The notes beneath the pieces are model-generated. The model worked only from the letters and a program-made list of their open reading frames with translations. It was not told where the DNA came from and made no database searches. A program made the position numbers and the translations under genes. Positions 1-30,475 of a DNA stretch of 30,475 bases are shown here, piece after piece. The number at the start of each line of letters is the position of its first letter. Positions within the stretch are counted from its first letter, which is position 1. Location of the stretch: contig JBDGSJ010000007.1 in the NCBI GenBank assembly GCA_042217585.1, positions 1-30,475 of the forward strand, read 5' to 3'. The DNA is from Candidatus Nanohaloarchaea archaeon. Its GTDB lineage: Archaea > Nanohalarchaeota > Nanosalinia > Nanosalinales > Nanosalinaceae.

Positions 1-405
1 AGGAAGGGCATCACTCCAGTGCTTGCGTCGGTCCTCCTGATAATACTGGCGGTGGCTGCCGCGGGTACGCTATACACTGTGGTGAACCAGATAATCGGAC
101 AGAGCAGTATAAACAACGATGTCTTCAACCAGCAGAACATGAACGTAGAGAACTGCTGGAAGAACTCCACACGGGTCAACATCGCGATAAGGAACTCCGG
201 TGGCGCGGCGATAAACGCATCAGAGATAGATCTTCTCCTCAACGCCCAGCCCGTTGACGATGTCAGGTACTACGTGACGCAGTCGATAGTTGACCCGGAG
301 GACACCTATGTCTTCAGCATAGACAGGAACGCGTACGTTCAGGGCGACAGGATAAAGCTGGTCCTCTCCGGCAACGAGATCGTCGCGGACTGCTTCTTCG
401 ACTGA
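1..405 (+). CDS. Type IV pilin/archaellin-like protein with class III signal peptide (5'-truncated by window edge)
   Basis: Frame 1 is open from base 1 and reads RKG|ITPVLASVLLIILAVAAAG, a prepilin peptidase site followed by a hydrophobic helix. The C-terminus has the Ig-like 'IAIRNSGG' pattern of archaeal pilins. Confidence 0.85.
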   Translation, partial: RKGITPVLASVLLIILAVAAAGTLYTVVNQIIGQSSINNDVFNQQNMNVENCWKNSTRVNIAIRNSGGAAINASEIDLLLNAQPVDDVRYYVTQSIVDPEDTYVFSIDRNAYVQGDRIKLVLSGNEIVADCFFD

Positions 406-450
406 CCAGTGACTGATTAAAAGCTGAGGTCTAAAACCTTCCACGGAAAG

Positions 451-867
451 ATGGAACTGGGCCGAAAGGATGTGATGTTTGCACTTGCCGCCTTCACGCT
501 GGCGGTCCCATCCGGATACTACATGATGGACGCCTTACAGGATGCGCCGCAGACAGGAGAGCAGAAATTCTCCACGGAGATCTCAAGGACTGTTAACGCC
601 TCCAGGGGAGTGATAGAGGTGTCATTCGACAACAGGACCGTGGAACTCCTCCACAGTGACCTCGCGAAGGGAGCCTTCTTCTTTGATACCGACGAGGACC
701 CGCAGACCGAGCGGGAGGTCGCGGTGACTCGTGACGGGAAGGTCCACCAGACCAGGATACTGCTGACCGTCAGGGGAAATACATACATATTCCACCTGAG
801 ATACGCCGACGATCCTGCTACGACCGGCGACGCCTGGATGGAGATATACAGGATCGAGGAGACATAG
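451..867 (+). CDS. Hypothetical protein with N-terminal membrane anchor
   Basis: 138-aa ATG ORF, N-terminal hydrophobic segment, coding-like codon use, TTAAAA about 30 nt upstream. Confidence 0.7.
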   Translation: MELGRKDVMFALAAFTLAVPSGYYMMDALQDAPQTGEQKFSTEISRTVNASRGVIEVSFDNRTVELLHSDLAKGAFFFDTDEDPQTEREVAVTRDGKVHQTRILLTVRGNTYIFHLRYADDPATTGDAWMEIYRIEET

Positions 868-900
868 ACCCCGATCCTGGTTGAAGAAGGACCGGTACTC

Positions 901-1704
901 TCAGTCCCATTCCGGCGCGAAGCCCGGGTCCACCTTCCTCTCTTCCCTCTGGATGGAGTCGATCTTCTCGATGTCCTCTCTGTCGAGTTCCAGGTCCTTA
1001 GCCTCGAGGTTCGACTCTATGTGGTCAGGGTTCTCCGACTTCGGTATCGGGACGACGTTATCCTTCGACATCAGCCACGCAAGGCTGACCTGTGCCTCGC
1101 TGACGCCGTGTTTCTCGGCGATTTCCTGGATCTCCGGAACTTCGAAGACCTCTCCGCGCGCGAGCGGGGAGTAAGCCACGAGAGTGATGTCGTTCTCCTG
1201 GCAGTACTCCAGCACTTCCTCCTGCTGGAGCAGGGGATGCATCTCGACCTGGTTCGCCGCTATCCCGTGGGAGACGACCTCCTGCGCCTTCTCCATCTGT
1301 GAGACCGTGAAGTTGCTCACCCCGATCATCTCGGTCCTGCCTTCCTCCACCAGCCTCTCGAAGGCGCCGAGCGTTTCCTCGGGGTGGTAATCTCCTGCCG
1401 GCCAGTGGACGTACAGTATGTCGACGTGATCGGTCCCGAGCTTCTCCAGGCTCTCCTTCGTGCTCGAGATCACGCCCTCCTCCGCCAGCTGGTCTATCCA
1501 GACCTTTGTCGCAAGGAATAAATCATCGCGGTCTTTTTCCGATTTCTCTATGCCTCTGCCGACGTATTCCTCGTTCTCGTAGACCTGGGCGGTATCTACA
1601 TGCCTGTAACCCAGATCCAGGGCAGTCCTCACGGCTTCAGCGCATTTTTCCGGGTCCTTGTTTTGCCACGTTCCCAGCCCGGGAGAAGGTATGTTCTTGC
1701 TCAT
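901..1704 (-). CDS. Aldo/keto reductase
   Basis: GLGTWQ, GYRHVDTAQVY, LATKVW, LYVHWP, IGVSNF, NQVEMHP, AYSPLARG and IPKS motifs. Confidence 0.97.
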   Translation of the reverse strand: MSKNIPSPGLGTWQNKDPEKCAEAVRTALDLGYRHVDTAQVYENEEYVGRGIEKSEKDRDDLFLATKVWIDQLAEEGVISSTKESLEKLGTDHVDILYVHWPAGDYHPEETLGAFERLVEEGRTEMIGVSNFTVSQMEKAQEVVSHGIAANQVEMHPLLQQEEVLEYCQENDITLVAYSPLARGEVFEVPEIQEIAEKHGVSEAQVSLAWLMSKDNVVPIPKSENPDHIESNLEAKDLELDREDIEKIDSIQREERKVDPGFAPEWD

Positions 1705-1780
1705 GTAAAGCCTATCAGGACCGGCTATTAAGTCGATTTTGGTGTGTTTATCTCAAACTCAAAATAGCTCTGATATTACC

Positions 1781-1853
1781 TTTGAACCGTGAAAAACATT
1801 TTTGAACTCCTGAAAACAAACTTTGAAGCTTTTGAGAGCTCCTGCAGTTTTGT
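1781..1853. repeat. AT-rich degenerate ~20-bp tandem repeat / phased TTTGAA sites between divergent genes
   Basis: TTTGAA at 1781, 1801 and 1822, TTTGAG at 1831; tttgaaccgtgaaaaaca vs tttgaactcctgaaaaca. Confidence 0.5.
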
Positions 1854-1913
1854 AGAAACTTCAAACAACCGTATTCGGAAGATATTAAAAGAATTGGCTT
1901 CTTTTTGGGTTCC

Positions 1914-2315
1914 ATGAAACTCCCGAGCATGGAAGACGGGGAAGGTTTTGATGAAGTTCAAAAATTCGAGTGCATAATGAGAAACCTTTACGAGCTGACA
2001 TCTGTCGATATAGAGTGTTTCAGGCTTCTGCTTGAAAGCGAGGATTCCCTGACGGTCGATGAGATAGCCGAGGACATGGGAAGGGACCGTTCCACGGCAT
2101 ACAGGGCTGTTCAGAGGCTCAAGGACCGGGAGTTCGTCTCGAAGGAGAAGGTGGTCTACGACAGGGGAGGTTACTACCACATATACCAGCCACGGGAGAT
2201 AGAGACCCTCAGGGAGAAGATGGAGGACCGGCTTGACCGCCAGACATCCACTTTACAGGAGATGATAAAGGATTTCGAATCCGGTTTCAGCCAGGGCCAG
2301 GCGCGTTCAAACTAG
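1914..2315 (+). CDS. Winged-HTH transcriptional regulator (TrmB/ArsR-like archaeal family)
   Basis: LTVDEIAEDMGRDRSTAYRAVQRL helix-turn-helix and GGYYHIY wing. Start is ATG 1914 or 1929; TATA-like ATTAAAA at 1884-1890. Confidence 0.88.
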   Translation: MKLPSMEDGEGFDEVQKFECIMRNLYELTSVDIECFRLLLESEDSLTVDEIAEDMGRDRSTAYRAVQRLKDREFVSKEKVVYDRGGYYHIYQPREIETLREKMEDRLDRQTSTLQEMIKDFESGFSQGQARSN

Positions 2316-4317
2316 TCTGCGGTCCTCTTCCGGGTATCTCCGCCCCGAGTCCGGACAGGACCGTCCTTGCGGCCTCCCTGACCTTTCCTGTGTAGAAACC
2401 TGTGTCGTATCTCCGTGTATTCTCGTTCTCTAGCCGGACCCGATCCGGGCTTCGTTCCGTGTCGTCGGCCACGACGAACCCTATCTTCTCCCCGGGCCGG
2501 TACTCGAGTCCTCTCTGCTCGGCTCTTTCCAGGGCGGCGACGGTCCTCGTGTACTGGCTGTAGGCCTGTCTCTCCCTTGATATGTTCTTCCTGATGGTCA
2601 GCAGGCCGGGATCGACCCCGTTCTCCAGTTCCTCGATTTTCTGCCTCATCACCTGGATAACGTCGCCGGACCGCGGCTTCTCTCCGAGCGCCTCTATCAT
2701 CTCTCTCTGCGCGTCCCTGACGAACTCGGGGCTGGAGCTCTGCCTGGCCTCTATACCCCTGAACTTGTACTCCCCGCTCTTCTTCCTCCCGAAGTAGCGG
2801 TTCAGTGCGCCGGCCTCCGAGTCCTTCCGCGGGACGAAGCATATCCAGTCGTAACGCGCCTCGTGTTCGAGTTCCACGTCGACCCTCTCCGAGACGGTCC
2901 TGCATATCTCCTCCACGTCTACGGAGCTGTCTCTGTCTTTCACCCATGCGCTGTCGATTATCCCGTGGACCACCTCCCAGCCGTTCTCCTCGAACTCCTG
3001 CTTGGCGTCGAGCAGCATGTCCCTTGCGTGGGCGTTTATCGCCTCGTGGCACTCTATCCTGCCGAACTTGCTGTTCCTGTATCCCTGGTACCCGAAGCAT
3101 GACACCAGCACCCATTTTATCGCGTCGGAGACGGATTCCAGTTCAGGGTCGTCTCTTTCCCGGAGCTCCTGCTTGACGCGGTCCCTGTGATCGATAAGAG
3201 GTTTCAGGACCGATCTCAGGAAACCGTCTTTCTCGCAGACGCTGTAGTCGAGCCCGGGGACGGGCTGGCGGTCCGGGTGGCAGTCGCACATCAGCGTGTC
3301 GGGGCTTATGTTCTTCTCGACCATGATGTTCGGGTAGAGCGACGAGAAGTCGACCTCGAAGACGTCCCTGTGGAGACCGGTCTCGGGGCTGAATATGAAA
3401 CCTCCGCGGTCCGCCTCGTGGAGCTGGCTCAGGTCCTTGAACCTCTCCGGCTCCCACTTCTTCCACGGCACGAGGACCCCGCGGTCGGTCGCCTCCCGTA
3501 TCTCTATCGCGGTCAGGACGTTCCCTATGCTGGCCCAGCCTATCTCCTGCAGGGGCTTCCAGCTCTCCTCCACCAGGTACTTCATCCCGGGGATCCCGGT
3601 CCTGCCGAGGAAGAAGCTGTTGGAGCTGTCGAGGACCACTCTCCCGGGTACGGTGTAGCGGGCGGGGGAGTGGCCGACCCTGCCGAAGCTCTCGTAGCTG
3701 TTCTCCCCTGCCAGCTTCTCGACCCCTTCCTCCCTGCCGAGGACCTCTCCCTCCCCGGCGAGCCTTTCCTTCAGCAACGGTATCAGCCTGCTGCTGTTCA
3801 CCCGGATTACGTCGGGTTCCCGGTCGAGGCCGTCGATCACCATCTGGACCGCCTCCTCCCCGCTTCCTGCTTCCTCCCCGCCTATCTTCAGGCCGGAGAG
3901 GTCCTCGGATGCCAGTCCTTTACGGGGTATCTCTACCTCCAGTTCCTCCAGTCCCCCGGTTGAGGGAGGTGTCCCGGTCTCGAGGCAGTAACGGAACTGA
4001 GGGGTCAGGTCGACGTTGAACAGGCGGTGGCCGGTCCGGTCCATCTTCTTCAGCCTGTGGGCCACGTCTCTCAGGTCCCTGACGTCTTTCGCGTCCACCC
4101 GGAGGACCTCCTTCTCCTCTCCCCGGAGCTCAAGCTTCTTCCCGGTCAGGCAGGTGGCCCTGACCCTTCCGTCGCGGGCTATCTCCGCCCTGACCTGTTT
4201 CAGGTCCTCTCCGTGGAGGTAGATCGTCGGGTAGTACTCCTCCTCGTTCCTTCTGACCTCGCCGTCTTTGCGGCTCCATTCGACCGCCTTTCCTTCCCGG
4301 AAGTCGACCTTGAACAT
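2287..4317 (-). CDS. polB2: Family B DNA polymerase, PolB2 group
   Basis: Motif A DFSSLYPNIM, motif B KWVLVSCFGYQGY, motif C HGIIDS (YGDTDS with the first Asp replaced, typical of PolB2), RGIEAR; no clear exonuclease motifs. Confidence 0.93.
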   Translation of the reverse strand: MFKVDFREGKAVEWSRKDGEVRRNEEEYYPTIYLHGEDLKQVRAEIARDGRVRATCLTGKKLELRGEEKEVLRVDAKDVRDLRDVAHRLKKMDRTGHRLFNVDLTPQFRYCLETGTPPSTGGLEELEVEIPRKGLASEDLSGLKIGGEEAGSGEEAVQMVIDGLDREPDVIRVNSSRLIPLLKERLAGEGEVLGREEGVEKLAGENSYESFGRVGHSPARYTVPGRVVLDSSNSFFLGRTGIPGMKYLVEESWKPLQEIGWASIGNVLTAIEIREATDRGVLVPWKKWEPERFKDLSQLHEADRGGFIFSPETGLHRDVFEVDFSSLYPNIMVEKNISPDTLMCDCHPDRQPVPGLDYSVCEKDGFLRSVLKPLIDHRDRVKQELRERDDPELESVSDAIKWVLVSCFGYQGYRNSKFGRIECHEAINAHARDMLLDAKQEFEENGWEVVHGIIDSAWVKDRDSSVDVEEICRTVSERVDVELEHEARYDWICFVPRKDSEAGALNRYFGRKKSGEYKFRGIEARQSSSPEFVRDAQREMIEALGEKPRSGDVIQVMRQKIEELENGVDPGLLTIRKNISRERQAYSQYTRTVAALERAEQRGLEYRPGEKIGFVVADDTERSPDRVRLENENTRRYDTGFYTGKVREAARTVLSGLGAEIPGRGPQTSLNAPGPG

Positions 4318-4559
4318 CAGTCCATTTTTTCCTCCAGCCTGCTTATCTCCTTCTCCTGTTCGACGAGGACGGAGAAGAGAGCCATCAGGACCGGGTTCTC
4401 GTGGTTCATGTGGCTGGCGGCGTGCGCCTTCCTCTCAGCCTTGTCGAAGACCGCGTCGTAGAACTCCTGGTCCTTCTTCCTCATCGCCCTGCGGTAGGGC
4501 TTCCACTCCCTCCTCATCTTCTGCAGCGAGTTCCTGTAGGTCGGGTTAGTACGGCCCAG
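4317..4559 (-). CDS. Small helical PolB2-associated protein (arCOG07300-like), probable CTG start
   Basis: Extending the 66-aa ORF upstream gives (L/M)GRTNPTYRNSLQKMRREWKPYRRAMR. SD GGAGGTGA lies 6 nt before CTG 4559, with an in-frame TGA at 4568-4566. Its stop overlaps the polB2 ATG. Confidence 0.85.
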   Translation of the reverse strand: MGRTNPTYRNSLQKMRREWKPYRRAMRKKDQEFYDAVFDKAERKAHAASHMNHENPVLMALFSVLVEQEKEISRLEEKMD

Positions 4560-5187
4560 AGGTCTTCACCTCCGCTGAAAGCTCCCAGTAGGGGACCGTG
4601 GTCTGGACCCCTCCCGGCACTGTGTAGAACAGCGTCCGGAAACCGTCCGAGGACAGTTTCCTTCCCTGTGAGGTCCTCTTGGATTCTATCTCTTTCACGG
4701 CGGCGCTCTCGAGGACCGCGGCGTGCTCTGTTTCCCCGGTCACGGACGCGACCACCGGTATCTCCAGTTCCTCTGCCCTCTCCCTGAGCTCCCGGACCGC
4801 TTCCTCCAGCATCTCGATTCCCTCCCAGTGGCCGACCTCGTCCGCCGCGTAGAGCCGGGATGGGACCGAGAGGAACACTGCGTCGTTCTCCCCGGCCTTC
4901 CGGACCGCTCTGTGTACCAGGGTGTGGTGCTGGTGGGCGGTGAAGGCCCTTGCCACGGAGATGTTGTCTGCGCTGATCCCTGAGGCCTTCGCGGTGTTCC
5001 CGCCGTCGATCCAGAGGACCTGTTCGCTGACCGCTGCCTGCCTCTCCAGGAGTTCCCTGAAGGTCCTCGAGCCGGCTTCCCCGGCTTTCAGGATGTTCAC
5101 TCCTTTCACGGGTTCTGGAAGTTTTTTGACGGGTTTTCTGCGTTCTTCCCTCTCCTCGACCTTCATCTGTCTTGTCTTCATCTTCAC
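4546..5187 (-). CDS. Inactivated RadA/RecA-fold protein of the PolB2 operon
   Basis: VLWIDGGNT and ISVARAFTAHQHHTLV RecA-fold motifs, no intact Walker A, position ahead of the small partner and PolB2. Confidence 0.85.
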   Translation of the reverse strand: MKMKTRQMKVEEREERRKPVKKLPEPVKGVNILKAGEAGSRTFRELLERQAAVSEQVLWIDGGNTAKASGISADNISVARAFTAHQHHTLVHRAVRKAGENDAVFLSVPSRLYAADEVGHWEGIEMLEEAVRELRERAEELEIPVVASVTGETEHAAVLESAAVKEIESKRTSQGRKLSSDGFRTLFYTVPGGVQTTVPYWELSAEVKTSGPY

Positions 5188-5210
5188 GTGTTTGAAGAAC
5201 GGCTGTATCC

Positions 5211-5245
5211 TTTAACAGGCGATGGAGAGGATGCCGGAAGTTCCG
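5211..5245 (-). promoter_or_regulatory. PolB2 operon promoter: palindromic CGGAACTTCCG box plus TATA-like TTAAA
   Basis: Perfect palindrome CGGAA-N-TTCCG at 5235-5245, 19 nt upstream of TTAAA (5215-5211), which is about 24 nt from GTG 5187. Confidence 0.6.
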
Positions 5246-6256
5246 CTACGGTTCCTCGGCGGGCATGTAGGTGGTCCAGCGGCCGGAGCCCTCCGATTCC
5301 ACCAGGTTGTAGTGCTTCATCTTGTTTAGGTATTTCCTGAGCATCCTCTCGCTCTTGGGGTCCTCCATCTCCTCCCTGTACCGGTCGTACAGGTCCCTCG
5401 GCTTTATCTCCTCTTCCTCCTTTATTATCTCGTAAAGCTCCTGCTGGTGCGGGTTCAGTTTCTCGACGTTCTTCTGCTGGTTCCGGTCCTTCGCCTCGGG
5501 TATCGATTCCTGTATCAGTTCCGAGGTTATCTCGTCCATCCCCTGCTCCTCCGCCTTTCTCGCGGAGGCCCGGAGTATCCCTATCGCTATCCGTGCGTCT
5601 CCCTCTGAGGACAGCGCTATCTTCCTGATGTTGCCGCGGTCGATGGACCTGGGTTTCAGGCCGTTGTCGACCCGGTACTTCAGTATGTCCTCCAGCTGGT
5701 CGGAGGTGTACTCCTTGAACTCTATCCTCCTTGCGTCCATCAGCCGGGACCTTATCCTGTCGTCCATGTTGTAGAAGACGCTCTCCTCCGTGTTCGCGAT
5801 CATTATCAGGTTGAGGTCCGGTATCTGGTTCAGGTCGTACAGGACCTTCTCGTCCTCCAGCTGGTCCACCTCATCCAGTATCAGGACGTATGGCTGGCTG
5901 ACGCTGTTCCTCAGCCGGGAGTATAGTTCGTCGGTCGGGGTGGACTGGCGGTGGACCTGCAGGGTCTTGCCGAGCCCTTCGAGCGCCTTGTAGAGGACCT
6001 TGAACCGGTTGTAGTTCTCCCAGCAGTTCACGTAGTAGTACTTCAGGTCCAGTATCTCCTCTTCCAGCTTCTGGAGGGTGTACTGGGATATGCAGGTCTT
6101 TCCCGTCCCAGGCGGTCCGTGGATCAGGGATTTCTGCGCCTGTCCGTCCTCCGTCAGCGGCTCCAGAGTCTTCGAGAGCTCGTTGACCTCGGAGTTCCTG
6201 TGCTTGATCTCTCCCGGTATGAAGTCGTCGCGGAGGACTCTTGCGTCGACTATCAT
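5246..6256 (-). CDS. cdc6: Cdc6/Orc1 family AAA+ ATPase with C-terminal winged helix
   Basis: Walker A GPPGTGKT, YVNCW, Walker B LILDEVDQL, IMIAN, RIRSRL, GDARIAI, C-terminal wHTH. Confidence 0.96.
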   Translation of the reverse strand: MIVDARVLRDDFIPGEIKHRNSEVNELSKTLEPLTEDGQAQKSLIHGPPGTGKTCISQYTLQKLEEEILDLKYYYVNCWENYNRFKVLYKALEGLGKTLQVHRQSTPTDELYSRLRNSVSQPYVLILDEVDQLEDEKVLYDLNQIPDLNLIMIANTEESVFYNMDDRIRSRLMDARRIEFKEYTSDQLEDILKYRVDNGLKPRSIDRGNIRKIALSSEGDARIAIGILRASARKAEEQGMDEITSELIQESIPEAKDRNQQKNVEKLNPHQQELYEIIKEEEEIKPRDLYDRYREEMEDPKSERMLRKYLNKMKHYNLVESEGSGRWTTYMPAEEP

Positions 6257-6281
6257 CTGTGAAATGATTGACGGCTCTCGG

Positions 6282-6316
6282 TTTTAAAGGGAATTCTGTC
6301 GTTTCCGCTAGTTCCG
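6282..6316 (-). promoter_or_regulatory. cdc6 promoter: CGGAACTAGCGGAAAC box plus TTTAAAA
   Basis: Box at 6316-6306, TTTAAAA at 6288-6282, ATG at 6256. Confidence 0.6.
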
Positions 6317-6347
6317 TCAGGGGCAGGAAGGTCCTGCCGGCCGCAGT

Positions 6348-6506
6348 TCATCCACGGATGAGGGCGATGGATCTTCTGAAGCCGGTCAGGAACCTCCTGA
6401 AGCCTCTTTCTACTTCCCTGTCAGGGTCCCTCGGCAGTTCCGAGAGACCTCTGATCTCCTTTCGTCTGTTCATGCGGGCGGACCTCCGCCGGGTCTCCCC
6501 CGGCAT
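6348..6506 (-). CDS. Putative 52-aa Arg-rich small protein upstream of cdc6
   Basis: ATG 6506 lies about 20 nt after TTTTAAA (6532-6526); codon use resembles host genes; no family recognised. Confidence 0.4.
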   Translation of the reverse strand: MPGETRRRSARMNRRKEIRGLSELPRDPDREVERGFRRFLTGFRRSIALIRG

Positions 6507-6525
6507 CCAGTGATTGGCACCACTG

Positions 6526-6562
6526 TTTAAAATGGCGTGCGGGGTGTTTTCCGGCAGTTCCG
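6526..6562 (-). promoter_or_regulatory. Promoter with CGGAACTGCCGGAAAA box plus TTTTAAA
   Basis: Box at 6562-6552, 19 nt upstream of TTTTAAA. Confidence 0.55.
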
Positions 6563-6619
6563 CCAGCTGTTTCATGGCGCTCCGGCAGATTTATCAGGTT
6601 CAGGCCTGTTTCCTCTAAC

Positions 6620-8395
6620 ATGACCGTAGCGGAAAGATCCGAGATAGACCCCGAGTACAAGTGGGACGTCGAGAGCGTATACCCCGGAAAAGTTGAATGG
6701 GAGGAAGATTTCGAGGAGGTCCGGGACCGTCTCGAGGAGCTTGAGGATTACAGGGGTGAGCTGGACGACGGAGAGAAGATGCTTGACTTCCTGGATCTTC
6801 TGGAGGAGCTGAAGAGGAAGGCGGAGCTGGTCCACCGCTACGCCACGATGAAGAGGGACGAGGACAGCAGGGACCAGGAGGCGCAGGCGATGGCGTCCCG
6901 TGCGAGTTCCCTCAGATCCCGGCTTGAGAGCGCGACCGGGTTCATGAACCCCGAGATAGCGGAGATGGGTGAGGAGAAGCTGGAGGAGATGATGGATGTG
7001 ACCCCCGGGCTGGAGGACTACCGGCACTTCCTTGAGGAGATAGTCCGGAAGAAACCGCATACCCGGTCCGTCGAGGTCGAGACCGTTATAGCGGAGATGG
7101 GTGAGGTCCTTGACTCCCCTTCCAGGGTCTTCAGGATGCTGTCGAACGCCGATCTCGACTTCCCGGAGGTGGACGGTCCTGAAAGATCCGTCGAGATCAC
7201 CAATGCCAACTTCACCTCTCTCCTGAAGGAGAGGGACCGGGAGTTCCGTGAGAAGGTCCACGAGGCTTACTACTCGACGATAGACGGCCTGAGGAACACG
7301 ATAGGCGCGGCTTTTGAGGACAACATCAGGAAGAACGTCAGGCTGGCGGAGACGAGGGACTACGGCTCGGCCAGGGAGGCCTCGCTGGACCGGAACAGGA
7401 TACCGGTAGGGGTTTACGACAGTCTCGTGGATACCGTCAGGGAGAACCTGGACCGGCTTCACCGCCACGTGGACCTCAAGAAGAGGAACCTCGAAGTGGA
7501 TTCTCTCAAGCCCTGGGATTTCTACATGCCGATGACTGACTCGGAGGGGCCCGAGATACCGTTCGAGAAGGCGAAGGAACACGTTGTGGAGGCGGTGGCG
7601 CCGCTCGGCGACGAGTACCAGAGCAAGATGAAGAAGGGTCTTAACTCGGGATGGGTCGATGTCTACGAGAACCGCGGAAAGCGGTCCGGAGCGTACTCGG
7701 GCGGTGCATACGATACGAAGCCCTTCATCCTGATGAACTATCAGGACGATGTCAGTTCGATGTACACGCTGGCGCACGAGCTTGGACATTCGATGCATTC
7801 GCTCTACACCAAGAAAAACCAGGACTACTTCTACAGCGACTACCCGATATTCCTCGCCGAGATCGCCTCGACCACCAACGAGGCCCTGCTCACCCAGCAT
7901 CTGCTCGAGACCGTCGAGGACGAGGAGTTCAGGCGGCACGTGCTGAGCCACTACCTCGAGAACTTCAGGAACACTATCTACAGGCAGACGATGTTCGCGG
8001 AGTTCGAACAGCAGGTCCACCGGAGGGTCCGGGAGGGCGAGGCGCTGACTCCGGACCGGCTGGATGAGAACTACCGCGAGCTCAAGTCAGATTTCTACGA
8101 GCCCGCGGACCTCGACGGGATGATATCGAAGGAGTGGATGAGGATACCGCATTTCTACTACAACTTCTACGTTTACCAGTACGCGACCGGAATGAGCGCC
8201 GCGGAGACGTTCGCCAGGAGGATACTGGAGGGCGAGGGAAGGAGGGATTACATGGAGTTCCTGAAGGCGGGGTCAAGCGATTACCCCCTGGAGGTCCTGA
8301 GGGATGCAGGGATAGAGATGAACTCGCCGGAACCCGTGGAGAAGGCTCTGGATGTTTACAAGGGGCATCTCGACAGGATGGAGAAGATGGTCTAG
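6620..8395 (+). CDS. pepF: Oligoendopeptidase F (peptidase M3B)
   Basis: YKWD N-terminus, GKRSGAYS, AHELGHSMH zinc motif, AEIAST, RQTMFAEFE, IPHFYYNFYVYQYATG. Confidence 0.97.
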   Translation: MTVAERSEIDPEYKWDVESVYPGKVEWEEDFEEVRDRLEELEDYRGELDDGEKMLDFLDLLEELKRKAELVHRYATMKRDEDSRDQEAQAMASRASSLRSRLESATGFMNPEIAEMGEEKLEEMMDVTPGLEDYRHFLEEIVRKKPHTRSVEVETVIAEMGEVLDSPSRVFRMLSNADLDFPEVDGPERSVEITNANFTSLLKERDREFREKVHEAYYSTIDGLRNTIGAAFEDNIRKNVRLAETRDYGSAREASLDRNRIPVGVYDSLVDTVRENLDRLHRHVDLKKRNLEVDSLKPWDFYMPMTDSEGPEIPFEKAKEHVVEAVAPLGDEYQSKMKKGLNSGWVDVYENRGKRSGAYSGGAYDTKPFILMNYQDDVSSMYTLAHELGHSMHSLYTKKNQDYFYSDYPIFLAEIASTTNEALLTQHLLETVEDEEFRRHVLSHYLENFRNTIYRQTMFAEFEQQVHRRVREGEALTPDRLDENYRELKSDFYEPADLDGMISKEWMRIPHFYYNFYVYQYATGMSAAETFARRILEGEGRRDYMEFLKAGSSDYPLEVLRDAGIEMNSPEPVEKALDVYKGHLDRMEKMV

Positions 8396-8586
8396 ACGAG
8401 GTCCCTCTTCATCAGCTGCTGGACCACGAACAGCACGACTATCACCGCTCCAGCGGTCAGCTGGATGGGATAACCATACCTCACCTGGAGGAACGGAGGC
8501 AGGAGGACCGCGAACGCGAGCACGATACCGATCCCAACAAGGCCCTTCACCTGTTCCCTGTCCAGTTCACGGCCGTAAAGCTCCAT
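8392..8586 (-). CDS. Small two-TM membrane protein
   Basis: ATG 8586 (MELYGRELDRE...), two hydrophobic helices, TATA-like TTATTAA about 25 nt upstream. Confidence 0.7.
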   Translation of the reverse strand: MELYGRELDREQVKGLVGIGIVLAFAVLLPPFLQVRYGYPIQLTAGAVIVVLFVVQQLMKRDLV

Positions 8587-8640
8587 GGTGGCCTGTTCTC
8601 CTCCCAAAATTAATAACCTTCCGATGATAAATTTTCCGGC

Positions 8641-10026
8641 ATGTCTGGAACTTCAGAGGACCTCCGGGACAACATACTCGCGGAGCACGTCTACGTGAGG
8701 GACCGGGACGATGATTTCAGTCCGGTCCTGGAAAGCCAGGATTACAGGAGCTCGACTCACCCGGAACTTCTCGACAGGTTCATCGAGGAGGGCGCCGGGA
8801 TAGAGGGGCTGGAGGACATGGGACTTGAGGCCGCCGACCTCCGCGGGATAGCCCGGATGCCCGAAGAGGCTCTTCCGGAGCGGATGACGGACCTGAAGCG
8901 GTCCCTTCTGCGGGGGATCCACCAGAGGGCCAAGAAAGAATGGTGGGAGCTCCAGAGGGAAAGCAGGGAGGAAACCCCTGGCGAGTACCCGTCCTACACT
9001 GTTGAGAAAAACGGTACCGAGTACCACGTGCACCCGGTCCCCACCCCGTCACGAGGAGAAGAGAGGTCCGACCGTTTCAGGGGGTTCCTCCACTCCGAGG
9101 CGGACAGGATGCTTGAGGAGGGACAGGTCTACGTCGGGAAGGATCTTACCGGCGAGTTCTCGCCCCGCCACCGCGGTAACGAAAACTTCAGGGTCCTCGA
9201 TGAACCTGAAACGGGGCCGGAGGAGAGCTCCCTCTTCTCGACCGCTGAGAAGAAGGCCTTCATGGAGAACCGGGAAGAGTTCGAGGAGGTCCTTGAGGAG
9301 GTGGCGTCCAACGAGGCGCACCGCGACCCGGAGGACCTGGAGGACCTCAGGAACCTGAAGAGGGCGATGAGGCTCCCGGTCCACCTGGAGGAGGAGTTCC
9401 TGGAGACCCGGTGGAGGGATTACAACACCGTGGTGAACGGGAGAAGAAGGCAGATGACCGAGCAGGTGGTCGGCGAGACCTACGAGGAGGGAGTCCGGGA
9501 GGTCCACGTCTTCGTGGATGAGTCAGATGCGCCGGGACTGTCGGATTTCATCGCAAGGTCCCAGGTCGAGGAGGAGTTCTGGGAGCCGGTAATCTACCAC
9601 GGCATGCAGTTCAGGGGTCAGCCTATCGTATCGCTTACGGATGACTCCACGGACCCGGAGTACTACCTCCGGGAACAGGTCGAGAACGGAGCGATGGAAC
9701 TGGAGGAAGATTTCCTGGGCCCTGAAAACGATCTGAGGGCGTTTCCGGAGACCCGTGTCGGGGGAGACCCGGTCGTCAGCTTTGGGGATGGAAGCCCGGT
9801 GAAGTACGCGCAGTTCGACTCCGGCTACGGAGGAAGAGGGACCGCGGAGATGGAAGCCACCGAGGACCGCGACGGCTCGATCTACAGCGGTATAATCGTC
9901 GGTGTCAATCCCCTCGTAAGCCCGGAGGCCGATGAGGCGCCGCTACTCTACGCCGAGCACTCCATCAACTTCGGAGGGATAGATGAAGGGGTGGAGGAGA
10001 TGTTCGGCTCCGGAGACCTGAACTGA
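8641..10026 (+). CDS. Large acidic hypothetical protein, possibly containing a degenerate TraB/Tiki-like domain
   Basis: 461-aa ORF with host codon use; fold assignment rests on weak pattern resemblance only. Confidence 0.7.
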   Translation: MSGTSEDLRDNILAEHVYVRDRDDDFSPVLESQDYRSSTHPELLDRFIEEGAGIEGLEDMGLEAADLRGIARMPEEALPERMTDLKRSLLRGIHQRAKKEWWELQRESREETPGEYPSYTVEKNGTEYHVHPVPTPSRGEERSDRFRGFLHSEADRMLEEGQVYVGKDLTGEFSPRHRGNENFRVLDEPETGPEESSLFSTAEKKAFMENREEFEEVLEEVASNEAHRDPEDLEDLRNLKRAMRLPVHLEEEFLETRWRDYNTVVNGRRRQMTEQVVGETYEEGVREVHVFVDESDAPGLSDFIARSQVEEEFWEPVIYHGMQFRGQPIVSLTDDSTDPEYYLREQVENGAMELEEDFLGPENDLRAFPETRVGGDPVVSFGDGSPVKYAQFDSGYGGRGTAEMEATEDRDGSIYSGIIVGVNPLVSPEADEAPLLYAEHSINFGGIDEGVEEMFGSGDLN

Positions 10027-10038
10027 AGTGGAAGAGAG

Positions 10039-10875
10039 ATGGAAGAAATCCTGATAGTTGTCAAGGACACAGTATATGAGCGGCACTACGACGGGGAAAG
10101 TTACAGGGTGCCGTCAGAGCACAGGGAGAAAGTGATAGGAGGCCACAGGTCCCACAGGTCCTCCGTCGAAAAGATAAAGGAGGCGACTGGCGAAGGAAGC
10201 CGGGTGAAGAGGCTCTCTGAACTGGGCCGCGGGGACCCCGTGGACAGCGAGCTGGTGGTCACCGTGGGAGGCGACGGAACGGTCCTGAACACTGCCCAGC
10301 ACGTCCGCGATACACCGGTGGCTACGGTCAGGTCCGATGAAAGGAGCACCGGGGAGCTCTGCGTTTTCGATACAGAAGGTTTCATCGAATTCATCTCAGC
10401 GGAATCCAGGTTCAGGACCGAGAGCTGGACCCGTCTGAAGGGAGAGATCGACGGTAGAGAGATCCTGGCTCTGAACGAGGTCTTCGTCGGACCCGGCGAG
10501 AATCCCGGCGTCGCCGAGTACAGGATGGAGGTCGACGGTAGGACCGAAGAGCAGGTCAGCAGCGGAGTGGTCGCATCGACAGGCACCGGCTCAACGGCAT
10601 GGTACTCGAACATACCCGGGACCGACAGCTTCCCGCGTGACACCAGAGAGATCCGTTTCGCGGTCCGCGAGATGATGGAGGGAGAGACCGGCGGAGGTGT
10701 CGTAGGACCGGATGGACATCTTAGGGTGGTATCCGAGATGGACTCCAACGGGGTCGTAAGCTTCGACGGGAGCCGGAGGGAGAGGAGGTTCGACTTCAGC
10801 AGGGGATCCGCTCTCGACATAACCGTCTCCGAAACCCCGCTCCGCGTAGTTTACCCTGCGGAGCCGGAAAACTGA
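10039..10875 (+). CDS. nadK: NAD(+)/NADH kinase
   Basis: VGGDGTVL, ALNEV and SSGVVASTGTGSTAW motifs. Confidence 0.92.
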   Translation: MEEILIVVKDTVYERHYDGESYRVPSEHREKVIGGHRSHRSSVEKIKEATGEGSRVKRLSELGRGDPVDSELVVTVGGDGTVLNTAQHVRDTPVATVRSDERSTGELCVFDTEGFIEFISAESRFRTESWTRLKGEIDGREILALNEVFVGPGENPGVAEYRMEVDGRTEEQVSSGVVASTGTGSTAWYSNIPGTDSFPRDTREIRFAVREMMEGETGGGVVGPDGHLRVVSEMDSNGVVSFDGSRRERRFDFSRGSALDITVSETPLRVVYPAEPEN

Positions 10876-10913
10876 AAAAACTTTGAAAGCCACAGTTTAC
10901 AGGTGAGAGAAAA

Positions 10914-11672
10914 ATGAAAGTGGAGGTCCTTGGAGGAGAAGAACCCGAGTACGCGGTCGTCTCCTGCATACACGGCGAGGAAAGCTGTGGCTGGGAGGCC
11001 ATAGAGAAGTTCAGGGAATCGGAGCACGAACTTGAGGCACCGGTCAAGTTTATACTGGCGAACGAGAAGGCATACGAAAGGGGAGAGCGGTTCGTCGACG
11101 TCGACATGAACCGCGTCTTCCCCGGCGACCCAGACTCGGATCTCTACGAGGAGAGGATGGCGTACCGGCTGGAATCCGAGATAGAGGACCTGAAGGTGCT
11201 GGACATACACTCAACCGCCTCGAAGGAGGCACCCTTCGGGATAGTCGTCGGCGGGACCGGGGAGAAGTTCGATCTCGCAAGGTCCACGGGCGTGGAACAG
11301 CTGGTGGACATGAGCCATGTGGGCGGCATGGACGAATCGATATGCTCGGTCACGGTCGAACTCTCCCGCAAATCTGGCGACCCCCTGGAGAACGCGTACG
11401 ACCTGCTGCTGAACTTCCTGGCCTCCGAGGGATTGATAGACCGTGAGTTCCAGAGATCTGACCCTGAGTTCTTCCGGGTCTACGAGAAGGAGGAGGGGTC
11501 CGGCTACGAGTTCCTCGCAAGTAACTTTGAAAAGGTCCAGGAAGGCGAGGTCTTTGCCCGGCGAGAAGACGACGAGAAAGTCGCTGAAGAGGCTTTCTAC
11601 CCGGTCCTGATGTCGACGGACGGATACGAGGACATGGTAGGTTTCAAGGCGAAGAAGAAGCAGACCCCGTGA
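10914..11672 (+). CDS. Succinylglutamate desuccinylase/aspartoacylase family (M14-like zinc hydrolase)
   Basis: CIHGEE, DMNRVFPG, LDIHST, FYPVLMSTDGY. Confidence 0.92.
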   Translation: MKVEVLGGEEPEYAVVSCIHGEESCGWEAIEKFRESEHELEAPVKFILANEKAYERGERFVDVDMNRVFPGDPDSDLYEERMAYRLESEIEDLKVLDIHSTASKEAPFGIVVGGTGEKFDLARSTGVEQLVDMSHVGGMDESICSVTVELSRKSGDPLENAYDLLLNFLASEGLIDREFQRSDPEFFRVYEKEEGSGYEFLASNFEKVQEGEVFARREDDEKVAEEAFYPVLMSTDGYEDMVGFKAKKKQTP

Positions 11673-11714
11673 GATATATTCCGCGAGGACCAAAGTGTTT
11701 CCAGGTGATCGGAA

Positions 11715-12569
11715 CTGGGCGCTGATCAGAGCAGAGGAGACGAGTTCCACCTGGATGAAGAGTTCCTGGACCGGATGGTCGAAGACACGGAGTACTACTG
11801 GGAGGAACTCAGAAAGGAAGGAGCCGTGGAACCCCTTGAGGACGGGGAAGGCATCCGGATGGAACTGACCGCGGAGGAGGGCGAGAGATTCACGGAGGTT
11901 TCAGGCGACTCGAACTTCGCCCATATCCACGGGAGGGAGCCACAGAGGACGGGAGAGCTGACAGAAATGCTGGACGCGTCCGCGGAGAGCACCTCCTCGA
12001 AGATCCCCGAGACCCATCCTGAATACGGTGGCGAACTCAGGCCGCTCCAGCAGGGTGCGCTGACCCCTACAGCCCTGGCATATTCCCCCGAACTCGGCTT
12101 CGATGGATTGATCAAGTCGATAGAGCTCGAGTTCGACTCGCCTGTATACCTCGGCATAGACCGGGAGACAGCCGACAGGACGATGATAGAGGACAGGGAA
12201 CACGGTACCAGTGTCCTCGCGGAGAACCCGTGGATAGAGGAGAGTTATGAACCGGTCACCGTCTCGTACAGCACAGTCGGAGAAGAGGGTAACCGGGGAG
12301 AGAACATGAGGAGGATAGCCCTACTGAACGCGCTGGTGGCCCGCGCACCTGTAGAGGAGGATGAGAGCCCGAGAGACGGACATATCTTCTCAGGGGCGGA
12401 GGTCCGGTACCCGGACAGGGAACTGGAAGGTGAGGACCTCACCTACAGGGAACTTGAGGACGAGGAGATAAGCGAGACCCCGATGGGTCCCGTGAAAAGG
12501 TTCGAGGCTGGATCACAGGACGACCCGGGATTCAGTTACACCGAGTTCTATGTTGACACCGGGCTGTGA
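11715..12569 (+). CDS. Acidic hypothetical protein with degenerate MaoC/hot-dog-like motif; start CTG 11715 or ATG 11775
   Basis: RFTEVSGDSNFAH resembles the MaoC F-x3-SGD-x-N-x2-H motif, and LEFDSPVYLG resembles the F-x2-PV-x2-G strand. Confidence 0.6.
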   Translation: MGADQSRGDEFHLDEEFLDRMVEDTEYYWEELRKEGAVEPLEDGEGIRMELTAEEGERFTEVSGDSNFAHIHGREPQRTGELTEMLDASAESTSSKIPETHPEYGGELRPLQQGALTPTALAYSPELGFDGLIKSIELEFDSPVYLGIDRETADRTMIEDREHGTSVLAENPWIEESYEPVTVSYSTVGEEGNRGENMRRIALLNALVARAPVEEDESPRDGHIFSGAEVRYPDRELEGEDLTYRELEDEEISETPMGPVKRFEAGSQDDPGFSYTEFYVDTGL

Positions 12570-13418
12570 TCAGGCGAGGTCGCTCCCCTGGGGCAGGGAC
12601 TTCATGGCTCCTTTCTTCTCTGTCGAAACTGCGGCCGCCTTCACCGCCTTGTCGAGCGCCACCTTCTTCCCGTCGCTCCTGTAGGCGAGGTAGGCGCCGG
12701 CCAGCGCGTCTCCCGCTCCTGTAGTATCCTTCACGTCGACCTCCGGCGGCTGGACCTCATAGGTCTCATCGGCTATAAGCTTCGCGCCGTCCGAACCACG
12801 GCTTATCACCACTTCATCCACCTGGCCGACCAGATCCGGGCCGAAGAACTCTATCTCGTGCTCTGCTGCCAGCAGTATATCAACCCGGTTCAGAAGGTCC
12901 GAGAGGAAATCCGTGTACTCGTCGTCAAGCAGGTCCTCCCTCAGGTTCGGGTCGAAGCTTACCGTCGCCTCCGTCTCTCTCAGGAACTCCATCAGGTTCT
13001 CTCTTGACTCCTGGTTCGTCCACGGCAGCGACCCAAGGTGAACGATGGCGTCGTCCCAGAGGTTGAACTCGAATTGTTCCTCCGTTATATGCCGGTCCGC
13101 CCCCCGGTAAAACGAGAAATGCGGCTCCGCGTCCTCGTCAAGGGCGGCGAAGGCCAGGGTGGTTTTCTGCTCCGCTCTCCGGATGTCACCGATCGCGACG
13201 TTCTCCTGGTCCATCTTCTCGACCAGGAAATCGCCCAGTTCCCCCGGTCCAACGGTCGCCACCATATCGACATCCTCGCCAAGCCTTGATGCCGCGACTG
13301 CGACGTTGGCAGGGGCTCCCCCGGCTCTCTTCACGAACCTCTGGGTTTCGGTCAGGTCTCCAGACTCTTTTCCGATCATGTCCACCAGCAGTTCTCCCAC
13401 GCAGACTATCCTTGTCAT
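12570..13418 (-). CDS. PfkB family carbohydrate kinase (fructokinase-like)
   Basis: GELLVD, GGAPANVAVAASRLG, SFDPNLR, DTTGAGDA. Confidence 0.96.
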   Translation of the reverse strand: MTRIVCVGELLVDMIGKESGDLTETQRFVKRAGGAPANVAVAASRLGEDVDMVATVGPGELGDFLVEKMDQENVAIGDIRRAEQKTTLAFAALDEDAEPHFSFYRGADRHITEEQFEFNLWDDAIVHLGSLPWTNQESRENLMEFLRETEATVSFDPNLREDLLDDEYTDFLSDLLNRVDILLAAEHEIEFFGPDLVGQVDEVVISRGSDGAKLIADETYEVQPPEVDVKDTTGAGDALAGAYLAYRSDGKKVALDKAVKAAAVSTEKKGAMKSLPQGSDLA

Positions 13419-14242
13419 GCTATCTTTTCCACCTCCTCGATCGCCTGTCGGAGGTACTCGTCGTCCTCCGCAAGTTCACCTCTCACGGCCCGGCCTCCCG
13501 ACAGTTCCAGTCCGTACTCTTCCACAAAACTACTTACATCGGCGTCGGGATTTGAAAGTTTGTAAAGCACCGCGGCGGTGTAGCCGTGGTCCTCCTCATC
13601 TGCCGAGTAAAGCGAGGCCTCCTCGACCTCCATCGCCTCATCCAGGCTCTCCCCTATCGCGACGCCGTATCCGCCGGCCGCCGCTGCGTACCTTATCGCC
13701 TCGACGTCCGTGTTGCTGTCGCCGATGAAGATCGGGGCCGCATCCTCCTCCACCGGGTCCTCAAAGCCGTTCTGGAGGATATAGTTCTGCATCCTCGCCG
13801 GCTTCTGGTACCTGCCGTTGAACTCCGGTTCCTCATCCAGCACGCCGTATATCTTTCCATCGAAGTAACCGTTCGTGACCGCCTCGATAGCCGGCTCCCA
13901 TCCCGCGGAATGCGCGACTACCTGGAGGTCCTCGTCGTGGAGGTCCTTCACCAGGCTGTTCAGCCCCTCCCTCGGCTCTGCCTCGAGCGAACGGGCGACC
14001 TCCCTCAGGTCTCCCACGTCCTCCCTATCAGAGAGGCTGAGAAGCAGTTCATTTCCCCGTCCCTCCTCGGGTTCCCCTCTCCCGGGTTCATGGGTCCTGG
14101 ACATCAGATCTCCGTACTCTTCCGGCTCGCATTCGCCAGCCTTCACGAAGGTCTCCAGTCCTGTGTCCTCCTCTATCCAGGTGCCGTCCACGTCCATGAA
14201 CAGGAAGTCTGACGCACGAATCTCTTCCTCCTCCGAACTCAT
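13415..14242 (-). CDS. HAD superfamily hydrolase (phosphoserine phosphatase-like)
   Basis: Motif I DVDGT, motif II SAG, motif III K (QKP), motif IV GDSNTD; ATGA overlap with the PfkB gene. Confidence 0.85.
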   Translation of the reverse strand: MSSEEEEIRASDFLFMDVDGTWIEEDTGLETFVKAGECEPEEYGDLMSRTHEPGRGEPEEGRGNELLLSLSDREDVGDLREVARSLEAEPREGLNSLVKDLHDEDLQVVAHSAGWEPAIEAVTNGYFDGKIYGVLDEEPEFNGRYQKPARMQNYILQNGFEDPVEEDAAPIFIGDSNTDVEAIRYAAAAGGYGVAIGESLDEAMEVEEASLYSADEEDHGYTAAVLYKLSNPDADVSSFVEEYGLELSGGRAVRGELAEDDEYLRQAIEEVEKIA

Positions 14243-14331
14243 AGCGATCTTATTACGATGTATTACCTTATCTTTATAATGGTGTCCCGGTCCTCCGCGA
14301 GGAGGTCGTGATATATTTTTTCATCCCGCTC

Positions 14332-14676
14332 CTACCGCTCCACCTGGTGGAACATCCTGTGGAGCAACGCCATACCTGACATGACGCTGAGCAGTGAGAG
14401 GGCCTGGAACATGTCAGAAAGCCAGTGGAGTCTCCGGAGCCTCAGAAGGCCGATGATGTGTTCTGAGGCCGAGAACACCGAAAAAAGTACAAGCAGGTAG
14501 ACGAACCACCTGAAATACCTGATGGCAGACTGGTTCCTCTCGAACATCTGGGAGGTGAGCATCTCCCAGCTCACGGAGGACAGATGCCTGAGCAGCAGGA
14601 TCGAAAGCATAAGCGTAGCTATCGAGACTGCCTCGGCAAAGTGATGAACATATGATAGATGGGTTACAACTGCCAT
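14332..14676 (-). CDS. Three-TM membrane protein with His residues
   Basis: 114-aa ATG ORF, three hydrophobic segments, TTTTATA about 25 nt upstream. Confidence 0.7.
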   Translation of the reverse strand: MAVVTHLSYVHHFAEAVSIATLMLSILLLRHLSSVSWEMLTSQMFERNQSAIRYFRWFVYLLVLFSVFSASEHIIGLLRLRRLHWLSDMFQALSLLSVMSGMALLHRMFHQVER

Positions 14677-14708
14677 ACTACGGTTTGATCACCTTACTAT
14701 AAAATACT

Positions 14709-15104
14709 TTAATCTCCGGTGGGAGCTCCTTTCTGCCGGAAGTAATCGTTCAGAGCGTCGAAAGTCCCAGAGACCTTTCCCTTTTCCTCCGAAAGAGTCC
14801 TGTAGATGTCCAGCTGGACCTCGACCATGTCGCTCTCCGTCAGGAAATCGCCGGTCTCCTGTGCTTTCTGTCTGGCGCATCTGTAGATATCCTCGCCGTA
14901 GCGACCTCCGGACCCGGGGATATCCGGGAACAGGTCGTCCTCATCCTCTATCACAGGTCCTGGTATCTGGCTGGTCGCGGAGCCCAGTTCGTAGAGCAGT
15001 TCATCTCCGGGGACTATCTCCGGGTCGGAACGGATGTTTCTATCGTAATCTTCTTTGATTTCCTCCAGCTGTTCGATCGTCTCTTCCAGAGTGTCCTGAC
15101 CCAT
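14709..15104 (-). CDS. Acidic hypothetical protein
   Basis: 131-aa ATG ORF with halophilic composition. Confidence 0.7.
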   Translation of the reverse strand: MGQDTLEETIEQLEEIKEDYDRNIRSDPEIVPGDELLYELGSATSQIPGPVIEDEDDLFPDIPGSGGRYGEDIYRCARQKAQETGDFLTESDMVEVQLDIYRTLSEEKGKVSGTFDALNDYFRQKGAPTGD

Positions 15105-15165
15105 CTATCTCACGGTCCACCTTTTACTGGCAGGTTTTAAACAGATGCTGGTCCTCTAAATACAC

Positions 15166-15474
15166 ATGGAGTTCGACGAATACCAGGAGAGGACCGCTGA
15201 AACCGCTATATATCCAGAAGACAGGAAACTGAGCTACTTGGCTCTCGGCGTAACGGGCGAGGCCGGTGAGGTGGCAGAGAAGATCAAGAAACATATCAGG
15301 GACGACAGGGATCTTGAGGAGCTCGAGAAGGAGCTGGGTGATGTGCTGTGGTATCTCGCCCGGCTCGCCGACGAACTCGGTGCGAGCCTGGATGGGATCG
15401 CCGAGAGGAACCTCGAGAAACTGAAGGACAGAAAGGAAAGAGAAAAAATACAGGGCTCCGGCGACGACCGATGA
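15166..15474 (+). CDS. MazG-like nucleoside triphosphate pyrophosphohydrolase
   Basis: MEFDEYQ, LGVTGEAGEVAEKIKK, KELGDVLWYLA, GSGDDR terminus. Confidence 0.95.
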   Translation: MEFDEYQERTAETAIYPEDRKLSYLALGVTGEAGEVAEKIKKHIRDDRDLEELEKELGDVLWYLARLADELGASLDGIAERNLEKLKDRKEREKIQGSGDDR

Positions 15475-15477
15475 CGC

Positions 15478-16713
15478 TCAGTCTTCTATGCTGACCGCCG
15501 GGCCTATATAGCTATCAAGTTTATCCTCCAGCTCCTCTATCCTTTTCTCTTTCTTCTCCCTGAGGTCCTCAAGCTGTTCCTTCTTCTCCTCGATCTTCCT
15601 CCTCCGGTCCTCAAGCTCTTGCTGGACCTTATCCTTTTCCTTCTCAAGTTCCTCCAGCTCATCCTGGACTTCAAGCTCCTCAAGTACCTCCCGGGCCTCC
15701 TCAATCCTGTCCCGGTACTCCTGGATCTCCTCGGTCCTTGAATCCAGGTTTGAGAGGGAGTCTGCGGCCTCACGGAACTTCTTGAGCTGTCTATCGTCTA
15801 TCAGTTCCTTCTCCTCCAGGAAGTCCACCGCGCTGTCGAGCGTAGATTCCAGGTCTCCCTGTATGCTCTCGAACCTTTCATCCTTTATCCTGCGGAGTTT
15901 CTGGACCTCGCCGTCGAACTCGCCGTCCCCTTCATCTATCTCGTAGAGCATCTTCTTCAGACCGCGCTCCATCTTCGACTTCTCCAGAGATATATCCCGG
16001 AGGCGGTCCTCCTTCTTCTCCTCAAGGTATTCGAGCTCTTCCTCGAGCTCTTCCTTTCTCTCCCATTTTTCACTCTCCTTCAGGTCCTCTATACTCTCTC
16101 TGACCTTTTCGAGCTCTTCCTCAAGTTTTTCCGTGTCTTCGTCCTCTATATCCTGTTTTAAGTCCTCGATCTCATCCTCTATATCGGTGATGGTCTTCTG
16201 TATCCTCTCTATCTCCTTCCTCTGACGGATCGCGGAGTACTCCGATTCCATGAAGTCATCGAGCCGGTCTGCGTGCTCCATGATCTCATCTATCGTACCC
16301 GAAAGAGTCCCTGAACTTTTCTGTATCCTCTTCATCACGGCGCCCTGCTTCCTGGTCACATCGTTGAAGTCCTCGACGAAGTCACGGAGTTCCTCCCTCT
16401 GGTCCTCAAGTTTCTCGGACGGTTCGAACTTCTCCAGCATGTTCTTCCTCTTCCTGTAGAAGTCCCTGGCGACATCCTCTACCAGGTCTATGTCGTCCAC
16501 GTCCTCGTACTCCCGGACCTCCTCCAGGTCCTCCTCCAGCCTGTCCATCAGGTCATCGGTCTTCCCGGAGAGTTCCTCTGCCCTCCGGCGTGCACGCCTG
16601 AGTTCCTTCTCCCGTTCCTCCCGGAACCTCTCCACGGCTTCCTCCGGTTCGAACTCGATTTCGCCTGAATCTCCGCTAGAGAAGAGGTTCTGGATGCGTT
16701 CCTTCAGTCCCAT
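15478..16713 (-). CDS. Long coiled-coil protein
   Basis: E/K/L-rich heptads throughout, no Walker motifs; start ATG 16713 or GTG 16734. Confidence 0.85.
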   Translation of the reverse strand: MGLKERIQNLFSSGDSGEIEFEPEEAVERFREEREKELRRARRRAEELSGKTDDLMDRLEEDLEEVREYEDVDDIDLVEDVARDFYRKRKNMLEKFEPSEKLEDQREELRDFVEDFNDVTRKQGAVMKRIQKSSGTLSGTIDEIMEHADRLDDFMESEYSAIRQRKEIERIQKTITDIEDEIEDLKQDIEDEDTEKLEEELEKVRESIEDLKESEKWERKEELEEELEYLEEKKEDRLRDISLEKSKMERGLKKMLYEIDEGDGEFDGEVQKLRRIKDERFESIQGDLESTLDSAVDFLEEKELIDDRQLKKFREAADSLSNLDSRTEEIQEYRDRIEEAREVLEELEVQDELEELEKEKDKVQQELEDRRRKIEEKKEQLEDLREKKEKRIEELEDKLDSYIGPAVSIED

Positions 16714-16752
16714 GTCAGGATTATCTGGTCCCACGGATAAAATTCTGTCGGG

Positions 16753-17430
16753 TTAACTGAAGTCGGAGAGCCGGAACTTCTCGTGGCGTACCTCCCTGAG
16801 TTCCATCCCCCTGACGTCCCACTTGATCCTGAGCAACATGTGCGGTCTCTTTCTCGCCGCCAGTATGCTCTGCGAACCGTATCTCGCGGACCCGGCTACA
16901 GTGACGTTGTAGGCTCTGCGGTCCCTGAACACTGTTTTCCTGGCCTTCAGGTCCAGTGTGAAGAGGTTTCCGCCGATCTCCGATCTTCCGTCATTCAGGG
17001 CTTCCTGGACATTTCCCAGCTCTGCCTGTAGGAACGGTATGTAGAGCGGCATTATGTCCCGTCCGCTCAGGCCCCGGGAGTAGCTGTACTTTCCGTTCCT
17101 GAATTCGCTGGCGGTCATAGGGGATGAGGCCTCGAGGACCAGGGAACTTCTGTTTATCCTGAACTTCCTGAACCTGAAGGAGTCGCCGTCCGAGGATCGG
17201 GGACTGACGATAACACCTTTCCAGTATCTCGGCGTCTTCTGCTGGAAGTAGACCCTGTAGGTCGCTTCGCTGCTCCCGGTCGTCTCGTAAACGAAGACCT
17301 TCCCCGGCGAAGCGGTCATGTCTGGTGTGTTCTTAAGGAGAGAAGCCCCTGAGAACAGCGAGATCATGAGAAAGACTGTCACAAGTCCCTTTGCCTGTCG
17401 CCTGCTCAGCGGAAGGTCCTCGAAATCCAT
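16753..17430 (-). CDS. Membrane-anchored, unusually basic hypothetical protein
   Basis: N-terminal TM followed by an Arg/Lys-rich, beta-rich domain; TTATTAAA upstream. Confidence 0.7.
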   Translation of the reverse strand: MDFEDLPLSRRQAKGLVTVFLMISLFSGASLLKNTPDMTASPGKVFVYETTGSSEATYRVYFQQKTPRYWKGVIVSPRSSDGDSFRFRKFRINRSSLVLEASSPMTASEFRNGKYSYSRGLSGRDIMPLYIPFLQAELGNVQEALNDGRSEIGGNLFTLDLKARKTVFRDRRAYNVTVAGSARYGSQSILAARKRPHMLLRIKWDVRGMELREVRHEKFRLSDFS

Positions 17431-17527
17431 GAATGGACCGGGGTTGCGGAGATTTAATAAACTTCTATCCTGCCGGAGACTGATACATTTAAAAATGTAG
17501 TCACTGTCTGATAGACAGTGGTCTTTC

Positions 17528-18292
17528 GTGGATCCATTCGATGAACCGGGTCAGGACGGGGAAAGAGAGTTTGAGACTCTTGATTCACCGTTCACAGATA
17601 TAACTGAAGCCCTCGACTTCACTGAGAGCGGTCTAGAATCCATCGAGAGGGAACTGGGATACGGCAGAGGAGAGTTCCTCGGTGAGGCGTTTGACAGGGT
17701 GGAAAGGACTGAATTCGAACGGGGAGCTGGCTCGTGGACCTCCGCCGCTGTCCAGATGAGGGACGGCGATGTCACGCTGCTCTACGAACACGATATCACC
17801 CGGGAGACGATGGCGCACGAGGGGGTCCACGGTAAGATGAAGCAACCCGACGGAGAGGTCGACCTGCCGGGTGATGACCTCTACGAGCAGTCAGTCTACG
17901 AGGAGTTTGTCGCACGGATAGCGGAAAACCTCGTCGGGACCGATAACGTCTACGAGGAGGAGATAGAAAGGCTCCGTGAGGACCGCGAAGATTACTTCGA
18001 GAAGAGAGAGGAGGCGGATCGTCTCGGAGATTTCACAGGTCTGTACGGCGACCTCGTGGAGATCGAAGCGATGGATGGAGAGGAAGGAGATAAGCTCTAC
18101 GGGGCGATAGAGTCATACCAGGAGAGGAGGGAGAACGTCCTCGCTGGCGTGGCGGCGGACCGCTACACTGACAGGCACTCCGTGGACGTGAAGGAGTTCA
18201 TAGACCCGGATGAAGAGGTCTACAGAGAAGCCGTGGATTTCATCGAGGAGGTCGAGAGAGAACTCCACTCAGACGACCGATTTCCGGTTTAG
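17528..18292 (+). CDS. Putative zinc metallopeptidase (HEXXH, gluzincin-like)
   Basis: TMAHEGVHG followed about 20 aa later by EEFVA. Confidence 0.65.
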   Translation: MDPFDEPGQDGEREFETLDSPFTDITEALDFTESGLESIERELGYGRGEFLGEAFDRVERTEFERGAGSWTSAAVQMRDGDVTLLYEHDITRETMAHEGVHGKMKQPDGEVDLPGDDLYEQSVYEEFVARIAENLVGTDNVYEEEIERLREDREDYFEKREEADRLGDFTGLYGDLVEIEAMDGEEGDKLYGAIESYQERRENVLAGVAADRYTDRHSVDVKEFIDPDEEVYREAVDFIEEVERELHSDDRFPV

Positions 18293-18296
18293 AGAA

Positions 18297-18350
18297 GTCC
18301 TGAACCGTTCAGGACCGTCCAGGCGGACCGGAAGAAGGCCTTTTCCCGGT
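18297..18350. other. Cluster of inverted repeats downstream of the HEXXH gene
   Basis: GTCCTGAA-CCG-TTCAGGAC (18297-18315) and near-palindrome ACCGGAAGAAGGCCTTTTCCCGGT (18327-18350). Confidence 0.5.
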
Positions 18351-18512
18351 TCAAACGCTGGAAGGCCGAGAGGTCCATCGCTTGAAATCCTGGAAACCAT
18401 AGAGACCGGTTGAGGACCGAATAATGGCTTTTCAAACGTTAAACCTGTAAAATTCAGGCGAAAATAAAGTCGCGAGGGATTCAAGATAGGACTGTACGAC
18501 AAAGCGAAGGAG

Positions 18513-19094
18513 GTGGATGACTATCTTTCGGAGTCAGAAAAGTTCTACAGCCTGAAGAAGTTCCTGGACAGGTTACTGCCTCTTGTGATTATCGTCCTGA
18601 TGGGGGTCCTGTACCTGGAGTTCTTCGTCCATCTCACACATCACCAGCACAAGCTGGTCCTGATGATTGAGAGGGGGATACTCGGATACTTTCTGCTGGA
18701 GCTTCTCGTGGACCTGGGCGTTTACAGGAACAACAGGAAGTTCCTGAGGCACAGGCGGATGGACATAATGCTGGTTTTGCCGTTCTTTACGGTGTTCCGC
18801 GGGGTCACCAGGGCGCTGAGAGGTTTGAAGATGCTCAAGCCGTTCAAGCCGACTAAGTCAGTCAAGGGGACCAAGGCGGTGAAGAGCGTCAAGGCCAGCA
18901 AGGTCGCCAGAGCCGCCAGGTCGACCCGGGCTCTGAGAAGGATAGAAGAGGGTTTCAGGGCCGTGGCCAGGTGGCCTCCCGACTTCCAGCACACGACGAA
19001 GGCCCTCAAGAAGTCCAGGGAGATAATCCGGGAGTTCGACATGGGTTTCGACAGGCTGGTCAGCAGGGCCCGGAGACTGGTCCGCGCCGAGTGA
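18513..19094 (+). CDS. Ion-transport voltage-sensor-like (S1-S4) protein without pore domain
   Basis: S2 YFLLELLVD, S3 DIMLVLPF, S4 RALRGLKMLK...; no S5-P-S6 or GYG filter. The frame stays open upstream to 18468. Confidence 0.75.
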   Translation: MDDYLSESEKFYSLKKFLDRLLPLVIIVLMGVLYLEFFVHLTHHQHKLVLMIERGILGYFLLELLVDLGVYRNNRKFLRHRRMDIMLVLPFFTVFRGVTRALRGLKMLKPFKPTKSVKGTKAVKSVKASKVARAARSTRALRRIEEGFRAVARWPPDFQHTTKALKKSREIIREFDMGFDRLVSRARRLVRAE

Positions 19095-19511
19095 TCAGCT
19101 CCCAAGATCGCTGTGGAGTTCGTTCAGGTCCTCTATCAGATCTCTGGCGGCCTCCCTCCTCTCACCTGACTGTTCCCTGAACTCGGAGATGACCTCCTCC
19201 CCGTAACCGGAGTCTATCCGGGAGTAGAGTTCGATTATGTCGTCGAGTATCCCAGAGTCCTCCCCCTTTACGAGGTAGTTCACGCCGTCCGGTCCTGTTT
19301 TCAGGACGACCTCCAGTGATTCTGACCGGGCAATGAACTCCCTGCCTGCTTCATCTATCCTATCAAGGAATTTCGGTGGGCTCAGGACTTCGGGACCGTC
19401 TTTTTCCTCATCGATCTTCCGGACCATCCAGTCTTGCCCTTCCCTTATCTCCGCGTAGTCCTTCAGGGCCATCTTCATGATTTCCGGGTCCTCCGGTCCT
19501 CCCTCAGCCAT
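19095..19511 (-). CDS. Acidic hypothetical protein
   Basis: 138-aa ATG ORF overlapping the sdpI-like stop. Confidence 0.7.
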   Translation of the reverse strand: MAEGGPEDPEIMKMALKDYAEIREGQDWMVRKIDEEKDGPEVLSPPKFLDRIDEAGREFIARSESLEVVLKTGPDGVNYLVKGEDSGILDDIIELYSRIDSGYGEEVISEFREQSGERREAARDLIEDLNELHSDLGS

Positions 19512-20142
19512 CCTGGCTCTCCTCCCTGTAGAGCAGGTAGGAGTATATGGTTGAGCCGACGGCTACCAGTACGGCCGGACCTCCGTAGATCAGCGCCCCC
19601 TTCTCCGGGAACAGGAAACCCAGTAGGGATAGCAGTCCGGCGGCCTTCAGTACAGGACCGAACTTTCCGTGGACCCTGTCCCATACCTCGTCGCTACTGA
19701 GTGTCCAAGGGTTCCTTATTCCTATGAACCAGTTCCTCTCCGATCTCTGTATCAGTTCTCCCGTTACGTAATACGTCGAGAAGATTATCGGCACCAGCAT
19801 ATAGGATATTCCATACCTGAATCCGATGTTCCAGAGGACGATCATCACCTGTGCGTACGCCAGCACCGAGAGTATGAGGACCTTCAACAGTTCGTAAACC
19901 TCCCTGAAATCCTCGTAGTTATCTCCCAGGGGATCTATCTCCGGCAGGTACCTGAAAAGCAAGTAGATCAGGACCGCCAGTCCCGGTATCAGCGTCAGGC
20001 CCGGGACCACTCCCATGTATGAGTCCGGCGACCCGCTGGTGAAGTGGACCGCCACCCTGCCCGTGATTTTCGTCAGGCCGTAAACAGTGGCCAGCGTCAT
20101 AACACTGAAGATGCCGGCCGATGCGTACTCGTACCTGTCCAT
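19504..20142 (-). CDS. SdpI/YfhL family membrane protein (DUF1648 N-terminus)
   Basis: VAVHF...PDSY, IDPLGDNY, RNWFIGIRNPWTLSSDEVWDRVH. Confidence 0.93.
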   Translation of the reverse strand: MDRYEYASAGIFSVMTLATVYGLTKITGRVAVHFTSGSPDSYMGVVPGLTLIPGLAVLIYLLFRYLPEIDPLGDNYEDFREVYELLKVLILSVLAYAQVMIVLWNIGFRYGISYMLVPIIFSTYYVTGELIQRSERNWFIGIRNPWTLSSDEVWDRVHGKFGPVLKAAGLLSLLGFLFPEKGALIYGGPAVLVAVGSTIYSYLLYREESQDG

Positions 20143-20218
20143 ACATCCCGGTTTAATCTACGGAAGATTATTACCTTTTCCCAGTCACTTTAAATCCGGA
20201 GGACCAGAAGATTGATCC

Positions 20219-20452
20219 ATGGAGATACCTGGAGAGCAGCTGAAGTATGGTTCTGGGACCGGTCTTGGACTGCTTATCTCGGGATGGGCTGCCAGCGCCT
20301 CGTACTGGCGAGGTTACATGTCGGCCAATCCTGAAGTCGGAACGGTCTCCGGCGGCTCGCCAGTGATCGTGGCGGCTCTTTTTGTCCTCGGGATAGTCCT
20401 GGCGCAGTTCTCATTCATCAGGGCTCTTGAGGAGTCGGAGATTGCTTCCTAG
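20219..20452 (+). CDS. Small two-TM membrane protein
   Basis: 77 aa, two hydrophobic helices, TTTAAA about 25 nt upstream. Confidence 0.7.
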   Translation: MEIPGEQLKYGSGTGLGLLISGWAASASYWRGYMSANPEVGTVSGGSPVIVAALFVLGIVLAQFSFIRALEESEIAS

Positions 20453-20991
20453 CTCGGAAGTGTGGCGAAGGGTTCAGGCGAGTTGTTGACGAAGCTCCTG
20501 ATATAGTTCTCTATCCTGGTCTCGTTGTACTTTTCCAACTTCATCAGCCTCCCCCACGAAGCCACGGCTATCCTGGCGTCGTTCTCCGGCCTCTTCGTGA
20601 CTATCAGGGCGCCGGAGTATTTCTGCGCCAGGTCCTTAAGTTCTGCCCGGGTCTCCGACGAGATGTTGCGGTAACTTATCCATACCTGTCCGTGCTCAAG
20701 GTTGTGGACCAGTCTCTCCTCCGGTATCTCTCTGCTGTAGAAACCTCTCGTCGCAGGTCTCATGTAGTGGGGTCCTGACGTGGGAGGGTTCGAGTTGTAG
20801 GAGTCATGTTTTTCGCCCACGGAGATGTGGGTCCGCCCCATAACCTCGACATGATGGCCCAGTGAGGAGTTCGCAGGCGTGGTCCTATCCCCGTTTCCGC
20901 CCCCGAGTACCACTGCTGTCAATCCTATTCCTGCCACGGCCAGCCCGATGGCCGCGACCTTCCTGTAGTCCTCTCTGTTCATATGGTCCAC
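20449..20991 (-). CDS. DUF3105 domain membrane-anchored protein
   Basis: YNSNPPTSGPHY, LVHNLEHGQVWISY, IAVASWG. Confidence 0.92.
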   Translation of the reverse strand: MDHMNREDYRKVAAIGLAVAGIGLTAVVLGGGNGDRTTPANSSLGHHVEVMGRTHISVGEKHDSYNSNPPTSGPHYMRPATRGFYSREIPEERLVHNLEHGQVWISYRNISSETRAELKDLAQKYSGALIVTKRPENDARIAVASWGRLMKLEKYNETRIENYIRSFVNNSPEPFATLPS

Positions 20992-21006
20992 GTGGACCGG
21001 AGATTG

Positions 21007-21291
21007 TTAAGTGTCTTCGGAACTGGTTCTGTCGCCGGTCAGTTCAAGCCAGAGGAGCAGTGAACCTGTGCCCACCGCCACGGCCGCTGTAGCCATGGAC
21101 AGGTTCCGTACCATGAGACCGGTCGGACCGCCCATGGCCCGGGAGAGATCCGGGAGATGTGGCAGCATGAGTCCGGTCGCCAGCAGGACCAGCGAAACCG
21201 GGCTGAACCTCCTGTCTCTGAGGTAGGCAAGGAGGACCCCGGAGACACAGGCCAGCGAAACGGCGAACCCGACCGTGAATACGCCTGCCAT
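21007..21291 (-). CDS. Small three-TM membrane protein
   Basis: 94-aa hydrophobic ATG ORF. Confidence 0.65.
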   Translation of the reverse strand: MAGVFTVGFAVSLACVSGVLLAYLRDRRFSPVSLVLLATGLMLPHLPDLSRAMGGPTGLMVRNLSMATAAVAVGTGSLLLWLELTGDRTSSEDT

Positions 21292-21339
21292 ACGTTCCCG
21301 TAAGAGGCCCTTTTCTCTTATCTCTTCTAGTAGAAAGGT

Positions 21340-21807
21340 CTAATCCAGTGCCTTCGCCAGCGCCGAGAGACTTTCGAATACTATCTTTCCCCCGGCTCTC
21401 GCAAGGCCGAAACCTGCCACGCCTGCCCCGGCGACGATGTTTGCCACCGCCTTCTCCCCCTCAGAAGGGCCTGAGAGATCTCTGACCGGCTCCCAACCGT
21501 CCTCTTCAACGTCTGTCTCCTGGAGCCTTCTCCCCATGACCTGGTACCTCGGAGCCCCGTATTCCTCCTCCAGGTCATCCGGATCAGCGCCTGTCATCAC
21601 ACGTGCAGTCCCTGATTCGTGGTCGAGGAGGACCTCGGCTTCCTCCCTCTCCAGCGACTCCCTGCAGCTCTCCCACGAGCCACATCCTTCTCCCATTCCG
21701 GATCCGGTGTAACTGTCCTTCACCCAGCGGCGGAACCGGTCCAGTCCTTGGTATCCCTCTGGCTCCATCCCGTAATCCGGGAGATATTCCGGGTTCTCCG
21801 AATCCAT
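21340..21807 (-). CDS. Hypothetical protein with Gly/Ala-rich C-terminal helix
   Basis: 155-aa acidic ORF; TTAAA about 27 nt upstream. Confidence 0.7.
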   Translation of the reverse strand: MDSENPEYLPDYGMEPEGYQGLDRFRRWVKDSYTGSGMGEGCGSWESCRESLEREEAEVLLDHESGTARVMTGADPDDLEEEYGAPRYQVMGRRLQETDVEEDGWEPVRDLSGPSEGEKAVANIVAGAGVAGFGLARAGGKIVFESLSALAKALD

Positions 21808-21875
21808 CTGGTTCAGGAGGAGGACCCAAGAGCTTTAACAGGTCCTGTTGAAGAGGGATGAACAGGACCCCTCTC

Positions 21876-23045
21876 TCAGAGAGGGATCCTGCCCCGGAAG
21901 ATGTACAGGAGGGCGACGAGGCCTACGAGAACCCCTGCCGCGGGGATAAGGGGAGGTCCTCCGGCGTTACCTCCCTGCCGCACCCTCAGGTCCACGACTT
22001 TCTGCTCCACGAATACTTCTCCATCCCTGTTTCCGGTTATCTCGAAGTCCATCAGGTACTCCTTCACTGAAGCACCGGGCTCGACAGAGGGATTGAAGAC
22101 CACGGTGCCCGTCGCTCCCGGTTTCAGGGTGCCTATGAACCTGGCGGCGGATGAAAAGCTGAAGGGAAGGTCCGAGTTCTCCAGGACCCTCACCCTGGTC
22201 GATTCAGACCTCTCCGAACCCGTGTTCCTTATCTTCATCCTTATCACTCCCTCGGACCCGGTCTGAAGGTCTGCTGTCACGTTCACCACGCTGAACTGAG
22301 GTTTCCCGTCGACCTTTAGCTGGAAATCCTCGCTGATCTCTCCCTCCGTGTCTGAGTGGTTGGCGGTTACTCTGAACGTTTTCATACCTGCCGAAACGTT
22401 CTCACTTATGTCAAAGCTGAACGAAACCGGCTTTACCTGGCCCGGAGCCAGGTTCCCGAGGGACTGGCGTGTCGCAAAGGAGCTCTGACTGGTGAAGCCT
22501 TCCGGGGGCTCCATCCTGACGATGACGTTCTCGGCTGTTTCATCGCCGTTGTTCACTATCTCTACCGTCAGCCGGTTCTCTTCCGAGCCCGGCATCAGGG
22601 AGGATGGGCTGGTCCTCAGGTTGGCGACACTGAGGTCCACTTTCTGGTTCGCGATATCGATGGTGAGGTGCTCTTGCCGGAAGTCGTCGCCCTTGCCGAT
22701 CCGGTAGAGGAACTTCGCCTCCCCCTCAGGCGCGTTCTCCGCCACGAGGACCTCAGGTGAGAGCTGGAACCGGTCCGCCGGGTGGATCGTCCCTAGTTCG
22801 AACCTCGTCTTCTGGTCCGGCTTTATCTGGAACGGGTAGCTTCCGACCAGCTCCACGGTCACGTTTTCAAACTCCTGGTCTCCCATGTGCTTCAGCTCGA
22901 TGAATATCTCTGCTTCCTCACCCGCCTGTACCGGAAAGGGGTCGGTCTGTGAGAATACCTTGAACTCGTTGGCCGGGTGTGCGGCCGTAGCGAATGCTGT
23001 AAGTGCGATAAATGCGGTCAAAAATGCTGTGAGTTTGTGTTTCAT
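21876..23045 (-). CDS. COG1361 S-layer-domain family protein
   Basis: Signal peptide, QTDPFPVQAGE, repeated Ig-like units (NNGDETAENV, LGNLAPG, IGTLKPG), C-terminal TM anchor. Confidence 0.88.
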   Translation of the reverse strand: MKHKLTAFLTAFIALTAFATAAHPANEFKVFSQTDPFPVQAGEEAEIFIELKHMGDQEFENVTVELVGSYPFQIKPDQKTRFELGTIHPADRFQLSPEVLVAENAPEGEAKFLYRIGKGDDFRQEHLTIDIANQKVDLSVANLRTSPSSLMPGSEENRLTVEIVNNGDETAENVIVRMEPPEGFTSQSSFATRQSLGNLAPGQVKPVSFSFDISENVSAGMKTFRVTANHSDTEGEISEDFQLKVDGKPQFSVVNVTADLQTGSEGVIRMKIRNTGSERSESTRVRVLENSDLPFSFSSAARFIGTLKPGATGTVVFNPSVEPGASVKEYLMDFEITGNRDGEVFVEQKVVDLRVRQGGNAGGPPLIPAAGVLVGLVALLYIFRGRIPL

Positions 23046-24190
23046 ACTGTTTTCACCTCTAGTATCTTTTTCACGGCCGGAGTTACGTACCTGTCGTGGA
23101 TTATCAGGGTCGAGGGTATAACGGTGAAAGCGGCGACGTATGCGAGGGAGGTCGTCAGGGAAAGCATGATGCCGAGCGATGAGAGGAAAGTTATCCTTCC
23201 CAGGCTCAGCGTCGAGAAGCCCATGACTGCTGCGATAACTCCCAGCGTCATCGGCCGCGCCACCCCCTTTATCGTGGTCGAGAGCGCCTCCTCCATGCCG
23301 AGGTCCCGGCGCTCCTCACGGTAACGGGACACCGGCTGTATCCCGAAGTCTATAGCTATCCCCACTCCGATAGATATGGCGCCCGATGTCGCGGGGCTCA
23401 GGTTGAAGCCGAGCAGTCCGAATGTCCCGAAACCTGCCGCGATGCCGAAGACGAGTGTCTGGAGCGACGCAAAACCGAAGAAGAAGGACCTGAAAAGCCC
23501 TATGACTATCACGAGGACCAGGCTGAAGGCGACGATGCTGGTCACCCTGCTGGTCTGCTGGGCCTGCTCCTGGAACGCCTGGTCGATGAAAGGCTGACCT
23601 GTCAGGGAGTACTCTATACCTGCCGGAGAAGCCTGAGACTCTATCACATATCTTATCCGGTCCGCAAGCCTGTTCTCTTCCCGGGCGCTCAGTCCCCCCG
23701 CCTGTACCTCTATCCTCGCCGCAGAGTAATCCCTGGATATATACCTGCTCCACCTGCTCTCTCCCAGGCGGTCCATGGCCCTCTTCACTCCCTTCTTTGC
23801 GGGCGGTATCTCCCTGAACAGGTCCGCGGGGGAGTCCACCGAATCCACTCCTCTCAGGCCTGAGAGGTCCGCATCGATCGTCCTCATGTACCGGAGGGCT
23901 CGCGGAGACCTCATATCCCTTATCTCCGTGCTGTCGGGATAGTCCGGGTCCGTCACAAGCAGTATGGTGTATGTCGTCCCTCCTGTGGAACTGAACTCCT
24001 TCTCCAGCACGTCGAAAGCCTGTATCGATTCAAACGTTTCTGGCAGGAAGTCGGAGGTGCTCTGCTCCACGGTCTGGACCTTTGTCGCTCCTGATGCCAG
24101 GACCAGAGTCAGGAGAAGCGCGACCCCGAAGACCAGCAGGGGTCTCTCCACCACTACCTCCGAGTACTTCTCCACGAACCTATCTATCAT
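23042..24190 (-). CDS. MMPL/RND family transporter half-unit
   Basis: TM1 + extracytoplasmic loop + LTGQP + five TMs, GIAIDFG; ATG 24190 after SD GGAGGTGG. Confidence 0.9.
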   Translation of the reverse strand: MIDRFVEKYSEVVVERPLLVFGVALLLTLVLASGATKVQTVEQSTSDFLPETFESIQAFDVLEKEFSSTGGTTYTILLVTDPDYPDSTEIRDMRSPRALRYMRTIDADLSGLRGVDSVDSPADLFREIPPAKKGVKRAMDRLGESRWSRYISRDYSAARIEVQAGGLSAREENRLADRIRYVIESQASPAGIEYSLTGQPFIDQAFQEQAQQTSRVTSIVAFSLVLVIVIGLFRSFFFGFASLQTLVFGIAAGFGTFGLLGFNLSPATSGAISIGVGIAIDFGIQPVSRYREERRDLGMEEALSTTIKGVARPMTLGVIAAVMGFSTLSLGRITFLSSLGIMLSLTTSLAYVAAFTVIPSTLIIHDRYVTPAVKKILEVKTV

Positions 24191-25271
24191 CTTTCCACCT
24201 CCTGTACTCGATGATAAGTGAAGGAGTGACCACAAGAGCGGAGCTGACCGTCAGGAACTCTCCCAGAGCCAGGGTCACTCCCAGGTCCCGGATGAAAGTG
24301 AAGGATGCCAGCAGTAACGCGAGGAAACCGACGCCATCTGTCATCGCGGACCCCACGATAGCCTTTCCGGTGTTCGGGACCGCGGTCCTGAGTGCCGCCT
24401 CCGGACTCTTCTCCTCCATCTCCTCTATTATCCTCTCGGTTATGAAGGACCCGTACTCGACTCCCAGTCCCAGTATCATCGAACCGAGTGATATCGTCGC
24501 GAACGACAGCGGTATGCCGAAGTGTCCCATGAAGCCGAGAGTCCATATCAATCCCATGAAGAGCGGGACAAAGGTTATCGGTCCGTAAACTGCTCCGCGG
24601 GAAAATATCAGCAGGATCAGTATGAGCGCCGAGGCCGCAGCTATTGTCGTGTAAGAGTCGCTGACAAGAACGCTGGAGATCGTGTTACGGACCACCGGCA
24701 ACCCTGTAAGGGTCAGCTTCACGCCGGGAGGCTTCGGCACCTGCTCGATGTTCTCCTCTATCATCGTTGTGGCCTGGGCGATGTTCTCCTCTGTCATCTC
24801 TCCCTTCAGGCGGACGAAAACGGTCGTCGCGGTGTAGTCCCGGTTCAGGAAAGAACCTCTTGAACTTCTGAGTACTTTCTTGACCTCTCTCTTCGAATCC
24901 GGATTCTCCCTGAAAAGCGAGCCCATGGAGTTCACCGAGGACACCATCGGTTCACGGTCCAGCTCCCTCTCCAGTGAGTTCAGCATCTCCACCACACGAG
25001 GGTCCCTCATATCCGTTACATAGCTCTCCTCCCTGCGGTCCTCAGTCGTCTGGACCAGCACTATTATCGAGTTCGTGTTCCCGAACTTCGCCTCGACCCT
25101 CTCTTTCGTCATTATAGGGGGTAGGTCGTCCGGGAGGCTGGCCTGGAAATCCGTCTGGAGCTGTATATCAGGTATACCGGAACCCAGGACGACGGTCAGG
25201 ACCAGGGATGCCAGAAGCACCGTGCGCGTGTTACCTAGCTGGAACTCCGCCAGTGCCTCAAGTGGGTTCAC
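24180..25271 (-). CDS. MMPL/RND family transporter half-unit
   Basis: Same topology, LTGLP, GLGVEYG, GFLALL. GTG 25271 lies about 24 nt after TTTAAA (TTG 25286 is an alternative start). Confidence 0.9.
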   Translation of the reverse strand: MNPLEALAEFQLGNTRTVLLASLVLTVVLGSGIPDIQLQTDFQASLPDDLPPIMTKERVEAKFGNTNSIIVLVQTTEDRREESYVTDMRDPRVVEMLNSLERELDREPMVSSVNSMGSLFRENPDSKREVKKVLRSSRGSFLNRDYTATTVFVRLKGEMTEENIAQATTMIEENIEQVPKPPGVKLTLTGLPVVRNTISSVLVSDSYTTIAAASALILILLIFSRGAVYGPITFVPLFMGLIWTLGFMGHFGIPLSFATISLGSMILGLGVEYGSFITERIIEEMEEKSPEAALRTAVPNTGKAIVGSAMTDGVGFLALLLASFTFIRDLGVTLALGEFLTVSSALVVTPSLIIEYRRWKDDR

Positions 25272-25302
25272 TGGTAGGATACTCAATCCCCAGCTTTAAA
25301 TC

Positions 25303-25320
25303 ACTGAATGCTCGTTCAGT
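25303..25320. promoter_or_regulatory. Candidate TetR operator ACTGAA-N6-TTCAGT
   Basis: Perfect 6-bp inverted repeat next to the TTTAAA (25295-25300) of the RND operon, between divergent genes. Confidence 0.65.
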
Positions 25321-25364
25321 TCCGCGGTTAACAGTTAAATGATTGACAGCTAAAATCCTGAAGT

Positions 25365-25910
25365 ATGGGCAACGACGAAACCAGAAGGAAAATAATGGAC
25401 GCGACCTTCGAGGCGCTGAAGAAGCACGGCTACGCGGACCTCTCGATAAAGAAGATAGCCGATGAGTTCGAGAAAGGCAAATCCCTGATATACTACCACT
25501 TCGATGACAAGGAGGACCTGATGCTGAACTTCCTGGACCACATACAGGACCAGATAAGGTCCGGGCTGGAGAGCGAATCGTCGGAGCCTGAGGAGAAACT
25601 TGAGTGCTTCCTGAGGACGGGTCTCGGACTTGACGAGGAGATGAGAGAGTTCAGGATCGCCCTTCTTGAGATGAAGGCCAGGGCGCCCTACAGCGCCGAG
25701 TTCAGGGAGAAGTTCCGTGAGATAGATGACGAACTCTCGGGGTTCCTCCGGCAGATACTGGAGGAGATGGGGATCGAGGACCCGGAGGAGGAGTCACAGG
25801 TGGTGCTGTCGACTATAGAGGGAGCCGCGAACCGGGGTATAGTCGCGGAACGGACCGGCGAACTCGAGGAAGCCAGGAAGTGGATAAAGGGCTATCTGGA
25901 GGAAAGGTGA
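25365..25910 (+). CDS. TetR/AcrR family transcriptional regulator
   Basis: HGYADLSIKKIADEFEKGKSLIYYHFDDKEDL. Confidence 0.96.
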   Translation: MGNDETRRKIMDATFEALKKHGYADLSIKKIADEFEKGKSLIYYHFDDKEDLMLNFLDHIQDQIRSGLESESSEPEEKLECFLRTGLGLDEEMREFRIALLEMKARAPYSAEFREKFREIDDELSGFLRQILEEMGIEDPEEESQVVLSTIEGAANRGIVAERTGELEEARKWIKGYLEER

Positions 25911-25953
25911 ATCCTGAGAGGGATTTAAATTCAGGAATGTCGAAAAATGTTTC

Positions 25954-26434
25954 ATTGTCCACGAGGACGAGAAGGCACCGGATTTCACAGGTTGCTACGC
26001 CGATGACCTGGAAGAGTTCCAGCTGAGTTAGGAGGTCGAGCTTCGGACCGCTGGTGCTGGCTTTCTTCCCCGCAGCTTTCTCACCTCCATGCACCAACGA
26101 GATGATATTTTTCCAGGACCAGCTCGAGGAGTTCAGGGATGCGGGGGCAAGGATCCTGGGAATCAGCGTCGACTCGCCCTTCGTCCTCCAGAAGTTCAGA
26201 GAATCAGAGGGCTTCGACTTCCCGCTCGTAAGCGATACATCCGCGGAATCAGTCCGGGCATACGGTATAGAGACCGACCTGGAGGACATAGGTCTCCACG
26301 GGGTGGCGAAGAGGTCCGTGTTCGTGGTGGACTCCGGGGGAGAGATCACCTACAGCTGGAAGGCGGAGGACAGCACGGAGAAATGCCATGACGAGGTCCT
26401 CCAGGTCCTGCGCCACGTCAGGGAAAACTACTGA
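25954..26434 (+). pseudogene. Peroxiredoxin (AhpC/TSA, BCP/AhpE-like), disrupted
   Basis: Frame 1 IVHEDEKAPDFTGCYADDLEEFQLS*EVE (TAG at 26029) shifts to frame 2 FGPLVLAFFPAAFSPPCTNEM...GISVDS...KRSVFVVD; no in-frame ATG. Confidence 0.8.
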
Positions 26435-26474
26435 GAACTCCGGAATTTAAAGGTTCACACATCCAAAACCAGTT

Positions 26475-26750
26475 ATGGACCAGGAGATGTCCCGGGAGGA
26501 GCGCGAGACCCTCCACAAATGGGGGAAGGCCCGGAAGATAATAGACGAGAAACGGATAGAGGCCACGCTCGAATCCGGGGACCGGTACCAGTTCCGTATA
26601 GAGGGAGACTCGGACACCTACGAGGTAGGCGTCGACATAGACACCGGCGAAACCTTCTGTCCCTGCCCGTTCACCGGCGACACATGCTCCCACCAGATCG
26701 CCGCCCACCTGTACCTCGCAGGCATCGGCGTCGAGAACCCCTACTTCTGA
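26475..26750 (+). CDS. SWIM zinc finger protein
   Basis: TYEV...FCPCPFTGDTCSHQIAA (CxC-xn-CxH). Confidence 0.9.
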   Translation: MDQEMSREERETLHKWGKARKIIDEKRIEATLESGDRYQFRIEGDSDTYEVGVDIDTGETFCPCPFTGDTCSHQIAAHLYLAGIGVENPYF

Positions 26751-26802
26751 CGCACCGAGAACTTCGACAAAGTTTAAACCGCCCCGACAGACATGAAATA
26801 AT

Positions 26803-27402
26803 ATGTCTCTCCCGAGGGAAGGACCTGCTCTCCGGACCGTGTTCCTTCTAACTCTGGTGGTGATGACTTCGGCCGTAGGTGCGGCACAGCATCATAACGA
26901 TACATCCCACAGCGACGCTCTCCAGGATAACAAGACCGTCCACGGGAACGAGACGGTCCATCACGACGAGACCATGCATCACAACCAGACGGTCCACCGG
27001 AACGGTACCGATCATCAGGAACCGCACGAGGACGGCATGCATGACGGGCACAGCCCCTCCAGGGCGTGGACCGTGGGCGACACTGCATGGACAGCGGTCC
27101 ACCTTGTCGGCATACTGATCGGCCTTCTGCTCCTGAACTACTCCTGGGACATGTGGAAGGGGGCAGGAACCGGTTCTGCGATAGGTGAAACAGGGAGGTA
27201 CGTGGCTGCAGGGACCGCTGTCTTCATCGCGGCAATGGTAGGTATGGAGGCACGTCACGCGTTCGGCCTGAACCTGTGGTACTTCGCCAGGACCGCGAAG
27301 GTGAGGGAGCTCTGGGACATGATGCTCCTGGATGTGACCATCACGCTCTACGCCGTCGCCTACCGTAAACTGACAACAGATCTCAGAGGTGATCAGGAGT
27401 GA
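26803..27402 (+). CDS. Membrane protein: signal peptide, His-rich repeat ectodomain and 3-TM domain
   Basis: Signal-like N-terminus, N-x-T-V-H-x repeats, three TMs paralogous to the next gene. Confidence 0.8.
   Translation: MSLPREGPALRTVFLLTLVVMTSAVGAAQHHNDTSHSDALQDNKTVHGNETVHHDETMHHNQTVHRNGTDHQEPHEDGMHDGHSPSRAWTVGDTAWTAVHLVGILIGLLLLNYSWDMWKGAGTGSAIGETGRYVAAGTAVFIAAMVGMEARHAFGLNLWYFARTAKVRELWDMMLLDVTITLYAVAYRKLTTDLRGDQE
26929..27018 (+). repeat. Five 18-bp in-frame tandem repeats (NKTVHG/NETVHH/DETMHH/NQTVHR/NGTDHQ)
   Basis: aacaagaccgtccacggg, aacgagacggtccatcac, gacgagaccatgcatcac, aaccagacggtccaccgg, aacggtaccgatcatcag. Confidence 0.85.
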
Positions 27403-27827
27403 AAACCTTGAACAAGTCCACCGCGGTCACGACTGCTGTTCTGGCCCTCACAGCGAACGGAGCCTCAAGCGGGGCTACATCCACAGGAACAGGTGGAGCA
27501 GGTCCCGCACTGCTCGAACTCCTGACCTCCGTTTCCCACTTCTGGGGGATCTTCGTGAGCCTCCTCGTGATCTACTACGCACACGGCGTGATAAGGGAGC
27601 TGAACGGAGAGGGGGTAATCGCGGAATCCGGAAAATACACTCTTGCGGGCTCACTGGCCTTCCTACTGGCGTTCCTGAACATGGAGCTCGAGCACGGTTT
27701 GGGGGTCAGCGCAACGCACTCATGGCTCAGCTACTCGATGGATCAGGCGGTCCACATGACACTGTTCGTCCTGATGGTGCTGATGCTCGGAGAGGCGTTC
27801 AGAAAACTTGCGGAAACCTTCCGATAA
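27399..27827 (+). CDS. 3-TM His-containing membrane protein, paralogue of the upstream gene
   Basis: GTGA overlap and SD; shares HxxGI, IxE(S/T)G(K/R)YxxAG, MExxHxxG and A(F/Y)RKL. Confidence 0.82.
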   Translation: MKTLNKSTAVTTAVLALTANGASSGATSTGTGGAGPALLELLTSVSHFWGIFVSLLVIYYAHGVIRELNGEGVIAESGKYTLAGSLAFLLAFLNMELEHGLGVSATHSWLSYSMDQAVHMTLFVLMVLMLGEAFRKLAETFR

Positions 27828-27837
27828 GGTGGTGTAG

Positions 27838-28110
27838 ATGAGTTCCTACGAGAAAGCCATAGAGGCCGCGGTCAAGAAGGAGATGAACGTCCTGGGATCC
27901 TCTAAGACCCTTGAGATAGTCGAAAGCATCGACGGAGTGTCCGCGGACGACAAGGGAAATATCACTGAACTGGACAGGGACGGGAAAGAGACCCTTGGAG
28001 AGCTTGTGGCCCAGTTCCAGGAAATAGGCGGAAACCTCACCGCCACCCTGATAAACAGGGAACTCGAGGAAAAGGGCCTGGACGACCTTGACCTTCCAGA
28101 ATCGCTGTGA
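27838..28110 (+). CDS. Small cytoplasmic helical protein, possibly NitrOD5-like output domain
   Basis: SD AGGTGG. Pattern 'EMNVLG...IDGV...GKETLGELVAQFQEIGG' recalls NitrOD5-like proteins (from memory, unverified). Confidence 0.75.
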   Translation: MSSYEKAIEAAVKKEMNVLGSSKTLEIVESIDGVSADDKGNITELDRDGKETLGELVAQFQEIGGNLTATLINRELEEKGLDDLDLPESL

Positions 28111-28189
28111 GGAAGCAGTAAGACCTCCGAACGGTCCGACAGTTTAATTATCTCCGGACCGGAAACTTACCGCAAACGAGGCAGACCCT

Positions 28190-28516
28190 ATGATAAAGTA
28201 CTGGAGAGGAACGTTAATGGTGCTGCTGGTGCTCGGGGGAGTGGTCGCGGTGGAACCGTGCATCTCCGCGACCCTCAACCGTCTGCACGGTGTTGCCCAG
28301 GACCCGGCAGAAGCCGCAGGAGCGACAGGCCTGCCAGAAGAATGCAGCGTACCTGACCGACTGATCTCCTCGTTCGGATGGATAAAGGACAACTACCTGT
28401 TGATAGCCTCACTGGTCGTCCTGGCATTCATCGGAGCCAACCTGGCCTCGTGGGAGATAGACAGGGTAAGAGAGGGATCGGATGAAGACGGCCTCGAGAA
28501 CGCCTTAGGGACCTGA
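28190..28516 (+). CDS. Small membrane protein (signal peptide, Cys pair, one TM)
   Basis: 108-aa ORF with two hydrophobic segments. Confidence 0.65.
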   Translation: MIKYWRGTLMVLLVLGGVVAVEPCISATLNRLHGVAQDPAEAAGATGLPEECSVPDRLISSFGWIKDNYLLIASLVVLAFIGANLASWEIDRVREGSDEDGLENALGT

Positions 28517-28557
28517 AACCCGGTATATCCAAAAAGGACCGTTTCCCACAGTTCACC

Positions 28558-29097
28558 ATGCCCGGGAAAGAAAATGACCTGGAGAAATTCCGGTCCATGA
28601 GATACATATTCGACAGGAACCACACGGAGATGGAGGACTTCTTCGAATCCGGTTCGGAAGACCTCAGAGAGGAGCGCCGCGTGGTCCACAACTTCCTCGC
28701 AAGCGCCTACACCCTTACAGAACACGAGGAGAACGTCGCGGACAGGACCGGCATCGACGCCTACACCTGGCTGAAGGAGAACGACGTCCTCAGGTACGTC
28801 GGGCTGATGAGAGACATCAGGAAGATAGTGCAGCACATATACGAGCCCCCGGTGGGCCACGGCGAGGACCTCGAGGAGACCGACGGGGACAGCCACACCC
28901 AGTACTTCATCCACAGGGAGAAACTCGACAAACTGATCTCGCGGACCGAGGACCGCGAATGGAGGAGCGAATCCGAGAAGATACTCGAACCCTACGGCGA
29001 GAAAATAAATCTCCGGGAGCTGATGAAGGAGATATACACTGAACTCGACGGATTCTTCGACTGGTTTCACAAGGAGCTCCAGGACACTGCCGTTTAA
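28558..29097 (+). CDS. Helical hypothetical protein, possible HEPN-fold
   Basis: HNFLASAYTLTEH and RKIVQH (Rx4H). Confidence 0.7.
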   Translation: MPGKENDLEKFRSMRYIFDRNHTEMEDFFESGSEDLREERRVVHNFLASAYTLTEHEENVADRTGIDAYTWLKENDVLRYVGLMRDIRKIVQHIYEPPVGHGEDLEETDGDSHTQYFIHREKLDKLISRTEDREWRSESEKILEPYGEKINLRELMKEIYTELDGFFDWFHKELQDTAV

Positions 29098-29121
29098 CCG
29101 TCCCGGAGAAAAAAGAGATAC

Positions 29122-29934
29122 ATGTCCACCAACCCGTTCTCGAAGCTGCTGGACCTCCAGGTACAGGCCCTGAAAACGGGCGCCAGCGCCGCAAAAGAGC
29201 CTTACAGGGACCGGACCTCCGACGAGGACCTGCCGTTCCGGACAGAGGGATACGGAGGATTCGGCGGCGATGATTACTTCGACACGGAGGGAGAGCCGGA
29301 GGACCCCGTGATACTTTCACACGGACTGGCCCGTGGAGCCGACGACATGGACGGCCTCGCACACCACCTCCTGGAAAACGGATACACCGGCTCCGAGGTC
29401 TACGCCATCGAGTACGGAGACCCGATGCCCTCGCTGGAAGACGGCGCGGAACAGCTCCACAGCTTCATCCGCAGTGTCAGGGACCATACAGGGGAGGAAC
29501 CTGCGGTGGTCGGCCACAGCAACGGAGGACTGATCCCCCGTTACATGATGGACCGGTACGGTGATGAAGACGTGGAAAAACTTGTGGCGGTCTCATCGCC
29601 CAACCACGGCTCGATCTGGAGCGACATCTGGACCGCCGCAGGAACCGACCAGAATCAGATAAGCCGCAGGTCCGCCCGGGAAGGAGTCCTCAGCGAACTC
29701 AACGATAAAGACCTCGATACCGAGATATACACGGTCCGCGGGACCCACGACGGCTCCTACCTCGACCCGGAAAGCCCTGCACTGGAGGACGCCCTCAACG
29801 TCAAAGTCCGGGGCGGCCACGATATACAGAGCCATGAAGCGGTCCTGAAGATCCTCGAAGCTGACGGACCGGAGAAAGCGGTGGAATCGCTGGAAAAAAT
29901 GGAGGAGGTCCTCGAAGCAGAGGGAAAACCGTGA
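29122..29934 (+). CDS. Alpha/beta hydrolase, esterase/lipase family
   Basis: PVILSHGL, nucleophile GHSNGG, SSPNHGS, candidate Asp (THDG) and His (GGHD). Confidence 0.9.
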   Translation: MSTNPFSKLLDLQVQALKTGASAAKEPYRDRTSDEDLPFRTEGYGGFGGDDYFDTEGEPEDPVILSHGLARGADDMDGLAHHLLENGYTGSEVYAIEYGDPMPSLEDGAEQLHSFIRSVRDHTGEEPAVVGHSNGGLIPRYMMDRYGDEDVEKLVAVSSPNHGSIWSDIWTAAGTDQNQISRRSAREGVLSELNDKDLDTEIYTVRGTHDGSYLDPESPALEDALNVKVRGGHDIQSHEAVLKILEADGPEKAVESLEKMEEVLEAEGKP

Positions 29935-29968
29935 AACAGTTTAAAATCTTGAACGCGGAAAAGGATTT

Positions 29969-30139
29969 ATGGCTGTAGCCAACATAGCCTGTCCTCACTG
30001 TGGAGAGCAGACACTTGCCACGGTTCCCAGCTCCAAACACCAGGTCACAAAGGTCACCGGTAGTCACGCCGGGTGGAACACGAAGGCGGCGTGCCAGGAA
30101 TGCGGCAAAACCATTTACGTGAGCTACACCAAGTCTTAA
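29969..30139 (+). CDS. 56-aa CPxCG zinc-finger microprotein (not in ORF track)
   Basis: MAVANIACPHCGEQTLATVPSSKHQVTKVTGSHAGWNTKAACQECGKTIYVSYTKS*; TTTAAAA at 29940-29946. Confidence 0.85.
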   Translation: MAVANIACPHCGEQTLATVPSSKHQVTKVTGSHAGWNTKAACQECGKTIYVSYTKS

Positions 30140-30153
30140 CCTGGGGTCTGAAA

Positions 30154-30438
30154 ATGGTCAAGACGATGTATGTCTCCATACCGAAGGAGAAAGCGGCGAG
30201 CATCCTCTCCGAGTATTCAAACTACTACGTGGACCAGGACACCGGCGAAGAGATCATCGTCAAGAAGGAAACCGCCATGACCTCCAACAAGATCAGGGCC
30301 AAACTCACGGACCACAAGATCGCCAAGGAAAAGATCCAGACCGGTTCAGGGTCCGCCGAAAGCGGGGTCATCGGCGCCCGCGTCGACTACTACAAGGACA
30401 AAGTGAAGGGCCTACTCGAAGAACACGAAGCGTACTGA
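30154..30438 (+). CDS. Hypothetical protein, probably co-transcribed with the zinc finger
   Basis: ATG 30154 lies 14 nt after the zinc-finger stop; 94 aa. Confidence 0.7.
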   Translation: MVKTMYVSIPKEKAASILSEYSNYYVDQDTGEEIIVKKETAMTSNKIRAKLTDHKIAKEKIQTGSGSAESGVIGARVDYYKDKVKGLLEEHEAY

Positions 30439-30475
30439 AAAACTTAGAGACTCTGAAAACGTAGAATAGAGCCCC

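Follow-up and report, generated by a model that had tools for sequence, protein, structure and literature searches.

We identified a sequence box at a near-constant distance ahead of three TATA boxes in a contig of Candidatus Nanohaloarchaea, and this shared arrangement is a real feature of the DNA. Comparison with related genomes suggests that the box is probably the site of a short Cdc6 protein encoded at the same locus, which would, when switched by damage, activate its own gene and a small translesion and repair regulon. The window (the whole stretch of 30,475 nucleotides analyzed here) is contig C36 of a 980-kb genome with 57% GC and about 90% completeness. Its proteome is acidic (D+E about 17% over 402 long frames). 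The order of 70 small genomes to which it belongs was used for comparison.

Across 80 sites in relatives the consensus of the box is a 9-bp direct repeat, CTA(C/G)CGGAA x2, whose 3' end lies about 13-16 nt before the TATA box (13-15 nt in 71 of the 80). A position matrix trained on these 80 sites, none of them from this genome, gave nine matches in the genome. Those at 6566, 6320, and 5249 ranked first, second, and sixth, and a column-reversed control matrix gave a single match of 13.8 bits. Box 1 (CTGGCGGAA-CTGCCGGAA, 6549..6566, 37.2 bits) lies in the promoter of a small ORF, ahead of the TATA box TTTTAAAC (6525..6532), and forms an invariant footprint between variable flanks in all five aligned genomes. 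Box 2 (CTGACGGAA-CTAGCGGAA, 6303..6320, 36.4 bits) belongs to the cdc6 promoter with the TATA box TTTAAAAC (6281..6288), and its equivalent precedes the cdc6 genes of 16 relatives. The cdc6 ATG stands 24 nt past this TATA box and the transcript is probably of the leaderless type. Box 3 (GTAGCGGAA-CTTCCGGCA, 5232..5249, 24.6 bits) overlaps the cdc6 stop codon and precedes the TATA box of a polymerase cassette (TGTTAAAG, 5210..5217). All three boxes and their TATA boxes, the latter assigned from sequence and matrix, are on the minus strand.

The initial annotation had quoted four copies of the box word on the minus strand, and all of them are present where it placed them. The near-constant distance that it described for three of them also stands, although its figure of 18-21 nt to the TTAAA core was off by one: the actual gaps are 17, 18, and 20 nt (6305 to 6287, 5234 to 5215, and 6551 to 6530). 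Its own pattern, with at most one mismatch, occurs six times in the window versus 2.06 expected, and 2 of 100 shuffles reach six; such a test of the annotation's own pattern is circular and the enrichment is modest. Six exact matches were found in the genome, two of them within genes. Of the two symmetries that had been proposed for the box, the direct repeat with a 9-bp period is borne out, as the T of the first unit is repeated in 74 of the 80 sites of relatives, whereas the imperfect palindrome was rejected because only 9 of the 80 fit TTCCG. The fourth copy (6442-6431) does not belong with the others: it lies within the small-ORF coding sequence, lacks a TATA box, and has no counterpart at the same position in any of the four relatives, and is therefore likely due to chance. 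A fifth exact match, overlooked by the annotation, falls within the gene for oligopeptidase F (7248-7237); as a TATA-like word is missing at the required spacing, it is likewise probably fortuitous.

The minus-strand gene order in the window is small ORF, Cdc6, iRadA, PPB2, and PolB2. The small ORF (6348..6473, minus strand) likely encodes 41 aa from the ATG at 6473, a start suggested by a GGAGG word and by the start used in G036, the closest relative; it would encode 52 aa if read from 6506. Homologues were found in four relatives. The description of the downstream genes as an inactive radA-polB2 mutagenic cassette agrees with the sequence: the three genes are co-oriented and PolB2 (2287..4317, minus strand; NF004418 750.7 bits, cut-off 692), a translesion polymerase, has lost the first Asp of DxD in its motif C, HGIIDS. 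The inactive RadA-like subunit iRadA (4546..5187, minus strand) was assigned by profile and by its place before PPB2-polB2; it has no Pfam match of its own, and its profile recovers 25 rows, including L068 (Pfam Rad51 E 0.001) and haloarchaeal cassette genes. PPB2 (4317..4517, minus strand), an arCOG07300-like small helical protein named after PMC11791011, is matched by profile between iRadA and polB2 in cassettes. In gene content, gene order, and proximity to an orc/cdc6 gene, the window cassette matches the iRadA-PPB2-PolB2 mutasome operon with neighboring orc1/cdc6 described in PMC4104785 and PMC11791011. The passages concerned in these two papers note the gene link and contain no operator, regulon, or specificity code. 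Neighbors at the locus include oligopeptidase F, a TrmB-like HTH gene (1905-2315, plus strand, convergent with polB2), and an aldo/keto reductase. G036 has a TrmB-like homologue near cdc6 and PolB2 was not found in it, which suggests that a gain or loss of the cassette separates the two genomes. At positions 1-405 (plus strand) there is an ORF whose start resembles a class III signal peptide, pilin- or archaellin-like by eye.

The window Cdc6 (336 aa, 5246..6256, minus strand) was assigned to a short, non-initiator Orc1/Cdc6 family on the basis of profiles, a structural model, and a tree. It is a member of the Orc1/Cdc6 superfamily, an AAA+ protein with intact Walker motifs (A, GPPGTGKT; B, ILDEVD) and a winged helix at its C-terminal end. 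PDB Orc1 matches span its full length and TIGR02928 scores 190.7 bits, above the cut-off. Its predicted structure (pLDDT 93.7) contains wing strands and the winged-helix helix 303-315, which carries R304, R307, and K308. The protein differs from canonical oriC initiators of the Orc1-1 type both in equivalog score (119 bits on PRK00411.1-3 versus a cut-off of 501, and under every PRK00411 cut-off) and in its lack of an ORB neighborhood. A long Cdc6 paralogue on contig C35 passes the initiator equivalog (529 versus 501 bits) and adjoins the only full ORB with a G-string in the genome, which leaves the window Cdc6 free for another role. This ORB, upstream of the long Cdc6 (G000:C35:24911, minus strand; L002), likely marks the oriC of the genome. 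The window Cdc6 is matched in 63 of the 70 genomes of the order. In a FastTree phylogeny of 40 rows, a fast method with long branches and a midpoint root, a short clade of 30 rows (support 100) holds the window Cdc6, haloarchaeal cassette Orcs, and SNJ2 Orf8, with the initiators outside; by length (about 335 aa) and by grouping with Orf8, the window protein belongs to the Orf8-like short Orc1 proteins. The tree contains no Sulfolobales sequence, and the family profile gives 117 bits on A. pernix ORC2, which we take to be the Orc1-2 orthologue, and 174 bits on Orc1-1.

The boxes might instead be mini-ORBs of a secondary replication origin, in line with the replication-related reading of Makarova et al. 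2014. The passage concerned in PMC4104785 takes the arORC2-PolB2 link as replication-related, the CGGAA half-site resembles the TGGAAAC half of the ORB of this genome, and ORBs of archaeal oriC share a GGAA core with the box and are presumably read, like it, by a winged helix from one superfamily. We consider this origin reading highly improbable. The ORB, located alongside the initiator gene on C35, is dyad-symmetric and carries a G-string, whereas the box is a direct repeat tied to a TATA box; its sites are single, scattered over contigs, and oriented with transcription at a fixed TATA distance, and have no G-string. In the opposite orientation the matrix gave three matches, two of which are one near-palindromic site on C3.

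Co-variation between box and protein points to the window Cdc6 as the binder. Among 64 cdc6 loci, the core of the box tracks residues 307/308 of the winged-helix helix, with RK accompanied by GGAA, RR by GGAC, and LR by CGAC. GGAA was found at all 25 RK loci with a repeat (15 had none, and one had an extra chance CGAC), and GGAC at all seven RR loci with a repeat (seven had none). Two LR loci carry CGAC, and two have no repeat by rule, both with ACGACA pairs by eye. The remaining loci comprise one RA (GGCA), four RN (GGAA in three, GGCA in one), and one RS (GGAA). The RR proteins form one clade (support 99) with LR nested inside. The helix changes represent few independent events, and kin are not independent. 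Lineages in which the wing is altered and RK is retained also retain GGAA, and in G058 an RN and an LR paralogue each adjoin their own box variant. The correspondence is imperfect, as the RN and RS loci show. RK genomes also tolerate CGGCA, CGGTA, and TGGAA halves, which weakens the RA case, and at two RR loci a CGGAC half is paired with a CGGAA half.

Predictions were written beforehand for 20 polB2 cassettes located away from cdc6. After exclusion of one with an N gap, one whose promoter had already been seen, and two without a prediction, all 16 readable independent cassettes carried the predicted core and no alternative core (shuffle rates 1.5-16%). The common variant accounts for fourteen of these predictions, two of the genomes (G043 and G044) are near-identical, and the G062 site was known beforehand. 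Several cassette promoters have a spacing of 17-23 nt, as read by eye. Since the box changes whenever the likely DNA-reading helix of Cdc6 changes, this Cdc6 is likely the switch. On these comparisons we consider it highly probable that the window Cdc6 binds the box, in which, judged from the alignment, R307 would read the second base and K308 the fifth.

One genome is discordant: G051 (86% complete, 7% contaminated) encodes an RR protein, yet it has CGGAA boxes at three sites on other contigs. This mismatch with its one detected Cdc6 would be expected if another transcription factor bound the box and cdc6 were just one of the targets, which we regard as quite improbable given that box variants track the helix of Cdc6, including where a single genome holds two paralogues. 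The complete genome G046 has neither a match to the window Cdc6 or PolB2 nor a box by any pattern. The adjacent TrmB-like gene was considered as the binder and rejected, as it has matches in only 31 of the 70 genomes, mostly at about 30% identity, and none at 1e-8 in many box-bearing genomes.

Next to Cdc6 itself, the closest comparison is Orf8 of SNJ2, an Orc1/Cdc6 protein of a haloarchaeal pleolipovirus. According to the passages of PMC10123103 that deal with it, induction of promoter P7 by mitomycin C requires Orf8, orf8 itself is not induced, and the binding site is stated as undetermined; a primer row in the supplement contains TTCCG. P7 holds TTCCGTTC, the reverse complement of the CGGAA half-site, four times, including one pair with a 9-bp period, and contains the sole matrix match above 11 bits in the 7.9 kb of SNJ2 examined. 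Like the window Cdc6, Orf8 has 336 aa (35% identity) and falls in the same short clade. The promoter that it activates immediately follows the orf8 gene, the position that the cassette promoter has relative to the window cdc6. Orf8 differs in being viral, in having one known target, and in not being self-induced, unlike the autoregulation proposed here; the window cdc6 is cellular, occurs in most genomes of the order, has dispersed targets, and carries a box before itself. The window neighbors also differ from the proviral module of an integrated pleolipovirus (orf4 repressor-orf7-orf8). In SNJ2 the half-sites are on the opposite strand and the Orf8 helix (R-R) departs from the residue code, so this support is by analogy.

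The initial annotation had taken Orc1-2 of Sulfolobales as the model. Orc1-2 is a proven Orc-type damage activator, but the nearest proven relative is SNJ2 Orf8. As described in the relevant passages of PMC6061795 and PMC9738581, Orc1-2 is a non-initiator Orc1/Cdc6 that acts through a promoter element (DDRE, 5'-ANTTTC-3') and activates itself, Dpo2/PolB2, and herA after damage. It differs in length (413 versus 336 aa), in the word and orientation of its element, and in the breadth of its regulon, which is global versus about seven promoters here. The consensus CTA(C/G)CGGAA x2 does not contain the DDRE on the sense strand; by eye only, the reverse complement of the 20-bp Orc1-2 consensus has CYGAAACTA, like CGGAACTA. 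The UV motif TTTCACTTTCA of Halobacterium (PMC2556686, in the passage concerned) is likewise a short direct repeat upstream of the TATA box of UV-induced genes, but with another word, a 6-bp period, and a position before radA1.

If the window Cdc6 binds the box, it quite likely activates, judging from the sequence features of these promoters and from its relatives. The main site never overlaps the TATA box, its spacing is narrow, and an A-poor BRE region follows, with 1.2 A versus 1.93 (rank test p 1e-5, with kin non-independent); BRE word tests on the box promoters did not reach significance (p 0.11 and 0.34). The two relatives that have been tested, Orc1-2 (PMC6061795) and SNJ2 Orf8 (PMC10123103), are activators, as the passages concerned report. 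A role as a LexA-like repressor, in which the same Cdc6 binds the box and its AAA+ domain over the BRE blocks TFB until damage, is unlikely. It would fit the position of the proximal half-site only 12-16 nt from the TATA box, and lexA replaces the orc gene by bacterial PolB2 operons (PMC4104785 and PMC11791011, in the passages concerned). It would also fit an additional inverted site, CGGAA-N7-9-TTCC, found directly past the TATA box and before the cdc6 start at 19 loci of one clade (L023-L030, L092-L102), which in many of them extends to the start codon. We regard this inverted site as a candidate negative-feedback site of the activator. In a further five loci (L007-L011, family f4), a 90-100 aa helical gene divergent from cdc6 shares the box-bearing promoter; it is PPB2-like by eye and was not recovered by the PPB2 profile.

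The box was next followed across the order. The strict combination of box and TATA gave 107 rows, corresponding to 84 distinct sites in 37 of the 70 genomes, versus two rows for the backwards control, and it recurs at orthologous cdc6 and cassette loci, as the initial annotation had anticipated for related genomes. The plain pattern without TATA gave 164 rows with controls common, which is too much background, and a single half-site plus TATA was at control level and uninformative in 10 genomes. The RR-type composite was found in seven genomes of the RR clade, always at the cdc6 locus, with one unrelated match. A CGGCA composite gave two unrelated matches over the 70 genomes and missed the G013 and G002 sites owing to its spacing; a relaxed pattern applied to five chosen genomes finds them, with three control rows.

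Targets were surveyed at the 80 sites outside this genome with flanking DNA, one contig-end site being omitted. The first gene past the site was cdc6 in 16 cases, iRadA in three, polB2 in one, a HerA-family gene in two, DinB in one, a PD-(D/E)XK nuclease in one, DUF763 in four, and a LAGLIDADG/HTH gene in six. Three sites precede a 190-207 aa family, three a 122-145 aa family, and 31 precede ORFs of <75 aa from several families, including eleven of one Cys-rich family. Nine sites had no resolved target; two of them lead into polB2 cassettes, two precede short ORFs, and one is intragenic. None of the 80 sites is at the promoter of a recognized housekeeping gene. In this genome, seven of the nine box-plus-TATA matches exceed 20 bits, namely the three in the window, two on C20 that precede a 27-aa ORF and another small ORF, one on C10 before a Cys-rich ORF of 67 aa, and one on C3 before a DUF763-like gene.

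Several of these targets are of interest in their own right. The DUF763-like gene (box at G000:C3:25267-25300, plus strand) lies by rtcB-like and cytidylate-kinase-like genes, named by look; as DUF763 is a box target in four relatives and has a weak HhH match, it is a candidate damage-response gene. Only cdc6 is a more frequent target than the conserved Cys-rich protein of 67-73 aa, which belongs to no Pfam family (G000:C10:6602, plus strand; L044-L046, L056, L058, L060, L061, L067, L074, L076, L079, and L300), and this family appears in the Atlas only in unnamed clusters. The 190-207 aa family had no match to iRadA by profile comparison, and the Atlas gave a Rad51-fold lead only. LAGLIDADG/HTH genes at L036, L075, L080, L082, L083, and L084 carry the box, as does a XerA-like integrase at L301 in the relaxed scan, and selfish genes may thus be coupled to the host damage response through the box.

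The initial annotation had called this system an SOS-like regulon. Repair-type genes are indeed among its predicted targets, but the breadth was overstated: in this genome radA lies inside an operon, lacks a box, and is not a direct target, which together with the target set indicates a tolerance regulon of small size rather than a complete SOS network. The palindromic box and the recA target of the bacterial SOS response are replaced here by a direct repeat and a boxless radA. Named repair genes besides cdc6 account for only 8 of the 80 sites, and uncharacterized small ORFs for about 33. It is nevertheless very likely that the signal is DNA damage, as PolB2, HerA, DinB, and nucleases are recurrent targets, to which haloarchaeal cassettes add SRAP, and the clade member SNJ2 Orf8 answers mitomycin C. 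A Cdc6 that binds and activates in response to another signal, such as growth phase, host attachment, or mobile-element induction, would agree with the absence of radA from the direct targets, with the prevalence of small ORFs, LAGLIDADG genes, or an integrase among them, and with the presence of Cdc6 homologues on 132 plasmid records and on haloviruses; we find it rather improbable.

These homologues reach 51% identity to the window Cdc6 and, among the matches listed, the plasmid-borne ones are all haloarchaeal. Cassettes of the form cdc6-(SRAP)-iRadA-PPB2-polB2 occur in Haloarcula marismortui, Halorussus, Halorubrum, Haloparvum, and Haloferax volcanii. By eye, they carry TTCCGGAA or GGAA-N4-5-CGGAA words at a similar distance before TATA-like words. 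These words are often under the matrix threshold: five of the 12 named loci (L146, L147, L148, L149, and L230), and also L227, have no match above 11 bits, and boxes there, where present, were read by eye. On pHV4 of Haloferax volcanii, HVO_RS02205 is 45% identical to the window Cdc6, and related words stand ahead of both its own promoter and that of iRadA. The cassette Cdc6 of pHV4 (L305:20262-21290) is near-identical to its counterparts in Haloarcula marismortui pNG600 and Haloparvum, which suggests recent spread, and a TnpB gene lies between PPB2 and polB2 in this cassette. The orc1 of Halobacterium NRC-1 pNRC200 (L225:7001-7927), annotated with 308 aa, ends inside the recognition helix and is wingless. 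Upstream of 4001 in L145 (Haloferax mucosum), three 9-bp units with TGGAA precede a TATA-like word, with the period of the box. A single-protein scan of wider genome contigs and an Orf8 scan of viral contigs gave no match.

The proposal that Cdc6 is an autoregulated activator and the box its operator is upheld at the level of sequence by conservation, TATA spacing, repair-type targets, co-variation with the helix, and the presence of Orf8 in the clade. Two Cdc6 monomers would sit head-to-tail on the repeat through the recognition helix of the winged helix, with the AAA+ domain facing TBP/TFB and compensating for the A-poor BRE region. Damage would switch Cdc6 on post-translationally, as has been proposed for SNJ2 Orf8 and Orc1-2, and self-activation would amplify the response, which in the 19-genome clade the inverted site past the TATA box may cap. 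The literature search, for which subscription papers were outside the scope, found no description of this operator or regulon in the lineage.

Damage tolerance without LexA outside Sulfolobales and the role of the surplus Orcs of halophiles are questions raised in passages of PMC6061795 and PMC10123103. To these, the present analysis contributes a defined putative operator with a list of its targets, a named candidate regulator, and a residue-to-base prediction. It also proposes a candidate site for SNJ2 Orf8, suggests that DUF763 and several small Cys-rich proteins may belong to the damage response, and points to HVO_RS02205 of H. volcanii as a same-clade homologue in a genetic model organism. 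In a broader reading, for and against which we see the chances as evenly balanced, the short Orc1/Cdc6 clade of nano-sized halophiles, Halobacteria plasmids, and haloviruses would serve hypersaline archaea as their counterpart of LexA, a self-amplifying damage activator with a two-residue operator code, orthogonal or cross-wired circuits, and hitch-hiking homing endonucleases and integrases. If so, hosts, symbionts, and mobile elements would run orthogonal or cross-wired damage circuits, and selfish genes would ride on the box of the host.

Follow-up and report, generated by a model that had tools for sequence, protein, structure and literature searches.

A pore-less voltage-sensor-domain protein with a 15-rung charge ladder in a nanohaloarchaeon, and its stand-alone relatives in tiny symbiotic archaea

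What might a voltage sensor do that has no pore to open and carries a basic residue at 15 successive third positions? The question is raised by an ORF of a Candidatus Nanohaloarchaea archaeon (genome G000; 0.98 Mb, 90% complete), located in a stretch of 30,475 nucleotides of contig JBDGSJ010000007.1, hereafter the window. The initial annotation, made from the sequence alone, had proposed a stand-alone voltage-sensor-domain protein that might sense voltage or pH, conduct protons or bind polyanions. The features of the gene are the following.

18486..18488, plus strand: in-frame ATA where the start Met of the family sits, possibly a lost start codon
18513..19094, plus strand: GTG-started ORF (193 aa) for the pore-less voltage-sensor-domain protein, the best-scoring frame here in the codon model
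18573..18626, plus strand: S1 helix, residues 21-38, with E36 at its outer end and no acidic residue in mid-S1
18630..18650, plus strand: His-rich S1-S2 loop H40-H46, enriched in His, not conserved in the family
18651..18722, plus strand: S2 helix with E53, F60 (the charge-transfer-centre aromatic) and E63; helix 43-70 in the model
18756..18800, plus strand: S3 and the conserved R96, with D84, P90 and R82 in place of the family Trp
18810..18938, plus strand: 15-rung R/K ladder R100-R142; rungs 1-5 putative S4 gating region, rungs 6-15 putative extramembrane extension
18811..18811, plus strand: one-base deletion polymorphism, the base being absent in the contig of run X1 and present in X2 as in the window
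18981..19091, plus strand: basic amphipathic C-terminal helix, starting with the subfamily motif QHxxK

The protein is assigned to no family by NCBIfam or PADLOC, and a scan for promoters and terminators remained at chance level. The window also harbours, on the minus strand, an SdpI-family membrane protein (19504-20142) encoded 410 nt downstream of the sensor gene; an SdpI relative is also found 3.4 kb from the sensor gene in locus L054, probably by chance. Elsewhere on that strand are genes for a 225-aa protein without Pfam match whose N-terminus bears a hydrophobic segment (16753-17430) and which is among the ten most basic gene products of an acidic proteome, for a 418-aa acidic coiled-coil protein with weak, coiled-coil-type Pfam and PADLOC matches (15478-16734), and for a CARDB-type protein, behind which two membrane genes overlap one another (21876-25286). 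We take these two membrane genes to be a split RND/MMPL transporter, and the gene opposite them is presumably TetR-like.

Identity of the domain

The Pfam Ion_trans profile (PF00520) matches the query with 26.7 bits (cut-off 25) over positions 7-123 of 241, which represent the sensor half of the profile. The query is its sole match in G000, and 96 of the 115 members of the family alignment are matched as well. A profile of these 115 members retrieved Shaker, CavAb, Kv1.3 and the KvAP sensor from the PDB with E-values of 4e-5 to 7e-3; the same search with the query as a single sequence returned nothing relevant. The residues given as sensor-defining in the available parts of PMC13095418 are kept in the family. 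Position 60 is the S2 Phe in 111 of 114 homologues, position 63 is acidic (D/E) in 99 and position 84 is Asp in 86, Asn in 11 and Glu in 8, with outer acids (D/E) at position 53 in 77 and at position 36 in 73. P90 is invariant (114/114), R/K is found at position 96 in 100 homologues, and position 82, an Arg in the query, is Trp in 110. The S4-type pattern starts 16 residues beyond D84 and has 15 rungs. Judged by its sequence, the query is thus a voltage-sensor domain.

The pore had been reported as missing, and it is: the Pfam match is restricted to the sensor half, neither a Pfam pore match nor a hydrophobic segment beyond S4 was detected, and the downstream neighbour (19095-19511, minus strand) is convergent. 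There is no second domain, enzyme or transporter, in the chain of 193 residues. Among 123 representative homologues collected at E ≤0.001, 122 have at most 270 residues, a few of them being evident fragments, and a selectivity-filter motif is present in one. The homologues are therefore not full channels of which the query would be a truncation, and the stand-alone voltage-sensor-domain protein of the initial annotation is borne out by the sensor-half match and these pore-less homologues.

Two AlphaFold2 models were computed, one of the full-length protein and another of residues 1-130, for which short-linker relatives were used (pLDDT 80.6 and 80.2; pTM 0.51 and 0.61, respectively). They superpose on S1-S3 of CatSper, Ci-VSP, SLC9C1, Nav1.7 and NavMs with Z-scores of 7.6-8.8, values similar to those of unrelated helical bundles; for NavMs, the rmsd is 2.3 Å over 93 columns. 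In both models, residues 82 to 107/108 form one continuous helix, so that S4 is not folded back and the ladder is unpacked. The models thus agree with the expected sensor fold for S1-S3, but do not pack S4 against them. Foldseek searches with both models gave no match at E ≤0.001, and the absence of Hv1 and TMEM266 from the matches listed excludes neither. A structure search of the ESM Atlas gave nothing informative (best TM-score 0.42), and its feature search retrieved unnamed archaeal clusters.

The charge ladder and the state of this copy

The ladder is where it had been described, with R or K at every third position from R100 to R142. None of 100,000 shuffles of the whole protein, of the ladder segment (43 residues) or of the tail reached 15 rungs, the best having 10, 10 and 11, respectively. 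The runner-up in the genome has 5 rungs among the 986 genes called by our script, and 7 among 3,316 ORFs of at least 80 aa. With a net charge of +23, the protein ranks second among the products of the 986 genes, whose median is -0.08 per residue, in agreement with the remark that it is strikingly basic for a halophile. Exceptional within its genome, a ladder of this length is nevertheless not unique, as 9-17 rungs are present in 20 pore-less homologues of the 123 representatives.

We analysed the composition of 25 ladders picked for having at least 9 rungs. The share of Arg, 0.8 at rung 1, is down to 0-0.1 by rungs 9-10, and the spacers change from large hydrophobic to small residues, their hydropathy going from 3.4 to about 1.3. 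Among the 562 spacer positions, K/R is out of register at 6, and a single acidic residue occurs among 868. In 23 clade members, some of them near duplicates, taken with no choice of length and with broken ladders kept in, a single frame holds 259 of the 308 K/R, and D/E make up 13 of 1,022 residues. In the query, the middle rungs are Lys, Pro residues are found at positions 110 and 113, and the last four rungs are Arg and modelled as helical. Residues 114-144 are amphipathic at three residues per turn only, with a moment of 1.6-1.9 at 120 degrees and 0.3-0.5 at 100 degrees. The basic tail, noted as amphipathic from the start, is indeed so in α-helical geometry, with a moment of 1.4-1.5 at 100 degrees over residues 157-193.

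Recent DNA slippage is ruled out as the origin of the ladder: 2 of 21 pairs of identical tripeptides share their DNA, and a tandem-repeat search found none. Since identical tripeptides rarely share codons, the pattern is maintained at the protein level. Close relatives have anything from 3 to 17 rungs. In other subfamilies, 3-5 rungs stand behind a long S3-S4 insert, and one of these subfamilies stops directly after S4. The 30-60 residues that separate S3 from a short Arg cluster in other subfamilies count against a fixed assignment of S4 rungs. In the full channels compared here, the ladders have at most 7-9 rungs, with 2 rungs in 106 of 112 filter-bearing rows, mostly from one family. KvLm as a precedent for a long S4 ladder is not borne out by the available part of PMC2151562. 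On quick trees, the long ladders form two groups. Separate origins of the two clades are not supported, as a single origin was not rejected in a quickly built tree (73 rows, 80 columns; AU p = 0.318); a first tree had left out 12 rows without the motif.

Whether the window copy is intact is a separate matter. Nine in-frame codons upstream of the GTG align with the N-termini of homologues and begin with the ATA at 18486, where relatives have Met; no difference at this codon is listed in runs X1 and X2. A contig of X1, possibly from the source sample, has a depth of 18.9 and lacks base 18811, which yields a 101-aa product with no ladder. In X2, from another sample of the same study, the contig is in frame across the ladder and differs by one synonymous substitution; the ladder is therefore not an assembly artefact. 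The contig of X3 covers the last bases only. The sensor gene may be under relaxed selection in the window, a possibility that we regard as appreciable but not as the likelier case, and the same holds for the proposal that this copy is decaying, independently of the function of the family. The ATA at the family start position, the W82R replacement and the frameshift allele of X1, none of them noted in the initial annotation, point to decay, as does the patchy occurrence of long-ladder genes among relatives. This reading is doubtful nonetheless, given that the frame is open in the window as in X2, that the codon score is typical of genes, that the usable GTG would cost nine residues only, and that the ladder and the core residues are intact.

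Relatives and potential partners

Profile searches indicate that the family of stand-alone sensors is widespread in tiny symbiotic archaea. Its profile, which was built from such stand-alone proteins, matches 32 of 52 genomes of the nanohaloarchaeal phylum and, in the Nanoarchaeota group, 140 of the 301 genomes sampled (one of the tallied genomes being unpublished), mostly in frames shorter than ~250 aa, the counts including kin that are not independent of one another. The pore motif is absent from all the best 30 Nanoarchaeota-group loci. A related stand-alone type is present in MAGs labelled Thermotoga, Desulfurococcales, Omnitrophota, Dehalococcoidia and Hydrothermarchaeales, and in 4 of 151 genomes of the class to which Desulfurococcales belong. 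Word-based homologue searches were less productive, with 1 match for the query and a profile version dominated by one channel family. A similar search for longer forms found none, which counts for little in view of the fusions of about 780 aa. Pattern scans detected no relative of the query in genomes and none of the close alignment in viral contigs.

Some loci have distinctive arrangements. In G200, two tandem stand-alone sensor genes are found (L146:2710-3722), one apparently frameshifted after S3. A short sensor subfamily that ends 2-4 residues after S4 shows conserved synteny (L060, L062, L064, L065, L067-L070). Its neighbours, read from sequence, are presumably genes for ribosomal S8e, a GTPase and an RPA-like protein, and a second type of sensor paralogue lies near genes that we take to be EF-1beta-, FEN1- and RIO-kinase-like.

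A search for a separate pore gene had been suggested at the outset. No pore gene is linked to the query, and none recurs beside the sensor across the 21 loci compared. The PF07885 pore is found in 3 of the 32 sensor-bearing nanohaloarchaeal genomes (G000, G043 and G047) and is missing from the other 29, closed genomes included. In G000, the sole K-type pore of the genome is an unlinked two-helix pore behind long pentapeptide repeats (L002, G000:C2:12459-15662), with relatives in G043 and G047.

In a number of larger proteins, related sensors, not recognized there by Pfam, sit at the N-terminus, ahead of an APC amino-acid permease and a methyltransferase-like end (10 genes inspected, Pfam run on 5). 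The Arg-rich S4 of these fusions is followed, after about 25 residues, by the first permease helix. In APC permeases, the first helix acts as an inner gate. The sensor-APC-SAM-methyltransferase-like fusions of 730-780 aa (L081-L085, L093, L094, L143:3119-5452, L144:4025-6349 and L145:4104-6419) belong to Woesearchaeota/Nanoarchaeota-group genomes and to one MAG labelled Methanosarcinales; they are candidate voltage-regulated transporters. Frames of 760-867 aa number at least 21 among the 150 matches listed, most of them judged to be fusions by length alone, and the fusions resemble a cluster of 83 archaeal proteins (773 aa) in the ESM Atlas. A stand-alone sensor adjoins the fusion in three of four multi-copy loci; a full channel is also present in two cases, and APC paralogues lacking the sensor in two. 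L143 (G191:C5:71500-81000) codes for a RimK-like ligase, an APC-MTase, a sensor-APC-MTase, a stand-alone sensor and another APC-MTase, and the L144 cluster adds MscS and a full 6TM channel. A hydrophobic, roughly four-helix module stands ahead of the sensor in 15 of 16 mid-sized frames. In L147-L161, proteins of 260-345 aa are composed of this unannotated N-terminal module and a pore-less sensor, often with a long Lys-rich tail.

For the long-ladder genes, comparison of gene neighbourhoods revealed no conserved partner. The loci linking sensor and APC belong to other subfamilies, none to that of the window, and no relative of the fusions was found in G000, which has an unlinked APC gene. Among the nanohaloarchaeal genomes, APC matches are present in 12 of 32 sensor carriers versus 4 of 20 non-carriers. 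An obligate pore or APC partner is ruled out on co-occurrence (3/32 and 12/32, respectively).

Possible roles of the ladder

We tentatively favour a non-conducting stand-alone sensor in which the first four to five rungs gate and the others serve outside the membrane as a lever on a partner or on the membrane itself, the lipids of halophiles being anionic. S1-S3 would form the usual gating pore, with F60, E63 and D84 and the outer acids E36 and E53. The first four to five rungs (about R100/R103 to K112) would be the S4 gating charges, and the description of Arg as the preferred gating charge in the available parts of PMC13095418 counts for this assignment of rungs 1-5. The remaining ~10 Lys-rich rungs would keep the register beyond the membrane, most probably on the cytoplasmic side, and form a one-faced cationic rod with three residues per turn (3-10 or polyproline-II-like), followed by the amphipathic helix. 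A negative resting potential would hold S4 inward; when the potential falls, S4 would shift, and the rod and tail would transmit the movement. The target might be a partner in trans, such as a transporter or another membrane protein, or the anionic membrane surface, in the manner of the long S4 of SLC9C1. That S4 runs about 60 Å and couples outside the membrane, according to the sections available of PMC10620092, which counts for a lever. Relatives fused to APC amino-acid permeases also speak for a lever that acts on a partner, as do those with the four-helix module and the stand-alone copies beside the fusion; the change from Arg to Lys and to smaller spacers along the ladder fits the assignment of gating to the first rungs. 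Against the lever, the models leave S4 not folded back, no conserved partner was found, and the APC link is confined to other subfamilies.

The ladder is probably not gating charge throughout. A long-stroke rack, with the whole ladder threading the hydrophobic constriction rung by rung, would move a gating charge of at least 10 and give a very steep response. Register and spacers that look selected along the full ladder, both in the 25 long ladders and in all 23 clade members, would suit such a rack, as would the age of the repeats and the return of helical Arg in the last four rungs. It is nevertheless improbable, as rung numbers differ widely among close relatives, the middle rungs are Lys, which is less suited to crossing (PMC13095418, available parts), with the two Pro residues among them, and outward travel would presumably require depolarized or positive potentials; a one-faced surface helix explains the register equally well. 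Rather unlikely, too, is a protein with no sensing job, in which S1-S3 would anchor a voltage-independent polycation made of ladder and tail for anionic lipids, DNA or polyphosphate. Both models do leave the ladder outside the bundle, a single one of the 986 gene products in this acidic proteome is more basic, and ladders vary widely in length and sequence. However, F60, E63 and D84 are conserved across all subfamilies, and a plain polycation need not exclude off-register K/R. The polyanion-binding extension of the initial annotation stumbles on this last point, since a simple polyanion tail leaves the near-exclusion of off-register K/R unexplained.

Conduction could also be envisaged. That the sensor itself is a voltage-gated proton or cation leak, by an Hv-like or omega-type current, is unlikely. 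It is pore-less like Hv1, 29 of 32 carrier genomes have no K-type pore that we could find, and the outer loop is enriched in His (7.4% across the family, versus 2.1% elsewhere). The HLTHHQH motif pointed out in the initial annotation is indeed present in the query, but 40 of the 114 homologues have no His in that loop, and the lack of conservation leaves a pH role unsupported. The features of Hv1, a selectivity Asp in S1 and RxWRxxR in S4 (PMC10377628, in the parts available), argue against an Hv1-like proton conductor: no D/E is found at mid-S1 positions 26-32 in the query or in any of the 114 homologues, and RxWRxxR is absent from the S4 of the query; of 115 rows, a loose pattern picked out two, one through a Lys ladder and the other through a tail. 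With an unbroken ladder, moreover, the constriction would never be free of a basic residue, and an omega current should be blocked, as we infer from the portions available of PMC13095418. Assembly of the sensor with a separately encoded two-helix pore into a split channel is highly improbable. It could draw on the unlinked pore gene of G000 (pentapeptide repeats and PF07885), on the long-ladder type of all three genomes with both sensor and pore, and on full channels near stand-alone sensors at two Nanoarchaeota-group loci. Yet 29 of 32 carriers have no PF07885 match, that pore was not found with this query in the long-ladder genomes G039, G054 and G065 (71-89% complete), and G043 and G047 belong to one genus.

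Several known systems share features with the query. The sensors of 6TM channels (Shaker, KvAP, CavAb and NavMs; PF00520) are alike in the sequence and fold of S1-S3, the S2 Phe, the S2 and S3 acids and basic residues at every third position. Unlike them, the query has no S5-P-S6 and no modelled S4 hairpin, and it has 15 mostly Lys rungs, compared with 7-9 in the closest full prokaryotic channels compared. Hv1/VSOP has the same sensor-only architecture and a C-terminal helix, but its S1 selectivity Asp and RxWRxxR are missing from the query; in the available parts of PMC10377628 and PMC13095418, Hv is not reported in bacteria or archaea. Ci-VSP is a pore-less sensor whose S1-S3 superpose with Z-scores of 7.6-8.2, but the query has no enzyme domain after S4. 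TMEM266 is alike by description, being sensor-only and apparently non-channel, with an extended S4 and an unknown function (PMC13095418, parts available), but it is found in vertebrates and has a coiled coil and a Zn site. SLC9C1 has a very long S4 that couples outside the membrane, and its S1-S3 superpose with Z-scores of 7.7-8.1 over ~90 residues (rmsd 3.1-3.6). Its fused transporter is paralleled in relatives of the query family, with an APC permease behind an N-terminal sensor where SLC9C1 has an NHE, but not in the query itself, which is unfused. If the lever proposal holds, the query would work most like SLC9C1 or TMEM266.

A literature search that covered the main text of mostly open-access articles listed no paper on the family or on sensor-APC fusions. 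Stand-alone sensors of 130-250 residues that form a common archaeal family run counter to statements in the available parts of two publications, that all prokaryotic voltage sensors carry a pore (a 2023 review, PMC10377628) and that prokaryotic counterparts of sensor-only proteins are unreported (a 2019 paper, PMC6768053). Given its possible decay, the window copy is a poor bench specimen for the presumed function of the family. The family members are candidates for the free sensor module assumed by fusion models of channel evolution, and their natural series of 3-17 rungs makes the travel range of S4 and the charge moved per sensor testable. The sensor-APC fusions would add a second kind to the voltage-regulated transporters, besides SLC9C1, the only sensor-regulated transporter known according to the sections available of PMC10620092. 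In the boldest and quite improbable version, DPANN archaea would possess a toolkit of pore-less sensors controlling secondary transporters, fused to APC permeases or acting in trans, and the long-ladder form would ratchet 9-17 charges through one gating pore, the most charge per chain of any described sensor.
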